DNA from: a virus | Taxonomy: Duplodnaviria > Heunggongvirae > Uroviricota > Caudoviricetes | IMG/VR virus record: IMGVR_UViG_2718218135_000003 | Reading direction: 5' to 3' (one strand) | Length of the DNA: 35,116 bases | Shown here: one piece after another, positions 1 through 35,116 of the stretch | Numbering within the stretch: the stretch's first letter is position 1 | How the letters are laid out: each line of letters begins with the position of its first letter | Notes under the pieces: generated by a model | Told to the model about the DNA's origin: nothing | Seen by the model: the letters and a program-made list of their open reading frames with translations, nothing else | Database searches by the model: none | Translations under genes and position numbers: made by a program

Positions 1-900
1 TTAACGCAATAATGGACAATCTGGTGGTAATCGACAACGCAACGCCGCCGGAAGTATTTCAATATGAAAGTTTTGTCCGCTCAACGGTTCGCCATCAAGA
101 TTAAAAGTGATTTCGTGTGGGGCTTGTATATCAAACCACGACGAAGCGCCTTCGATAATATTCGGGTTATCTTCGTCAGATTTTAAGGTTGATACGAGAG
201 CCGGAAGAATTTCATCGCCGGTAAAAATGCGCAGTTGCAGCAAGCCATCGTTAATTAACGCGTTCGGACACAATTGCTGACCGCCACCGGCCTGACGCCC
301 GTTACCAATACCAATGACCAGGGCGTCACCTTGCCAGTGAAAGTTTTCACCGCGGATTTCACAACGGTCCGGTTGCAGAGTATCCATGCGCATTAAGCCA
401 TGAATGATGTAAGAGACGCCACCCAGCGCGGCTTTTAATTTTTCCGGCGTTTCTGTGGTAATACGCGTCCCAAATCCGCCTGTCGCCATATTAATAAAAC
501 AGGTTTGTTTGTTGACCTGCGCCATATCTATCGCAATGGCGTTACCGGCAATTGCCAGTTTCAGCGCCTTATCCAGTGCCTCAGGAATCCCTACACTGGT
601 GGCAAAATCATTGGCGGTTCCTAATGGCAAAATTCCCAGCGCGGGTATGTCATCCCCCTCACACTGAATCAACGCCGTAGAAACTTCATTAATGGTGCCA
701 TCGCCACCACCGGCAATCACCGTTGCGACGCCCAACTTCCGGGCCTCCTCTACATATCGTGCGGCATCGCCTTTCTCCCAGGTGACCCGCACATGGATCG
801 TCATTCCTTCCTCACGCAACAGCATAATTGCTTCGCGCAAGGGTAGATTGTCAGTACTTTTGCCATTAAGAATCAGTAAGCTGGCGGGAAATTCTGCCAT
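1..900 (-). CDS. yegS: Lipid kinase YegS (diacylglycerol-kinase-like catalytic domain); host gene
   Basis: 299-aa ORF spanning the start of the window to an ATG at 900; GGDG-type kinase motif ([13 protein letters not shown]) and overall match to recalled E. coli YegS; length equals YegS. Confidence 0.85.
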
Positions 901-1314
901 GATCGTATGTGCCTTTATGATTGGTCTGTAGATAGTGTAGAGCAGAAAACAAAAGGTGGAGTCAGAACAGGATGAAAGTCGGAGGATAAAAAGTCAGTTC
1001 AAGTATGGAGGATTCAGTGGTTACCACCAGGAGCTTGCAATGGGGACAGCGAATACTAACGGCTGCCACCGATAAATTTCAAAAAAGAGCATATGCCTAA
1101 TATTCAACCAAACAGTGGCATCTTAAATATACTATTCCAAATATATTAAAGCCCCCATGGAGTTACCCTGAAGGGCCTCAATGTCCGTAATTCCTACTTA
1201 TGTAGGAAATGTTGTACAGAACATTTATTATAATCCTATTCAATTATAATAATCATGCCATTATTATATTTAAACACTAGAGAGTGTCGTTGGTATTTAA
1301 TGGGGGAAGGTGAG

Positions 1315-1632
1315 ATGAAAAAGATAGCTGCTATATCATTAATTAGTATTTTTATTATGTCTGGTTGTGCTGTGCATAATGATGAGACAAGTATCGGTAA
1401 ATTTGGTCTTGCATATAAAAGTAATATTCAGCGTAAACTCGATAACCAATACTACACCGAAGCCGAAGCTTCTTTAGCCAGGGGCAGAATATCTGGTGCA
1501 GAAAATATAGTAAAAAATGATGCAGCCCATTTCTGTGTTACTCAGGGCAAAAAAATGCAGATAGTTGACCTGAAGACAGAAGGTGCAGGATTACATGGCG
1601 TCGCTCGTCTGACATTCAAATGTGGAGAGTGA
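1315..1632 (+). CDS. yegR: Small lipoprotein YegR (host gene); start taken at internal ATG
   Basis: 105 aa from MKKIAAISLISIFIMSGC: signal peptide plus lipobox (MSGC); upstream part of the 125-aa ORF has no such features. Sits next to yegS as in E. coli. Confidence 0.6.
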   Translation: MKKIAAISLISIFIMSGCAVHNDETSIGKFGLAYKSNIQRKLDNQYYTEAEASLARGRISGAENIVKNDAAHFCVTQGKKMQIVDLKTEGAGLHGVARLTFKCGE

Positions 1633-1694
1633 GAATATTTTTTGGTAAGCGTCAAACATGCGCGTTCTGGTTGTGCTTAGCCGGAACCTGTGCG

Positions 1695-1727
1695 AGCACG
1701 ATGCCGTTACGTGAAAGGCATCGTGCT
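1695..1727. other. Perfect 11-bp stem / 11-nt loop hairpin between yegR and attL
   Basis: AGCACGATGCC-gttacgtgaaa-GGCATCGTGCT read directly; no adjacent T-run, so function (terminator, REP-like element) is unclear. Confidence 0.35.
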
Positions 1728-1790
1728 ATGAAGGGAGATTCTATCGATGTGGTCAATGGAAGACGGTGACCAGGGATAGGGCTTATGCAT

Positions 1791-1817
1791 AAAAAATAAG
1801 CCCGTGTAAGGGAGATT
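1791..1817. repeat. attL: attL core: 27-bp direct repeat AAAAAATAAGCCCGTGTAAGGGAGATT
   Basis: Identical 27-mer at 33584-33610; lies just outside int on the left, the partner just outside ogr on the right, as expected for an integrated P2-type phage. Confidence 0.85.
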
Positions 1818-1896
1818 TAGGGTGTCACCAGTAGGGGCTTTCAACGGTACAATGCGGGTTTGAGCGGCATAAATTACCACTGAAAGCCCTTAAACG

Positions 1897-2910
1897 TTAC
1901 TCTACTGTGGACACGGTGTGGACACTCTCGGCTTCAGTACCACCTCTTAGCGGATTAAGAGAAATGGCGTCCTGAAGGTACTCTGGCGCAAAATGAGCGT
2001 AAACCATAGTTTGCTCAATCCGCGTGTGACCTAGTATCCGTTGTAGCGTGATAATACTTCCTCCATTAATCATGAAATGAGTGGCAAAGCTGTGCCTTAG
2101 TGCATGTGTGGCTTGCCCCGTTGGCAAATCCGGTTTTATTGCTTTCATTGTTCGTCTGAAGCGAGGGTAATCAGCATCAGGGAATAAAAAACCTCGTTTG
2201 TTATCCGCGATCATTTTGGCAACAGCCTCTGAGATCGGGACGGTGCGTGGTTTGTTTGTTTTCGTTTTAACAAACGTGACGCGGTTATGGATGATATTTT
2301 CTGCTTTCAAACGAGCTGCTTCTCCCCAACGTGCTCCTGTACTCAGGCAAAGAATCGCAATCTTTTTGTTGTCGCCGTCAAGTGCTGCAAGCAGTAAGGC
2401 AATTTCTTCCTGTGTGAGATAGCCTGTTTCTGGTTTTTCCTCCTTAAGCCTCTTTGTCCCTCTGATAGGGTGCTCACCAAAGAATAACTCCGCTTCAATC
2501 AGGGCTGTAAACATGCCGCTAATACATGTTAAATCACGATTGATACTCGAAGGTTTAATACCCTGACTTCTTCGGGTGGCGCAGTACTGGCTGATAAGGG
2601 ATTTCGTGATTTGAAATGCGCATGGGTCATTCGTTATTTTTGTGAAGATTTCAATTTTTCCAAGATTAGATTTCCCATGCTCTTCGTGTTTACCCTTTAA
2701 ATCCCACCAGATCTGTGTCAGTTCCGACAGACGTCGTTTGTCTGTTGGTTTTGATAGCCATTCTTTATTGTGGTGGTTGTACAACGTGTATTTTTCGAAA
2801 GCGACAGCTTCGCTTTTCTTATCAAACTTCCTACGGATGCGTTTTCCGTTACGTCCAGTAGGGCGGATGTCCACTTCATATCGACCATCATCGAGTTTTT
2901 TGATTGCCAT
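1897..2910 (-). CDS. int: P2-type integrase (tyrosine recombinase)
   Basis: 337 aa, same length as P2 Int; C-terminal catalytic residues (HxLRHSFATHF...GHTRIEQTMVYAH); position next to att core and C repressor. Confidence 0.9.
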   Translation of the reverse strand: MAIKKLDDGRYEVDIRPTGRNGKRIRRKFDKKSEAVAFEKYTLYNHHNKEWLSKPTDKRRLSELTQIWWDLKGKHEEHGKSNLGKIEIFTKITNDPCAFQITKSLISQYCATRRSQGIKPSSINRDLTCISGMFTALIEAELFFGEHPIRGTKRLKEEKPETGYLTQEEIALLLAALDGDNKKIAILCLSTGARWGEAARLKAENIIHNRVTFVKTKTNKPRTVPISEAVAKMIADNKRGFLFPDADYPRFRRTMKAIKPDLPTGQATHALRHSFATHFMINGGSIITLQRILGHTRIEQTMVYAHFAPEYLQDAISLNPLRGGTEAESVHTVSTVE

Positions 2911-3025
2911 CAGAAAACCCTCCGAGTGGTACTTTTTTTTGCTACTACTAATCGCTTTTTTCGTGGTGGCTGAAATTTAGCCACCAATAGTAGGCACTTG
3001 TGATGAATATATTCACGATAAATTG

Positions 3026-3325
3026 TTAACCAGTCTTTTGACCGGAGTGGGGCGACGTTGTTTCGTTTTGCCCAAAGTGTGCGAGAGCGGGCGCAATTTG
3101 CCCGGCTTCTGGAGCTACCTGATCAGTCATGAACCACAAAGTATATTTAGTAAATCTGGGATGTTGTAAGACCTTCATTATGGCTTCAACTCCAGCGTTT
3201 TTTGACCGGCTCTCATAGCTCGAAAGTGAGCTGTAGGCTACACCAGTTAATTCACTGAATTCTTTACGGTTTAACCTTTCAGATTCACGGATTAGCTTCA
3301 ACTTCTCCGAAACGTCTATTGACAT
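3026..3325 (-). CDS. C: Immunity repressor C (P2 C-like)
   Basis: 99 aa from internal ATG at 3325 (GGAG 6 nt upstream on minus strand); C-terminal half matches recalled P2 C (FTKYTLWFMTDQVAPEAGQIAPALAHFGQNETTSPHSGQKTG); divergent from cox. Confidence 0.85.
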   Translation of the reverse strand: MSIDVSEKLKLIRESERLNRKEFSELTGVAYSSLSSYESRSKNAGVEAIMKVLQHPRFTKYTLWFMTDQVAPEAGQIAPALAHFGQNETTSPHSGQKTG

Positions 3326-3402
3326 AATTACTCCGATTGCGTAATTTCTTGCTGATAGTGTGAAGTATTGTGCTTCTGGAGTTATCCTTTTAGGCAATAA
3401 TT

Positions 3403-3421
3403 AGCCATTAGGAGCCATTAG
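3403..3421. promoter_or_regulatory. Tandem direct repeats AGCCATTAG-g-AGCCATTAG in C/cox switch region (candidate operator half-sites)
   Basis: Two exact 9-mers at 10-bp spacing, followed by a degenerate third copy (AGCACTAAG), immediately upstream of cox; P2-type C repressors are known to bind direct repeats. No promoter elements confidently placed. Confidence 0.3.
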
Positions 3422-3446
3422 AAGCACTAAGGGAGAATCGTAGCAG

Positions 3447-3722
3447 ATGAATAGACAGCTTGTAAGCGTGACTGATGCCGTGCCTTATCAGGAGTTTGCA
3501 AAACTCATTGGTAAAACTCCAAGAGCTGTAAGGGGCATGATTGAGAAAGGGAAATTACCAGTTATTGAGATTACTGACCCTCAGTCAGTATCGGGGCGTG
3601 CTGGTGAATATTGGGTATACCTTCCGGCATGGAATAACGGACTAAAACTGGCTTATGAAAGCCGTCCTAAAGAAATTCGTGACGGCTGGTTGATGTGGTT
3701 AGGTCTCGGTGAACCACGTTAA
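3447..3722 (+). CDS. cox: Cox (excisionase / lytic-switch repressor)
   Basis: 91 aa, near-identical over most of its length to recalled P2 Cox (AVPYQEFAKLIGK...GRAGEYWVYLPAWNNGLKLAYESRPKEIRDGWLMWLGLGEPR). Confidence 0.9.
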   Translation: MNRQLVSVTDAVPYQEFAKLIGKTPRAVRGMIEKGKLPVIEITDPQSVSGRAGEYWVYLPAWNNGLKLAYESRPKEIRDGWLMWLGLGEPR

Positions 3723-3732
3723 GGAGAACCGT

Positions 3733-3903
3733 ATGAATGAGCCTCGTTGTATTGCTCAGTTATTGCGTAACGAAAGCCCCAGGGCGATTGACTTCACCAT
3801 CACCCACGGTAAGGGGCGTAAGGGAATCATTATCCGCACCAAAAAACAGAGTCCGTTAAAAAAGGCTCTGACCTTTCTGAAAAGCCGGAGGGTCTGGAAA
3901 TGA
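3733..3903 (+). CDS. Small early-operon protein (P2 orf78 position), hypothetical
   Basis: 56 aa from ATG at 3733 preceded by AAGGAG; basic protein; position between cox and B. Confidence 0.5.
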   Translation: MNEPRCIAQLLRNESPRAIDFTITHGKGRKGIIIRTKKQSPLKKALTFLKSRRVWK

Positions 3904-4400
3904 CAGTGATGACGCTCAATCTCGTTGAAAAACAGCCAGCAGCTATGCGCCGGATAATTGGTAAGCATCTGGCCGTCCCTCGCTGGCAGGAGACATGCGA
4001 TTATTATAATCAGATGATGGAACGCGAACGGCTAACGGTTTGCTTCCATGCGCAGTTAAAACAGCGTCACGCAACGATGCGTTTTGAAGAAATGAACGAC
4101 GTCGAACGTGAACGGCTGGTTTGTGCAATTGATGAACTGCGTGGGGCATTCTCAAAACGCCGTCAGGTCGGTGCAAGTGAGTATGCATATATTAGCTTTT
4201 TAACTGTCAGTCAGCGCCGTACTTTATTTATGCATGCCGGATTGACTGAAAAAGAATTCAACCAGCCATACTGGCGAATTAATGAAGAATCATGTTACTG
4301 GCGTGATGCCTTATTCCGTGCATTACGTGAATTATTCAGCCTGTTTGAGTATGCACCGACAATTCTGACGTCGGTAAAACCAGAGCAATATCTGCATTAA
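3900..4400 (+). CDS. B: Replication protein B (DnaB-helicase loader of P2)
   Basis: 166 aa, same length and position as P2 B; overlaps previous stop (ATGA). Confidence 0.8.
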   Translation: MTVMTLNLVEKQPAAMRRIIGKHLAVPRWQETCDYYNQMMERERLTVCFHAQLKQRHATMRFEEMNDVERERLVCAIDELRGAFSKRRQVGASEYAYISFLTVSQRRTLFMHAGLTEKEFNQPYWRINEESCYWRDALFRALRELFSLFEYAPTILTSVKPEQYLH

Positions 4401-4463
4401 GTAATTAACCAGAGTTTTTAACGCACTTAATTGTGCGGGGCTTCTTTTTGCCTGGAGAAAGTC

Positions 4464-4688
4464 ATGCATACAGTTTCTGAAAATCAGTGCGGTAAATACG
4501 CATTACTGCTGCAACAGGCCAGAACCGAAGCACAGGCCGACGCAGCGACGCGCTTTTCTTCTCATCTTGACGCCATGATTCGCCACATCACAAAGGCGGA
4601 GTTATCCCGCGTAGAGATAGTCGAGCTGCTCAGTCAGGAGTCGGAAAAATTTCACAATATCGGATTGTCTCGCGGGGAGGTGCTTTGA
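4464..4688 (+). CDS. Small early-operon protein (P2 orf80 position), hypothetical
   Basis: 74 aa from ATG at 4464 with GGAGAAAGTC upstream; earlier in-frame ATG lacks a ribosome-binding site. Confidence 0.5.
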
Positions 4689-5008
4689 TGTCCTGTTCTC
4701 ATTCAGTTGTATTACTGAATAACGCCTTAAAAATCGCCGTTATGAAAAATGGCGATTTGTCTCTTATTCAACTTTGTCTTGATAAAGAAAAACGCGACAT
4801 CACTGAATCTGTTATCGCGATTTATCAGAATGAATTAAACCTCCTGTCTGATGTGGTCAATTTACTTGTTAAACGCGCTGTATTCCACAAGCAAATTTCC
4901 TCAGTGGATGAACTGACAAAATTAACGACAGAACTTGCCAGTTATTGCGCTGATGTATCCAGGAAACTTAACGATAAAAGGGGTGATGCTGCCAACTTAC
5001 TGATTTAG
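4685..5008 (+). CDS. Early-operon hypothetical protein (P2 orf81 position); 3' end altered by IS1
   Basis: ORF runs into IS1 at 4982; last 8 codons (GDAANLLI) are IS1 sequence. Splicing out IS1 and one TSD copy gives ...NDKRS-stop. Confidence 0.5.
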
Positions 5009-5036
5009 TGTATGATGGTGTTTTTGAGGTGCTCCT

Positions 5037-5312
5037 GTGGCTTCTGTTTCTATCAGCTGTCCCTCCTGTTCAGCTACTGACGGGGTGGTGCGTAACGGCA
5101 AAAGCACTGCCGGACATCAGCGCTATCTCTGCTCTCACTGCCGTAAAACATGGCAACTGCAGTTCACTTACACCGCTTCTCAACCCGGTACGCACCAGAA
5201 AATCATTGATATGGCCATGAATGGCGTTGGATGCCGGGCAACCGCCCGCATTATGGGCGTTGGCCTCAACACGATTTTACGTCACTTAAAAAACTCAGGC
5301 CACAGTCGGTAA
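5037..5312 (+). CDS. insA: IS1 InsA (transposition regulator; N-terminal part of InsAB' transposase)
   Basis: 91 aa [37 protein letters not shown]... matches recalled IS1 InsA; A6C slippery tract (A_AAA_AAC, 5288-5294) near its end. Confidence 0.9.
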
Positions 5313-5734
5313 CCTCGCGCATACAGCCGGGCAGTGATGTGATTGTCTGCGCTGAAATGGACGAACAGTGGGGATACGTCGGGGCTAAATCGCACCAGCG
5401 CTGGCTGTTTTACGCGTATGACAGGCTCCGGAAGACGGTTGTTGCGCACGTATTCGGTGAACGCACTATGGCGACACTGGAGCGTCTTCTGAGCCTGCTG
5501 TCGGCCTTTGAGGTCGTGGTATGGATGACGGATGGCTGGCCGCTGTATGAATCCCGCCTGAAGGGAAAGCTGCACGTAATCAGCAAGCGATATACGCAGC
5601 GAATTGAGCGGCATAACCTGAATCTGAGGCAGCACCTGGCACGGCTGGGACGGAAGTCGCTGTCGTTCTCAAAATCGGTGGAGCTGCATGACAAAGTCAT
5701 CGGGCATTATCTGAACATAAAACACTATCAATAA
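5231..5734 (+). CDS. insB: IS1 InsB reading frame (expressed as InsAB' by -1 frameshift)
   Basis: 167-aa frame matching recalled IS1 InsB, overlapping insA in the -1 frame. Confidence 0.85.
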
Positions 5735-5765
5735 GTTGGAGTCATTACCATAAAAGGAGCTGATA

Positions 5766-5990
5766 ATGCCGGATAACGTAGATTTTATTCAGGAACAACA
5801 GGCTGAATTACTGGAGCGCCAGATTAACGCGGCAAGGGTAAAACATTGCGGTGCTTCTGCGCTGGTTTGCGAAGAGTGTGACGCGCCAATACCTGCTGCC
5901 CGTCGTGCGGCTTATCCGTCAGCCACGCGTTGTGTTTCCTGTCAGTCAGTCTTTGAAGCAAAAAACAAACATTACCGGAGAACGGCATGA
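5766..5990 (+). CDS. TraR/DksA-type C4 zinc-finger protein (P2 orf82 position)
   Basis: 74 aa with CxxC...CxxC (CEECDAPIPAARRAAYPSATRCVSCQ); AGGAG ribosome-binding site lies in the right-hand TSD copy. Confidence 0.7.
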   Translation: MPDNVDFIQEQQAELLERQINAARVKHCGASALVCEECDAPIPAARRAAYPSATRCVSCQSVFEAKNKHYRRTA

Positions 5991-6262
5991 GTATTCGTAT
6001 TGAAATTGGCGAACGTTATGTCGTTACCAGTGACAGCTTTCAGTTTATTCTCCACGAGAAAAAGAGAGCGGAAAGCGGTAAAAACGCCGGTCAGGAATGG
6101 CTGTCGGTGGTTGGTTATTACCCGAAATTAAGCCAGCTCGTTTCCGGCCTGATGCATCACGATATTCTGACCGGAAGCGCAAAGTCTTTTGCTGATTTAA
6201 ACGTGCAGGTTGAGCAACTCAGCAAGCGTTGTTCAGAGGCTTTTGGCTCATATGGCCGTTAA
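5987..6262 (+). CDS. Early-operon hypothetical protein (P2 orf83 position)
   Basis: 91-aa ORF overlapping neighbours by ATGA and by 11 nt with A; no recognisable motif. Confidence 0.5.
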   Translation: MSIRIEIGERYVVTSDSFQFILHEKKRAESGKNAGQEWLSVVGYYPKLSQLVSGLMHHDILTGSAKSFADLNVQVEQLSKRCSEAFGSYGR

Positions 6263-8528
6263 AGCCTCCGGGCGTTTTGTCCCTCCGTCAGCATTTGCCG
6301 CAGGCACCGGTAAGGCGTTTACCGGTGCTTATGCATGGAACGCGCCACGCGAGGCTGTCGGGCGCGAAAGACCCCTTACACGTGACGAGATGCGTCAGGT
6401 GCAAGGTGTTTTATCCACGATTAACCGCCTGCCTTACTTTTTGCGCTCGCTGTTTACGTCACGCTATGACTACATCCGGCGCAATAAAAGCCCGGTGCAC
6501 GGGTTTTATTTTCTCACATCCACTTTTCAGCGTCGTTTATGGCCGCGCATTGAGCGTGTGAATCAGCGCCATGAAATGAACACCGACGCGTCGTTGCTGT
6601 TTCTGGCAGAGCGTGACCATTATGCGCGTCTGCCGGGGATGAATGACAAGGAGCTGAAAAAGTTTGCCGCCCGTATCTCATCGCAGCTTTTCATGATGTA
6701 TGAGGAACTCTGCGATGCCTGGGTGGATGCGCATGGCGAAAAAGAATCGCTGTTTACGGATGAGGCGCAGGCTCACCTGTATGGTCATGTTGCTGGCGCT
6801 GCACGTGCTTTCAATATTTCCCCGCTCTACTGGAAAAAATACCGTAAAGGACAGATGACCACGAGGCAGGCATATTCTGCCATTGCCCGCCTGTTTAACG
6901 ATGAGTGGTGGACTCATCAGCTTAAAGGCCAGCGTATGCGCTGGCATGAGGCGTTACTGATTGCTGTCGGGGAGGTCAATAAAGACCGTTCTCCTTATGC
7001 CAGTAAACATGCCATTCGTGATGTGCGTGCACGCCGCCAGGCAAATCTGGAATTTCTTAAATCGTGTGACCTTGAAAACAGGGAAACCGGCGAGCGCATC
7101 GACCTTATCAGTAAGGTGATGGGCAGTATTTCTAATCCTGAAATTCGCCGGATGGAGCTGATGAACACCATTGCCGGTATTGAGCGTTACGCCGCCGCAG
7201 AGGGTGATGTGGGGATGTTTATCACGCTGACCGCGCCGTCAAAGTATCACCCGACACGTCAGGTCGGAAAAGGCGAAAGTAAAACCGTCCAGCTAAATCA
7301 CGGCTGGAACGATGAGGCATTTAATCCAAAGGATGCGCAGCGTTATCTCTGCCGTATCTGGAGCCTGATGCGCACGGCATTCAAGGATAATGATTTACAG
7401 GTCTACGGTTTGCGTGTCGTCGAGCCACACCACGACGGAACACCGCACTGGCATATGATGCTTTTTTGTAATCCACGCCAGCGTAACCAGATTATCGAAA
7501 TCATGCGTCGCTATGCGCTCAAAGAGGATGGCGACGAAAGAGGTGCCGCGCGAAACCGTTTTCAGGCAAAACACCTTAACCGGGGTGGTGCTGCGGGGTA
7601 TATCGCTAAATACATCTCAAAAAATATCGACGGCTATGCACTGGATGGTCAGCTCGATAACGATACCGGCAGGCCGCTTAAAGATACTGCCGCGGCTGTT
7701 ACCGCATGGGCGTCAACGTGGCGCATCCCGCAATTTAAAACGGTTGGTCTGCCGACAATGGGGGCTTACCGTGAACTACGCAAATTGCCTCGTGGCGTCA
7801 GCATTGCTGATGAGTTTGACGAACGCGTCGAGGCTGCACGCGCCGCCGCAGACAGTGGTGATTTTGCGTTGTATATCAGCGCGCAGGGTGGGGCAAATGT
7901 TCCGCGCGATTGTCAGACTGTCAGGGTTGCCCGTAGCCCGTCGGATGACGTTAACGAGTACGAGGAAGAAGTCGAGAGAGTGGTCGGCATTTACGCGCCG
8001 CATCTCGGCGCGCGTCATATTCATATCACCAGAACGACGGACTGGCGCATTGTTCCGAAAGTGCCGGTCGTTGAGCCTTTGACTTTAAAAAGCGGCATCG
8101 CCGCGCCTCGGAGTCCTGTCAATAACTGTGGAAAGCTCACCGGTGGTGATACTTCGTTACCGGCTCCCACACCTTCTGAGCACGCCGCAGCAGTGCTTAA
8201 TCTGGTAGATGACGGTGTTATCGAATGGAATGACCAGGAGGTCGTGAGGGCGCTCAGAGGTGCATTAAAACACGGTCTGAGAAGACCAAACCGTCAGCAA
8301 AGAAACGGAAGCCCGTTAAAACCGCATGAAATAGCGCCATCGGCCAGACTGACCCGGTCGGAACGAATGCAAATTACCCGTATCCGCGTTGACCTTGCTC
8401 AGAACGGTATCAGGCCACAGCGATGGGAGCTTGAGGCGCTGGCGCGTGGCGCGACCGTAAATTATGACGGGGAAAAATTCACGTATCCGGTCGCTGATGA
8501 GTGGCCGGGATTCTCAACAAACATATAA
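6252..8528 (+). CDS. A: Replication initiation protein A (rolling-circle nicking endonuclease)
   Basis: 758 aa from ATG at 6252 (MAVKASGRF...), close to P2 A in length and recalled sequence; the 772-aa ORF in the track begins at TTG. Confidence 0.9.
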   Translation: MAVKASGRFVPPSAFAAGTGKAFTGAYAWNAPREAVGRERPLTRDEMRQVQGVLSTINRLPYFLRSLFTSRYDYIRRNKSPVHGFYFLTSTFQRRLWPRIERVNQRHEMNTDASLLFLAERDHYARLPGMNDKELKKFAARISSQLFMMYEELCDAWVDAHGEKESLFTDEAQAHLYGHVAGAARAFNISPLYWKKYRKGQMTTRQAYSAIARLFNDEWWTHQLKGQRMRWHEALLIAVGEVNKDRSPYASKHAIRDVRARRQANLEFLKSCDLENRETGERIDLISKVMGSISNPEIRRMELMNTIAGIERYAAAEGDVGMFITLTAPSKYHPTRQVGKGESKTVQLNHGWNDEAFNPKDAQRYLCRIWSLMRTAFKDNDLQVYGLRVVEPHHDGTPHWHMMLFCNPRQRNQIIEIMRRYALKEDGDERGAARNRFQAKHLNRGGAAGYIAKYISKNIDGYALDGQLDNDTGRPLKDTAAAVTAWASTWRIPQFKTVGLPTMGAYRELRKLPRGVSIADEFDERVEAARAAADSGDFALYISAQGGANVPRDCQTVRVARSPSDDVNEYEEEVERVVGIYAPHLGARHIHITRTTDWRIVPKVPVVEPLTLKSGIAAPRSPVNNCGKLTGGDTSLPAPTPSEHAAAVLNLVDDGVIEWNDQEVVRALRGALKHGLRRPNRQQRNGSPLKPHEIAPSARLTRSERMQITRIRVDLAQNGIRPQRWELEALARGATVNYDGEKFTYPVADEWPGFSTNI

Positions 8529-8631
8529 AAATGATTGAAATGGTTGATTTTGCTTCCACTTGATGGTTGGTATCAGCAACTGATGGATCATGCGGAACTG
8601 CGTGGCGATCTTGCTTTGGAAGCATGTCATT

Positions 8632-8850
8632 ATGACTAATGCATACATTACTAGCTATGCGTCCGGTTCCGCCATTGTACTCGTGCAAGAGTCTGCGGCT
8701 GATGGCTATTGTTTACAAATTATGGTCAAAGAGAATCTGACCCTCTACGAGTTGGTCGGAGGGACTGAGATCGTCAGTGATAACTGCAGCCGTATGGGAG
8801 AAATCAATAATCCCAACCGTCCATATTTCTACCTTCACGCGTGCCCATAA
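8632..8850 (+). CDS. Hypothetical small protein in the A-cos variable locus (P2 orf91/tin position)
   Basis: 72 aa from internal ATG at 8632 of the 86-aa ORF; convergent with the RT gene; no motif recognised; coding status uncertain. Confidence 0.3.
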   Translation: MTNAYITSYASGSAIVLVQESAADGYCLQIMVKENLTLYELVGGTEIVSDNCSRMGEINNPNRPYFYLHACP

Positions 8851-8977
8851 TCTGTCACCACGTTGACCATAGAAAACCCCGTCGACGCTGAAACTCGCTT
8901 TCAGTGCTGGCGGGGGTGAACAACGAGCTTGCGAGGCGTTAGGGATGTCGAAATTTCATATGACTGTTCGCTTTAAT

Positions 8978-9021
8978 GCTTAACGAAGTCATGTTGAGTT
9001 AATAACATTTTTTCGTTAAGC
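8978..9021. other. Long hairpin overlapping the RT stop codon (10-bp perfect stem, 24-nt loop with nested 5-bp stem)
   Basis: GCTTAACGAA (8978-8987) and TTCGTTAAGC (9012-9021) are exact reverse complements; inner ATGTT/AACAT pair at 8991-8995/9004-9008. Possible bidirectional terminator or structured RNA. Confidence 0.4.
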
Positions 9022-10559
9022 GCTGTGTTCCTTGTCGAATAAGTTCACTTCTTCTGGTGTAATATCATTATCCATTTCTTCGAATGCATCTAAATCCACA
9101 ATTTTTGTTTTTTTCAAAATTGATAGTATTTTCTGTTTGTTTTTACTTTTGGCTGAACCCGGAATCCACTCTACATCCCACAGGCCATCAATGGTAAATG
9201 TTTTTTTTCCCTTGAGTTCATCATTTATGCGTTGACATAGGGCTGTTTTGTAATCGCCTTCCCATTGTGTGTGTATCTTCCCTTGAACTCGTTGAAACCA
9301 AATATCTAACATTTCAGTATTTGGTTGTTTACCTAGTTTACAATGAAGTTGTTGTAACTTGCCAAATTTGAGTTCATCGTCGTCATAAAGGAAGGTCAAG
9401 AGTTTTGCGAAAATAGCCATTCCCACTGGGTAGGTGGTTGGGTTTTTAGCCATGATGCTTGAAATAATTCCAAGCATTGCATCTAGTTGATGCCCACTAT
9501 TTGTGATCTTTTTCTTCCTAAATAATTTTCGCAAGAAATCATTTAAATATCTAACTGTAATTTTGGAGTTTTGATGTTTTAAAGAAAATAAATATATTGC
9601 ATACAACATTTTCTGTAGGGAGTTGAACGACTTTTCTATAATATATTCTTTTTTTGCTGATTTAAGGGAGTGAAGAATGATGTCGTCATGTAGTTCTGTT
9701 TTTCTTGAGTTTAAATCAAGCCCAAACTCACCTAAGACCTCAACCAAACACTTTGAGATTTTGTCCAAATCATCTTTACTGCTTGAAAATATTCGATAAT
9801 CATCTCTGTAGCGAACTACTTTGTAATCCGTTATTTTTTGCTCTTCGGTTTTTTTCTTAGCTGTAAATCAATTTCGCCTAAAATTAATTCGGCAAATGTA
9901 TCCATCAACGTACTACCCAATGGTATTCCGTTTGTCTGATTACTCATCATCATCTGGATATGAGTGTCAATCAATCGTCCTGGGTTATTGTTATTTTCTT
10001 TCTTTTTGGCCTCTTCTTTTGAGATGAATACCCATTCAAAGCTATGAGTGTAAATAGAAGGGTAGAAGTTTGAAATATCTGTGCTGAACATGAACTCATA
10101 CTCAAGAGCCAATGAAAGACTTTTTTGTTCAAAATCTTCCCACCAGTTTAAAACAGATGCAGCTACGTTTGAGGTGTTCTTTTTGCTCACTGGGATACTT
10201 GAGCATAAAAAAAGATCATTAGACTCAAACTCTCTAAATTTATTCCTTATAGCATTCCAGTTGGAAGAGGATGTAATAAGTTTACAAAAATACACGTAGT
10301 ATAGAGGATTAATTAGTGTTATTCGTCGCCAGCTATATAAGCCATCTTTGCTGACTAAAACCTCGTAATTTATATTCTTCCCCATCAATGACTTGGAGTC
10401 AGGTTGGAAGTTGATTTTACCTTCATCTATCGCGGAGTTGATTTCTTCAAGCAAGGAAGAAAAATCGACATAACTGGGTAGCTCCAGAGTAGTGTATGAA
10501 TCATGCTGCAGAAAATACTTAAGCGCTCTACCAGTAGTTAATTCATAAATCTTTTTCAT
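9016..10559 (-). CDS. Abi-type reverse transcriptase (AbiK/Abi-P2-like), interrupted by a -1 frame change at an A7 tract (9849-9855); fused product about 514 aa
   Basis: N-terminal frame carries RT-like motifs (FSTDISNFYPSIYTHS; GIPLGSTLMDTFAELIL); the frame opening 5 codons upstream of its stop carries VVRYRDDYRIF (YxDD). AT-rich relative to flanks. Start at ATG 10559 (MKKIYELT) is an estimate. Confidence 0.7.
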
Positions 10560-10765
10560 AATTAGTGATTTCTTCTTAAGTTGCGCACAAATAACTACCT
10601 GTTTTCTATCATGATAACGATGCGAATGCGAGCAATTCAGGAAGTGCATTACTCTGCATCGAAGCGCACGCAAGTCAGAGAACAATAACTGCCTGGCGAC
10701 ATCAGGACTGGCGCGCTAGTTGAGTGGTCATGCAACTGCATTAAAACCGCCCCATGAAGCGGGCG

Positions 10766-10784
10766 GGCGAGGCGGGGAAAGCAC
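10766..10784. other. cos: cos site (19-nt cohesive-end sequence GGCGAGGCGGGGAAAGCAC)
   Basis: Exact match to the P2 cohesive end as I recall it; lies between the variable locus and Q, as in P2. Confidence 0.7.
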
Positions 10785-10925
10785 TGCGCGCTGACGGTGG
10801 TGCTGATTGTATTTTTTCAGCGTCTCAGCGCGTCGTGACGGCACTTAGTCTGCCCGTTGAGGCGTTGTGTGTCTGCGGGGTGTTTTGTGCGGTGGTGAGC
10901 GTGTGAGGGGGGGGGATGACGGGGT

Positions 10926-10949
10926 GTAAAAAAGCCGCCCGCAGGCGGC
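10926..10949 (-). terminator. Rho-independent terminator after Q (minus strand)
   Basis: On the minus strand GCCGCC-tgcg-GGCGGC followed by TTTTTT, 6 nt past the Q stop. Confidence 0.6.
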
Positions 10950-10954
10950 GATGT

Positions 10955-11989
10955 TCAGTCGTTGTCAGTGTCCAGTGAGTAGTTTTTAAAGCGGATGACC
11001 TCCTGACCGAGCCAGCCGTTTATCTCGCGGATCCTGTCCTGTAACGGGATAAGCTCATTGCGGACAAAGACCTTTGCCACTTTCTCAATATCACCCAGCG
11101 ACCCGACGTTCTCCGGCTTGCCACCCATCAACTGAAAGGGGATGCGGTGCGCGTCCAGCAGGTCAGCGGCGCTGGCTTTTTTGATATTAAAAAAATCGTC
11201 CTTCGTCGCCACTTCACTGAGGGGGATAATTTTAATGCCGTCGGCTTTCCCCTGTGGGGCATAGAGAAACAGGTTTTTAAAGTTGTTGCGGCCTTTCGAC
11301 TTGACCATGTTTTCGCGAAGCATTTCGATATCGTTGCGATCCTGCACGGCATCGGTGACGTACATGATGTATCCGGCATGTGCGCCATTTTCGTAATACT
11401 TGCGGCGGAACAACGTGGCCGACTCATTCAGCCAGGCAGAGTTAAGGGCGCTGAGATATTCCGGCAGGCCGTACAGCTCCTGATTAATATCCGGCTCCAG
11501 CAGGTGAAACACGGAGCCGGGCGCGAAGGCTGTCGGCTCGTTGAAGGACGGCACCCACCAGTAAACATCCTCTTCCACGCCACGGCGGGTATATTTTGCC
11601 GGTGAGGTTTCCAGTCTGATGACCTTACCGGTGGTGCTGTAACGCTTTTCCAGAAACGCATTACCGAACACCAGAAAATCCAGCACAAAGCGGCTGAAAT
11701 CCTGTTGCGAAAGCCACGGATGCGGGATAAATGTCGAGGCCAGAATATTGCGTTTGACGTAAATCGGCGAGCTGTGATGCACGGCAGCACGCAGGCTTTT
11801 CGCCAGACCGGTAAAGCTGACCGGCGGCTCATACCATCTGCCGTTACTGATGCACTCGACGTAATCCAGAATGTCACGGCGGTCGAGTACCGGCACCGGC
11901 TCACCAAAGGTGAATGCCTCCATTTTCGGGGCGCTGGCGGTCATTTTTTTTGCCGCAGGTTGCGGTGTTTTCCCTTTTTTCTTGCTCAT
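10955..11989 (-). CDS. Q: Portal protein Q
   Basis: 344 aa, same length and position as P2 Q; first gene after cos. Confidence 0.85.
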   Translation of the reverse strand: MSKKKGKTPQPAAKKMTASAPKMEAFTFGEPVPVLDRRDILDYVECISNGRWYEPPVSFTGLAKSLRAAVHHSSPIYVKRNILASTFIPHPWLSQQDFSRFVLDFLVFGNAFLEKRYSTTGKVIRLETSPAKYTRRGVEEDVYWWVPSFNEPTAFAPGSVFHLLEPDINQELYGLPEYLSALNSAWLNESATLFRRKYYENGAHAGYIMYVTDAVQDRNDIEMLRENMVKSKGRNNFKNLFLYAPQGKADGIKIIPLSEVATKDDFFNIKKASAADLLDAHRIPFQLMGGKPENVGSLGDIEKVAKVFVRNELIPLQDRIREINGWLGQEVIRFKNYSLDTDND

Positions 11990-13761
11990 CAGTAAAACTC
12001 CAGAATGGTGGATGTCAGCGGGGTGCTGATACCGGCGGTGAGTGGCTCATTTAACAGGGCGTGCATGGTCGCCCAGGCGAGGTCGGCGTGGCTGGCTTCC
12101 TCGCTGCGGCTGGCCTCATAGGTGGCGCTGCGTCCGCTGCTGGTCATGGTCTTGCGGATAGCCATAAACGAGCTGGTGATGTCGGTGGCGCTGACGTCAT
12201 ATTCCAGACAGCCACGGCGGATGACGTCTTTTGCCTTGAGCACCATTGCGGTTTTCATTTCCGGCGTGTAGCGGATGTCGCGCGCGGCGGGATAGAACGA
12301 GCGCACGAGCTGGAACACGCCGACACCGAGGCCGGTGGCATCAATACCGATGTATTCGACGTTGTATTTTTCGGTGAGTTTGCGGATGGATTCAGCCTGG
12401 GTGGCAAAGTCCATGCCTTTCCACTGGTGACGCTCAAGTATTCTGAATTTGCCACCGGCCACCACCGGCGGTGCCAGCACCACGCATCCGGCGCTGTCGC
12501 CACGGTGTGACGGGTCGTAACCAATCCATACCGGGCGGGAGCCGAACGGATTGGTGGCAAACGGCGCATAGTCTTCCCATTCTTCCAGCGTGTCGACCAT
12601 ACAGCGTTGCAGCTCCTCGAACGGGAACACCGACGCCTTGTCGTCAACAAATTCACACATGAACAGGTTTTTAAAATCGTCGGCGCTGTTTTCGCGTTTG
12701 AGCTGCTCAATGTCGAACAGCGTGCAGCCGCCTTTCAGGGCGTCCTCAATGGTGACAATCTGCCGCCACTGGCCGTCCGCACAGAGAAGCCCACCGGCAA
12801 GGGCGTTATGACTGACGTCGATTTCCACGCGTTCGGCGGCGCTGGCGCGTCCCCGGTTGAACAGTTCACCCGACCAGAACGGGTAGGCGTCGTGCGCCAG
12901 CGTGGACGGGGTGGAGAAATAGGTCGATCGCAGGTGACTCTGTGAGGCCATACCTGATGCCACCTTACGCAGCACCTGAAAATTCGGGATCCAGAAAATC
13001 TCGTCGACGTACAGGTCGCCGTTATGGCTCTGCGCGGTGTTGGAGTTGGTGCCGAGAAAAATCAGTTTTGCGCCGTTATTGCCCAGGACAATCGGGTCAC
13101 CGGTCAGGTCAACATCAACCAGACGGGCAAAGGCGATGATGTATTCACGGAACACATACGCCTGCGTTTTACTGGCCGACAGAAAAATCTGGTTATGACC
13201 GGTTTTCAGGGCGCGCAGCAGCGCCTCGCGGGAAAAATAAAACGTCGCGCCAATCTGGCGGGATTTCAGGATATCGCGGATGCGGTGCTCAAGCCCGGCG
13301 CGATACCAGTGCAACTGATAATCGAAAGACTGCTCAAAGAAAATCTGCTCCAGCTTTTCGATGGCCTCGTCACTGAAAAAATTCTTTTTCGGTTTGCGCC
13401 GCCCGCCTTTGTTGCGGTTAGCGACGTTCGGATTAAGGTCTGCCTCGTTGCCGGTCTGGCTGTAGCGGTTTACCCGTGCCAGTCGTTCAATCTGGCGTCC
13501 CAGCAGGTCAATTTCCTTGAAATCACCGCCGGTTTTCTGCGGTTTGATGATGAGCTGGGTCAGCCGCGCTTCCAGACTCATTTCGACACGGCTGATGGGG
13601 GCAACGCTGTCCCAGCCGTCGCGCTGTTTCCAGCTCTGCACCGTCGGGCGTTTCATCTGCAACATGGCGGCAATCTGCGGCACGGAAAATCCCTGCCAGT
13701 ACAGCAGCGCCGCCTGACGACGCGGGTCGTGTAAAAGAGTGGTGTCTGTGGTGATGGTCAT
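11989..13761 (-). CDS. P: Terminase large subunit P (ATPase)
   Basis: 590 aa from ATG at 13761 (MTITTDTT...), same length as P2 P; ends on the Q start codon. Confidence 0.85.
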   Translation of the reverse strand: MTITTDTTLLHDPRRQAALLYWQGFSVPQIAAMLQMKRPTVQSWKQRDGWDSVAPISRVEMSLEARLTQLIIKPQKTGGDFKEIDLLGRQIERLARVNRYSQTGNEADLNPNVANRNKGGRRKPKKNFFSDEAIEKLEQIFFEQSFDYQLHWYRAGLEHRIRDILKSRQIGATFYFSREALLRALKTGHNQIFLSASKTQAYVFREYIIAFARLVDVDLTGDPIVLGNNGAKLIFLGTNSNTAQSHNGDLYVDEIFWIPNFQVLRKVASGMASQSHLRSTYFSTPSTLAHDAYPFWSGELFNRGRASAAERVEIDVSHNALAGGLLCADGQWRQIVTIEDALKGGCTLFDIEQLKRENSADDFKNLFMCEFVDDKASVFPFEELQRCMVDTLEEWEDYAPFATNPFGSRPVWIGYDPSHRGDSAGCVVLAPPVVAGGKFRILERHQWKGMDFATQAESIRKLTEKYNVEYIGIDATGLGVGVFQLVRSFYPAARDIRYTPEMKTAMVLKAKDVIRRGCLEYDVSATDITSSFMAIRKTMTSSGRSATYEASRSEEASHADLAWATMHALLNEPLTAGISTPLTSTILEFY

Positions 13762-13934
13762 GAATACCTCGCCGTGATGAATACACGGCAAGGCTACTGA
13801 GTCGCGCCCCGCGATTCGCTAAGGTGCTGTTGTGTCAGTGATAAGCCATCCGGGACTGATGGCGGAGGATGCGCATCGTCGGGAAACTGATGCCGACATG
13901 TGACTCCTCTAATCACTATTCAGGACTCCTGACA

Positions 13935-14789
13935 ATGGCAAAAAAAGTCTCAAAATTCTTTCGTATCGGCGTTGAGGGTGACACCTGTGACGGGCGTGTC
14001 ATCAGTGCGCAGGATATTCAGGAAATGGCCGAAACCTTTGACCCGCGAGTCTATGGTTGCCGCATTAACCTGGAACATCTGCGCGGCATCCTGCCTGACG
14101 GTATTTTTAAGCGTTATGGCGATGTGGCCGAACTGAAGGCCGAAAAGATTGACGATGATTCGGCGCTGAAAGGCAAATGGGCGCTGTTTGCGAAAATCAC
14201 CCCGACCGATGACCTTATCGCGATGAACAAGGCCGCGCAGAAGGTCTACACCTCAATGGAAATTCAGCCGAACTTTGCCAACACCGGCAAATGTTATCTG
14301 GTGGGTCTGGCCGTCACCGATGACCCGGCAAGCCTCGGCACGGAATACCTGGAATTCTGCCGCACGGCAAAACACAACCCCCTGAACCGCTTCAAATTAA
14401 GCCCTGAAAACCTGATTTCAGTGGCAACGCCTGTTGAGCTGGAATTTGAAGACCTGCCTGAAACCGTGTTCACCGCCCTGACCGAAAAGGTGAAATCCAT
14501 TTTTGGCCGCAAACAGGCCAGCGATGACGCCCGTCTGAATGACGTGCATGAAGCGGTGACCGCTGTTGCTGAACATGTGCAGGAAAAACTGAGCGCCACT
14601 GAGCAGCGCCTCGCTGAGATGGAAACCGCTTTTTCCGCACTTAAGCAGGATGTGACTGACAGGGCGGATGAAACCAGCCAGGCATTCACCCGCCTGAAAA
14701 ACAGTCTCGACCACACCGAAAGTCTGACCCAGCAGCGCCGCAGCAAGGCCACCGGTGGTGGCGGTGACGCCCTGATGACGAACTGCTGA
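13935..14789 (+). CDS. O: Capsid scaffolding protein O
   Basis: 284 aa from MAKKVSKFF with AGGA upstream; same length as P2 O; divergent from P. Confidence 0.85.
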   Translation: MAKKVSKFFRIGVEGDTCDGRVISAQDIQEMAETFDPRVYGCRINLEHLRGILPDGIFKRYGDVAELKAEKIDDDSALKGKWALFAKITPTDDLIAMNKAAQKVYTSMEIQPNFANTGKCYLVGLAVTDDPASLGTEYLEFCRTAKHNPLNRFKLSPENLISVATPVELEFEDLPETVFTALTEKVKSIFGRKQASDDARLNDVHEAVTAVAEHVQEKLSATEQRLAEMETAFSALKQDVTDRADETSQAFTRLKNSLDHTESLTQQRRSKATGGGGDALMTNC

Positions 14790-14847
14790 CCGGCGTCAGT
14801 CAGTCCGGGAAAACCTTCACGATTAACCCTTAATTTCAGGAAAAACT

Positions 14848-15921
14848 ATGCGCCAGGAAACCCGCTTTAAATTTAATGCCTACCTGTCCCGTGTTGCCGA
14901 ACTGAACGGCATCGACGCCGGTGATGTGTCGAAAAAATTCACCGTTGAACCGTCGGTCACCCAGACCCTGATGAACACCATGCAGGAGTCCTCTGACTTT
15001 CTGACCCGCATCAACATTGTGCCGGTCAGCGAAATGAAAGGGGAAAAAATTGGCATCGGTGTCACCGGCTCCATCGCCAGCACCACCGACACCGCCGGTG
15101 GCACCGAGCGTCAGCCGAAGGACTTCTCGAAGCTGGCGTCAAACAAGTACGAATGCGACCAGATTAACTTCGATTTTTATATCCGCTACAAAACGCTGGA
15201 CCTGTGGGCGCGTTATCAGGATTTCCAGCTCCGTGTCCGTAACGCCATTATCAAACGCCAGTCCCTTGATTTAATCATGGCCGGTTTTAACGGCGTGAGG
15301 CGTGCCGAAACCTCTGACCGCAGCAGCAATCCGATGCTGCAGGATGTGGCGGTCGGCTGGCTGCAGAAATACCGCAATGAAGCCCCGGCGCGCGTGATGA
15401 GCAAGGTCACTGACGAGGAAGGGCACACCACCTCTGAGGTTATCCGCGTGGGTAAGTGCGGTGATTATGCCAGCCTTGACGCACTGGTGATGGATGCGAC
15501 CAACAACCTGATTGAGCCGTGGTATCAGGAAGACCCTGACCTTGTGGTGGTTGTGGGACGTCAGCTACTGGCGGACAAGTATTTTCCCATCGTCAACAAG
15601 GAGCAGGACAACAGCGAAATGCTGGCCGCTGACGTCATCATCAGCCAGAAACGCATCGGTAACCTGCCGGCGGTACGCGTCCCGTACTTTCCGGCGGATG
15701 CGATGCTCATCACAAAGCTGGAAAACCTGTCCATCTACTACATGGATGACAGCCATCGCCGCGTGATTGAGGAAAACCCGAAACTCGACCGCGTGGAGAA
15801 CTACGAGTCAATGAACATTGATTACGTGGTGGAAGACTACGCCGCCGGTTGTCTGGTGGAAAAAATTAAGGTCGGTGATTTCTCCACACTGGCTAAAGCG
15901 ACCGCAGAGCCGGGAGCGTAA
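14848..15921 (+). CDS. N: Major capsid protein N
   Basis: 357 aa, same length and position as P2 N. Confidence 0.85.
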   Translation: MRQETRFKFNAYLSRVAELNGIDAGDVSKKFTVEPSVTQTLMNTMQESSDFLTRINIVPVSEMKGEKIGIGVTGSIASTTDTAGGTERQPKDFSKLASNKYECDQINFDFYIRYKTLDLWARYQDFQLRVRNAIIKRQSLDLIMAGFNGVRRAETSDRSSNPMLQDVAVGWLQKYRNEAPARVMSKVTDEEGHTTSEVIRVGKCGDYASLDALVMDATNNLIEPWYQEDPDLVVVVGRQLLADKYFPIVNKEQDNSEMLAADVIISQKRIGNLPAVRVPYFPADAMLITKLENLSIYYMDDSHRRVIEENPKLDRVENYESMNIDYVVEDYAAGCLVEKIKVGDFSTLAKATAEPGA

Positions 15922-15924
15922 CCG

Positions 15925-16668
15925 ATGACGAGTCCCGCACAGCGCCACATGATGCGGGTCTCGGCAGCGATGACCGCGCAGCGGGAAGCCGCCCCGCTGC
16001 GACATGCAACTGTCTATGAGCAGATGCTGGTTAAGCTCGCCGCAGACCAGCGCACACTGAAAGCGATTTATTCAAAAGAGCTGAAGGCCGCGAAAAAACG
16101 CGAACTGCTGCCGTTCTGGTTGCCGTGGGTGAACGGCGTGCTGGAGCAGGGCAAAGGTGCACAGGATGACATTCTGATGACGGTCATGCTGTGGCGTCTG
16201 GATACCGGCGATATTGCCGGTGCGCTGGAGATTGCCCGTTATGCCCTGAAGTACGGTCTGACCATGCCGGGTAAACACCGCCGTACCCCGCCGTACATGT
16301 TCACCGAGGAGGTAGCGCTCGCGGCCATGCGCGCTCACGCTGCCGGTGAGTCTGTGGATACCCGCCTGCTGACGGAGACCCTTGAACTGACCGCCACGGC
16401 TGACATGCCTGATGAAGTGCGCGCAAAGCTGCACAAAATCACCGGTCTGTTTCTGCGTGACGGTGGTGATGCCGCCGGTGCGCTGGCTCACCTGCAACGT
16501 GCGACACAGCTCGACTGTCAGGCAGGCGTCAAAAAAGAGATTGAACGACTGGAGCGGGAGCTGAAACCGAAGCCGGAGCCGCAGCCCAAAGCGGCCACCC
16601 GCGCCCCGCGTAAGATCCGGAGCGTGACACCGGCAAAACGTGGACGCCCGAAAAAGAAAGCCAGTTAA
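15925..16668 (+). CDS. M: Terminase small (endonuclease) subunit M
   Basis: 247 aa, same length and position as P2 M; basic C-terminal tail. Confidence 0.8.
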   Translation: MTSPAQRHMMRVSAAMTAQREAAPLRHATVYEQMLVKLAADQRTLKAIYSKELKAAKKRELLPFWLPWVNGVLEQGKGAQDDILMTVMLWRLDTGDIAGALEIARYALKYGLTMPGKHRRTPPYMFTEEVALAAMRAHAAGESVDTRLLTETLELTATADMPDEVRAKLHKITGLFLRDGGDAAGALAHLQRATQLDCQAGVKKEIERLERELKPKPEPQPKAATRAPRKIRSVTPAKRGRPKKKAS

Positions 16669-16767
16669 CAACCGAATGCGCCCCGCGCCAGGGCGGCACG
16701 CCGGTCAGTGAGGGTGAATCACCTGACACTGCACCGGCGTCCACCGCCCGACTTTTCAGAGGTAGTC

Positions 16768-17277
16768 ATGATGACGCTGATTATTCCGCGAAAGGAGGCT
16801 CCCGTGTCCGGTGAGGGTACGGTGGTCATCCCGCAACCGGCAGGCGACGAGCCGGTGATTAAAAACACGTTCTTTTTTCCCGATATCGACCCGAAGCGCG
16901 TCCGGGAACGTATGCGCCTTGAGCAGACCGTCGCCCCCGCCCGTCTGCGTGAGGCCATCAAGTCAGGCATGGCGGAGACGAATGCGGAGCTGTACGAGTA
17001 CCGCGAACAGAAAATTGCCGCCGGTTTTACGCGTCTGGCGGACGTCCCGGCGGACGACATCGACGGTGAAAGCATCAAAGTTTTTTACTACGAGCGCGCC
17101 GTGTGTGCGATGGCGACCGCGTCGCTTTATGAACGTTATCGCGGTGTGGATGCCAGTGCGAAAGGCGACAAGAAGGCCGACAGCATTGACAGCACCATTG
17201 ATGAGCTGTGGCGGGATATGCGCTGGGCAGTGGCGCGCATCCAGGGCAAGCCGCGCTGCATCGTGAGTCAAATCTGA
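16768..17277 (+). CDS. L: Capsid completion protein L
   Basis: 169 aa from MMTLIIPRK with GAGG upstream; P2 L position and length. Confidence 0.8.
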   Translation: MMTLIIPRKEAPVSGEGTVVIPQPAGDEPVIKNTFFFPDIDPKRVRERMRLEQTVAPARLREAIKSGMAETNAELYEYREQKIAAGFTRLADVPADDIDGESIKVFYYERAVCAMATASLYERYRGVDASAKGDKKADSIDSTIDELWRDMRWAVARIQGKPRCIVSQI

Positions 17278-17480
17278 TGAAGACCTTTGCGCTACAGGGC
17301 GACACGCTCGACGCCATTTGTGTCCGGTATTACGGGCGCACTGAGGGCGTGGTTGAGACCGTGCTCGCCGCAAATCCGGGACTGGCTGAACTGGGTGCGG
17401 TGCTGCCGCACGGCACCGCCGTCGAACTGCCCGACGTTCAGACCGCGCCCGTGGCTGAAACTGTCAATCTGTGGGAGTAA
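17277..17480 (+). CDS. X: Tail protein X
   Basis: 67 aa from MKTFALQGDTLD; ATG overlaps the L stop (TGATG); matches recalled P2 X. Confidence 0.8.
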   Translation: MKTFALQGDTLDAICVRYYGRTEGVVETVLAANPGLAELGAVLPHGTAVELPDVQTAPVAETVNLWE

Positions 17481-17483
17481 CGC

Positions 17484-17765
17484 ATGACAGCAGAAGAAAA
17501 AAGCGTCCTGTCGCTTTTCATGATTGGGGTGCTGATTGTTGTCGGCAAGGTGCTTGCCGGTGGTGAACCCATCACCCCGCGTCTGTTTATCGGGCGCATG
17601 TTGCTCGGTGGTTTTGTCTCGATGGTTGCCGGTGTTGTTCTGGTGCAGTTTCCTGACCTGTCACTGCCTGCGGTGTGCGGTATCGGCTCCATGCTGGGTA
17701 TCGCCGGTTATCAGGTGATTGAGATTGCCATTCAGCGCCGTTTTAAGGGCAGGGGGAAACAGTAA
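17484..17765 (+). CDS. Y: Holin Y
   Basis: 93 aa with hydrophobic transmembrane stretches and a charged C-terminus; P2 Y length and position. Confidence 0.8.
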   Translation: MTAEEKSVLSLFMIGVLIVVGKVLAGGEPITPRLFIGRMLLGGFVSMVAGVVLVQFPDLSLPAVCGIGSMLGIAGYQVIEIAIQRRFKGRGKQ

Positions 17766-18262
17766 TGCCGGTAATTAACACGCATCAGAATATCGCGGCC
17801 TTTCTCGACATGCTGGCCGTGTCCGAAGGGACGGCGAATCATCCGCTGACGAAAAACCGGGGCTATGACGTGATAGTCACCGGACTGGACGGGAAGCCGG
17901 AAATTTTCACTGACTACAGTGACCACCCGTTCGCGCATGGCCGACCGGCGAAGGTGTTTAACCGTCGCGGTGAAAAATCCACGGCCTCCGGTCGCTATCA
18001 GCAGCTTTACCTGTTCTGGCCGCACTACCGCAAACAGCTTGCCCTGCCGGATTTCAGTCCGTTGTCACAGGACAGGCTCGCCATTCAGTTGATCCGCGAA
18101 CGCGGTGCACTGGATGACATCCGGGCGGGACGCATTGAGCGCGCCATTTCACGCTGTCGCAATATCTGGGCGTCCCTGCCGGGTGCCGGTTACGGTCAGC
18201 GTGAGCATTCACTGGAAAAACTGGTCACCGTCTGGCGTACCGCTGGCGGCGTACCGGCTTAA
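17765..18262 (+). CDS. K: Endolysin K (lysozyme-like)
   Basis: 165 aa, P2 K length and position immediately after holin. Confidence 0.8.
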   Translation: MPVINTHQNIAAFLDMLAVSEGTANHPLTKNRGYDVIVTGLDGKPEIFTDYSDHPFAHGRPAKVFNRRGEKSTASGRYQQLYLFWPHYRKQLALPDFSPLSQDRLAIQLIRERGALDDIRAGRIERAISRCRNIWASLPGAGYGQREHSLEKLVTVWRTAGGVPA

Positions 18263-18276
18263 ACGGAGTAAACACC

Positions 18277-18702
18277 ATGAAGAAATTATCCCTTTCACTG
18301 ATGCTGAACGTGTCGCTGGCACTGATGCTGGCACTGTCCCTGATTTACCCGCAGAGCGTGGCCGTCAGTTTTGTCGCTGCCTGGGCGATTCTGGCGACGG
18401 TTATCTGTGTGGTTGCCGTTGGTGTCGGCGTGTATGCCACTGAGTATGTGCTGGAACGCTACGGGCGGGAGCTGCTGCCGGAATCGCTGGCCGTGAAGAT
18501 TGTCACGTCGCTGTTTTTGCAGCCGGTGCCGTGGCGCAGGCGGGCGGCGGCTCTGGTAGTGATGGTGGCGACGTTTATCTCGCTGGTCGCTGCCGGGTGG
18601 ATTTTTACCGCGCTGATTTATCTTGTGGCGTCGCTGTTTTTCCGGCTGATACGTAAAGCCTGTCGTCAGCGTCTTGAGGGGCGGGAACTATGTCAAAGCT
18701 GA
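18277..18702 (+). CDS. lysA: LysA (lysis timing; membrane protein)
   Basis: 141 aa, strongly hydrophobic with multiple predicted transmembrane segments; P2 lysA length and position. Confidence 0.75.
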   Translation: MKKLSLSLMLNVSLALMLALSLIYPQSVAVSFVAAWAILATVICVVAVGVGVYATEYVLERYGRELLPESLAVKIVTSLFLQPVPWRRRAAALVVMVATFISLVAAGWIFTALIYLVASLFFRLIRKACRQRLEGRELCQS

Positions 18703-19115
18703 TGATTGTGCTGGTCGTGTTGTTATCGCTGGCGGTGACCGGTCTGTTTCTGGTGAAACACAAAAATGCCAGCCTGCGCGCCTCGCTGGACAGGGCGAAT
18801 AACGTCGCCAGTGAACAGCAGACGACCATCACCATGCTGAAAAATCAGCTTCATGTTGCCATCACCAGGGCAGACAAAAACGAGCTGGCGCAGGTGGCAC
18901 TGCGTCAGGAACTGGAGAACGCGGCGAAGCGTGAAGCACAGCGCGAGAAAACCATCACGAGGTTACTGAATGAAAACGAAGATTTTCGCCGCTGGTACGG
19001 CGCTGGCCTGCCTGATGCTGTGCGCCGGTTGCACCAGCGCCCGGCCTGCACCGACGCCAGTGATTGTCGCCAACGCCTGCCCGAAAGTGAGCCTTTGCCC
19101 GATGCCGGGCAGTGA
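18690..19115 (+). CDS. lysB: LysB (inner-membrane spanin, Rz-like)
   Basis: 141 aa with an N-terminal transmembrane segment and coiled-coil-like region; P2 lysB length. Confidence 0.75.
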   Translation: MSKLMIVLVVLLSLAVTGLFLVKHKNASLRASLDRANNVASEQQTTITMLKNQLHVAITRADKNELAQVALRQELENAAKREAQREKTITRLLNENEDFRRWYGAGLPDAVRRLHQRPACTDASDCRQRLPESEPLPDAGQ

Positions 19116-19260
19116 CCCGGAGACGAACGGCGATTTAAGTGCCGATATCCGACAGCTTGAGAACGCGCTGGCACGCTGTGCCAGCCAGGTAAAAATGATT
19201 AAACACTGTCAGGACGAAAACGATGCTCAAACCCGACAGCCTGCGCAGGGCGCTGACTGA
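18970..19260 (+). CDS. lysC: LysC (outer-membrane lipoprotein spanin, Rz1-like), embedded out of frame in the lysB 3' end
   Basis: 96 aa, signal peptide with lipobox (LCAGC), Pro-rich; starts inside lysB in another frame and runs into R. Confidence 0.7.
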   Translation: MKTKIFAAGTALACLMLCAGCTSARPAPTPVIVANACPKVSLCPMPGSDPETNGDLSADIRQLENALARCASQVKMIKHCQDENDAQTRQPAQGAD

Positions 19261-19690
19261 TGCCGTCACGGTGCTGAAAACCAGTCCCGAGATGCTGCGG
19301 ATATTCGTGGATAACGGGAGTATTGCCTCCACGCTGGCGACGTCGTTGTCATTCGAAAAGCGTTACACGCTCAATGTGATTGTGACCGACTTTACCGGTG
19401 ATTTTGACCTGCTCATCGTGCCGGTGCTGGCGTGGCTGCGGGAAAATCAGCCCGACATCATGACCACCGATGAAGGCCAGAAAAAGGGCTTCACGTTTTA
19501 TGCGGACATCAACAATGACAGCAGCTTTGATATCAGCATCAGCCTGATGCTGACCGAGCGCACGCTGGTCAGTGAGGTGGACGGCGCGCTGCATGTGAAG
19601 AATATCCCGGAACCTCCGCCGCCGGAGCCGGTCAACCGTCCGATGGAGCTGTATATCAATGGCGAACTGGTGAGCAAGTGGGATGAATGA
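19223..19690 (+). CDS. R: Tail completion protein R
   Basis: 155 aa, P2 R length and position. Confidence 0.8.
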   Translation: MLKPDSLRRALTDAVTVLKTSPEMLRIFVDNGSIASTLATSLSFEKRYTLNVIVTDFTGDFDLLIVPVLAWLRENQPDIMTTDEGQKKGFTFYADINNDSSFDISISLMLTERTLVSEVDGALHVKNIPEPPPPEPVNRPMELYINGELVSKWDE

Positions 19691-20141
19691 GTTTAAGCGT
19701 TTTGAAGACCGGCTGACCGGACTGATTGAGTCGCTGTCACCGTCAGGGCGTCGGCGACTGGCGGTAGATATTGCGAAGAAGCTGCGCCAGCGCCAGCAGC
19801 AGCGAATTAAATTACAAAAAGCCCCGGATGGTACGCCGTATGTACCGAGAAAAAACCAACCAGTACGAAATAAGAAAGGCCGGATAAAGCGGGAAATGTT
19901 TGTGAAATTACGCACTAACCGGTTTATGAAAGCAACAGGTAGCGAGAGTGCGGCGGTGGTGGCGTTTGCCAGCGGAGTACAACGAATTGCGCGAGTACAT
20001 CAATTAGGGCTTAGGGATAAGCCGGGGCGTAATAGTGCTGTGGTGGAATATCCTGTTCGTGAGTTATTTGGTTTTGACAAGGAATCTATACAATTGATAG
20101 AAAGGGAGTTATTAGTGATTCTATCGAAAGATGTTATATGA
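19683..20141 (+). CDS. S: Tail completion protein S (3' portion compositionally atypical)
   Basis: 152 aa; N-terminal part matches recalled P2 S (MNEFKRFEDRLTGLIESLSPSGRRR); sequence from about 19850 is AT-richer, like the downstream cargo gene. Confidence 0.7.
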   Translation: MNEFKRFEDRLTGLIESLSPSGRRRLAVDIAKKLRQRQQQRIKLQKAPDGTPYVPRKNQPVRNKKGRIKREMFVKLRTNRFMKATGSESAAVVAFASGVQRIARVHQLGLRDKPGRNSAVVEYPVRELFGFDKESIQLIERELLVILSKDVI

Positions 20142-20893
20142 GACGGGTGTTTGTGGATAAAAAGTTTTCCATTTTGAGAAAAAGAGTAAAGCATTCTCAA
20201 AAGAAAGTTATGGATTGTATTATTGCTGACCATAATGCTGATATATGTGTGTTATGCGGGAGTTCTGACGATATTACTCGTGAGCACATTATTCCTCAGT
20301 GGGCCTTTGAGTCAAATGCTGAAAAATCTTTAATTAATAAAAAGAATAATCAGTCAACTCATTACATTAAAGCCACTGTACCAGCATGCAGAGTGTGCAA
20401 TTCTGATTTGCTGGGAGTGTTTGAGTATAACCTGAAGAAATTTCTTACGGAAAAGAGAGGGGAGGAGTTAACAGATTATGAGTATGATTGCATCATATGG
20501 TGGTTGCAATACATGGGTTTTAAGTTGCAATTAATGGATTTGCGGAACCGCTTTCTCAGGTATAAAGGTGGTGATTATATCCCGTTTCTTGCAAACTTCC
20601 CGGTTGCAATGTTTTGGGGGAATGTCGATACGACGCCGGGGGATGTCTTCAGGATTATACGAAAATCGCGACGCAATCTGATGTCGAAATGGAAGGATAA
20701 AAAACATAATTCTTTGATGGTTTTTGAAACATCAAACAAGAGTTTTCATTTCTTTCATAAGGTTGATGAATTTATTTTTATTGAAATTCCTCAGGTTAAG
20801 AAGGCGTTTTTCTTCTTTTTTAATAAAGAATTTGACAGCCATGATTTAGCTCATGAGGAGTGTATGAAGATTATAGAGAAGTGCTACAACTAA
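20138..20893 (+). CDS. Cargo gene between S and V: putative HNH-family nuclease (CxxC...EHIIP...CxxCN), unknown function
   Basis: 251 aa, strongly AT-rich and Lys/Phe/Asn-rich, unlike flanking tail genes; ICVLCGSSDDITREHIIPQWAFE ... PACRVCNSDL resembles an HNH zinc-finger core; ATG overlaps the S stop (ATGA); no counterpart in P2. Confidence 0.6.
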   Translation: MRRVFVDKKFSILRKRVKHSQKKVMDCIIADHNADICVLCGSSDDITREHIIPQWAFESNAEKSLINKKNNQSTHYIKATVPACRVCNSDLLGVFEYNLKKFLTEKRGEELTDYEYDCIIWWLQYMGFKLQLMDLRNRFLRYKGGDYIPFLANFPVAMFWGNVDTTPGDVFRIIRKSRRNLMSKWKDKKHNSLMVFETSNKSFHFFHKVDEFIFIEIPQVKKAFFFFFNKEFDSHDLAHEECMKIIEKCYN

Positions 20894-20970
20894 TATTTGT
20901 TATGTTGTGTCACAGCTGACAGAACCCTCCATGATTGCTGCTGGTATCGTCCAGCGGCATCCTTCCCGTT

Positions 20971-21606
20971 ATGAACACTCTCGCAAATATTCAGGAACTC
21001 GCGCGCGCACTGCGCAATATGATTCGCACCGGCGTTATCGTCGAAACCGACCTTAACGCCGGTCGCTGCCGTGTGCAGACCGGCGGCATGTGCACCGACT
21101 GGCTTCAGTGGTTGACCCATCGTGCCGGGCGTTCGCGTACATGGTGGGCACCTTCCGTGGGGGAACAGGTGCTGATTCTGGCCGTGGGCGGTGAACTTGA
21201 CACGGCGTTTGTTCTGCCGGGGATTTATTCCGGTGATAACCCCGCGCCGTCTGCGTCGGCGGATGCCCTGTATATCCGTTTCCCTGACGGGGCGGTGATT
21301 GAGTATGAACCCGAAACCAGTGCACTCATGGTAAGCGGAATTAAAACGGCCAGCGTGACGGCTTCTGATTCTGTTACTGCCACGGTGCCGGTGGTCATGG
21401 TGAAAGCATCAACCCGCATCACCATGGACGCACCGGAGGTGGTCTGCACCAACAGGCTGATTACCGACACGCTGGAAGTGCAGAAGGGCGGGACGATGCG
21501 CGGCAACATTGAACACACCGGCGGTGAACTCTCATCAAACGGTAAGGTACTGCATACCCATAAACACCCCGGCGACAGCGGCGGCACAACCGGGAGTCCT
21601 CTATGA
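20971..21606 (+). CDS. V: Baseplate spike protein V
   Basis: 211 aa from MNTLANIQELARALRNMIRTG, matching recalled P2 V; the track ORF begins at an upstream TTG. Confidence 0.85.
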   Translation: MNTLANIQELARALRNMIRTGVIVETDLNAGRCRVQTGGMCTDWLQWLTHRAGRSRTWWAPSVGEQVLILAVGGELDTAFVLPGIYSGDNPAPSASADALYIRFPDGAVIEYEPETSALMVSGIKTASVTASDSVTATVPVVMVKASTRITMDAPEVVCTNRLITDTLEVQKGGTMRGNIEHTGGELSSNGKVLHTHKHPGDSGGTTGSPL

Positions 21607-21950
21607 CAGCGCGTTATCTCGGAATGAATCGCAGTGATGGCCTGACTGTCACTGACCTTGAGCATATCAGCCAGAGTATCGGCGATATCCTGCGCACACC
21701 GGTCGGCTCACGGGTGATGCGTCGTGATTACGGCTCGTTGCTGGCGTCAATGATTGACCAGCCGCAGACCCCGGCGCTTGAGTTGCAGATTAAGGTCGCC
21801 TGTTACATGGCCGTGCTGAAATGGGAACCCCGCGTCACCCTGTCATCCGTCACCACGGCGCGCAGTTTTGACGGGCGAATGACGGTCACGTTAACCGGCC
21901 AGCACAACGACACCGGCCAGCCACTTTCGTTAACCATCCCTGTGAGTTGA
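21603..21950 (+). CDS. W: Baseplate protein W
   Basis: 115 aa, P2 W length and position (GPW/gp25-like). Confidence 0.8.
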   Translation: MTARYLGMNRSDGLTVTDLEHISQSIGDILRTPVGSRVMRRDYGSLLASMIDQPQTPALELQIKVACYMAVLKWEPRVTLSSVTTARSFDGRMTVTLTGQHNDTGQPLSLTIPVS

Positions 21951-21954
21951 AACC

Positions 21955-22863
21955 ATGCCGATTATCGACCTGAACCAGCTACCCGCACCGGATGTGGTCG
22001 AGGAGCTGGACTTTGAAACCATTCTTGCCGAACGCAAGGCGACACTGATTTCCCTTTACCCGGAAGACCAGCAGGAGGCGGTCGCCCGTACCCTGACGCT
22101 GGAATCTGAGCCTCTCGTCAAACTGCTGGAGGAAAATGCTTATCGTGAGCTTATCTGGCGTCAGCGTGTGAATGAGGCTGCACGGGCGGTGATGCTGGCC
22201 TGTGCCGCCGGTAATGACCTTGATGTGATTGGTGCCAATTACAACACCACACGCCTGATTATCACCCCGGCAGATGATTCGACCCTCCCGCCGACACCGG
22301 CCGTGATGGAATCTGACACCGATTATCGTCTGCGTATTCAGCAGGCGTTTGAAGGTTTAAGCGTCGCCGGGTCGGTGGGGGCCTATCAGTATCATGGTCG
22401 AAGTGCCGACGGGCGTGTCGCAGATATCTCTGTCACCAGTCCTTCTCCGGCCTGCGTCACCATCTCTGTGCTGTCACGTGAAAATAACGGTGTGGCATCC
22501 GAAGACCTGCTGGCGGTGGTGCGCAACGCCCTTAATGGTGAGGACGTCAGACCGGTGGCCGACCGTGTGACCGTGCAGTCTGCCGTCATCGTTGAATACC
22601 AGATAAATGCCACGCTTTACCTTTACCCTGGCCCCGAAAGCGAACCCATTCGCGCTGCCGCCGTGAAAAAACTGGAAGCGTATATCACGGCACAGCACCG
22701 GCTGGGGCGCGACATCCGACTGTCTGCCATTTATGCCGCTTTGCATGTGGAAGGCGTGCAGCGTGTCGAACTGGCTGCACCGCTGGCCGACATCGTGCTC
22801 AACAATACGCAGGCGTCTTTCTGTACCGAATACAGCGTCGTGACCGGAGGCTCGGATGAGTGA
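21955..22863 (+). CDS. J: Baseplate protein J
   Basis: 302 aa, P2 J length and position. Confidence 0.85.
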   Translation: MPIIDLNQLPAPDVVEELDFETILAERKATLISLYPEDQQEAVARTLTLESEPLVKLLEENAYRELIWRQRVNEAARAVMLACAAGNDLDVIGANYNTTRLIITPADDSTLPPTPAVMESDTDYRLRIQQAFEGLSVAGSVGAYQYHGRSADGRVADISVTSPSPACVTISVLSRENNGVASEDLLAVVRNALNGEDVRPVADRVTVQSAVIVEYQINATLYLYPGPESEPIRAAAVKKLEAYITAQHRLGRDIRLSAIYAALHVEGVQRVELAAPLADIVLNNTQASFCTEYSVVTGGSDE

Positions 22864-23467
22864 TTCGCGACTGCTGCCGACCGGCTCATCACCGCTTGAA
22901 GTCGCTGCCGCAAAAGCCTGTGCGGAAATTGAAAAAACGCCGGTCAGTATTCGTGAGCTGTGGAACCCGGACACCTGCCCGGCAAATCTGCTGCCGTGGC
23001 TGGCGTGGTCATTTTCGGTTGACCGCTGGGATGATAAGTGGCCGGAAGCGACAAAACGCGCTGTTATCCGCGATGCGTATTTCATTCACTGCCATAAGGG
23101 CACTATAGGCGCAATCCGGCGTGTGGTGGAGCCGCTCGGCTATCTGATTGAGGTGAGGGAGTGGTGGCAGCTCAACGAGGAGCCGGGGACGTTCCGCATC
23201 GTTGTTGGCGTGCTTGAGCAGGGTATTACCGAGGAAATGTATCAGGAGCTGGAGCGCCTCGTTGCTGATGCAAAACCGGCAAGCCGCCATCTGACGGGAC
23301 TGGCTATCAGTTTAAGTACAACCGGCAACATTTTTGCCGGTGCGGGATGCTATCACGGTGACGCCCTGACGGTTTATCCCTACACCCCGGAGGCCATTAT
23401 TGTCGGAGGGGATTATTTCCCGGCCTCGGCCATTCATTTAATTGATAACCTGAGAGTAAACGCATGA
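22856..23467 (+). CDS. I: Baseplate protein I
   Basis: 203 aa in the P2 I position between J and H. Confidence 0.75.
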
Positions 23468-24642
23468 CAGTGAAATACTACGCCATTCTGACTAATCAGG
23501 GCGCAGCACGGCTGGCTAACGCGACGATGCTCGGCAGTAAGCTGAATCTGACGCAAATGGCCGTTGGTGATGCGAATGGTGTCTTGCCGACACCAGACCC
23601 GGCACAGACAAAACTGATTAACCAGAAACGCATCGCGCCGCTGAATCTTCTGAGTGTTGACCCGAACAACCAGAGCCAGATTATTGCGGAGCAAATCATC
23701 CCTGAGAACGAGGGCGGATTCTGGATCCGTGAGATTGGGCTTTATGATGATGAAGGCGTACTCATTGCGGTGGCGAACTGCCCGGAAACGTACAAACCGC
23801 AGTTGCAGGAAGGCAGTGGTCGTACCCAGACTATCCGCATGATTCTGGTTGTCACGAATACCGAAGCTATTACGCTGAAAATCGACCCGTCGGTGGTACT
23901 GGCGACCCGTAAATACGTGGATGATGAAGTCCTGGAATTAAGGCTGTATGTGGATGACCAGATGAGAAACCACATTGCCGCACAGGATCCTCATACCCAG
24001 TATGCACAGAAATATAATCCGACATTTACCGGAGAACCAAAAGCGCCGACGCCTGCCGCAGGGAATAACACCACGCGGATTGCGACCACTGAGTTTGTTC
24101 AGGCCGCTATTACCGCTCTGATTAACGGTGCGCCAGCCACGCTGGACACACTGAAAGAAATTGCCGCAGCCATTAACAATGACCCGAAATTCAGTACCAC
24201 CATTAACAATGCGCTGTCAGGTAAGCAGCCACTGGATGAGACGCTGACTCATTTGAGTGGAAAGGATGTTGCCGGTCTTCTCGCATACCTTGGTTTGGGA
24301 GAAGCGGCTAAAAGGAATGTAGGGACAGGGGCGAATCAGATACCTGATATGGGTAGCTTCACGCTTTCTGTTTCAGGTACTGGATATCAAAAATTACCAT
24401 CAGGTTTTATTCTTCAGTGGGGCTCAATCGGCGCACCAGGCATTGCACAGGATGTAGTAACCCATTTTCCGATTGCATTTCCAAACAGATGTCTGCGTGT
24501 TTTGGTCTCACAAGACTACACACCAGATAGCGGGGCTGTTGGTTATATTGCCTGCGCAGGTTTTAGTGCCGACCCGGTTAAATTTATATCCAGAGCCAGT
24601 ACTCCTGGCCTCGGCGCTTCATTTTTAGCGTTAGGCTGTTAA
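23464..24642 (+). CDS. H: Tail fibre protein H (constant N-terminal part plus currently expressed variable C-terminal segment)
   Basis: 392 aa; N-terminus resembles the conserved tail-fibre N-termini of P2 H / Mu S / P1 S; a crossover site lies in-frame at 24278-24303. Confidence 0.8.
24278..24303. repeat. 26-bp recombination (crossover) site, left boundary of invertible tail-fibre segment
   Basis: TTCTCGCATACCTTGGTTTGGGAGAA; its right 14 bp are the exact inverted copy of the partner at 26146-26171; imperfect palindrome resembling hix/gix/cix sites. Confidence 0.7.
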
Positions 24643-24663
24643 TTTAGCTATATGGAGTGAAAA

Positions 24664-25104
24664 ATGAATTACATATATTCCGCGACTACAAACTCTTTCT
24701 ATCCGCTGGAGATGAAAGAGGATTACACTCAAGCTGACTCATGGCCAGATGATGCTGTTGAAGTTGATGAGCAAGCGTATATTGAGTTTTCCGGATTACC
24801 GCCGAAAGGAAAAATCCGTATCGCTGGAGAAAATGGTTTTCCTGCATGGTCCGAAATTCCACCACCAACACATGAGGAACAAATTGCTGCAGCCGAACTG
24901 GAGAAGCAGCAATTGATTAATCAGGCCAACGATTATATGAACAGTAAACAATGGCCTGGTAAAGCGGCTATTGGTCGTCTGAAAGGTGACGAACTGGCGC
25001 AATATAATTTGTGGCTGGATTACCTGGACGCACTGGAACTGGTCGATACTTCCGGTGCGCCAGATATTGAATGGCCTACGCCTCCGGCAGTTCAGGCCAG
25101 ATGA
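24664..25104 (+). CDS. G: Tail fibre assembly protein G (chaperone for the expressed fibre variant)
   Basis: 146 aa directly after H; P2 G position; conserved C-terminal region of tail-fibre assembly proteins. Confidence 0.75.
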   Translation: MNYIYSATTNSFYPLEMKEDYTQADSWPDDAVEVDEQAYIEFSGLPPKGKIRIAGENGFPAWSEIPPPTHEEQIAAAELEKQQLINQANDYMNSKQWPGKAAIGRLKGDELAQYNLWLDYLDALELVDTSGAPDIEWPTPPAVQAR

Positions 25105-25678
25105 CATCCGGCGCGGTGCTCGTATCTGTTGCCGTCACCGCGTCAATGTAATCCAGCACAGCGTTAAGTCGGGTGGTTTCTGCCTGCGTCAGCTTCCGCC
25201 CGGCCTGCAATTTCAGTTGAATCAGACTGATGGAAGCCATTGCAGTATCAATCAGTGACTGACGCAGTGCTTCTGCCGCGTCTACTGCGGCGCTATGCTG
25301 TGCCTCAGTATCGGTCACCCATTTCTTACCATCCCATTTATCGAATGGCGTTAACGGGGCGATAGTGGTTGTATTTTCAGGATAATCACCCGGAGCTGTG
25401 ATTTCTTTGGCGTCTCCCGTTTCGGTGTTATAGACGATTTCACCGCGATGGTCTGGCACATATTCCCATGAGTTTAAATCCATCGAACGGCAGATAGCAT
25501 AACCCGCCTTATGTATACCAGGTTCATCCAGACAGGAATATGCAGGGATACCGACACCAATGGCAAGATATTCATTTGAAGTAGAAATATATTCCCGAGT
25601 TTTACCATCATAGTTATAGACGGTAATATTCCCCGCCTTCGTGGCAATAAGCTCGCTATTTAATACGGCGTTATCCAT
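25076..25678 (-). CDS. Alternative tail fibre assembly protein (G') in the silent orientation
   Basis: 200 aa on the opposite strand inside the invertible segment; tail-fibre-assembly-like C-terminus; start overlaps the stop of the alternative fibre segment. Confidence 0.65.
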   Translation of the reverse strand: MDNAVLNSELIATKAGNITVYNYDGKTREYISTSNEYLAIGVGIPAYSCLDEPGIHKAGYAICRSMDLNSWEYVPDHRGEIVYNTETGDAKEITAPGDYPENTTTIAPLTPFDKWDGKKWVTDTEAQHSAAVDAAEALRQSLIDTAMASISLIQLKLQAGRKLTQAETTRLNAVLDYIDAVTATDTSTAPDVIWPELPEA

Positions 25679-26160
25679 TATGCAGCCCTCACGATATAGT
25701 TAAATGCAATATTTCGTGGACGGGTTTCACTCCCGCCAGTATTACCGATACTCCCTCGTGAATGAAGTGTCGGTGATGGGATCAGACTCCCTCCTGTATT
25801 TGCGGCATCAAGTCCCCGTCCTTGTGTGTATGTCTTTTTGAAAATCGTAGCCAGTTCCCATTCATCTTTTGTGTCGTAACCATCATTGGCAACAACAATA
25901 TGGCGGTGTTTTTCCAGCATCCCTGTCTGAATGCTCAATAAAACACGTCCTGCATCAATACCGCGCCCGTCATCCCAGCCACGAATAAACTCACCACGTA
26001 AATCAGGCAATTTATTTGTCGGATAAGCCTTTGCCAGTTCCGGGTATTCTTCAGCAGAAAAAGCCGCACCGTTGCATTTCAGCCAGCCTGTTGGCGGTGT
26101 GGCTGAAGGCCATGGAACAGGCACACCAACAGGTAATGCAGAGCCTTCTCCCAAACCAAC
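25678..26160 (-). CDS. Alternative tail-fibre C-terminal segment (Hv'), no own start; fused in-frame to H only after inversion
   Basis: Minus-strand frame reads ...LGLGE-GSALPVGVPVPWPSATPPTGWLKCNGAAFSAEEYPELAKAYP..., a motif typical of Mu S / P1 S / lambda Stf receptor-binding ends; the shared LGLGE codons lie in the crossover site. Confidence 0.6.
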   Translation of the reverse strand, partial: VGLGEGSALPVGVPVPWPSATPPTGWLKCNGAAFSAEEYPELAKAYPTNKLPDLRGEFIRGWDDGRGIDAGRVLLSIQTGMLEKHRHIVVANDGYDTKDEWELATIFKKTYTQGRGLDAANTGGSLIPSPTLHSRGSIGNTGGSETRPRNIAFNYIVRAA

Positions 26161-26171
26161 GTTTATGAAAA
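26146..26171. repeat. 26-bp recombination (crossover) site, right boundary of invertible segment
   Basis: TTCTCCCAAACCAACGTTTATGAAAA, closely similar to the hixL sequence as I recall it; inverted partner of 24278-24303. Confidence 0.7.
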
Positions 26172-26226
26172 TGCAGAGATAACGGGCAACTGGCATCATC
26201 TCCGGTTTTTATTCAGGGGGATGCTC

Positions 26227-26820
26227 ATGCTTATTGGCTATGTACGCGTGTCAACAAATGACCAGAACACGGAATTGCAGCGTAACGCGCTGGAGTGCGC
26301 AGGATGCGAGCGGATTTTTGAGGATAAAATCAGCGGCACGAAGTCCGACCGACCGGGACTGAAAAAACTGCTCAGAACATTATCAGCAGGTGACACTCTG
26401 GTAGTCTGGAAGCTGGACCGGCTGGGGCGTAGTATGCGGCATCTGGTCATTCTGGTTGAGGAGCTGCGCGAACGCGGCGTTAATTTTCGCAGCCTGACAG
26501 ATGCTATTGATACCAGCACGCCGATGGGGCGTTTTTTCTTTCATGTGATGGGTGCCCTGGCTGAAATGGAGCGAGAACTCATTGTCGAGCGGACACGCGC
26601 TGGACTGGAAGTGGCCAGAGCCAAAGGGCGTATTGGTGGCAGACGTCCGAAGCTCACCGGGAGTGAGTGGGAGCAGGCCGGGCGGTTGCTGGCTGCGGGG
26701 GAATCTCGTCAACGTGTGGCGCTGATTTTTGATATTGGCCTGTCCACGCTCTATAAAAAATTCCCCTCATCAGCGACAAAGAATAAATTGTGTCATCCCT
26801 TAGCCAACCGGGACAAATAG
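26227..26820 (+). CDS. pin: Site-specific DNA invertase (serine recombinase, Pin/Gin/Cin/Hin family)
   Basis: MLIGYVRVSTNDQNTELQRNALECAGCERIFEDKISGT...VVWKLDRLGRSM... matches recalled Pin/Gin; start at 26227 is 6 nt after a GGGGG ribosome-binding site. Confidence 0.85.
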   Translation: MLIGYVRVSTNDQNTELQRNALECAGCERIFEDKISGTKSDRPGLKKLLRTLSAGDTLVVWKLDRLGRSMRHLVILVEELRERGVNFRSLTDAIDTSTPMGRFFFHVMGALAEMERELIVERTRAGLEVARAKGRIGGRRPKLTGSEWEQAGRLLAAGESRQRVALIFDIGLSTLYKKFPSSATKNKLCHPLANRDK

Positions 26821-26879
26821 CCTGACATCTCCGGCACAACTGAAAATACCACTCACCCATTAACCACGGAGTTAAACGG

Positions 26880-28070
26880 ATGAGTGACTATCATCACGGC
26901 GTGCAGGTGCTGGAGATTAACGACGGCACCCGCGTCATTTCCACCGTATCCACTGCCATTGTCGGCATGGTCTGCACGGCCAGCGATGCGGATGCGGAAA
27001 CCTTCCCCCTCAATAAACCTGTACTGATTACCAATGTGCAGAGCGCAATTGCAAAGGCCGGTAAAAAAGGCACGCTGGCAGCATCGTTGCAGGCCATCGC
27101 TGACCAGTCAAAACCGGTCACCGTTGTCGTGCGTGTGGAAGACGGCACCGGCGACGACGAAGAAACGAAACTCGCGCAGACCGTTTCCAATATCATCGGC
27201 ACCACCGACGAAAACGGTCAGTACACCGGACTGAAAGCCCTGCTGGCGGCGGAGTCGGTTACCGGTGTTAAACCGCGTATTCTTGGTGTGCCGGGACTGG
27301 ACACCAAAGAGGTGGCGGTTGCACTGGCATCCGTCTGTCAGAAGCTGCGCGCTTTCGGGTATATCAGCGCATGGGGCTGTAAAACCATTTCCGAGGTGAA
27401 AGCCTACCGCCAGAATTTCAGCCAGCGTGAGCTGATGGTCATCTGGCCGGATTTCCTCGCATGGGATACGGTCACCAGTACCACCGCCACCGCGTATGCC
27501 ACCGCCCGTGCGCTGGGTCTGCGTGCCAAAATCGACCAGGAGCAGGGCTGGCATAAAACGCTGTCCAACGTCGGGGTGAACGGTGTTACCGGCATCAGCG
27601 CATCTGTATTCTGGGATTTGCAGGAGTCCGGCACCGATGCTGACCTGCTTAACGAGTCAGGCGTCACAACGCTGATTCGCCGTGACGGTTTCCGCTTCTG
27701 GGGTAACCGTACCTGCTCTGATGACCCGCTGTTCCTCTTTGAAAACTACACCCGCACCGCGCAGGTGCTGGCCGACACGATGGCTGAGGCGCATATGTGG
27801 GCGGTGGACAAGCCTATCACCGCAACGCTGATTCGCGACATCGTTGACGGCATCAATGCCAAATTCCGTGAGCTGAAAACAAACGGCTATATCGTGGATG
27901 CGACCTGCTGGTTCAGCGAAGAATCCAACGATGCGGAAACCCTTAAGGCCGGAAAACTGTATATCGACTACGACTATACCCCGGTGCCTCCTCTTGAAAA
28001 CCTGACCCTGCGCCAGCGTATTACCGATAAATACCTGGCAAATCTGGTCACCTCGGTTAACAGCAATTAA
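26880..28070 (+). CDS. FI: Tail sheath protein FI
   Basis: 396 aa, P2 FI length and position. Confidence 0.85.
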   Translation: MSDYHHGVQVLEINDGTRVISTVSTAIVGMVCTASDADAETFPLNKPVLITNVQSAIAKAGKKGTLAASLQAIADQSKPVTVVVRVEDGTGDDEETKLAQTVSNIIGTTDENGQYTGLKALLAAESVTGVKPRILGVPGLDTKEVAVALASVCQKLRAFGYISAWGCKTISEVKAYRQNFSQRELMVIWPDFLAWDTVTSTTATAYATARALGLRAKIDQEQGWHKTLSNVGVNGVTGISASVFWDLQESGTDADLLNESGVTTLIRRDGFRFWGNRTCSDDPLFLFENYTRTAQVLADTMAEAHMWAVDKPITATLIRDIVDGINAKFRELKTNGYIVDATCWFSEESNDAETLKAGKLYIDYDYTPVPPLENLTLRQRITDKYLANLVTSVNSN

Positions 28071-28082
28071 GGAGCCTGACCG

Positions 28083-28601
28083 ATGGCAATGCCGCGCAAA
28101 CTCAAGTTAATGAACGTCTTTCTGAACGGCTACAGCTATCAGGGCGTTGCAAAGTCCGTCACGCTGCCAAAACTGACCCGTAAGCTCGAAAACTATCGCG
28201 GTGCGGGGATGAACGGCAGCGCACCGGTAGACCTCGGCCTTGATGACGATGCGCTGTCAATGGAGTGGTCGCTCGGGGGCTTCCCGGATTCGGTTATCTG
28301 GGAGCTTTACGCCGCAACCGGCGTGGATGCCGTGCCGATTCGTTTTGCAGGCTCTTACCAGCGCGACGATACCAGCGAAACGGTGGCCGTCGAAGTGGTC
28401 ATGCGTGGACGTCAGAAAGAAATCGACACCGGCGAGGGCAAACAGGGAGAAGACACCGAGTCGAAAATCTCCGTGGTCTGCACCTATTTCCGGCTGACGA
28501 TGGACGGTAAGGAGCTGGTCGAAATTGACACCATCAACATGATTGAAAAGGTGAACGGCGTCGACCGGCTGGAGCAACACCGCCGCAATATCGGCCTGTG
28601 A
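28083..28601 (+). CDS. FII: Tail tube protein FII
   Basis: 172 aa, P2 FII length and position. Confidence 0.85.
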   Translation: MAMPRKLKLMNVFLNGYSYQGVAKSVTLPKLTRKLENYRGAGMNGSAPVDLGLDDDALSMEWSLGGFPDSVIWELYAATGVDAVPIRFAGSYQRDDTSETVAVEVVMRGRQKEIDTGEGKQGEDTESKISVVCTYFRLTMDGKELVEIDTINMIEKVNGVDRLEQHRRNIGL

Positions 28602-28657
28602 TTTTCATCCGGTCAGCCTGGCTGGCCGGTTAACCCTGATTCAGAAGTGAGAAAACC

Positions 28658-28933
28658 ATGAACAAAGAAAATGTCATTACCCTGGACAATCCGGTCAAAC
28701 GTGGTGAGCAGGTTATCGAACAGGTCACGCTGATGAAACCCAATGCCGGGACGCTACGCGGTGTCAGTCTGGCTGCGGTTGCAAACTCCGAAGTCGATGC
28801 ACTGATTAAGGTGCTGCCGCGCATGACGGCACCGATGCTGACCGAGCAGGAAGTCGCCGCGCTGGAACTGCCTGACCTTGTGGCGCTGGCCGGTAAGGTG
28901 GTCGGTTTTTTGTCGCCGAACTCGGTGCAGTGA
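28658..28933 (+). CDS. E: Tail assembly chaperone E
   Basis: 91 aa, P2 E length; T_TTT_TTG slippery heptamer at 28906-28912. Confidence 0.8.
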   Translation: MNKENVITLDNPVKRGEQVIEQVTLMKPNAGTLRGVSLAAVANSEVDALIKVLPRMTAPMLTEQEVAALELPDLVALAGKVVGFLSPNSVQ

Positions 28934-29085
28934 CGTTTCCAAAAAATCTCTCGGTCGATGACCTGATGGCGGATGTGGCAGTGATATTTCACTGGCCGCC
29001 ATCAGAACTGTATCCCATGAGCCTGACCGAACTCATCACATGGCGCGAAAAGGCGCTCCGGCGAAGCGGAAACACGAATGAGTAA
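28658..29085 (+). CDS. E': E+E' tail assembly chaperone made by programmed -1 frameshift
   Basis: After a -1 slip at 28906-28912 the frame stays open to TAA at 29083-29085 (...FFVAELGAVTFPKNL...RSGNTNE), overlapping the T start; same arrangement as P2 E/E' and lambda G/GT. Confidence 0.7.
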
Positions 29086-31525
29086 CAATGTAAAATTACA
29101 GGTATTGCTCAGGGCTGTTGACCAGGCATCCCGCCCGTTTAAATCCATCCGCACAGCGAGTAAGTCGCTGTCGGGGGATATCCGGGAAACACAAAAATCA
29201 CTGCGCGAGCTGAACGGTCACGCATCCCGTATTGAGGGATTCCGCAAGACCAGTGCACAGCTCGCCGTGACTGGTCATGCACTTGAAAAGGCACGGCAGG
29301 AGGCCGAAGCCCTTGCCACACAGTTTAAAAACACCGAACGTCCGACCCGTGCTCAGGCGAAAGTGCTGGAATCAGCAAAGCGAGCGGCGGAGGACTTACA
29401 GGCGAAATATAACCGCCTGACGGATTCCGTTAAACGCCAGCAGCGGGAACTGGCCGCTGTGGGAATTAATACCCGCAATCTTGCACATGATGAGCAGGGG
29501 CTGAAAAACCGTATCAGTGAAACCACCGCACAGCTTAATCGTCAGCGCGACGCACTGGCGCGTGTCAGTGCGCAACAGGCAAAACTTAACGCAGTAAAAC
29601 AGCGTTATCAGGCCGGAAAGGAACTGGCCGGAAATATGGCCTCAGTGGGCGCTGCCGGTGTGGGGATTGCGGCGGCGGGAACGATGGCCGGAGTTAAGCT
29701 GCTGATGCCCGGTTATGAGTTTGCGCAGAAAAACTCAGAATTGCAGGCCGTGCTAGGAGTGGCAAAAGACTCCGCCGAAATGACCGCACTCCGCAAGCAG
29801 GCGCGCCAGCTCGGCGACAATACCGCAGCCTCGGCAGATGATGCAGCCGGTGCACAGATTATCATCGCGAAAGCGGGTGGGGATGTTGATGCCATTCAGG
29901 CGGCAACGCCGGTCACGCTGAATATGGCGCTGGCGAACCGCCGCACGATGGAAGAAAACGCCGCCCTGCTGATGGGGATGAAATCCGCCTTTCAGCTTTC
30001 AAACGATAAGGTCGCTCATATCGGGGATGTTCTCTCCATGACGATGAACAAAACCGCCGCCGATTTTGACGGCATGAGCGATGCGCTGACCTATGCCGCA
30101 CCTGTGGCAAAAAATGCCGGTGTCAGCATTGAAGAAACCGCCGCAATGGTCGGGGCGCTGCATGATGCAAAAATCACAGGCTCAATGGCGGGGACGGGAA
30201 GCCGTGCCGTGTTAAGCCGCCTGCAGGCACCGACGGGAAAAGCATGGGATGCACTCAAAGAGCTTGGCGTGAAAACCTCAGACAGCAAGGGAAACACCCG
30301 GCCAATATTTACCATTCTGAAAGAAATGCAGGCCAGTTTTGAGAAAAACCGGCTCGGTACTGCCCAGCAGGCTGAATACATGAAAACTATTTTCGGGGAG
30401 GAGGCCAGCTCAGCCGCCGCCGTGCTGATGACTGCCGCCTCAACCGGAAAGCTGGACAAACTGACCGCTGCGTTTAAAGCCTCAGACGGGAAGACTGCCG
30501 AGCTGGTAAATATCATGCAGGACAACCTCGGCGGTGACTTTAAGGAGTTTCAGTCCGCTTATGAGGCGGTGGGGACAGACCTGTTTGACCAGCAGGAAGG
30601 CGCACTGCGTAAGCTCACGCAGACGGCCACAAAGTATGTGTTAAAACTCGACGGCTGGATCCAGAAAAACAAATCACTGGCGTCAACCATCGGCCTCATT
30701 GTCGGTGGCGCGCTGGCGCTTATTGGCATCATCGGTGCCATTGGTCTTGTAGCCTGGCCGGTTATCACTGGCATCAATGCCATCATCGCGGCAGCAGGCG
30801 CAATGGGGGCAGTCTTCACGACGGTTGGCAGTGCTGTTATGACCGCCATCGGGGCGATTAGCTGGCCGGTTGTGGCCGTGGTGGCCGCCATTGTCGCCGG
30901 GGCGTTGCTTATCCGTAAATACTGGGAGCCTGTCAGCGCATTCTTTGGCGGTGTGGTGGAAGGGCTGAAAGCGGCATTTGCGCCGGTGGGGGAACTGTTC
31001 ACGCCACTTAAGCCGGTGTTCGACTGGCTGGGCGAAAAGTTACAGGCCGCGTGGCAGTGGTTTAAAAACCTGATTGCCCCGGTCAAAGCCACTCAGGACA
31101 CCCTGAACAGTTGCCGTGACACGGGGGTCATGTTCGGGCAGGCACTGGCTGACGCGCTGATGCTGCCGCTTAATGCGTTCAACAAACTGCGCAGCGGTAT
31201 TGACTGGGTACTGGAAAAACTCGGTGTTATCAACAAAGAGTCAGACACACTTGACCAGACCGCCGCCAGAACTCAAGCCGCCACGTATGGCAGCGGTGGT
31301 TATATTCCGGCGACCAGCTCTTATGCAGGCTATCAGGCTTATCAGCCGGTCACGGCACCGGCTGGCCGCTCTTATGTAGACCAGAGTAAAAACGAATATC
31401 ACATCAGCCTGACGGGTGGTACTGCGCCGGGGACACAGCTTGACCGCCAGTTACAGGATGCGCTCGAAAAATACGAGCGGGATAAACGTGCGCGCGCCCG
31501 TGCCAGCATGATGCATGACGGTTAA
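29078..31525 (+). CDS. T: Tail tape measure protein T
   Basis: 815 aa, coiled-coil N-terminus and hydrophobic Gly/Ala-rich segment; P2 T length and position. Confidence 0.85.
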   Translation: MSNNVKLQVLLRAVDQASRPFKSIRTASKSLSGDIRETQKSLRELNGHASRIEGFRKTSAQLAVTGHALEKARQEAEALATQFKNTERPTRAQAKVLESAKRAAEDLQAKYNRLTDSVKRQQRELAAVGINTRNLAHDEQGLKNRISETTAQLNRQRDALARVSAQQAKLNAVKQRYQAGKELAGNMASVGAAGVGIAAAGTMAGVKLLMPGYEFAQKNSELQAVLGVAKDSAEMTALRKQARQLGDNTAASADDAAGAQIIIAKAGGDVDAIQAATPVTLNMALANRRTMEENAALLMGMKSAFQLSNDKVAHIGDVLSMTMNKTAADFDGMSDALTYAAPVAKNAGVSIEETAAMVGALHDAKITGSMAGTGSRAVLSRLQAPTGKAWDALKELGVKTSDSKGNTRPIFTILKEMQASFEKNRLGTAQQAEYMKTIFGEEASSAAAVLMTAASTGKLDKLTAAFKASDGKTAELVNIMQDNLGGDFKEFQSAYEAVGTDLFDQQEGALRKLTQTATKYVLKLDGWIQKNKSLASTIGLIVGGALALIGIIGAIGLVAWPVITGINAIIAAAGAMGAVFTTVGSAVMTAIGAISWPVVAVVAAIVAGALLIRKYWEPVSAFFGGVVEGLKAAFAPVGELFTPLKPVFDWLGEKLQAAWQWFKNLIAPVKATQDTLNSCRDTGVMFGQALADALMLPLNAFNKLRSGIDWVLEKLGVINKESDTLDQTAARTQAATYGSGGYIPATSSYAGYQAYQPVTAPAGRSYVDQSKNEYHISLTGGTAPGTQLDRQLQDALEKYERDKRARARASMMHDG

Positions 31526-31539
31526 GGAGGTGACGAAAA

Positions 31540-32019
31540 ATGATGCTCGCGTTAGGTATGTTTGTTTTTATGCGCCAGACGCTGCCACACCAGACCATGC
31601 AGCGTGAATCAGATTATCGCTGGCCGTCAAATTCCCGTATCGGTAAACGGGATGCCTACCAGTTTCTCGGTGTGGGTGAGGAAAACATGACGCTTGCCGG
31701 TGTGCTTTATCCTGAACTGACCGGCGGAAAGCTGACGGTGACCACGCTCAGACTGATGGCAGAGGAAGGCCGGGCGTGGCCGTTGCTGGATGGCACCGGC
31801 ATGATTTACGGCATGTATGTCATCAGCAGGGTGAGTGAAACAGGGAGTATTTTCTTTGCAGACGGCACACCCCGGAAAATTGATTTTACGCTGTCGCTCA
31901 CCCGCGTTGATGAATCACTGGCCGCGCTTTATGGCGATATCGGTAAACAGGCGGAATCGCTCATCGGTAAGGCTGGCAGTATGGCGACCAGATTCACGGG
32001 TATGACGGGGGCGGGATAA
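31540..32019 (+). CDS. U: Tail protein U
   Basis: 159 aa, P2 U length and position. Confidence 0.8.
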   Translation: MMLALGMFVFMRQTLPHQTMQRESDYRWPSNSRIGKRDAYQFLGVGEENMTLAGVLYPELTGGKLTVTTLRLMAEEGRAWPLLDGTGMIYGMYVISRVSETGSIFFADGTPRKIDFTLSLTRVDESLAALYGDIGKQAESLIGKAGSMATRFTGMTGAG

Positions 32020-33182
32020 TGCTGGATGCGCTGACATTTGATGCAGGCAGTACACTGACGCCGGATTATATGCTGATGCTCGACAGCAGGGATATTACCG
32101 GCAATATCAGCGACCGTCTGATGAGCATGACCCTGACGGATAACCGGGGCTTTGAGTCTGACCAGCTTGATATTGAACTGAATGATGCCGACGGGCAGGT
32201 CGGGCTGCCGGTTCGTGGCGCTGTCCTGACGGTGTATATCGGCTGGAAAGGTTTTGCCCTGGTATGCAAAGGGAAATTTACCGTTGATGAGGTCGAACAC
32301 CGGGGCGCGCCGGATGTGGTCACCATCCGCGCCCGGAGTGCAGATTTTCGCGGGACGCTCAATTCCCGCCGTGAAGGCTCCTGGCATGACACCACGCTCG
32401 GTGCGATTGTTGAGGCGATAGCCTCCCGTAACAGGCTGGAAGCCAGTGTCGCGCCGTCACTGGCAGGAATTAAAATCCCGCACATCGACCAGTCGCAGGA
32501 GTCCGACGCGAAATTCCTGACCCGTCTTGCAGAACGCAACGGCGGTGAGGTGTCGGTAAAAATGGGAAAACTGTTGTTTCTCAAAGCGGGGCAGGGGGTG
32601 ACGGCCAGTGGTAAAAAAATCCCGCAGGTCACCATAACCCGCAGCGACGGCGACCGCCATCATTTTGCGATTGCTGACCGTGGAGCCTATACCGGCGTAA
32701 CGGCAAAGTGGTTACACACCAAAGACCCGAAGCCGCAAAAGCAGAAGGTAAAACTGAAACGCAAAAAGAAAGAGAAACACCTGCGCGCACTGGAGCACCC
32801 GAAAGCGAAACCGGTCAGGCAGAAGAAAGCGCCTAAAGTACCGGAAGCGCGCGAAGGTGAATACATGGCCGGTGAGGCTGACAACGTTTTTGCCCTGACC
32901 ACGGTATATGCCACAAAAGCGCAGGCCATGCGCGCCGCTCAGGCGAAGTGGGATAAACTGCAACGGGGCGTTGCGGAGTTCTCCATCAGCCTGGCTACCG
33001 GTCGGGCAGATATTTACACGGAAACACCGGTCAAAGTGTCTGGCTTTAAGCGCGTCATAGACGAGCAGGACTGGACAATCACTAAGGTGACACACTTTCT
33101 GAATAATTCCGGCTTCACGACGTCCTTAGAGCTTGAGGTCAGGCTTTCTGATGTGGAGTACGAAACAGAAGATGATGAGTGA
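32019..33182 (+). CDS. D: Tail protein D (late control/tail gene D)
   Basis: 387 aa, P2 D length and position. Confidence 0.8.
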   Translation: MLDALTFDAGSTLTPDYMLMLDSRDITGNISDRLMSMTLTDNRGFESDQLDIELNDADGQVGLPVRGAVLTVYIGWKGFALVCKGKFTVDEVEHRGAPDVVTIRARSADFRGTLNSRREGSWHDTTLGAIVEAIASRNRLEASVAPSLAGIKIPHIDQSQESDAKFLTRLAERNGGEVSVKMGKLLFLKAGQGVTASGKKIPQVTITRSDGDRHHFAIADRGAYTGVTAKWLHTKDPKPQKQKVKLKRKKKEKHLRALEHPKAKPVRQKKAPKVPEAREGEYMAGEADNVFALTTVYATKAQAMRAAQAKWDKLQRGVAEFSISLATGRADIYTETPVKVSGFKRVIDEQDWTITKVTHFLNNSGFTTSLELEVRLSDVEYETEDDE

Positions 33183-33263
33183 TGTTTTTATTTTATCTGT
33201 TTGTTTTATAAGGATAAATTAACTAAAATGGCACCATCAACAAAACCGGAAGAGGTGCTCGCG

Positions 33264-33482
33264 ATGTTTCATTGTCCTTTATGCCAGCATGCCGCACATG
33301 CGCGTACAAGTCGCTATATCACTGACACGACAAAAGAGCGTTATCACCAGTGCCAGAACGTGAATTGCAGCGCCACGTTCATCACTTATGAGTCGGTACA
33401 GCGATACATCGTGAAGCCGGGAGAAGTCCACGCCGTAAGACCGCACCCGTTGCCGTCAGGGCAGCAAATTATGTGGATGTAA
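33264..33482 (+). CDS. ogr: Late gene transcription activator Ogr (zinc finger)
   Basis: 72 aa from MFHCPLCQHAAHARTSRYITDTTKERYHQCQNVNCSATF..., matching recalled P2 Ogr with its Cys4 motif; upstream part of the 93-aa ORF is not P2-like. Confidence 0.85.
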   Translation: MFHCPLCQHAAHARTSRYITDTTKERYHQCQNVNCSATFITYESVQRYIVKPGEVHAVRPHPLPSGQQIMWM

Positions 33483-33493
33483 TTACAAACAGG

Positions 33494-33520
33494 AAGCCCC
33501 TCAGTCGAGGGGCTTTTTTG
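33494..33520 (+). terminator. Rho-independent terminator after ogr
   Basis: GCCCCTC-agtc-GAGGGGC followed by TTTTTT, 12 nt after the ogr stop. Confidence 0.7.
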
Positions 33521-33583
33521 TCGATGTGGTCAATGTGTGGACGTGACCAGAAATAAATCCTTTTATTTCATTGTATTACGCGT

Positions 33584-33610
33584 AAAAAATAAGCCCGTGT
33601 AAGGGAGATT
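33584..33610. repeat. attR: attR core: second copy of the 27-bp repeat AAAAAATAAGCCCGTGTAAGGGAGATT
   Basis: Exact duplicate of 1791-1817, downstream of ogr. Confidence 0.85.
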
Positions 33611-33754
33611 ACACAGGCTAAGGAGGTGGTTCCTGGTACAGCTAGCATTTTATGGGTTATGTTTTTCAGCGAAACGGATGATAACCTTAATAAATACAGC
33701 TGTATGTGATCGGTTTCTAAGAATTTTCCATCCGGGAAAAATAATCGAAATTAA

Positions 33755-35116
33755 TCACTTACCGTGGGGATTACGCGTGGTTTCCCCGGAGAAATTACGC
33801 ATCAGCAGCGCGTAATTGAGCTCAAGATCCTGCGGGACCGGTAGCCACACAGTATAACCATCGCCTGGTGCTATCGGCATAGCTTCGCCTTTGGCGTTTT
33901 CCATGTGCTCAAGGGTAAAATTAATGTTGCCTTGCGGCGTCATCAGCTCAAGGCTGTCGCCAACGGAGAATTTATTTTTCACCGCTACCGCCGCGAGGTC
34001 CCCCTTGCGCTCACCGGTAAACTCACCAACAAACTGCTGGCGGTCAGAAACTGAATAACCGTATTCGTAGTTCTGATAATCGTCGTGAGTATGACGACGC
34101 AGGAAACCTTCAGTATAGCCACGATGCGCCAGACCTTCCAGAGTTTCCAGCAGGCTGGTATCGAACGGTTTTCCCGCAGCGGCGTCATCGATAGCTTTGC
34201 GGTAAACCTGTGCGGTGCGTGCACAATAGTAGAAAGATTTGGTACGACCTTCGATTTTCAGCGAATGCACGCCCATTTTGGTCAGGCGTTCTACATGGGC
34301 GATGGCGCGCAGATCTTTCGAGTTCATGATGTAAGTGCCGTGCTCATCTTCAAACGCGGTCATATACTCGCCCGGACGCTGGGCCTCTTCGATCATAAAC
34401 ACTTTGTCGGTTGGTGCGCCGATACCCAGCGTCGGCTCAACATTTTGCACCGGAATCGGCTCGTACTTGTGTACGATGTTGCCAACATCATCTTCTTTCC
34501 CTTCCTGGACGTTGTACTCCCAGCGGCAGGCGTTGGTGCAGGTGCCCTGGTTCGGGTCGCGCTTGTTGATATAGCCAGAGAGCAGGCAGCGACCGGAGTA
34601 GGCCATGCACAGCGCGCCGTGAACGAAGATCTCGATCTCCATATCCGGCACCTGATTGCGGATCTCTTCAATCTCTTCCAGCGACAGCTCGCGAGAGAGG
34701 ATCACGCGGGTCAGGCCCATTTGCTGCCAGAATTTCACCGTCGCCCAGTTCACGGCGTTAGCCTGCACCGAAAGGTGGATCGGCATTTCAGGGAAGTGCT
34801 CACGCACCAGCATAATCAGCCCTGGATCGGACATAATCAGCGCATCCGGCCCCATTTCCACCACCGGTTTCAGGTCACGGATAAAGGTTTTCAGCTTGGC
34901 GTTGTGCGGTGCAATGTTGACCACGACATAAAACTTTTTCCCCAGCGCGTGGGCTTCATTGATGCCGAGCTGAAGATTTTCGTGGTTGAATTCGTTGTTG
35001 CGCACACGCAGGGAATAACGCGGCTGGCCCGCATAAACAGCATCTGCGCCATAAGCGAAAGCGTAACGCATATTTTTCAGCGTTCCCGCCGGGGAAAGGA
35101 GTTCCGGTTTAAACAT
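33755..35116 (-). CDS. yegQ: Peptidase-U32-family protein YegQ (RlhA-like); host gene
   Basis: 453 aa, complete (ATG at the window end); recalled identity to E. coli YegQ; Cys-rich central region typical of the U32 family. Confidence 0.8.
   Translation of the reverse strand: MFKPELLSPAGTLKNMRYAFAYGADAVYAGQPRYSLRVRNNEFNHENLQLGINEAHALGKKFYVVVNIAPHNAKLKTFIRDLKPVVEMGPDALIMSDPGLIMLVREHFPEMPIHLSVQANAVNWATVKFWQQMGLTRVILSRELSLEEIEEIRNQVPDMEIEIFVHGALCMAYSGRCLLSGYINKRDPNQGTCTNACRWEYNVQEGKEDDVGNIVHKYEPIPVQNVEPTLGIGAPTDKVFMIEEAQRPGEYMTAFEDEHGTYIMNSKDLRAIAHVERLTKMGVHSLKIEGRTKSFYYCARTAQVYRKAIDDAAAGKPFDTSLLETLEGLAHRGYTEGFLRRHTHDDYQNYEYGYSVSDRQQFVGEFTGERKGDLAAVAVKNKFSVGDSLELMTPQGNINFTLEHMENAKGEAMPIAPGDGYTVWLPVPQDLELNYALLMRNFSGETTRNPHGK

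Follow-up and report, generated by a model that had tools for sequence, protein, structure and literature searches.

Attachment-site scars and prophage remnants at hotspots formed by RNA genes, the use of cyaR as a target by phage P2, and the P2 remnant carried by Escherichia coli K-12 are all well known. That remnant, a cryptic element with a D' fragment (yegZ), ogrK and an attR, was reportedly described by Barreiro and Haggard-Ljungquist in 1992, and the attB site at cyaR is the one that we take to be locI. The small RNA gene itself (ryeE/cyaR) is among the sRNA genes targeted by phages (PMC3603311). Arm-type Int sites have the consensus tgTGGaCa, and the arm repeats are conserved among P2-like phages generally (PMC3448106). 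The window analysed here, meaning the whole stretch of 35,116 nucleotides, carries an intact P2-type prophage at this site (Table 1), and we compare its left junction with the systems above. The segment immediately before the left core, 1744-1790, possibly together with 1731-1740, is probably what decay has left of the P-arm end of an ancient P2-type prophage, resident in an ancestor of E. coli.

Table 1. Layout of the window, with the basis on which each feature was placed
Feature	Position	Strand	Basis
yegS, left host flank	1-900	-	ORF and RefSeq annotation
Ancestral yegS-proximal flank (true B arm)	901-987		Alignment with Escherichia sp. E1V33 as far as ...GATGAAAGTCG (window 981)
Decayed core, probable attL of the ancient insertion	988-1014	+	AAAAAGTCAGTTCAAGTATGGAGGATT, 18/27 ungapped, in register with the outgroup core
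P'-arm-like sequence after the decayed core	1015-1045	+	Alignment to the present attL
yegR, small lipoprotein gene (PF27694) in the 809-bp insertion	1315-1632	+	RefSeq annotation
Perfect hairpin with 11-bp stem, downstream of yegR, no T run	1695-1727	+	RNA fold
AAGGGAGATT, polymorphic, same as the last 10 core bases	1731-1740	+	String match
Probable relic of a P2 Int arm-type binding region	1744-1773	+	Alignments; P2 'Int, P arm' protein_bind 24293-24320, AF063097
Rest of the probable decayed P arm, TTATGCAT adjoining the core	1774-1790	+	MAFFT
27-bp core AAAAAATAAGCCCGTGTAAGGGAGATT, attL of the resident prophage and probable attR of the ancient relic	1791-1817	+	Exact repeat of 33584-33610
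P' arm, resident prophage (TGTGGACA at 1906 and 1917)	1818-1945	+	Matches P2 Cox and Int P' arm features
Integrase gene, resident P2-type prophage	1897-2910	-	337-aa ORF; same attP-relative position as P2 int
D gene, resident prophage	32019-33182
ogr, resident prophage	33201-33482	+	ORF; equivalent place to P2 ogr
ogr terminator hairpin and T run	33495-33519	+	Sequence; annotated rho-independent terminator in P2
Intact P arm, resident prophage	33521-33583	+	Features transferred from AF063097
Int arm sites within the intact P arm	33521-33548		Transfer from AF063097
IHF site within the intact P arm	~33552 to core		Transfer from AF063097
27-bp core, attR of the resident prophage	33584-33610	+	Exact repeat
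cyaR (ryeE) sRNA gene	33587-33672	-	Rfam RF00112 match (100.7 bits, E = 3.4e-19; gathering score 47)
yegQ/trhP, right host flank	33755-35116	-	ORF and RefSeq annotation

The stretch beside the left att core

The 27-bp core occurs in the window as the two copies that bound the resident prophage, with no third copy, and the RF00112 match places the right-hand one as the 3' half of the terminator of CyaR. The resident P arm has the P2 sequence except for the last ~15 bases before the core (MAFFT). A first-pass annotation of this DNA had pointed out that 1744-1775 resembles the phage arm at 33522-33551. The resemblance is real, with limits that shift slightly: the shared string TCGATGTGGTCAATG starts at 1744 and at 33521, and GACGGTGACCAG, whose phage counterpart GACGTGACCAG lies at 33540-33550, occupies 1762-1773 and so ends at 1773; a further string, GTGACCAG, is found at 1766 and 33543. 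Local alignment of 1640-1790 with the phage P arm gave a score of 38, compared with 14.7 ± 2.2 in shuffled sequences, none of which reached 38 in 2000 trials, and a second test gave a z of about 10.8. When the window arm, P2 and Peduovirus P22H4 were aligned with MAFFT, 1744-1790 was collinear with the P arm throughout, from TCGATG to the core, with 37 of 46 alignable bases identical.

P arms of the P2 type carry two direct Int repeats (tgTGGaCa, ~40-60 bp from the core), of which one is left here: the first, TGTGGTCA, is intact at 1748-1755, and the second has been lost through the change of TGTGGAC to GAAGACG, GAAGACGG standing in the place of TGTGGACG. A deletion of 16 bp has taken out the CTTTTATTTCATTGTA of the phage arm, inside the annotated P2 IHF site (24324-24357), and no IHF site lies between the arm repeat and the core. 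The arm adjoins the 27-bp core directly and in the P-to-core orientation, the eight bases beside the core (TTATGCAT, against TTACGCGT in the phage) matching at six positions. An 8-bp perfect inverted repeat, GGGCTTAT...ATAAGCCC, spans the boundary between arm and core at 1779-1803, and the flank 1633-1830, taken as RNA, is predicted to fold with unusual stability (-71.5 kcal/mol, z = -4.4).

The stretch is a property of the species. The query 1255-1830, which takes in the left flank and the core, found matches covering 80% or more of it in at least 5388 of 5426 complete E. coli genomes, and the presence of the P-arm-like flank in nearly all E. coli marks it as an evolutionary scar, not a strain-specific one. 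A composite query, in which the left flank, a single core and the right flank were joined, was found in a single place, contiguous or nearly so, in 4562 genomes. Among 40 rows of this search inspected as a spread sample, 33 covered the composite in one place: 23 of them by an uninterrupted match of ~516 bp, which is a truly empty site, seven with an unrelated 170-bp insertion directly behind yegR and three in K-12-like form. Across 1620-1817 strain TK3887, whose site is empty, shows no difference from the window composite. According to the first-pass annotation, the idea of an earlier integration should be dropped if the naive attB already contained 1731-1790 unchanged and if the similarity to the phage arm lay within chance; empty sites do contain the segment unchanged, and the similarity lies well outside what shuffling produces.

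The flank with its P-arm-like stretch is also shared by K-12-type loci (L008, L002 and GenBank record AY639599, titled 'Phage TP' but in fact this region of the chromosome), where it is followed in order by a truncated core, the 3' part of D, ogrK, a complete P arm and a core that is intact. The truncated core reads ...AAGCCCGTGTA followed by GCAGAG (junction form ...GCCCGTGTA followed by GCAGAG, inside the core after core position 19), and 611 bp lead from the left junction to the intact 27-bp core. The left flank of the window has neither D' nor ogrK, and L002 and L008 have both besides the 1731-1790 segment. Since K-12 carries that segment to the left of its own remnant, the K-12 remnant is a separate and later event. 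The suggestion that the K-12 element reflects recurrent use of the site is borne out, both by this separate ogrK/D' remnant and by P arms found at cyaR in nine other Enterobacteriaceae; as a source of 1744-1790 the element is disqualified by the same arrangement. The K-12 lineage also differs from the window in having seven A's instead of six at the start of the truncated core (L008 ~505-560, window 1765-1817) and two SNPs in the relic arm (GGTTACCAGAG).

An 809-bp insertion ending at the att core

A scan anchored on yegQ returned 80 loci from other Enterobacteriaceae, 79 of them analysable. The close outgroups among them were Escherichia sp. E1V33 and E. albertii; the E. albertii site is occupied by another element, and E1V33 (L010; YegS 94% identical) alone offers a close unoccupied site. 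In E1V33 and ~48 other taxa a distance of 74-144 bp separates the core from the start of yegS, the interval being the conserved upstream region of yegS, and P-arm similarity is absent from these ~49 taxa (z < 2.2); yegR is absent from all 80 outgroup loci. Between 910 and 981 E1V33 and E. coli are identical at 64 of 72 bases, after which homology breaks, to resume at the core. Compared with E1V33, E. coli thus carries a specific insertion of 809 bp (982-1790), and against unoccupied outgroup sites this lineage-specific insertion falls exactly at the att core.

The left end of the insertion resembles an attL. For a position fixed in advance, the match of 988-1014 to the core has a binomial p of 2.5e-5. 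In the whole window just 2 of ~35,000 positions reach 18/27, which is about the chance expectation. The decayed core and the P'-like sequence after it share 41 of 59 positions with the present attL (1788-1846), and a 159-nt global alignment of this end scored 38, against -11 ± 9.8 in shuffles (z about 5). The left-end evidence spans about 60 nt at 69% identity, and beyond ~1046 the similarity to P' is weak (p = 0.08). The string CAGTGGCA at 1113, at roughly the right offset, was considered as a remaining Int repeat of the P' arm and rejected, the distal alignment being not significant (p = 0.083). The core is directly repeated at both ends of the insertion, intact on the right and at 18/27 on the left, with P' following the left copy (1015-1045), P preceding the right one (1744-1790) and comparable decay at the two ends (67-80% identity). 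Taken together, the boundaries and arms give an insertion signature that reads B, decayed core, decayed P', yegR, decayed P, core, B'. Such an order would be expected to remain if a P2-type element had integrated site-specifically and had then undergone internal deletion and decay. The first-pass annotation had looked for the matching old att end in AAGGGAGATT at 1731; it is the decayed core ~800 bp further left that takes this role.

The interior of the islet (~1046-1743) yielded no phage homology in blastn and tblastx comparisons with the resident prophage. When 50,697 phage records were searched with 982-1310 by blastn and with YegR by tblastn, the only matches were ON470606 and AY639599, both of which bear host flank. 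Residual phage genes were not found inside the insertion, so no phage gene confirms its origin. Of the two records, ON470606.1 (vB_EcoM-720R8) is a 'phage' entry that includes the E. coli flank with yegR and the islet, and AY639599.1 includes the 3' end of yegR, the K-12-type remnant and yegQ annotated as 'putative protease'. Close homologues of YegR (PF27694) are found almost only in E. coli and Shigella. Divergent homologues stand in unrelated contexts, with nucleotide homology confined to the coding sequence, and because these contexts are not prophages, yegR may have entered the islet separately. A match to phrog_21109 was rejected as a sign that YegR is a recognisable phage cargo protein, the match probably deriving from host-contaminated records.

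In some E. coli strains (L004, L005 and L099, among them one that is ST131-like) an AT-rich insertion of 170-174 bp, unrelated to att sequences, lies directly after the yegR stop codon (window ~1637); it explains two-piece matches of ~686-733 bp, including that of an O25b:H4-ST131 strain. In E. coli FDAARGOS_1077 most of yegR and the downstream spacer are deleted and both ends of the islet are kept, that is, the decayed core with P'-like sequence on one side, and the hairpin, P-arm relic and core on the other.

Other occupants of the cyaR site

P2-type P arms adjoin cyaR in 9 of the 79 analysable outgroup loci. At L070 and L081 yegS is 1.7-2.7 kb from the core, a distance into which no full-length prophage fits. 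Short insertions are present at L061 and L066, their resemblance to a decayed P arm being weak (z about 5) and the IHF region missing from the latter; many further taxa have insertions of 0.2-2 kb at the same place. In the P2-type prophages of L058 (Citrobacter youngae), L071 and L087 the interval from ogr to the P arm holds extra ORFs (201, 165 and 91 aa) oriented against ogr; this slot is empty in the window prophage and in P2. In E. albertii NBRC 107761 (L011) the region 4530-7091 (locus coordinates) contains cdtA (PF03498) together with a nuclease gene resembling cdtB (PF03372). A truncated P2-type P arm, adjoining cyaR, lies ~0.9 kb away, and in the 2.8 kb examined there were no matches to ogr, D, int or yegS. 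This type strain seems to carry, at the att site used by the window prophage, a P2-type remnant with toxin genes. Scars of this kind accumulate at the 3' end of cyaR, a hotspot of long standing.

Some Enterobacter loci differ in other respects. In L009, L068, L074, L078, L082 and L084 an ORF that is on the plus strand when the locus is oriented as the window (...QIDELIAWVEEREGK in L074) ends at the att core, yegS lies ~625-633 bp from the core, and the ~630-bp interval has no P-arm similarity. L009, whose record is titled Enterobacter hormaechei B17-3, encodes a YegQ 100% identical to that of the window and has the E. coli core variant (CCCGTG), with a yegS that is 74% identical and a flank of Enterobacter type to the left of the core, which suggests either recombinational import of the E. 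coli yegQ-cyaR segment or a chimeric assembly.

Origin of the relic and competing readings

From the homologies, the species-wide distribution, the polarity given by the outgroups and the two insertion boundaries, all of which are observed, we infer a past lysogeny followed by selection. A P2-type element, or another with a P2-type attP, would have integrated into the CyaR terminator of an E. coli ancestor, and integration at the core would give the order B-core-P'...P-core-B'. Selection on cyaR would have kept the right-hand core intact, leaving the redundant left core and both arms to decay at about the neutral rate, and deletions would have removed the phage genes to leave the 809-bp islet with yegR. 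Because the core survived, the site would have stayed a working attB open to reuse, and later arrivals at the same core would include the parent of the K-12 ogrK/D' remnant and the intact prophage of the window. The 'naive' P2 attB of E. coli is, on this account, the attR of an ancient P2-type relic, and since the relic lies beside the reused core, the resident attL reads relic P arm, core, P'. With one arm repeat and the IHF site lost, and with polymorphism at adjacent positions, the relic is probably inert and most likely serves no function in present-day E. coli.

As the first-pass annotation stated, the AAGGGAGATT of 1731-1740 is identical to the 3' end of the core; the string occurs at 1731, 1808 and 33601. 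The annotation went on to read the junction as core end, arm-like stretch and core left by an earlier integration, of which the arm holds good as old att material and the core end is unproven. It could be the surviving 3' end of a second old core, in a stacked layout of decayed P, decayed core, (CTA), decayed P and core produced by two successive ancient integrations, the inner of which would have been deleted from just past its core to just short of its P arm. Speaking for this are the exact 10-mer (p about 0.006-0.04, varying with the region tested, and 0.006 for 1690-1743), a best alignment suggesting TTACGTGAAAGGCAT-CGTGCTATGAAGGGAGATT against TTACGCGTAAAAAATAAGCCCGTGTAAGGGAGATT, and the rank of position 1714 as the second-best in-register core match within the islet. 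That match (1714-1740, 15/27), however, is not significant, one or two such being expected by chance per ~860 positions. An alignment carried on into P-arm-like sequence was likewise not significant (p = 0.08-0.26), and extension of the 10-mer to a unit of P arm and core gave p values of 0.04-0.27 under three scoring schemes in which the 10-mer was discounted. The 10-mer is moreover polymorphic: the exact 48-mer 1713-1760 that contains it is present in 2580 of 5426 genomes, with 628 more slightly different and ~2200 without a match. The reading in K-12 and B2-like strains is AAGGAGGATT, with 8 of 10 positions as in the core end; this allele was seen in L008 and L002 (both K-12-like), L004 and L007, and the divergent lineage L099 carries AAGGGAGATT. 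The stretch also overlaps the 11-bp-stem hairpin, which has a sequence logic of its own, and we consider a second old core doubtful. The hairpin was also considered as a terminator for yegR and discarded, as it fails a consensus terminator scan; the two substitutions that it carries in L004 are offset by one pair and are thus not compensatory.

A single ancient prophage would also be compatible with the view that its P-arm site has become a functional, selected part of the E. coli attB, the retained Int arm repeat, 36 bp from the core, aiding Int capture or biasing directionality. The 15-mer that contains TGTGGTCA is identical to that of the phage in every E. coli sequence examined, which could reflect constraint instead of neutral decay, and the site is presumably locI, the preferred site of P2. 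An identical run of 15 bases is nevertheless not very unlikely at ~77-80% identity, the second repeat and the IHF site are destroyed, adjacent relic positions are polymorphic (GGTGACCAGGG or GGTTACCAGAG), and the attB sites of tyrosine integrases normally need core-type sites only; judged from these motifs, a selected function is unlikely. Less likely still is the fuller version in which the preferred P2 site is a fossil attR, yegR is the fossil's cargo, and the kept repeat still binds Int and favours reuse; if it were true, a phage lineage would have left an improved landing pad for its descendants. Homology by itself has no direction, and the P arm of P2 might instead have been captured from the E. 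coli B arm by aberrant excision, with no ancient prophage. We hold this to be very improbable, given that P2-type elements located at cyaR in nine other genera or species conserve both arm repeats and the A/T-rich IHF region, that the arm repeats are conserved across P2-like phages (PMC3448106), that the degenerate copy is the chromosomal one, that unoccupied sites in ~49 taxa lack P-arm sequence, and that a decayed core with P' stands at the other end of the insertion. A recent strain-specific scar, a residue of K-12 type with ogrK, or a chance resemblance has nothing in its favour beyond the resemblance itself and is scarcely credible: the segment is unchanged in empty sites and present in at least 5388 of 5426 genomes, K-12 has both it and, further to the right, its own remnant, and none of 2000 shuffles attained the alignment score.

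The ancient prophage therefore being the reading that we prefer, the naive P2 attB would hold phage-derived arm DNA, phage homology beginning about 47 bp before the core. This is relevant to the definition of attB, to the design of att constructs and to prophage boundary calls at cyaR, and it places yegR inside an old att-bounded islet, a candidate route of arrival for this E. coli-specific orphan gene. In the searchable literature we found no description of the E. coli B arm as a decayed P arm, nor of yegR as lying in an att-bounded islet. No new mechanism is revealed; the core belongs to an RNA terminator under selection, which would keep the site reusable as the displaced core and the arms decay, and at least three generations of occupants are visible in the islet, the K-12 remnant and present-day prophages.

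With the P arm of the P2 attP (AF063097 24293-24383) the relic shares its order and spacing logic, the identical strings TCGATGTGGTCAATG and GTGACCAG, and a TTAYGCRT that adjoins the same 27-bp core; it differs in its mutated second repeat, in the 16-bp deletion that takes most of the IHF site, and in the absence of an upstream ogr and ogr terminator, in whose place stand yegR and a different hairpin. The K-12 remnant has in common with it the att core at cyaR and a prophage shortened by deletion with its attR side kept, but is younger, is restricted to K-12-like strains and keeps D', ogrK and a full P arm. The cargo-bearing P2-type elements at cyaR (L011, L058, L071 and L087) likewise have non-phage genes directly inside the P arm and so provide precedents for cargo there, although yegR bears no relation to them, runs in the other direction and may not have arrived with a phage. 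As at other RNA-gene hotspots, the 3' end of an RNA gene is targeted, the copy on the RNA side is preserved while the displaced one decays, and the site is reused repeatedly; what sets the present locus apart is that the relic is fixed across the species, has retained arm-type besides core-type sequence and forms one arm of the attB of P2.

Follow-up and report, generated by a model that had tools for sequence, protein, structure and literature searches.

The early operon of a P2-like prophage of Escherichia coli, contained in the window considered here (the whole 35,116-nt stretch of DNA), is interrupted by a complete IS1 element flanked by an 8-bp target duplication, and other E. coli genomes contain the exact empty site. 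The arrangement very probably arose when an IS1 copy of the host genome recently moved by simple transposition into the resident prophage, with a proposed polar effect on the phage replication gene A. Such an insertion is already known in kind as ordinary IS-mediated prophage decay, and nothing in it departs from known biology; only the 8-bp length of the duplication is unusual, and this rarer form is itself documented. In the following, the prophage and the element are described, and the consequences that the insertion may have for expression of A are then weighed together with the alternative readings.

The host prophage

The prophage is P2-like (Peduovirus), is otherwise complete and is sited between yegR and trhP. 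It is bounded by two 28-bp att cores, which give it a length of 31.8 kb including IS1. The gene order (int, C, cox, orf78-like, B, orf80, orf81, orf82, orf83 and A), obtained from Pfam matches and the annotated P2 record, comprises both the Cox-type excisionase-repressor and the GPA rolling-circle initiator that mark the early region of a P2-like phage. The late gene set is full and, from the portal gene to ogr, collinear with that of the prophage of E. coli ECE313. The features outside IS1 to which reference is made below are:

1790–1817: attL core, 28 bp, TAAAAAATAAGCCCGTGTAAGGGAGATT
3101–3397, minus strand: immunity repressor C, 99 aa, HTH_3
3447–4688, plus strand: upstream early operon, with cox (3447–3722), an orf78-like gene, B (3900–4400) and orf80 (DUF2732; 4464–4688)
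4688–5008, plus strand: orf81-position gene (DUF5405), with the C-terminal Ser replaced by the IS1-encoded GDAANLLI
5766–5990, plus strand: orf82-position gene (TraR/DksA C4 zinc finger), the first gene downstream of IS1
5987–6262, plus strand: orf83-position gene (DUF5405)
6252–8528, plus strand: replication gene A, 758 aa, Phage_GPA, intact
9016–10559, minus strand: abiP2, with a lesion at about 9842–9848 (A7 instead of A8)
33583–33610: attR core, 28 bp, identical to attL

In comparison with bacteriophage P2, the same gene order and the same gene families are found, the nucleotide identity is 94–97% over both cox–orf81 and orf82–A, and a 28-bp repeat, the att core, is likewise present at both prophage ends. 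The differences from P2 are three, namely the immunity region (3155–3469), which gives no alignment, the variable locus, where AbiP2 is found instead of the orf91-tin-old genes of P2, and the interruption of the early operon by IS1. The phage is probably heteroimmune to P2.

An almost exact sibling without IS1 is the prophage of ECE313, which is integrated at the same att site. The two do not differ at any position over 1775–4981; a patch of 28 substitutions, probably a recombination mosaic, is present in gene A (6779–8063), two single-base homopolymer indels are found (9848 and 10907), and the late region shows scattered substitutions and zero indels. Since this IS1-free prophage is almost identical to the present one, the insertion is judged to be recent. 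A protein identical to A is also encoded in the draft genome GCA_026012255.1, the early operon of which is IS1-free.

The cargo of the variable locus is an AbiP2 reverse transcriptase, of 514 aa when intact (PADLOC AbiP2, E = 3e-160). Other P2-like prophages are known to carry AbiP2 at this variable locus, and protection against T5 has been reported (PMC9226505). In the sequence given, a 1-nt deletion splits the gene into open reading frames of 284 and 250 aa just before the YRDD motif, and once one A is added the 514-aa product matches WP_000725496.1 of ECE313 exactly. The frameshift may reflect either a sequencing error in the homopolymer or a recent loss of function of the gene. A second homopolymer, the intergenic G-run at 10899–10907 between abiP2 and the portal gene, has one extra G with respect to ECE313, and the two indels may hint at long-read assembly errors. 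The original prediction had the prophage still carrying defence cargo, a description that does not fit an abiP2 gene frameshifted (A7 versus A8) as it stands, with the proviso that the missing base may be a homopolymer error.

The IS1 element

The element consists of the following parts:

4982–5749, plus strand: complete IS1, exactly 768 bp, its transposase genes oriented like the phage early operon
4982–5004, plus strand: left terminal inverted repeat (IRL), reading GGTGATGCTGCCAACTTACTGAT
4989–5016, plus strand: promoter-like site, CTGCCA-16-TATGAT, overlapping IRL at the position of the weak promoter of IS1 itself
5037–5312, plus strand: insA, GTG start, 91 aa, repressor/DNA-binding part
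5231–5734, plus strand: insB frame, in the -1 phase and overlapping insA
5288–5294, plus strand: AAAAAAC (A6C), slip site of the -1 frameshift
5727–5749, minus strand: right terminal inverted repeat (IRR), the reverse complement of which reads GGTAATGACTCCAACTTATTGAT

The coordinates and the IS1 features of the original prediction (the 768 bp, insA, insB, the A6C site at 5288–5294 and both repeats) were, on re-reading, borne out in every instance. The defining features of IS1 are a length of 768 bp, repeats of about 30 bp, a weak promoter (PIS1) that overlaps IRL, the A6C site and a target duplication of 8 or 9 bp (PMC12428005). The present element agrees with the family in its length, its repeats, its insA and insB frames with the slip site, and its duplication with the corresponding empty site. 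IRL and IRR agree at 18 of 23 positions, and both termini are identical to the ends of K-12 IS1A. When the -1 shift is modelled, the frame is open throughout and a 232-aa InsAB' is predicted; InsA matches Zn_ribbon_InsA and HTH_Tnp_IS1, and InsB matches DDE_Tnp_IS1 with E = 4e-75 (Pfam). The site at 4989–5016 is the sole promoter-like match nearby on the plus strand in a promoter scan.

With respect to K-12 IS1A, 20 nucleotide differences are found (97.4% identity), as against 61 (92.1%) with respect to IS1F. All the differences from IS1A lie between the first 54 and the last 230 nt, which leaves both ends of the element canonical. InsA carries one substitution (R88H) and InsAB' seven amino acid differences. 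Thus, the element is like IS1A and the IS1 isoforms of Escherichia coli and Shigella in its 768 bp, termini, insA, A6C site, insB frame, DDE_Tnp_IS1 domain and duplication of the 8–9-bp class, and unlike IS1A in those nucleotide and InsAB' changes. The closest IS1 copy among 5,426 complete E. coli genomes (strain a7) is 99.6% identical, and 61 records carry a copy that is at least 99% identical; the present copy is one of the common isoforms. Open frames are no proof of an active element, and in K-12, appreciable transposition has been found for consensus IS1 copies only (PMC12428005).

Target duplication and empty site

The two copies of the duplicated target abut the element on either side:

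4974–4981: left copy of the duplicated 8-bp target, ATAAAAGG
5750–5757: right copy of ATAAAAGG, which also rebuilds the Shine–Dalgarno sequence of orf82

A match of 8 bp at two fixed positions is expected by chance with p ~1.5e-5. A 9-bp duplication was considered and rejected, the adjoining bases being different on both sides (left G versus C, right G versus A). The 8-bp duplication is the rarer form for IS1, 9 bp being found in three of the four other insertions that were compared (see below).

The empty site was rebuilt by removing IS1 and one copy of the repeat, i.e. by joining 4400–4981 to 5758–6400, which gives 1225 bp. This sequence is matched at 100.0% in three complete E. coli genomes (LR-71-1, ECE313 and GZ2408C), and it occurs at 95% identity or more in about 1,670 records; about 1,680 genomes carry the region. 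It is also matched by 95 phage records, in which the site is uninterrupted, with no IS1 inside, among the matches listed. The insertion is taken to be a true transposition because the empty site is fully preserved in the three genomes and uninterrupted in the matching phage records listed, and we consider the exact empty-site match to be decisive in this respect, beyond chance. The presence of an intact IS1 with an 8-bp duplication inside the early operon, as originally predicted, is therefore confirmed by both copies of the repeat, and the claim that it arrived by transposition, not by rearrangement, is upheld by the duplication together with the three exact empty sites. The comparison with IS1-free homologues that had been suggested as a check of the empty site was in this way carried out, and located it with full identity over the 1225 bp.

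In this transposition, the two target strands were cut by the IS1 transposase 8 bp apart at ATAAAAGG, a site made up of the final sense codons of the orf81-like gene together with part of the orf82 ribosome-binding site. IS1 was joined in the orientation of the early operon, and repair of the gaps duplicated the 8 bp.

Layout of the interrupted early operon

The insertion point lies one sense codon (Ser) ahead of the orf81 stop codon. The uninterrupted homologue ends in ...LNDKRS*, and the tail of the orf81-like protein is here lengthened by seven residues through IS1. The predicted replacement of Ser by GDAANLLI is correct when set against this IS1-free homologue; of the accompanying statement that IS1 had landed 2 codons before the natural stop, the description of the fusion stands, and strictly one sense codon precedes the stop.

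About 760 bp of foreign DNA are now found between the early promoter Pe and the orf82, orf83 and A genes, and the tight packing of orf81 and orf82 is broken. Pe, cox, B, orf80 and orf81 are left on one side of IS1 and orf82, orf83 and A on the other, so that the split of the early promoter from the zinc-finger gene, the orf83-position gene and A, as had been claimed, is in accord with the gene order of the annotated P2 record. The Shine–Dalgarno sequence of orf82 (AAAGGAG, 5753–5759) is regenerated by the duplication. The approximately 450 nt from the insA stop to the orf82 start (5313–5765) are translated only after the rare frameshift.

Upstream of IS1, a hairpin with a T-rich tail is present at 4422–4437, between B and orf80, where the P2 record annotates a putative rho-independent terminator. 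Read-through at this upstream point may already be required for expression of A.

Uniqueness and recurrence

The same insertion is found in none of the 5,426 complete E. coli genomes, and the same junction is absent from the species-representative genomes (one per species across bacteria). The fusion protein, looked up with two alternative starts, has no exact record among 153 billion gene positions. As judged from these collections, the insertion is a recent singleton. Four other complete E. coli genomes, on the other hand, have IS1 in the early region of a related P2-like prophage, each through an independent insertion:

GPEC996: IS1 at the 5' end of orf81, same orientation as the operon, 9-bp duplication
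IHE3034: IS1 between orf80 and orf81, opposite orientation, 9-bp duplication
B1.H1.1: IS1 in cox, same orientation, 9-bp duplication
LH10-b-1: IS1 in A, with the rest of the prophage lost, same orientation, no duplication

These insertions share the early region with the present one, and all lie at different positions, as independent events. Three are co-directional with the operon and one is reversed, a set (n = 4) too small for an orientation bias to have meaning. Four genomes in about 1,680, all with different sites, is what the random hopping of an abundant element predicts, and the distribution as read from these genomes is one with no hotspot and no sign of selection. The literature on IS1 in P2-like prophages yielded solely IS1 insertions in host genes, from work on E. 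coli HS, that have no bearing on the present case.

Expression of gene A and alternative readings

Classical genetics describes strong polarity for IS1 insertions in either orientation, and Hubner, Iida and Arber reportedly found a terminator within the element in 1987. In P2, the A protein acts mainly in cis. With the element in place, transcription from Pe would be partly terminated in the poorly translated stretch of IS1, less of the cis-acting initiator A would be made after derepression and, as a consequence, phage replication and yield would be reduced or lost, an outcome towards which we incline on balance. As to the size of the effect, a substantial polarity is somewhat favoured, and a mild one is conceivable at a clearly lower probability. 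A is annotated in the P2 record as essential and as nicking the origin, itself situated within the A gene. Integration, immunity and excision genes and all the late genes would be left intact, and the insertion would most simply represent a neutral early step of prophage decay. It would cost the host nothing, because Pe is repressed in the lysogen.

The sequence itself gives no support for polarity, as the scans found neither an intrinsic terminator nor a C-rich Rho-loading stretch on the plus strand inside IS1. The poorly translated stretch at 5313–5765 is instead G-rich (C/G 0.75), which is atypical of Rho-loading sites. These features favour the reading that the insertion is real and nearly silent, with Pe reading through IS1, orf82, orf83 and A being translated from ribosome-binding sites that are kept, and a viable IS1-bearing phage being made; this reading is a tentative one, less probable than a polar effect. 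It is favoured also by the intact Shine–Dalgarno sequence of orf82 and by reporter experiments, in which transcription from outside enters IS1 and PIS1 transcripts reach lacZ placed after IS1 (PMC12428005). Furthermore, the size of the prophage with IS1 is below the 33.6 kb of P2, so that packaging would be no obstacle. Against near silence, the 95 matching phage genomes are, among the matches listed, free of IS1 in the region, and the classical polarity and the terminator reported within the element point the same way. Whichever the extent of polarity, some expression of A is likely to remain, because no plus-strand terminator is found, the untranslated stretch is G-rich, the orf82 Shine–Dalgarno sequence is kept and both read-in and read-out are seen with reporters.

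Promoters within or at the edge of IS1 were also considered as sources of A. A hybrid outward promoter at the right end gave no hit in the scan. On inspection, TTGGAG (5736–5741) is 20 nt away from GATAAT (5762–5767), which is too far; GATAAT as a -10 element, in addition, overlaps the ATG of orf82, and the candidate was rejected. It is very unlikely that the promoter at IRL (4989–5016), which is outside the control of phage C and points towards orf82, orf83 and A, drives a constitutive trickle of A in the lysogen under InsA control. If it did, low-level in situ replication or nicking at the prophage origin would be possible, and expression of A might respond to IS1 regulation.

A different view of the same insertion is that it was selected, as a domestication that locks the prophage in place and lets the host keep useful genes without the risk of lysis. 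The recurrence of IS1 in the P2-like early operon of four other complete genomes could be taken in its favour, but each of those events is a singleton at a different site, at a rate that random hopping would give, and the present insertion is shared with no other genome. There is, moreover, almost no divergence from the IS1-free siblings, and the sole recognisable defence gene is itself frameshifted here. Selection is thus disfavoured and regarded as improbable, and the earlier description of the prophage as partly domesticated is left without population support by a singleton that is absent from the complete genomes and from the species-representative ones. The insertion could also be an assembly artefact, or a variant of a subpopulation that arose in culture and became fixed in the consensus. 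This is most improbable: although the two homopolymer indels suggest an error-prone long-read assembly and IS1 is multicopy in most E. coli, a mis-join would not yield a perfect 8-bp duplication at both IS1 termini together with an exact empty site. Recent transposition of a host IS1 copy, with the proposed polarity on A, is therefore the explanation retained.

Inducibility and implications

P2-type immunity is classically non-inducible. No protease domain was detected by Pfam in the repressor C of this prophage, and no extra gene is present between ogr and attR. Two preprints give conflicting accounts of how readily DuoHS, the P2-like prophage in E. coli HS, can be induced. Mitomycin C induction may be uninformative as a readout for this prophage because of the repressor with no protease domain detected, the non-inducible character of P2-type immunity and the conflicting DuoHS preprints.

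For the strain, the prediction is that of a P2-like prophage impaired in replication, the AbiP2 of which may be inactive. This would be relevant to attempts at inducing, curing or exploiting the prophage, and to automated counts of ‘intact’ prophages and defence systems. The significance is otherwise local: the case adds to the known examples of IS-mediated prophage decay, and no new question is opened by it.

Other loci of the prophage

Two further loci were noted. Between the S-like and V-like genes, at the position of P2 orf30, a gene of 251 aa is found (20138–20893), which is present also in ECE313 and has no significant match in Pfam or PADLOC; it may be a moron. At 24278–26820 there is an apparent invertible tail-fibre segment, in which a serine recombinase (26221–26820; Resolvase and HTH_7) adjoins 27-nt inverted sites at 24278–24304 and 26145–26171. 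The inverted sites bracket an alternative fibre C-terminus (25678–26199, minus strand) and two oppositely oriented tail-fibre assembly genes, an arrangement that resembles a host-range switch of the Gin/Cin type.

Follow-up and report, generated by a model that had tools for sequence, protein, structure and literature searches.

Abi-P2, carried by P2-like prophages, is an abortive-infection system that consists of a single protein (PMC9508834). The allele with experimental data is that of prophage P2-EC30 (ORF570; PDB 7R08; Figiel et al. 2022, PMC9508834), for which T5 exclusion, polymerase activity and a trimer structure have been described. The EC30 enzyme is a stable trimer of bilobal subunits, in which RT-like fingers and palm are combined with a helical domain that replaces the thumb, and its DNA synthesis is primed on Tyr61 and yields untemplated single-stranded DNA; a Y61F result is quoted in the same work (PMC9508834). 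T5 exclusion needs the YRDD region, which has been shown for the EC30 protein only (PMC9508834, PMC8632793). RT-like fingers and palm followed by an alpha-helical domain, as well as protein-primed, untemplated DNA synthesis, are shared with Abi-P2 by AbiK of Lactococcus lactis and the class 1 UG/Abi RTs (DRT4, DRT6, UG14) (PMC9508834, PMC12783706), with no sequence homology reported between the helical domains of AbiK and Abi-P2 (PMC9508834).

P2-like phages carry a cos-proximal defence hotspot, where tin and old reside in P2 itself (PMC9122126), and AbiP2 is among the systems listed for P2 hotspots (PMC13586616). For the RT genes of these prophages, Odegrip et al. (2006) is the source cited by both PMC9508834 and PMC9122126. 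The gene considered here is already known, being present in GenBank as P2-EC58 ORF544 (AM157368); its protein, CAJ43157.1, is annotated as "putative reverse transcriptase" and is identical to the RefSeq protein WP_000725496.1.

We analysed a window of 35,116 nt, that is, the whole stretch of DNA of IMG/VR record IMGVR_UViG_2718218135_000003, in which an RT-like gene on the minus strand is split between two reading frames. Judged from its sequence, the locus is one gene, an EC58-type allele of Abi-P2. It is the same gene as P2-EC58 ORF544, in the same position between gpA and cos and with the same neighbour, ORF85. With EC30 Abi-P2 it shares 75% amino acid identity along the whole length, the motif A aspartate, YRDD, the priming tyrosine, the C-terminal helical domain and the location in a P2-like prophage. 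The EC30 gene, which is intact, is a different allele (72% nucleotide identity). Whereas ORF544 (WP_000725496.1) contains a run of eight A (A8), the window has seven (A7), and the gene is annotated as pieces of 242 aa and 250 aa. We consider it highly probable that this is the known Abi-P2 gene and that its one-base shortfall is unprogrammed, whether it arose by mutation or by base-calling error.

The Abi-P2 gene and its prophage setting

The window is 100% identical to E. coli S56 (assembly GCF_001901445.1; NZ_CP010242.1, 4139081-4174196, reverse complement). Within it, a complete P2-like prophage is flanked by yegS/yegR and cyaR/yegQ. The order of genes is gpA replication gene (6252-8528), RT, cos and portal gene Q (10955-11989). 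The position of the 19-mer GGCGAGGCGGGGAAAGCAC, which we take to be the P2 cos sequence, places the RT gene in the gpA-cos-gpQ hotspot, in agreement with the first-pass annotation, which had assigned it to the cargo position between gpA and cos (tin/old) in a P2-like prophage. That annotation had also described the gene as AT-rich relative to the backbone, and its GC content is indeed 34.8%, compared with 51.9% for the window. ORF85 accompanies the EC58-type cargo: the P2-EC58 record lists it, and the EC30-type locus lacks it. An IS1 insertion is present in the same prophage. An Rfam scan of the window revealed no RNA family near the RT gene, the only match being CyaR at 33587-33672, and there is no sign of a partner ncRNA like those of several other defence RTs.

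The two minus-strand frames had been interpreted as one gene encoding an Abi-P2-type RT-like polymerase, and the profile search suggested along with this proposal bears it out. The conceptually fused 514-aa protein matched the PADLOC AbiP2 profile with an E-value of 3.3e-160 (profile positions 4-487 of 489), phrog_12132 over positions 1-514 of 514, and Pfam RVT_1 with 41.4 bits, above the cutoff of 29.6. Its match to PDB 7r08_A (1e-257) aligns residues 1-508 with residues 32-540 of the chain, which comprises residues 1-541 of EC30 Abi-P2; the offset of 31 was used to convert residue numbers to those of the EC30 enzyme. Residues ~290-508 align to the helical domain of 7r08 without large gaps, in line with the long helical C-terminal domain predicted previously. 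Matches to other PADLOC profiles were far weaker (Drt6, 5e-47; UG14, 2e-45; Drt4, 4e-42; AbiK, 5e-31), and with NCBIfam Drt4 the score, 121.8, falls far short of the cutoff of 450. DNA identity of the gene is 99.3% with P2-EC58 ORF544 (AM157368.1, over 1544 nt) and 99.4% with phage pro147.

Full-length Abi-P2 similarity holds only for the fused protein. Alone, the upstream half matched profile positions 4-240 of PADLOC AbiP2 (2.6e-91) and the downstream half positions 265-487 (2.6e-50); neither half alone reached the Pfam RVT_1 cutoff in the profile search. We considered a split RT made of two separate genes and rejected it, given that each half corresponds to its own part of one AbiP2 profile; it is also disfavoured by the failure of either half to reach the RVT_1 cutoff and by the lack of a start codon of its own for YRDD. 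Both the motif A aspartate and YRDD are present, but in different reading frames of the window (Table 1).

The true start of the gene is likely ATG 10559. Longer ORFs starting at TTG 10685 or ATG 10649 were rejected because the upstream extension is not conserved between EC58 and EC30.

Table 1. Features of the Abi-P2 locus, with coordinates in the 35,116-nt window.
Feature	Coordinates	Strand	Description
ORF85	8590..8850	+	Small ORF without assigned function, located between gpA and the stop codon of the RT; phrog_13272
Downstream frame	9016..9849	-	Abi-P2 residues 238-514 and stop codon; remaining palm with YRDD, then C-terminal helical domain; in RefSeq, only 9016-9768 annotated (WP_249531191.1, "hypothetical protein")
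Second long run	9201..9211	-	G3A8 on the coding strand; intact in the window, break point in other strains (462-aa product)
YRDD catalytic motif	9799..9810	-	Fused-protein residues 251-254; Tyr251 is equivalent to Tyr282 in EC30 Abi-P2
A7 run, frame-break site	9849..9855	-	In intact alleles A8, AGA AAA AAA ACC/ACT, encoding R K K T
Upstream frame	9831..10559	-	Abi-P2 residues 1-237, covering the fingers, part of the palm and RT motifs A and B, followed by PKSKK (five residues out of frame) and TAA; in RefSeq WP_249531189.1, "RNA-directed DNA polymerase"
Motif A aspartate	10077..10079	-	D161 in FSTDISNFY
Tyr30	10470..10472	-	In LELPSYVDF; aligns with priming Tyr61 of EC30 Abi-P2 (LELPAYINF)
In-frame upstream extension	10560..10649	-	From ATG 10649; basis of the GenBank "ORF544" annotation in P2-EC58
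P2-type cos, GGCGAGGCGGGGAAAGCAC	10766..10784	+	207 nt upstream of the RT start

Reading frames and tract length in relatives

On the minus strand, the upstream ORF runs from ATG 10559 to TAA 9833-9831 and encodes 242 aa with the C-terminal end GEIDLQLRKKPKSKK (...LQLRKKPKSKK). The second frame, at -1, is open from 9868 to a stop at 9018-9016. The 35-nt overlap of the two frames contains exactly seven A, so phased that the 0-frame codons are AAA AAA; thus, a slippery heptamer of the X_XXY_YYZ type, A_AAA_AAA, is present at 9855-9849. When base 9849 is read twice, the two frames become one, encoding a 514-aa protein that contains ...LRKKTEEQKITDYKVVRYRDDYRIF.... The first possible start codon of the -1 frame is TTG 9768, downstream of YRDD, which is therefore out of reach of independent initiation. 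The first-pass annotation had noted the in-phase heptamer, the length of the fused protein and the need of a -1 shift to reach YRDD, all of which can be read directly from the sequence. Its further statement that either A6 or A8 would restore the frame is right for A8 only: with A6, the product ends as ...RKNRRAKNNGLQSSSLQR followed by a stop, and only A8 (or A5) restores the ORF.

A single uninterrupted ORF for the whole Abi-P2 enzyme is thus absent here, the A7 run breaking the frame after residue 237, and we file this copy as pseudogenised (or mis-called) and not as a working member of Abi-P2. With normal decoding, translation would end after residue 237 and five junk residues without reaching YRDD or any of the helical domain; the truncated product would retain the priming tyrosine and motifs A and B. 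As written, we infer, the sequence represents a pseudogene encoding a catalytically dead fragment. By analogy with EC30, an intact EC58-type enzyme would be expected to prime on Tyr30 and to make untemplated single-stranded DNA, consistent with the earlier description of the family as protein-primed and template-independent (PMC9508834, PMC9122126).

The comparison of tract length in related prophages that had been proposed as a check gave a consistent picture. Among 65 records of E. coli complete genomes with a copy at least 99% identical, judged by full-gene match lengths and annotation, 60 contain an uninterrupted 1545-nt gene with a single "RNA-directed DNA polymerase" annotation. In strain ECE313, the sole difference from the window's gene is A8 instead of A7, and the gene is one 514-aa CDS (WP_000725496.1). 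A8 is also found in all 12 IMG/VR and metagenome copies identified by a pattern scan that allowed any tract length, and the exact fused 514-aa protein occurs on 251 contigs. The EC30 gene, despite its divergence, likewise has A8 at LRKKT (AGA AAA AAA ACT) within one ORF.

The A7 variant is in the minority. Among the complete genomes, it was found at this site in S56 only. The exact 242-aa product of the window is encoded on 7-11 contigs from several independent runs, A7 being read in the DNA on 7 contigs; the backbones of the prophages that carry this product differ by ~1.5% from S56, and some A7 contigs also carry a lesion at the second run. A7-type products (...LRKKLKSKK) occur in two further allelic backgrounds, and A9 products (...LRKKN) are found as well (A7 in P0001, P0003 and P0005; A9 in P0004 and P0006), with the A7 (ACT) and A9 alleles of the further backgrounds (P0003-P0006) deduced from protein C-termini only.

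Other copies are damaged elsewhere. In strains DCE7, B7A, TW10573 and EC12, one base is lost at the second run (G3A8/G2A9), resulting in a 462-aa product, and the same truncation is present in two IMG/VR copies. A 307-aa product in the protein collection is consistent with a shift at a third run, and 1 of the 11 EC30-type copies is interrupted by ISEc12. Overall, inactivation affects ~8% of the copies of Abi-P2 in complete E. coli genomes: loss of one base in A8/A9 runs accounts for 5 of 65 copies, and the IS for 1 of 11 of the EC30 type. The A runs are recurrent break points of the gene family.

Origin of the missing base

The explanation that we prefer is that the A7 run is an A8 run from which one base is missing owing to an unprogrammed homopolymer indel. 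It is favoured because relatives have A8 and a single ORF, no stimulatory structure is found at the site, and copies are broken at other sites. The damage seen elsewhere in the family (four genomes at the second run and one EC30-type copy with ISEc12) points in the same direction, as does the IS1 insertion in this prophage. On the other side, the A7 run lies in the correct -1 phase and the shifted product is identical to the intact protein, which makes a trace of full-length enzyme from ribosomal or transcriptional slippage physically plausible; furthermore, the recurrence of A7 in other assemblies and allelic backgrounds and the existence of A9 could mean reversible switching as opposed to simple decay. 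The first-pass annotation had offered a mutation or sequencing error on the one hand and programmed slippage on the other; the evidence favours the former, whereas the latter fares poorly against A8 in the relatives, the lack of a stimulator and the breaks at other sites.

An unprogrammed shortfall has two possible origins, a real slipped-strand mutation and a residual base-calling error in the S56 assembly, of which we moderately favour the mutation. If the error is to blame, which we consider possible although rather unlikely, the S56 chromosome truly has A8 and an intact, working Abi-P2, one A having been dropped in homopolymer calling. Over 6.7 kb, S56 and ECE313 differ by only two indels, both in homopolymers, namely, A7/A8 in the RT gene and C9/C8 at 10907-10915, a pattern that speaks for an artefact but fits either origin. 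All lesions seen at the DNA level in the gene family are one-base deletions in A8/A9 runs, a typical long-read error. Moreover, the A7-bearing contig L007 shows several additional one-base deletions relative to the near-identical L008, including in the portal gene and cos; these look like long-read error, and part of the A7 recurrence may have the same source. However, a 50-kb sample of the S56 record is free of frameshifted genes, which indicates that the assembly is not generally error-ridden, no frame-broken gene other than the RT was seen in the 35-kb window, and the identical 242-aa product on 7-11 contigs comes from independent runs.

Apart from these two origins of an unprogrammed shortfall, the run could be a contingency tract. 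In this case, the A8 run, together with other A runs, would switch between OFF (A7/A9) and ON (A8) at high frequency, and lineages would shed and regain a costly abortive-infection defence. Length variants A7 and A9 in at least three allelic backgrounds, A7 in prophage backbones ~1.5% apart, retention of A8 in EC30 despite 28% nucleotide divergence and the inactivation of ~8% of the complete-genome copies would all be compatible with such phase variation. Nevertheless, we consider it improbable. Runs of at least 8 A number 2 in the EC58-type gene versus 2.45 expected from synonymous-codon shuffles, and 3 in the EC30 gene versus 1.96 expected (fraction of shuffles reaching the observed number, 0.26), and for runs of at least 7 A, too, the count does not exceed that obtained by shuffling synonymous codons of the same protein. 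Lys-rich, AT-rich coding predicts this many A runs, and nothing suggests selection for such tracts. Part of the tract variation may be sequencing error, and no reversion event was seen; in addition, A8 is short for a contingency tract in mismatch-repair-proficient E. coli.

A related idea is that of a leaky or switchable defence gene. The A7 allele would then act as a "savior indel", silencing a costly abortive-infection enzyme while slippage on the run yields trace full-length polymerase, or reverting to A8 at high frequency under phage pressure. If this were true, the recurrent A7, A9 and second-run variants in ~8% of copies would reflect on/off switching instead of decay. We think this, too, improbable, and leaky expression of a "savior indel" and reversible switching remain unlikely even when taken jointly. 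Slippery heptamers that lack stimulators exceed the 0.055% background of shifting in E. coli by only 2-10 fold (PMC4066793); at such rates, ribosomal slippage here would produce full-length protein at no more than a fraction of a percent.

The same rates count against programmed recoding, the least probable reading, according to which functional -1 slippage at A7, ribosomal or transcriptional, would supply a low dose of full-length, potentially toxic RT beside the truncated product. The A-rich heptamer in phase, with a 0-frame stop 5 codons downstream, resembles -1 frameshifting sites of the IS1 and dnaX type, YRDD is out of reach of independent initiation, and a review describes "savior indel" cases in which a low level of frameshifting compensates (PMC5009743). 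IS1- and dnaX-type sites, however, are conserved among homologues and usually have stimulators, whereas the site in the window is a minority variant among single-ORF homologues: the two-frame arrangement is absent from 60 of the 65 genome records, from 12 of the 12 viral and metagenome copies and from the divergent EC30 gene, all with a single frame and A8. Folding of the 89 nt downstream is no stronger than that of shuffled sequences (-10.6 kcal/mol versus -9.3 on average; z = -0.53), no GGAGG-like (SD-like) sequence occurs within the 35 nt upstream, and some A7 copies carry a second frameshift downstream, so that programmed recoding appears very improbable.

Consequences for annotation and for the family

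WP_249531189.1 and WP_249531191.1 belong to a single Abi-P2 gene, each representing one half, and should be handled as a frameshifted copy of it. In counts of defence systems of S56, Abi-P2 should not be scored as functional before the A run has been checked. Beyond annotation, the finding matters little for the locus itself. For the family, a recent survey found defence pseudogenes to be rare in P2 hotspots (PMC13586616). If the lesions present in ~8% of the copies are real, Abi-P2 would be an exception to this rarity; if they are long-read errors, they would call for caution in automated censuses of defence systems.

Homopolymer runs and an insertion in or near the Abi-P2 gene

Besides the A7 run, we identified a second homopolymer, G3A8, in the Abi-P2 gene (RT), which is unbroken in the window (Table). 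Among 65 records of complete E. coli genomes, four (DCE7, B7A, TW10573 and EC12) have lost one base at this run, which is likewise one base short in two of the 11 IMG/VR copies of RT. The G3A8 run is thus a repeated break point of RT among other strains. The loss results in a 462-aa protein that retains the RefSeq name “RNA-directed DNA polymerase.” A separate inactivation route for the Abi-P2 defence gene is insertion of ISEc12, an IS21-family element, which cuts the 5' end off the EC30-type allele in NZ_CM129876.1 (locus 113-3831).

Across 6.7 kb, the only indels between S56, the host of this prophage, and ECE313, a strain with the same RT gene but with A8 instead of A7, are the A7 run and the G9 homopolymer, which is one base longer in S56. 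This second length difference is relevant to the question of whether A7 originated by mutation or by sequencing error.

Table. Features of the prophage and its chromosomal neighbour
Feature	Coordinates	Strand	Location and remarks
IS1 family transposase	5037-5734	+	Prophage early region; programmed frameshift annotated
Small ORF, 86 aa (72 aa with later start)	8590-8850	+	Between gpA and the RT stop
G3A8 run	9201-9211	minus	C-terminal part of RT
G9 homopolymer (C9 on coding side)	10907-10915	+	Between cos and portal gene
246-aa hypothetical protein gene	20153-20893	+	Between virion morphogenesis gene and baseplate gene V
Recombinase-family (invertase-like) gene	26227-26820	+	Adjoins tail-fibre genes
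CyaR/RyeE sRNA	33587-33672	minus	Rfam RF00112, 100.7 bits

Surroundings and position of RT

The small ORF beside RT has a 1.9e-54 match to phrog_13272, a family of unknown function. It carries the name ORF85 in the record of P2-EC58, the prophage that gives the EC58-type Abi-P2 allele its name, but lacks an annotation in S56. Because the gap between RT and the replication gene gpA in the EC30-type locus is only 104 nt, ORF85 accompanies EC58-type cargo only.

RT has the exact coordinates 2765-4309 in about 20 complete E. coli chromosomes that are unrelated to one another (for example, NZ_CP048604.1, NZ_CP091839.1 and NZ_CP072802.1); these records therefore begin exactly where the prophage gpA does. 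It looks as if assembly software rotated these chromosomes to a replication-initiator-like gene. RT matches were also found on three plasmid-labelled records, of 216, 210 and 67 kb.

Other prophage features

The 246-aa protein gene lies in a low-GC island (37.7% over 20001-21000), which we take to be the orf30 position of P2. The protein matches phrog_10503 (unknown function), with no match among the PADLOC and NCBIfam profiles and an HNH_5 match below threshold only; the gene may be a further cargo gene.

The IS1 insertion is flanked by a DUF5405 gene and a TraR/DksA zinc-finger gene, the latter with a second DUF5405 gene on its far side; therefore, the prophage is damaged outside RT too. At the chromosomal boundary, the prophage adjoins cyaR, because CyaR/RyeE has ogr (33264-33482), a prophage gene, on one side and yegQ on the other.

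Finally, the tail-fibre and tail-fibre-assembly genes (about 25075-26196) are oppositely oriented and lie beside the invertase-like gene, an arrangement which suggests that this P2-like prophage has an invertible segment for host range.

Follow-up and report, generated by a model that had tools for sequence, protein, structure and literature searches.

An AT-rich gene between tail genes S and V

The stretch of viral DNA analysed here (the window; 35,116 nt) contains a 251-aa open reading frame lodged between the P2-like tail genes S and V (positions 20138-20893; this and all other window features described below are on the plus strand). The locus raises the question of what this gene encodes and what it does among the late tail genes of a P2-like phage. 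An initial annotation made from the sequence alone had described the gene as AT-rich and its product as rich in Lys, Asn, and Phe with a poly-F stretch near the C-terminus, and this description is confirmed. The GC content is 0.36 (0.28-0.45 in 200-nt windows) compared with ~0.58 in the flanks and ~0.56-0.64 in R, V, W, and J, and the protein contains 10.8% Lys, 9.2% Phe, and 6.0% Asn, while Lys and Phe reach only 0.9-2.4% in V and J. Recognizable motifs are CVLC (residues 37-40), EHIIPQ (49-54), PACRVCN (82-88), and AFFFFFNKEF (223-232).

This reading frame did not arise by chance, since shuffling the same 756 nt gave longest open frames of 55 codons on average and 129 at most, short of 251 aa, and since homologues differ by a pN of 0.21-0.30 with pS saturated. 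Together with a dN/dS of ~0.19 relative to phage R18C, the substitution pattern indicates that the gene is conserved under purifying selection. The protein is matched over its full length by phrog_10503 (1.6e-181), and gp15 of R18C (R18C ORF16) is the same gene, with 98% identity. The exact protein is found on 636 contigs and carries the automatic UniRef name 'HNH endonuclease'. In the description of R18C the gene had already been reported as a moron for which its authors found no function, and a literature search for a characterised nuclease in the S-V slot yielded this description alone.

The position of the start codon is less clear. The ATG at 20138 does overlap the stop codon of S by 4 nt (ATGA; ...GTT ATA TGA / ATG AGA...), but the true start may be a GTG at 20153, which would give a protein of 246 aa. 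This GTG coincides with an MDKKF start that is conserved among homologues, and R18C has an ATG at the equivalent position, where its RefSeq annotation is also 246 aa. Translation may thus begin at the overlapping ATG, but this is not certain.

Distribution in the S-V slot of P2-like phages

The gene had been interpreted as an insertion into an otherwise empty P2 junction, with P2 passing directly from S to the V promoter. Comparison with P2 (NC_001895) contradicts both points: in P2, S and V are separated by an annotated terminator and by Orf30, which is nonessential and encodes 261 aa on the minus strand. An S-V spacing of 66 nt is instead the arrangement of L-413C and most other relatives. 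P2-like phages have three recognised moron regions, of which the S-V region is one; it is occupied by ORF30 in P2 and, as already described, by the present gene in R18C. The slot also carries other cargo: Klebsiella has a 216-aa gene there, and further loci have inserts of 1-1.2 kb. Pfam searches with P2 Orf30, the Klebsiella 216-aa gene, and a 347-aa gene of locus L016 gave no matches.

Among ~1810 E. coli P2-like loci, 79 (~4%) contain the gene and ~96% do not; it is also absent from P2, 186, and L-413C. Every examined P2-like phage that carries it, at 45-100% identity, carries it in the S-V slot. It lies immediately 3' of S in 49 of 49 viral loci with at least 45% identity, and ~80 nt from V in 44 of these, while the gap to S is 0-41 nt across lineages (a 4-nt overlap here, 12-41 nt in others). 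Down to 45% identity the gene has co-diverged with the tail genes at this fixed position. It is thus an optional, conserved cargo of the P2-like S-V slot, and it has both the location in a recognised moron region and the dispensability of a moron.

The gene for a conserved tail protein with a role in structure or assembly might also sit between S and V, be coupled to S, and co-diverge with the tail genes. We find this candidate scarcely credible given that the gene is missing from most P2-like phages, well-studied infectious ones included, that members of the family occur outside phages altogether, and that the protein bears a nuclease-type motif (see below).

A mosaic S gene and an imported block

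Gene S (19683-20141; 152 aa; Pfam Phage_tail_S, 2.5e-29) is itself a mosaic when compared with P2. Codons 1-25 are 100% identical to P2 S, whereas codons 26-152 are only 45% identical to P2 but 73% identical to S of a Klebsiella prophage in which this ORF is also present and 60-70% identical to S of the 186/PSP3 type, which marks them as a 186/Klebsiella-type allele. In alignments with P2, L-413C, and R18C, S leaves the P2 allele at ~nt 75 of the gene (~19757 in the window). The insertion had been thought to replace the native C-terminus of S from ~19850; instead, S is full-length and switches allele well before that point.

On the other side of the ORF, the sequence resembles an Enterobacter lineage up to a conserved GGCATCCTTCCCGTTATG just before V. 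This interval contains the element GTTGTGTCACAGCTGACA (20904-20921), which starts 11 nt past the ORF stop, includes the dyad TGTCA-N4-TGACA, and aligns with the annotated activator-binding site of the V late promoter in P2 (P2 feature 10239-10266); its GTTGT is invariant in six phages. V (20971-21606; 211 aa; Pfam Phage_base_V, Phage_spike, and Apex), the baseplate spike gene with which the next late operon begins, is 95% identical to P2 V, and R, V, W, and J of the window are 95-100% P2-like. Judged from these alignments, a block of ~1.19 kb (19757-20945, boundaries approximate) was imported as a unit and comprises the last five-sixths of S, the ORF, and the upstream part of the V promoter with its activator site. 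An obligatory functional link between this S allele and the ORF was considered and rejected, as the same S type occurs without the ORF in 186, PSP3, and others. Across the E. coli loci, the block of imported S and ORF is 97-100% uniform compared with 90-99% in the flanks, too slight a difference for the cassette to be much younger than the backbone.

One explanation for this pattern is a free-standing, selfish HNH homing endonuclease that would cut the gene-less S-V junction, or S, during mixed infection, with repair copying the gene and flanking S. The gene is polymorphic for presence and absence at one exact intergenic site between conserved genes, and the foreign sequence that came with it, ~385 nt of S plus the V activator site, resembles a co-conversion tract. 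The slightly greater uniformity of the block points the same way, as does the likeness of this AT-rich, promoterless, and presumably late-expressed gene to the T4 seg and mob genes, and the divergent S allele might protect the target site from being cut. However, the gene is under strong purifying selection and has diverged in step with the tail genes, which suggests that it was inherited vertically over long periods and did not pass through repeated invasion and decay. In addition, just ~4% of E. coli P2-like prophages have the gene despite ample opportunity, and the same slot holds unrelated cargo. The distribution of the family outside the slot, described below, also bears on this explanation.

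Expression signals

In a consensus scan of the plus strand, the part of S that precedes the ORF contained no promoter-like site, and neither the S-ORF nor the ORF-V junction contained a terminator-like one, with the caveat that weak signals could escape such a scan. The AT-rich 3' end of S was additionally read manually for an internal promoter, and neither scan nor reading produced anything convincing or conserved. In this respect the gene departs from a typical moron, as the scan revealed neither a promoter nor a terminator of its own. P2 Orf30 makes an instructive comparison. Both genes are AT-rich, nonessential cargo of the S-V location, but Orf30 is unrelated in sequence and lies on the opposite strand behind a terminator, and must therefore have its own promoter, whereas the present gene is co-oriented with S and coupled to it. 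Since no promoter or terminator was seen and the gene is coupled to S, its product is probably made late, during lytic growth, from the O-operon transcript. The co-translation with late tail genes proposed in the initial annotation fits this anatomy, and its timing is to be read as a prediction. Expression from a late operon would offer no protection to a lysogen, barring an unseen internal promoter.

R18C is a virulent phage that retains the gene, an observation that we counted in favor of late co-expression.

Late expression would also suit a helper nuclease of the lytic cycle, acting in host DNA degradation or nucleotide scavenging, as a processing or packaging aid like HK97 gp74, or in counter-defence. 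The gene is co-oriented and coupled with late morphogenesis genes and gives no sign of lysogenic expression in its sequence; it is ancient and fixed in position in several P2-like lineages; it is kept in R18C; and a lambda-type portal and S49 protease directly follow one distant member of the family. Nevertheless, we consider a helper role distinctly unlikely. About 96% of E. coli P2-like prophages manage without the gene, as do P2, 186, and L-413C, and family members in an ICE and in chromosomal islands have no lytic cycle to serve. In related loci the gene is several kilobases from the terminase genes and so lacks the terminase adjacency of the HK97 gp74 type.

An HNH-like zinc-finger core

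The proposal that the N-terminal region contains an HNH nuclease core was evaluated through homologue conservation, matches to the Pfam family HNH_5 (PF14279), and collinear matches in the PDB, which together define an HNH-like zinc-finger core at residues 37-88 (20246-20401). Its pattern is C37-x2-C40 ... T47-x-E49-H50-x2-P53-x-W55 ... N70-x-Q72 ... Y76 ... P82-A-C84-x2-C87-N88. All residues of this pattern, among them C37, C40, E49, H50, N70, C84, C87, and N88, are invariant in 20 homologues with identity down to 41%, so that the Cys and His positions on which the proposal was built withstand comparison, and the same pattern recurs in more than 100 distant relatives. E49-H50, an acidic residue and a His at the general-base position, and C84-x2-C87-N88 are invariant not only in the 20 homologues but also in a 26-sequence superfamily alignment. 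The two CxxC pairs that flank the core (C37, C40, C84, and C87) form a putative structural zinc site.

In direct profile comparison, the ORF protein matches HNH_5 with 16.2 bits (E 0.0099; profile positions 1-21 of 56 aligned), which is below the curated gathering cut-off of 27.5 bits. Three relatives exceed this cut-off, P0129 (31.4 bits), P0182 (29.9 bits), and P0195 (28.2 bits), and are in turn matched by the family or N-terminal profiles (6.8e-11, 1.6e-8, and 9.1e-10, respectively). As these proteins both pass HNH_5 and are linked to the family by profile, the ORF is connected to HNH_5 by transitive homology. HNH_5 is the sole recurrent Pfam family among the relatives, matched by 17 of the 20 scanned at E ≤ 0.01. 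The best sequence matches in the PDB, Gme HNH of Geobacter metallireducens (4H9D) and other chains, are HNH nucleases in which both halves of the motif are collinear with the ORF, at weak E-values, and the C84-x2-C87-N88 segment aligns with VPACKECNN of 4H9D. The ORF protein had no match in NCBIfam, a PDB sequence search with the full-family profile returned chance matches only, and a Foldseek search of the PDB with the full model returned nothing below E 0.8. More generally, fold searches with predicted models recovered no HNH enzymes and were uninformative.

The core differs from that of 4H9D in the spacing between EHIIP and TVPAC, which is ~26 residues in the ORF protein versus ~11. The extra ~15 residues are predicted to form a hairpin that bears the invariant N70, Q72, and Y76. 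The middle Asn is absent from its canonical place beside the VPAC strand, and the invariant N70 is located within this insertion.

On this evidence, we regard the ORF product as a probable zinc-finger HNH nuclease, a reading that is supported rather than proven. The HNH assignment in the initial annotation thus stands by way of the invariant residues and of relatives that pass HNH_5, but not by a profile match of the ORF protein itself, which is sub-threshold for HNH_5 and has no match in PADLOC. An alternative is a non-catalytic zinc-ribbon protein in which the HNH-like scaffold would bind nucleic acid or protein, for example as a regulator or inhibitor. The displaced middle Asn, the 15-residue insertion separating the core strands, the failure of fold searches to recover HNH enzymes, and the lack of an immunity partner, although a nuclease could be toxic, are all compatible with such a protein. 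Against it, the general-base His, the acidic residue before it, and the helix-capping Asn are invariant superfamily-wide, as expected under catalytic selection, and N70 within the insertion is an alternative invariant Asn. We judge a non-catalytic protein improbable and give it little weight.

N-terminal module and C-terminal domain

Profile search, alignment, and an AF2 model delimit an N-terminal module at residues 30-137 (20225-20548), which consists of the HNH core and two long helices and includes a conserved WWLQY..FKLQ helix. The profile search returned 868 matches, and many of these were proteins of 300-360 aa covered over profile positions ~25-130 only; the N-terminal module is therefore common to a wider superfamily. 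An alignment of this module (A3) shows invariant C, C, E, H, P, W, C, C, N, E, and W. With a pLDDT of 89.5, the AF2 domain model predicts the order beta, inserted hairpin, beta, helix, helix. A second, word-indexed homologue search with the N-terminal alignment gave 215 candidates and little new except P0195.

The C-terminal domain (residues 140-251; 20555-20890) is defined by homologue conservation and a structure model. It contains a conserved basic stretch (R175, R178, R179, K184, K186, and K189) and an FHFFHK strand with an invariant H207, and in the model the 'poly-F' segment forms a beta strand. The domain is predicted, with lower confidence, to be a four-stranded sheet with helices. No Pfam match was found for this half of the protein, and the PDB contained no relative by sequence or by fold.

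Relatives outside the slot and defence context

The family spans E. coli to Vibrio and Bacteroidota. Full-length members are found in variable chromosomal islands of Vibrio, Shewanella, and Bacteroidota, and members with 36-41% identity occur in unrelated islands, an ICE, and another P2 hotspot. The last of these is the D-side hotspot of a P2-like element, where the gene adjoins a Dam methylase. One distant member is at the end of a tra operon beside an integrase and a KAP NTPase, in a conjugative element, and another member is on a viral contig amid ThsB-TIR-like, DUF4062, 8xMP, and T5orf172 genes. The chromosomal islands also hold integrases, a Mrr-type enzyme, PDC-M02, PDC-S31, PDC-S37, and AbiZ; many chromosomal neighbours are housekeeping genes. 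This distribution suggests a modest association of the family with defence. PADLOC-DB v2 (2023) gave best matches at noise level for the ORF protein (E 0.03) and no matches for ten distant relatives. No conserved neighbour and no partner or immunity gene was seen around family members, and the gene is therefore a single-gene unit.

These contexts also bear on the homing explanation. The gene does show polymorphic presence at a fixed site and transfer of flanking sequence, but the family is not confined to cognate loci, its full-length members being scattered over many non-homologous places (the ICE, the islands of Vibrio, Shewanella, and Bacteroidota, and the other P2 hotspot). Homing-type DNA-binding modules were likewise not found, as Pfam searches of the ORF protein detected no NUMOD, IENR1, AP2, HTH, or other DNA-binding domain. 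With these points added to those above, we hold a homing endonuclease to be unlikely, although it is the chief competitor of the conflict explanation given below.

Proposed mode of action

The explanation that we favor, at somewhat short of an even chance, is that the gene encodes a stand-alone HNH-superfamily nuclease that is carried as S-V cargo and acts in conflicts between mobile elements. The product would be an HNH (beta-beta-alpha-metal) nuclease whose nearest Pfam family is HNH_5. Four invariant cysteines would hold a structural zinc, H50 would act as general base primed by E49, and N88 with N70 would position the catalytic metal, the ~15-residue insertion forming a small hairpin between the two core strands. 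Because there is no partner or immunity gene, the basic C-terminal domain would most likely select the nucleic-acid target or keep the enzyme harmless to its carrier. The presumed target is foreign DNA, such as that of phages or satellites that co-infect or superinfect the same cell, and the product would then be more like a solitary type IV-like or abortive-infection nuclease than a tail component.

A more specific form of this proposal is a single-protein conflict nuclease that joins the HNH core to a novel target-sensing domain, resides in a fourth, unmined P2 hotspot, and, being expressed with the late tail genes, which would be unusual for prophage cargo, serves as a lytic-phase weapon that targets co-infecting phages or P4-type satellites instead of protecting the lysogen. 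We treat this form as doubtful. In a more exotic version, the product would be packed alongside the spike protein of the neighbouring gene V and delivered through the tail.

The deep co-divergence of the gene at a fixed position contrasts with the rapid turnover typical of defence cargo, and we count it, along with the predicted late expression, against a role in conflict.

Relation to known systems and significance

The closest known parallel is Gme HNH 4H9D with its family HNH_5, with which the ORF protein shares two CxxC pairs, T-x-(D/E)-H-x-x-P, and (V)P-A-C-x-x-C-N in the same order. The ORF protein differs in adding two long helices and a 110-residue domain with no Pfam or PDB relative. 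McrA, the type IV enzyme of prophage e14 and an example of a solitary HNH nuclease of prophages that acts in restriction or exclusion, is likewise the product of a single prophage gene that combines HNH with a second domain and has no methylase or immunity partner. The domain order is reversed relative to McrA, with HNH N-terminal in the ORF, whose expression is predicted to be late and not from the lysogen, and we know of no sequence similarity between the two. HNH homing enzymes of the I-HmuI and T4 Mob type are, like the present gene, intergenic, optional, AT-rich, and late, and move flanking sequence. Unlike them, the ORF family has no recognisable homing modules, occupies scattered loci, and is under strong long-term purifying selection.

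The old/tin and Z/fun hotspots of P2 carry defence cargo, and the S-V slot lies outside the hotspots mined in these studies (Rousset 2022, PMC9122126; PMC13586616; bioRxiv 10.1101/2024.10.15.618418). The gene resembles old/tin and Z/fun cargo as a variable accessory gene of P2-like phages with distant relatives amid defence genes, and differs from it in having no PADLOC match and none of the autonomous expression signals expected of defence genes expressed by a lysogen. It is best described as a candidate weapon in phage-versus-phage conflict and not as a new kind of system.

P2-like prophages are a productive source of anti-phage systems, and of their variable regions only old/tin and Z/fun have been mined, not the S-V slot. 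The ORF, conserved from E. coli to Vibrio and Bacteroidota and thus cheap to test, offers a compact single-protein candidate that combines a recognizable catalytic core with a second domain of unassigned fold. A homing endonuclease at this site would clearly exemplify how homing without an intron shapes the mosaicism of P2-like tail genes; were neither the conflict nor the homing explanation true, the product would simply join the other uncharacterised HNH proteins. The coupling of the gene to a late operon raises the question of whether nucleases of temperate phages may fight competitors during the phage's own lytic growth, and not for the lysogen.

A conserved AT-rich gene between S and V

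The ORF (window 20138..20893, plus strand, 251 aa) lies between S (tail completion) and V (baseplate spike). GC lies at 0.28-0.45 along the ORF, down from about 0.57, and recovers to 0.57-0.64 in V, with whole-gene values of 0.47, 0.36 and 0.61 for S, the ORF and V, in agreement with the initial annotation of an AT-rich gene, and the unusual protein composition described there was also found (Lys 10.8%, Phe 9.2%, Asn 6.0%). The S stop and the ORF ATG share ATGA as claimed; the start is either this overlapping one or one 12 nt beyond the S stop, at a position conserved in the family. The reported motifs are in place, with CVLC at residues 37-40, EHIIPQ at 49-54, PACRVCN at 82-88, and the poly-F stretch, AFFFFFNKEF, at 223-232. 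Shuffled copies of the 756 nt had a longest open frame of 55 codons on average and 129 at most, and homologues are under strong purifying selection, so the ORF is not a chance open frame.

The protein matches phrog_10503 (function unassigned) over its full length (1.6e-181), and the sole carrier among 50,697 phage records is the virulent P2-like phage R18C, at 98% identity. The R18C paper describes exactly this ORF as a hypothetical gene of 741 bp taking the place of P2 ORF30 between S and V, one of three moron regions in P2-like phages, and PSI-BLAST by its authors gave no motif for the homologue (PMC6823313). The identical protein is recorded on 636 contigs, labeled "hypothetical" at NCBI and automatically named "HNH endonuclease" in UniRef (A0A241QPT7). 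Papers mining P2 hotspots for defence genes deal with old/tin, Z/fun and the tail-to-C region and do not cover the S-V slot. The gene had been noticed earlier and has an HNH name that was assigned automatically; what is unusual is its coupling to a late operon.

There are other AT-rich parts of the window. An island at the expected place of the P2 old/tin hotspot (9016-10685, minus strand) holds an AbiP2-type defence reverse transcriptase (PADLOC AbiP2/DRT) in two ORFs of 284 aa (model positions 4-240, 3e-91) and 250 aa (265-487, 2.6e-50), and a frameshift or some other interruption is probable near 9770-9830. Further stretches at 1001-1500 and 2501-4500 (GC 0.37-0.43), the latter with a 123-aa HTH protein (3026-3397, minus strand), have ORFs with no PADLOC match and are probably part of the prophage immunity and integration region.

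Assignment to the HNH superfamily

Across 20 homologues at 41-98% identity, C37, C40, G41, T47, E49, H50, P53, W55, N70, Q72, Y76, P82, A83, C84, C87 and N88 are invariant. When 1.84 billion representatives were searched with a family profile, 868 matched, about 25 of them full-length clusters; many others are proteins of 300-360 aa that have only the N-terminal ~105 residues in common with the family and keep the pattern CxxC..(T/S)xEH..PxW..N..Y..P(A/C)CxxCN. The sole Pfam family matched is HNH_5, found at E<=0.01 in 17/20 relatives scanned, three of which exceed its cut-off of 27.5 bits (P0129, 31.4; P0182, 29.9; P0195, 28.2). Among PDB sequences, 4 of the 6 best matches to the N-terminal profile are HNH nucleases, including Gme HNH (4H9D), with both motif halves collinear, at E values of only 0.06-0.25. 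Relative to 4H9D, the protein has about 15 additional residues between the core strands, modeled (domain pLDDT 89.5) as a small hairpin bearing N70, Q72 and Y76.

The proposed HNH identity is upheld in that homology to HNH_5 is established transitively from sequence and the predicted catalytic residues are intact; the protein's own score, 16.2 bits over profile positions 1-21, falls short of the cut-off. We consider it very unlikely that the product is a non-catalytic zinc-ribbon protein. The last 110 residues, for which no relative was detected, include a basic stretch that is conserved, an FHFFHK strand in which H207 is invariant, and the hydrophobic poly-F strand.

Two long relatives have the same N-terminal module, one of 619 aa (P0183) and one of 595 aa from an ENA metagenome (P0186), a fusion that combines it with an OTU-like cysteine protease domain (Pfam OTU, 1e-08); the HNH-like module is therefore joined to varied C-terminal effector or sensor domains.

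An old but optional resident of the S-V slot

The statement that P2 passes from S directly to the V promoter does not agree with NC_001895, in which the S-V interval holds an annotated terminator together with Orf30, a nonessential gene on the minus strand (261 aa); an S-66 nt-V arrangement is found in L-413C and most other relatives. In all P2-like contexts inspected (Klebsiella, Enterobacter, Kluyvera and soil metagenomes), as well as in 49 IMG/VR loci at 45-100% identity, the gene directly follows S, with a gap of 0-41 nt. V starts about 80 nt past the ORF stop in 44 of these 49; four have an additional 1-1.2 kb of cargo and one a truncated gene copy. Between lineages, protein identity (53-68%) is on par with that seen for R, S, V and W (55-75%), with pN of 0.21-0.30 and synonymous sites saturated. 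Divergence comparable to that of its neighbors under selection indicates an old resident of the slot, not a recent arrival. In 5426 complete E. coli genomes the gene occurs at 79 places in 77 genomes, versus 1810 places for V, so that ~4% of V-bearing places have it, always beside S. It is optional in P2-like prophages despite its long residence, and a structural tail protein is barely conceivable.

Additional genes were seen between ORF homologues and V: a 216-aa gene on the opposite strand in Klebsiella (L006/L007/L008, 6926-7576, minus strand), a 347-aa gene in L016 (4285-5328), and inserts of ~1-1.2 kb in L090, L093, L094 and L099. None of these cargo genes had a Pfam match, and their variety marks the S-V slot as a multi-cargo hotspot. 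L016 (labeled Chryseobacterium sp. 18061) and L015 (a MAG labeled Sporobacter termitidis) carry Enterobacterales-type P2-like prophage segments, with best S and V matches 72-91% identical to the window, P2, Klebsiella, soil-metagenome and Enterobacter alleles used as queries; the labels look like contamination or mis-binning, not true hosts.

Import of the block and relatives outside the slot

R, V, W and J of the window share 95-100% identity with P2. S matches P2 exactly over its first 25 codons and is only 45% identical thereafter, where it is 73% identical to S of a Klebsiella prophage with the same ORF. Departure of S from the P2 allele begins near nt 75 of the gene (window ~19757), not at about 19850 as initially placed. 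S is neither truncated nor left with a replaced C-terminus; it encodes a complete Phage_tail_S protein. This 186/PSP3-like allele also occurs without the ORF, so their linkage is physical, not obligatory. Downstream, a conserved GTTGT...TGACA element, which aligns with the activator site annotated in P2, has the form seen in the Enterobacter lineage, and similarity to L-413C returns just ahead of the V ATG (20971). The mosaic S and Enterobacter-type element within P2-like flanks show that a P2-type backbone acquired a block of about 1.19 kb (~19757-20945) by recombination. In E. coli loci, the block exceeds its flanks in uniformity only marginally.

Full-length members at 36-41% identity were found in Vibrio, Photobacterium, Shewanella, Halomonas, Bacteroidota, Desulfobacterales and a Gracilibacteria genome, with neither S nor V nearby and with no conserved neighbor gene. 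Among the flanking genes are three integrases, one Mrr-type enzyme and matches to PDC-M02A/B, PDC-S31, PDC-S37, Mokosh-like and AbiZ, but housekeeping genes as well. An Erwinia copy closes a tra operon, adjoining an integrase and a KAP NTPase. One distant member (37% identity; L113 621-5996, IMG/VR contig 2831541896_000001) lies inside a defence-like cluster with a ThsB-TIR-like protein, DUF4062, two 8xMP membrane proteins and a T5orf172/MUG113 protein, and on another viral contig a member adjoins a Dam methylase just past tail gene D, the other accessory hotspot.

The main rival explanation, a homing endonuclease, would account for a gene that is patchily present, at one fixed site, and was imported together with flanking sequence, but we hold it to be unlikely given family members scattered over non-cognate contexts, a protein without homing-type DNA-binding modules, and long co-divergence under selection.

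Expression and possible function

Consensus scans found no promoter-like site within S upstream of the ORF, though a weak internal promoter may have escaped them. Nor did they find a terminator-like site from S through the ORF to V, and the window lacks the O-operon terminator of P2. From this arrangement we infer that the ORF would form the final cistron of the late O operon. Its retention in virulent R18C is consistent with a role in lytic growth. That the product is a lytic helper nuclease is rather improbable. Downstream of the activator site and before the V start is an 8-bp hairpin (20941-20962, GCTGCTGG-TATCGT-CCAGCGGC), absent from P2 and kept with compensatory differences in L-413C (GCCGCCGG...CCGGCGGC) and the Enterobacter and soil lineages.

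The gene is real and conserved and lies in a known cargo slot, and its product is, by sequence criteria, an uncharacterized HNH-superfamily member. The explanation we favor, tentatively and at somewhat less than even odds, is a stand-alone nuclease carried as conflict cargo, in which the C-terminal domain would provide targeting or self-restraint, and the gene may serve to exclude or defend against foreign DNA, satellites or other phages.

Follow-up and report, generated by a model that had tools for sequence, protein, structure and literature searches.

A known type of tail-fibre inversion switch in a P2-like prophage of Escherichia coli

Introduction

The invertible G segment of phage Mu and the C segment of P1/P7 share one architecture, in which the constant part of a tail-fibre gene is followed by a recombination site and a tip with its chaperone, and then, facing them, by a second chaperone and tip, the second site and the gene of the invertase. 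Their sites are 26 bp long with a 2-bp centre, and crossover takes place at conserved LGL(Q/G)E codons of the fibre gene. A related P segment, with stfE, tfaE and the invertase PinE, is carried by e14, a defective lambdoid remnant of E. coli K-12. In a P2-like remnant of EPEC E2348/69, the locus 2977580-2979467 (NC_011601.1) is phase-variable: sequencing of clonal cultures detected both orientations, about 93% of them forward, and the repeat ends in GGGAGAAG (Goldberg 2014, PMC4272514). Another P2-like prophage of EPEC contains a shufflon. P2-like prophages commonly have this arrangement, and published sequencing has already detected inversion at loci of this kind. Phage P2 itself (NC_001895) has at the equivalent place a single H of 669 aa, one G, a terminator and fun(Z), and is without a second site, a silent module or an invertase.

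Here we describe a cassette of this kind in a stretch of 35,116 nucleotides, referred to as the window. From its sequence and from comparison with related genomes, we conclude that the tail-fibre region of the P2-like prophage in this window very probably holds a functional two-state inversion switch of the Hin/Gin/Cin/Pin type.

Results

The prophage is an E. coli P2-like element (Peduoviridae) that shares 99.7% identity with the annotated ECE313 prophage across 29 kb. The genes of the latter run in the order int, cox, A, Q, P, O, N, M, L, lysis genes, R, S, V, W, J, I, H, G, FI, FII, E, T, U, D, ogr, and Pfam searches of the window found the GPA replication protein and a P2-type integrase. 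The set of P2-type structural genes is complete, and the fibre gene H is part of its late V operon, which depends on Ogr. DNA homology to P2 extends up to position 23292 in gene I (88%) and resumes at 26800, from where it continues through the pF promoter into FI (98%); in between, the N-terminal half of P2 H retains about 42% amino acid identity to H of the window. An IS1 element is inserted in the early operon (4982-5749), just upstream of a TraR-like gene and of replication gene A, and the loss of one nucleotide has split the gene for the AbiP2 reverse transcriptase. The IS1 junction was searched for in the collection of complete genomes and found in none of them. Because of the IS1 in the early operon it is uncertain that viable phage is made, and the prophage may not produce phage at all. 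An Rfam search of the whole window returned a single match, CyaR, which lies outside the prophage.

Two 26-bp imperfect palindromes, inverted relative to each other, were found at 24278-24303 and 26146-26171, where the initial annotation had placed them. The left one, site L (pixL-like), lies inside H and encodes its residues Y-L-G-L-G-E. It reads TTCTCGCATACCTTGGTTTGGGAGAA, that is TTCTCGCATACC TT GGTTTGGGAGAA. The right one, site R (pixR-like), reads TTCTCCCAAACCAACGTTTATGAAAA, that is TTCTCCCAAACC AA CGTTTATGAAAA, and ends 55 bp before the start of the invertase gene. Around each 2-bp centre, the imperfect 12-bp half-sites are TTCTCGCATACC, TTCTCCCAAACC (twice) and TTTTCATAAACG, and the sites are self-complementary at 20 of 26 (L) and 16 of 26 (R) positions. 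The inverted core common to both sites is exact, as initially described, and spans 15 bp (24290-24304 and 26145-26159) instead of the 14 bp given before. This core reads TTGGTTTGGGAGAA; the 35 kb contain just two exact copies of it, one per strand, and with up to two mismatches 0.24 chance matches would be expected in a window of this size. When the 26-bp consensus TTCTCNNAAACCNNGGTTTNNGAGAA was searched with up to three mismatches, sites L and R alone matched (0.00 expected). The central dinucleotides, TT at 24290-24291 in site L and AA at 26158-26159 in site R, are complementary, as is required for inversion. Since no third site was found in the 35 kb, even at three mismatches, a multi-site shufflon was ruled out and the arrangement is that of a simple two-state switch. 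A search for tandem repeats in 23000-27000 found none.

Measured from central dinucleotide to central dinucleotide, the invertible segment covers 24290-26159 (1870 bp) and contains two convergent modules, each with a fibre tip and a chaperone. H (23464-24642, plus strand, 392 aa) starts outside the segment. Its constant part (23464-24289, plus strand) covers codons 1-275 and the first base of the next codon (276), and its aa 1-150 match the N-terminal domain Phage_tail_fib of Pfam (E 1e-62). The tip read in the window orientation, Hv (24304-24642, plus strand, H aa 281-392), matches Pfam Gp53-like_C over aa 310-392 (E 2e-14) and, among solved structures, weakly matches R-type pyocin fibre tips and 4MTM (E ~1e-3). 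It is followed by its chaperone gene tfa (24664-25104, plus strand, 146 aa; Pfam Caudo_TAP E 2e-37; phrog_188, tail fiber assembly). The silent module lies on the minus strand. Its open reading frame as called (25678-26199) extends beyond the segment, and the part inside, which can be joined to H, is the alternative tip Hv' (25678-26144). Hv' matches Pfam Collar (E 1e-15) and the tip of T4 gp37 in structure 2XGF (E 4e-17), and also T4 gp12. The TfaE-like chaperone of this module, tfa' (25076-25678, minus strand, 200 aa), is again a Caudo_TAP protein (E 3e-32) with a homologue that RefSeq names tfaE; tfa and tfa' are convergent and their 3' ends overlap by 29 bp.

When 24290-26159 was flipped in silico, the constant part ran on into an uninterrupted H' of 435 aa, joined in frame through L276-G-L-G-E280, so that H (392 aa) and H' have residues 1-280 in common. 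Both the junction through LGLGE and the presence of a separate chaperone for each tip, here two Caudo_TAP genes, had been predicted by the initial annotation. It had also proposed aligning both fibre ends to known receptor-binding domains. Domain matches were obtained for both, and no receptor is named by the structure matches of Hv (pyocin tips) or Hv' (collar region of T4 gp37/gp12). As the domain families of the two tips, Gp53-like_C and Collar, are unrelated, the tips likely recognize different receptors. P2 H, Mu S/S' and Mu U/U' were considered as relatives of the variable parts and rejected: the only match, that of tfa to Mu U', is weak (30%, E 5e-6).

Next to site R lies a gene (26227-26820, plus strand, 197 aa) for a small serine DNA invertase that belongs to the Din group (Hin/Gin/Cin/Pin). 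The listed open reading frame begins at 26221 (26221-26820, 199 aa), and the likely true start is the ATG at 26227, which is favoured by a Shine-Dalgarno sequence, AGGGGGA, at 26214-26220; RefSeq uses the same start. The protein contains a Resolvase domain (E 3e-52, aa 5-137 of the 199-aa frame) and a C-terminal HTH_7 domain (E 2e-12), aligns over 1-182 with the Mu Gin structures 3UJ3/4M6F (E 6e-94) and is 86.7% identical over 181 aa to e14 PinE, which bears out its first assignment as a Pin/Gin-type invertase. Identity to Mu Gin is 147/197 (75%) and to P7 Cin 143/197 (73%). In the Gin alignment the catalytic residues R7, S9, D64, R65 and R68 are all kept, within the contexts MLIGYVRVS9T and W-K-L-D64-R65-L-G-R68. 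Ser9, the active-site residue singled out at the start as the one whose mutation would speak against a switch, is therefore intact. Residues H106 and M114 are wild type, which, in the light of published work on Gin and Hin mutants, suggests that the enzyme would depend on Fis. The C-terminal tail is 13 residues longer than that of PinE and runs into P2 backbone sequence.

Inside the invertase gene, the stretch 26245-26312 (plus strand) is homologous to a recombinational enhancer, corresponding to nt 19-86 of cin, the enhancer in the phage P7 record. Two matches to the degenerate Fis consensus KNNYRNNWNNYRNNM were found in it, at 26249-26263 (TGTCAACAAATGACC) and 26297-26311 (GCGCAGGATGCGAGC), and their predicted centres, gene nt 30 and 78, are separated by 48 bp. 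Mu gin, P7 cin and the window all have matches at gene nt 23-37 and 71-85, and the distance from site R to the first of them is 97.5 bp, as against 96.5 bp in Mu. Synonymous-codon identity in pairwise comparisons of the window, Mu and P7 showed no consistent excess at gene nt 19-87 over the rest of the gene. Since the Fis consensus is very degenerate and synonymous codons are not conserved beyond the rest, it is positional homology that marks this stretch as a candidate enhancer. A promoter and terminator scan of 24200-26950 gave nothing above shuffled expectation, and a simple scan of this region found no convincing sigma-70 promoter for the invertase gene.

Among the known systems, the P segment of e14 resembles the cassette in its gene order and in the position of the invertase gene, and PinE is the closest invertase. 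The right-hand site of e14 is the same 26-mer as site R, the left-hand site CTCTCGAAAACCTTGGTTTGGGAGAA differs from site L at three positions, and the core TTGGTTTGGGAGAAG is the same. The likeness to e14 P noted initially is thus borne out by an identical site R and the same order of genes. The silent module is shared in part: the tfaE region has 88% DNA identity to tfa' and stfE has 84% to the 5' (proximal) part of Hv', whereas DNA similarity to stfE is absent from the distal collar tip (25729-25926). In the other module, the Gp53-like tip and most of the 146-aa chaperone gene have no DNA match in e14, and only the last ~180 nt of the chaperone gene do. The two also differ in their surroundings, e14 being a lambdoid remnant whereas the cassette of the window is surrounded by a full set of P2-type structural genes.

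The same cassette is present in the EPEC E2348/69 remnant, with DNA identities of 94% over window positions 24287-25728 and 92% over 25927-26159. Its right-hand site is one base off site R, its invertase is 80.8% identical to that of the window, and the invertase gene is followed by the P2 sheath gene FI. The EPEC prophage is truncated, with an integrase fragment abutting the left site where the window has the constant part of H, and in its reference sequence the segment has the orientation opposite to that of the window.

The layout matches Mu G and P1 C, as the initial annotation had held: Mu S-U-U'-Sv'-gin corresponds in order to H-tfa-tfa'-Hv'-invertase, gixR aligns with site R in register, and site length, 2-bp centre and crossover codons are those of Mu and P1/P7. 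In contrast, the centre is TC/GA in Mu and TT/AA here, the S/S' tips are unrelated or distantly related to those of the window, and the backbones of Mu and P1 differ from the P2-type backbone. The further statement that P2 has no such switch and carries Z/fun at this place stands, yet a solitary relic of a gix-like site, TTATCGAATATCTCGGTTTACAGGAA, is found in P2 H at the equivalent codons (EYLGLQE). Because of this relic, P2 is not wholly foreign to the inversion system.

The window itself shows one orientation, and the evidence for inversion is comparative, drawn from its relatives. GPEC1209 and GPEC1210, sister isolates from chicken, have the same constant part of H in both orientation states and show no difference over 9417 bp once 24290-26159 is flipped. 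Among complete E. coli genomes with matches at 80% coverage or more, 80 are in the window orientation and 91 are flipped. Both states thus occur in near-identical prophages, with breakpoints that fall, by sequence comparison, exactly at the sites. This agrees with the initial proposal that inversion swaps the end of H together with its chaperone.

Discussion

From these observations a mechanism can be proposed in which invertase dimers would bind both 26-bp sites, and an enhancer occupied by Fis, within the first ~90 bp of the invertase gene, would draw the sites together on supercoiled DNA to form a synaptic complex. Ser9 would then cut both sites at the central TT/AA, the subunits would rotate by 180 degrees and the ends would be rejoined with the 1870 bp turned. 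In the window orientation, the late V-operon transcript would encode H with the Gp53-like tip, followed by the 146-aa chaperone. Once the segment is inverted, the unchanged constant part of 275 residues would continue via LGLGE into the collar-domain tip of H', followed by the 200-aa TfaE-like chaperone. A lysogen population would be mixed, and induction would release particles of one of two receptor specificities, giving a bimodal host range. The dependence on Fis and the enhancer, the cleavage chemistry and the consequence for host range are the parts of this scheme that we infer.

It is very unlikely that the switch is frozen or decaying, with inversion stopped or irrelevant in a defective prophage. 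The IS1 insertion and the split AbiP2 gene are signs of decay and would fit such a state, as would the failure to find an invertase promoter, but all five open reading frames of the switch and both sites are intact, and every catalytic residue is present. In addition, inversion requires the invertase, the sites and host Fis alone, so that a viable phage is unnecessary; the EPEC cassette inverts in a truncated remnant, and e14 is defective as well. Still less is to be said for the view that differences in orientation arose by homologous recombination, horizontal replacement or assembly artefacts and not by site-specific inversion, which we regard as extremely improbable. Tail-fibre modules are often exchanged among P2-like phages, and many matches span parts of the region. 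However, the shared inverted identity of 15 bp is too short for efficient RecA recombination, and GPEC1209 and GPEC1210 agree at each of 9417 positions once the segment is flipped with its ends precisely at the sites. Assemblers must pick one state from a mixed population, but that choice itself implies a population that inverts, and at the homologous EPEC locus both orientations were sequenced from clonal cultures (Goldberg 2014, PMC4272514).

The switch might also work and yet have been selected in the lysogen for host defence, with an StfE-like tip that masks receptors against other phages. In e14, inversion of the P segment creates StfE2, which blocks adsorption of T2 (Kirigo et al. 2025), and the silent module described here is related to e14 stfE/tfaE, with 84-88% DNA identity over parts. 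Against this role, H belongs to the late V operon of a complete structural gene set under Ogr control, and the DNA similarity to stfE does not extend to the distal end of the collar tip. The late V operon of P2 is not expressed in a repressed lysogen. Fibre switching, moreover, fully explains the layout, and we consider a defensive role highly unlikely. There is a slim chance that a prophage crippled by IS1 may keep the switch for its host, the flipped StfE-like tip masking outer-membrane receptors against T2-like phages, and that other Din invertases might drive the switch in trans. If so, the cassette at the P2 Z/fun hotspot would be a phase-variable defence element and not a host-range device.

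The tail-fibre inversion switch is thus real and intact, yet an already-known device that has been shown by experiment in near-identical prophage cassettes. It carries little weight as a discovery and is a clean, intact case of textbook invertase-driven switching of a receptor-binding protein; in P2-like prophages such switching has been reported, sequenced in EPEC and routinely annotated. Annotation nevertheless splits the fibre gene according to its state, into 'phage tail protein' and 'gp53-like domain-containing protein', which leads to false gene gain and loss in pangenome and prophage-typing tools. An assembly captures one orientation, arbitrarily, out of a mixed population. For host-range engineering with such prophages, or with tailocins derived from them, each element offers two receptor-binding modules.

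Recombination sites and fibre modules of the invertible segment

The tail-fibre region had been proposed in the initial annotation to be an invertible cassette bounded by two 26-bp imperfect palindromes. Both were found at the coordinates given there and in inverted orientation: site L (TTCTCGCATACCTTGGTTTGGGAGAA) at 24278–24303 within the tail-fibre gene H, and site R (TTCTCCCAAACCAACGTTTATGAAAA) at 26146–26171, the end of which lies 55 bp upstream of the invertase start. Site L is self-complementary at 20 of 26 positions and site R at 16 of 26. The exact inverted core that they share is 15 bp long (24290–24304 and 26145–26159); the 14-mer originally reported is present in exactly two copies, one on each strand of the window. 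When the window was searched with the 26-bp consensus, allowing up to three mismatches, only sites L and R were recovered and no third site was found. As 0.00 matches were expected in shuffled sequences, a chance repeat is ruled out. The central dinucleotides, TT in site L and AA in site R, are mutually complementary, and complementary centres are needed if ends cut with a 2-bp stagger are to be rejoined in the inverted configuration.

H (23464–24642, plus strand, 392 aa) combines a P2-type Phage_tail_fib N-terminal domain with a Gp53-like_C tip, and is followed on the same strand by the Caudo_TAP chaperone gene tfa (24664–25104, 146 aa). On the minus strand lie a silent tip ORF with a Collar domain (25678–26199, 173 aa) and a second Caudo_TAP chaperone gene, tfa' (25076–25678, 200 aa). 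In-silico reversal of the 1870-bp segment 24290–26159 connected H codons 1–275 through L-G-L-G-E to the collar tip with the frame unchanged, yielding a 435-aa fusion (H') with tfa' immediately next. Thus, the silent tip does join H in frame through the LGLGE codons and brings its own chaperone, as had been suggested. Alignment of the fibre ends to known domains gave matches for both, from which no receptor could be named. For the active tip, the matches were Gp53-like_C and, at a weak score (E about 1e-3), the fibre tips of R-type pyocins. The silent tip carries a collar domain as in T4 gp37 and gp12 (E 4e-17), and its proximal part, together with tfa', is similar to stfE/tfaE of e14, a cryptic K-12 prophage. 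The domain families of the two tips are unrelated, which makes different receptors likely.

Invertase and putative recombinational enhancer

The invertase gene (26227–26820, plus strand) encodes 197 aa with Resolvase and HTH_7 domains. Its start codon, ATG at 26227, lies 6 nt past a Shine-Dalgarno sequence (AGGGGGA) and is also the start used in RefSeq. A full-length alignment of the protein to the Mu Gin crystal-structure sequences 3UJ3 and 4M6F (E 6e-94) shows conservation of R7, D64, R65, R68 and the active-site serine S9, together with wild-type H106 and M114. The proposed Pin/Gin type is therefore confirmed, with an unmutated catalytic serine. Identity amounts to 147/197 residues with Gin, 143/197 with P7 Cin, 86.7% with e14 PinE (181 residues) and 80.8% with the counterpart in a P2-like remnant of the enteropathogenic strain EPEC E2348/69. 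Judged by its sequence, the enzyme belongs with Pin.

The right-hand site of e14 is the same 26-mer as site R, and there are three differences between the left-hand e14 site and site L. Mu gixR (TTCCTGTAAACCGAGGTTTTGGATAA) is in register with site R, at an equal distance to the invertase start, and the gene order is that of Mu S, U, U', Sv', gin. In the P7 record, the Cin enhancer is annotated at cin nt 19–86. Matches to a degenerate Fis consensus occur at gene nt 23–37 and 71–85 in the window (26249–26263 and 26297–26311, centres 48 bp apart), in Mu gin and in P7 cin, and the first lies 97.5 bp from the centre of site R, compared with 96.5 bp in Mu. The search for Fis sites in the 5' part of the gene thus gave candidate matches at corresponding positions; the consensus is loose, and synonymous positions of the enhancer stretch showed no extra conservation over the rest of the invertase gene. 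The recombinational enhancer is a putative one, placed by positional homology. Following the established biochemistry of Hin and Gin, this enhancer would be bound by Fis, the serine would cleave at the central dinucleotide, and subunit rotation would follow.

Natural inversion in related prophages

The window orientation was found at a coverage of at least 80% in 80 complete E. coli genomes, and the in-silico flipped construct in 91. The two sets are distinct because an inverted copy cannot attain that coverage on one strand. Inversion is clearest in GPEC1209 and GPEC1210, two chicken isolates that belong to one project and carry the prophage at a nearly equal chromosomal position. As deposited, the two 9417-bp regions show 1426 differences, all of which disappear (0/9417) when exactly 24290–26159 (window coordinates) is flipped.

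Phase variation by inversion has been detected in two P2-like prophages of EPEC E2348/69 (Goldberg et al., 2014; PMC4272514). One locus in their Table S1, NC_011601.1 2977580–2979467, was about 93% forward, and its repeat ends in GGGAGAAG. This locus contains the same cassette (94% DNA identity to window 24287–25728 and 92% to 25927–26159), followed by an invertase and then the sheath gene. Inversion at these sites is therefore already documented, in strains other than that of the window. The EPEC cassette (about 2977580–2979510) persists in a truncated P2-like remnant, in which the left crossover site adjoins an integrase fragment and not the constant part of H. Both orientations were detected all the same (Goldberg et al., 2014). 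A complete fibre is impossible in either state.

Comparison with P2 and condition of the prophage

In reference P2, this region comprises H (669 aa), G, a terminator, a minus-strand fun(Z) gene, the pF promoter and FI; it contains neither an invertase nor a second module. DNA homology between the window and P2 ends at 23292 inside gene I and restarts at 26800 inside the pF activator-binding site, so the replaced block takes in H, G and the Z/fun position. Both the placement of the cassette at Z/fun and the statement that P2 has fun(Z) here and no such switch are thus upheld. The invertase C-terminal tail is 13 residues longer than that of PinE, and the last codons (26783–26820) overlap the sequence homologous to the activator (Ogr) site of P2 pF. 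Since P2 backbone homology begins at 26800, the tail reaches into the F-operon late-promoter region, and part of it is encoded by sequence of the P2 backbone. P2 H itself contains a lone gix-like 26-mer, TTATCGAATATCTCGGTTTACAGGAA (NC_001895 13857–13882), which differs from Mu gixL at three positions and lacks a partner. Its position is that of the EYLGLQE codons, the motif of the crossover in Mu and in the window prophage. It has the look of a relic, either of an invertible ancestry or of a tip acquired from a Mu/P1-type cassette. The Z/fun hotspot of P2-like phages "often" holds a DNA invertase with adjacent genes inverted (Egorov et al., 2024, preprint), and the same arrangement is annotated in deposited phage genomes such as pro483, S164 and "P2" of O157:H43 T22.

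The prophage is flanked by yegS (DAGK_cat/YegS_C; 1–900, minus strand) on one side and by the CyaR sRNA (33587–33672, minus strand; Rfam 100.7 bits) and trhP/yegQ (33755–35116, minus strand) on the other, a locus at which K-12 presumably retains only a P2 stump (ogrK, yegZ). A 125-aa ORF (1255–1632, plus strand) had no family match. At the P2 orf30 position, flanked by the tail-completion gene and baseplate gene V, a 251-aa ORF (20138–20893, plus strand) had no Pfam or PADLOC match and matched, over its full length, only phrog_10503, a PHROG of unknown function. This ORF may represent additional cargo.

Two lesions set this copy apart from the prophage of ECE313, which is otherwise 99.7% identical. 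A 768-bp IS1 (4982–5749; InsA and DDE_Tnp_IS1 ORFs), absent from ECE313, has inserted into the early operon just ahead of a TraR-like gene and replication gene A, with a DUF5405 gene on its other side. The 8-bp target duplication ATAAAAGG (4974–4981 and 5750–5757) flanks the element, and its junction had no match among the complete E. coli genomes in our collection. IS1 insertions are usually polar, as this one probably is, so the prophage may be defective and unable to replicate. The old/tin hotspot, flanked by gene A and the portal gene, contains an AbiP2-type reverse transcriptase gene (9016–10685, minus strand). This gene is split into two ORFs (PADLOC AbiP2, E 3e-91 and 3e-50) near 9849–9856, where one T of a T8 run is lost relative to the intact 514-aa ECE313 gene; this could be a true frameshift or a homopolymer sequencing error. 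Neither lesion is a bar to inversion, which goes on in defective elements (for example, e14 and the EPEC remnant). Both lesions do weaken the claim of a bimodal host range for this prophage.

Implications of the fibre switch

The analysis demonstrates both sites, the reading frames, an intact invertase and, in near-identical elements, natural inversion at these positions. We consider it very probable that the locus operates as a Pin-type two-state fibre switch. Inversion would alter host range if the analogy with Mu, P1 and carotovoricin applies. The feature is an ordinary member of a long-recognized and experimentally established class, and it is common in E. coli. RefSeq labels vary with orientation, both for H ("phage tail protein" or "phage tail-collar fiber domain-containing protein") and for the silent tip ("phage tail protein" or "gp53-like domain-containing protein"). 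Such orientation-dependent annotation of the switch locus would yield spurious gene presence and absence in pangenome analyses.
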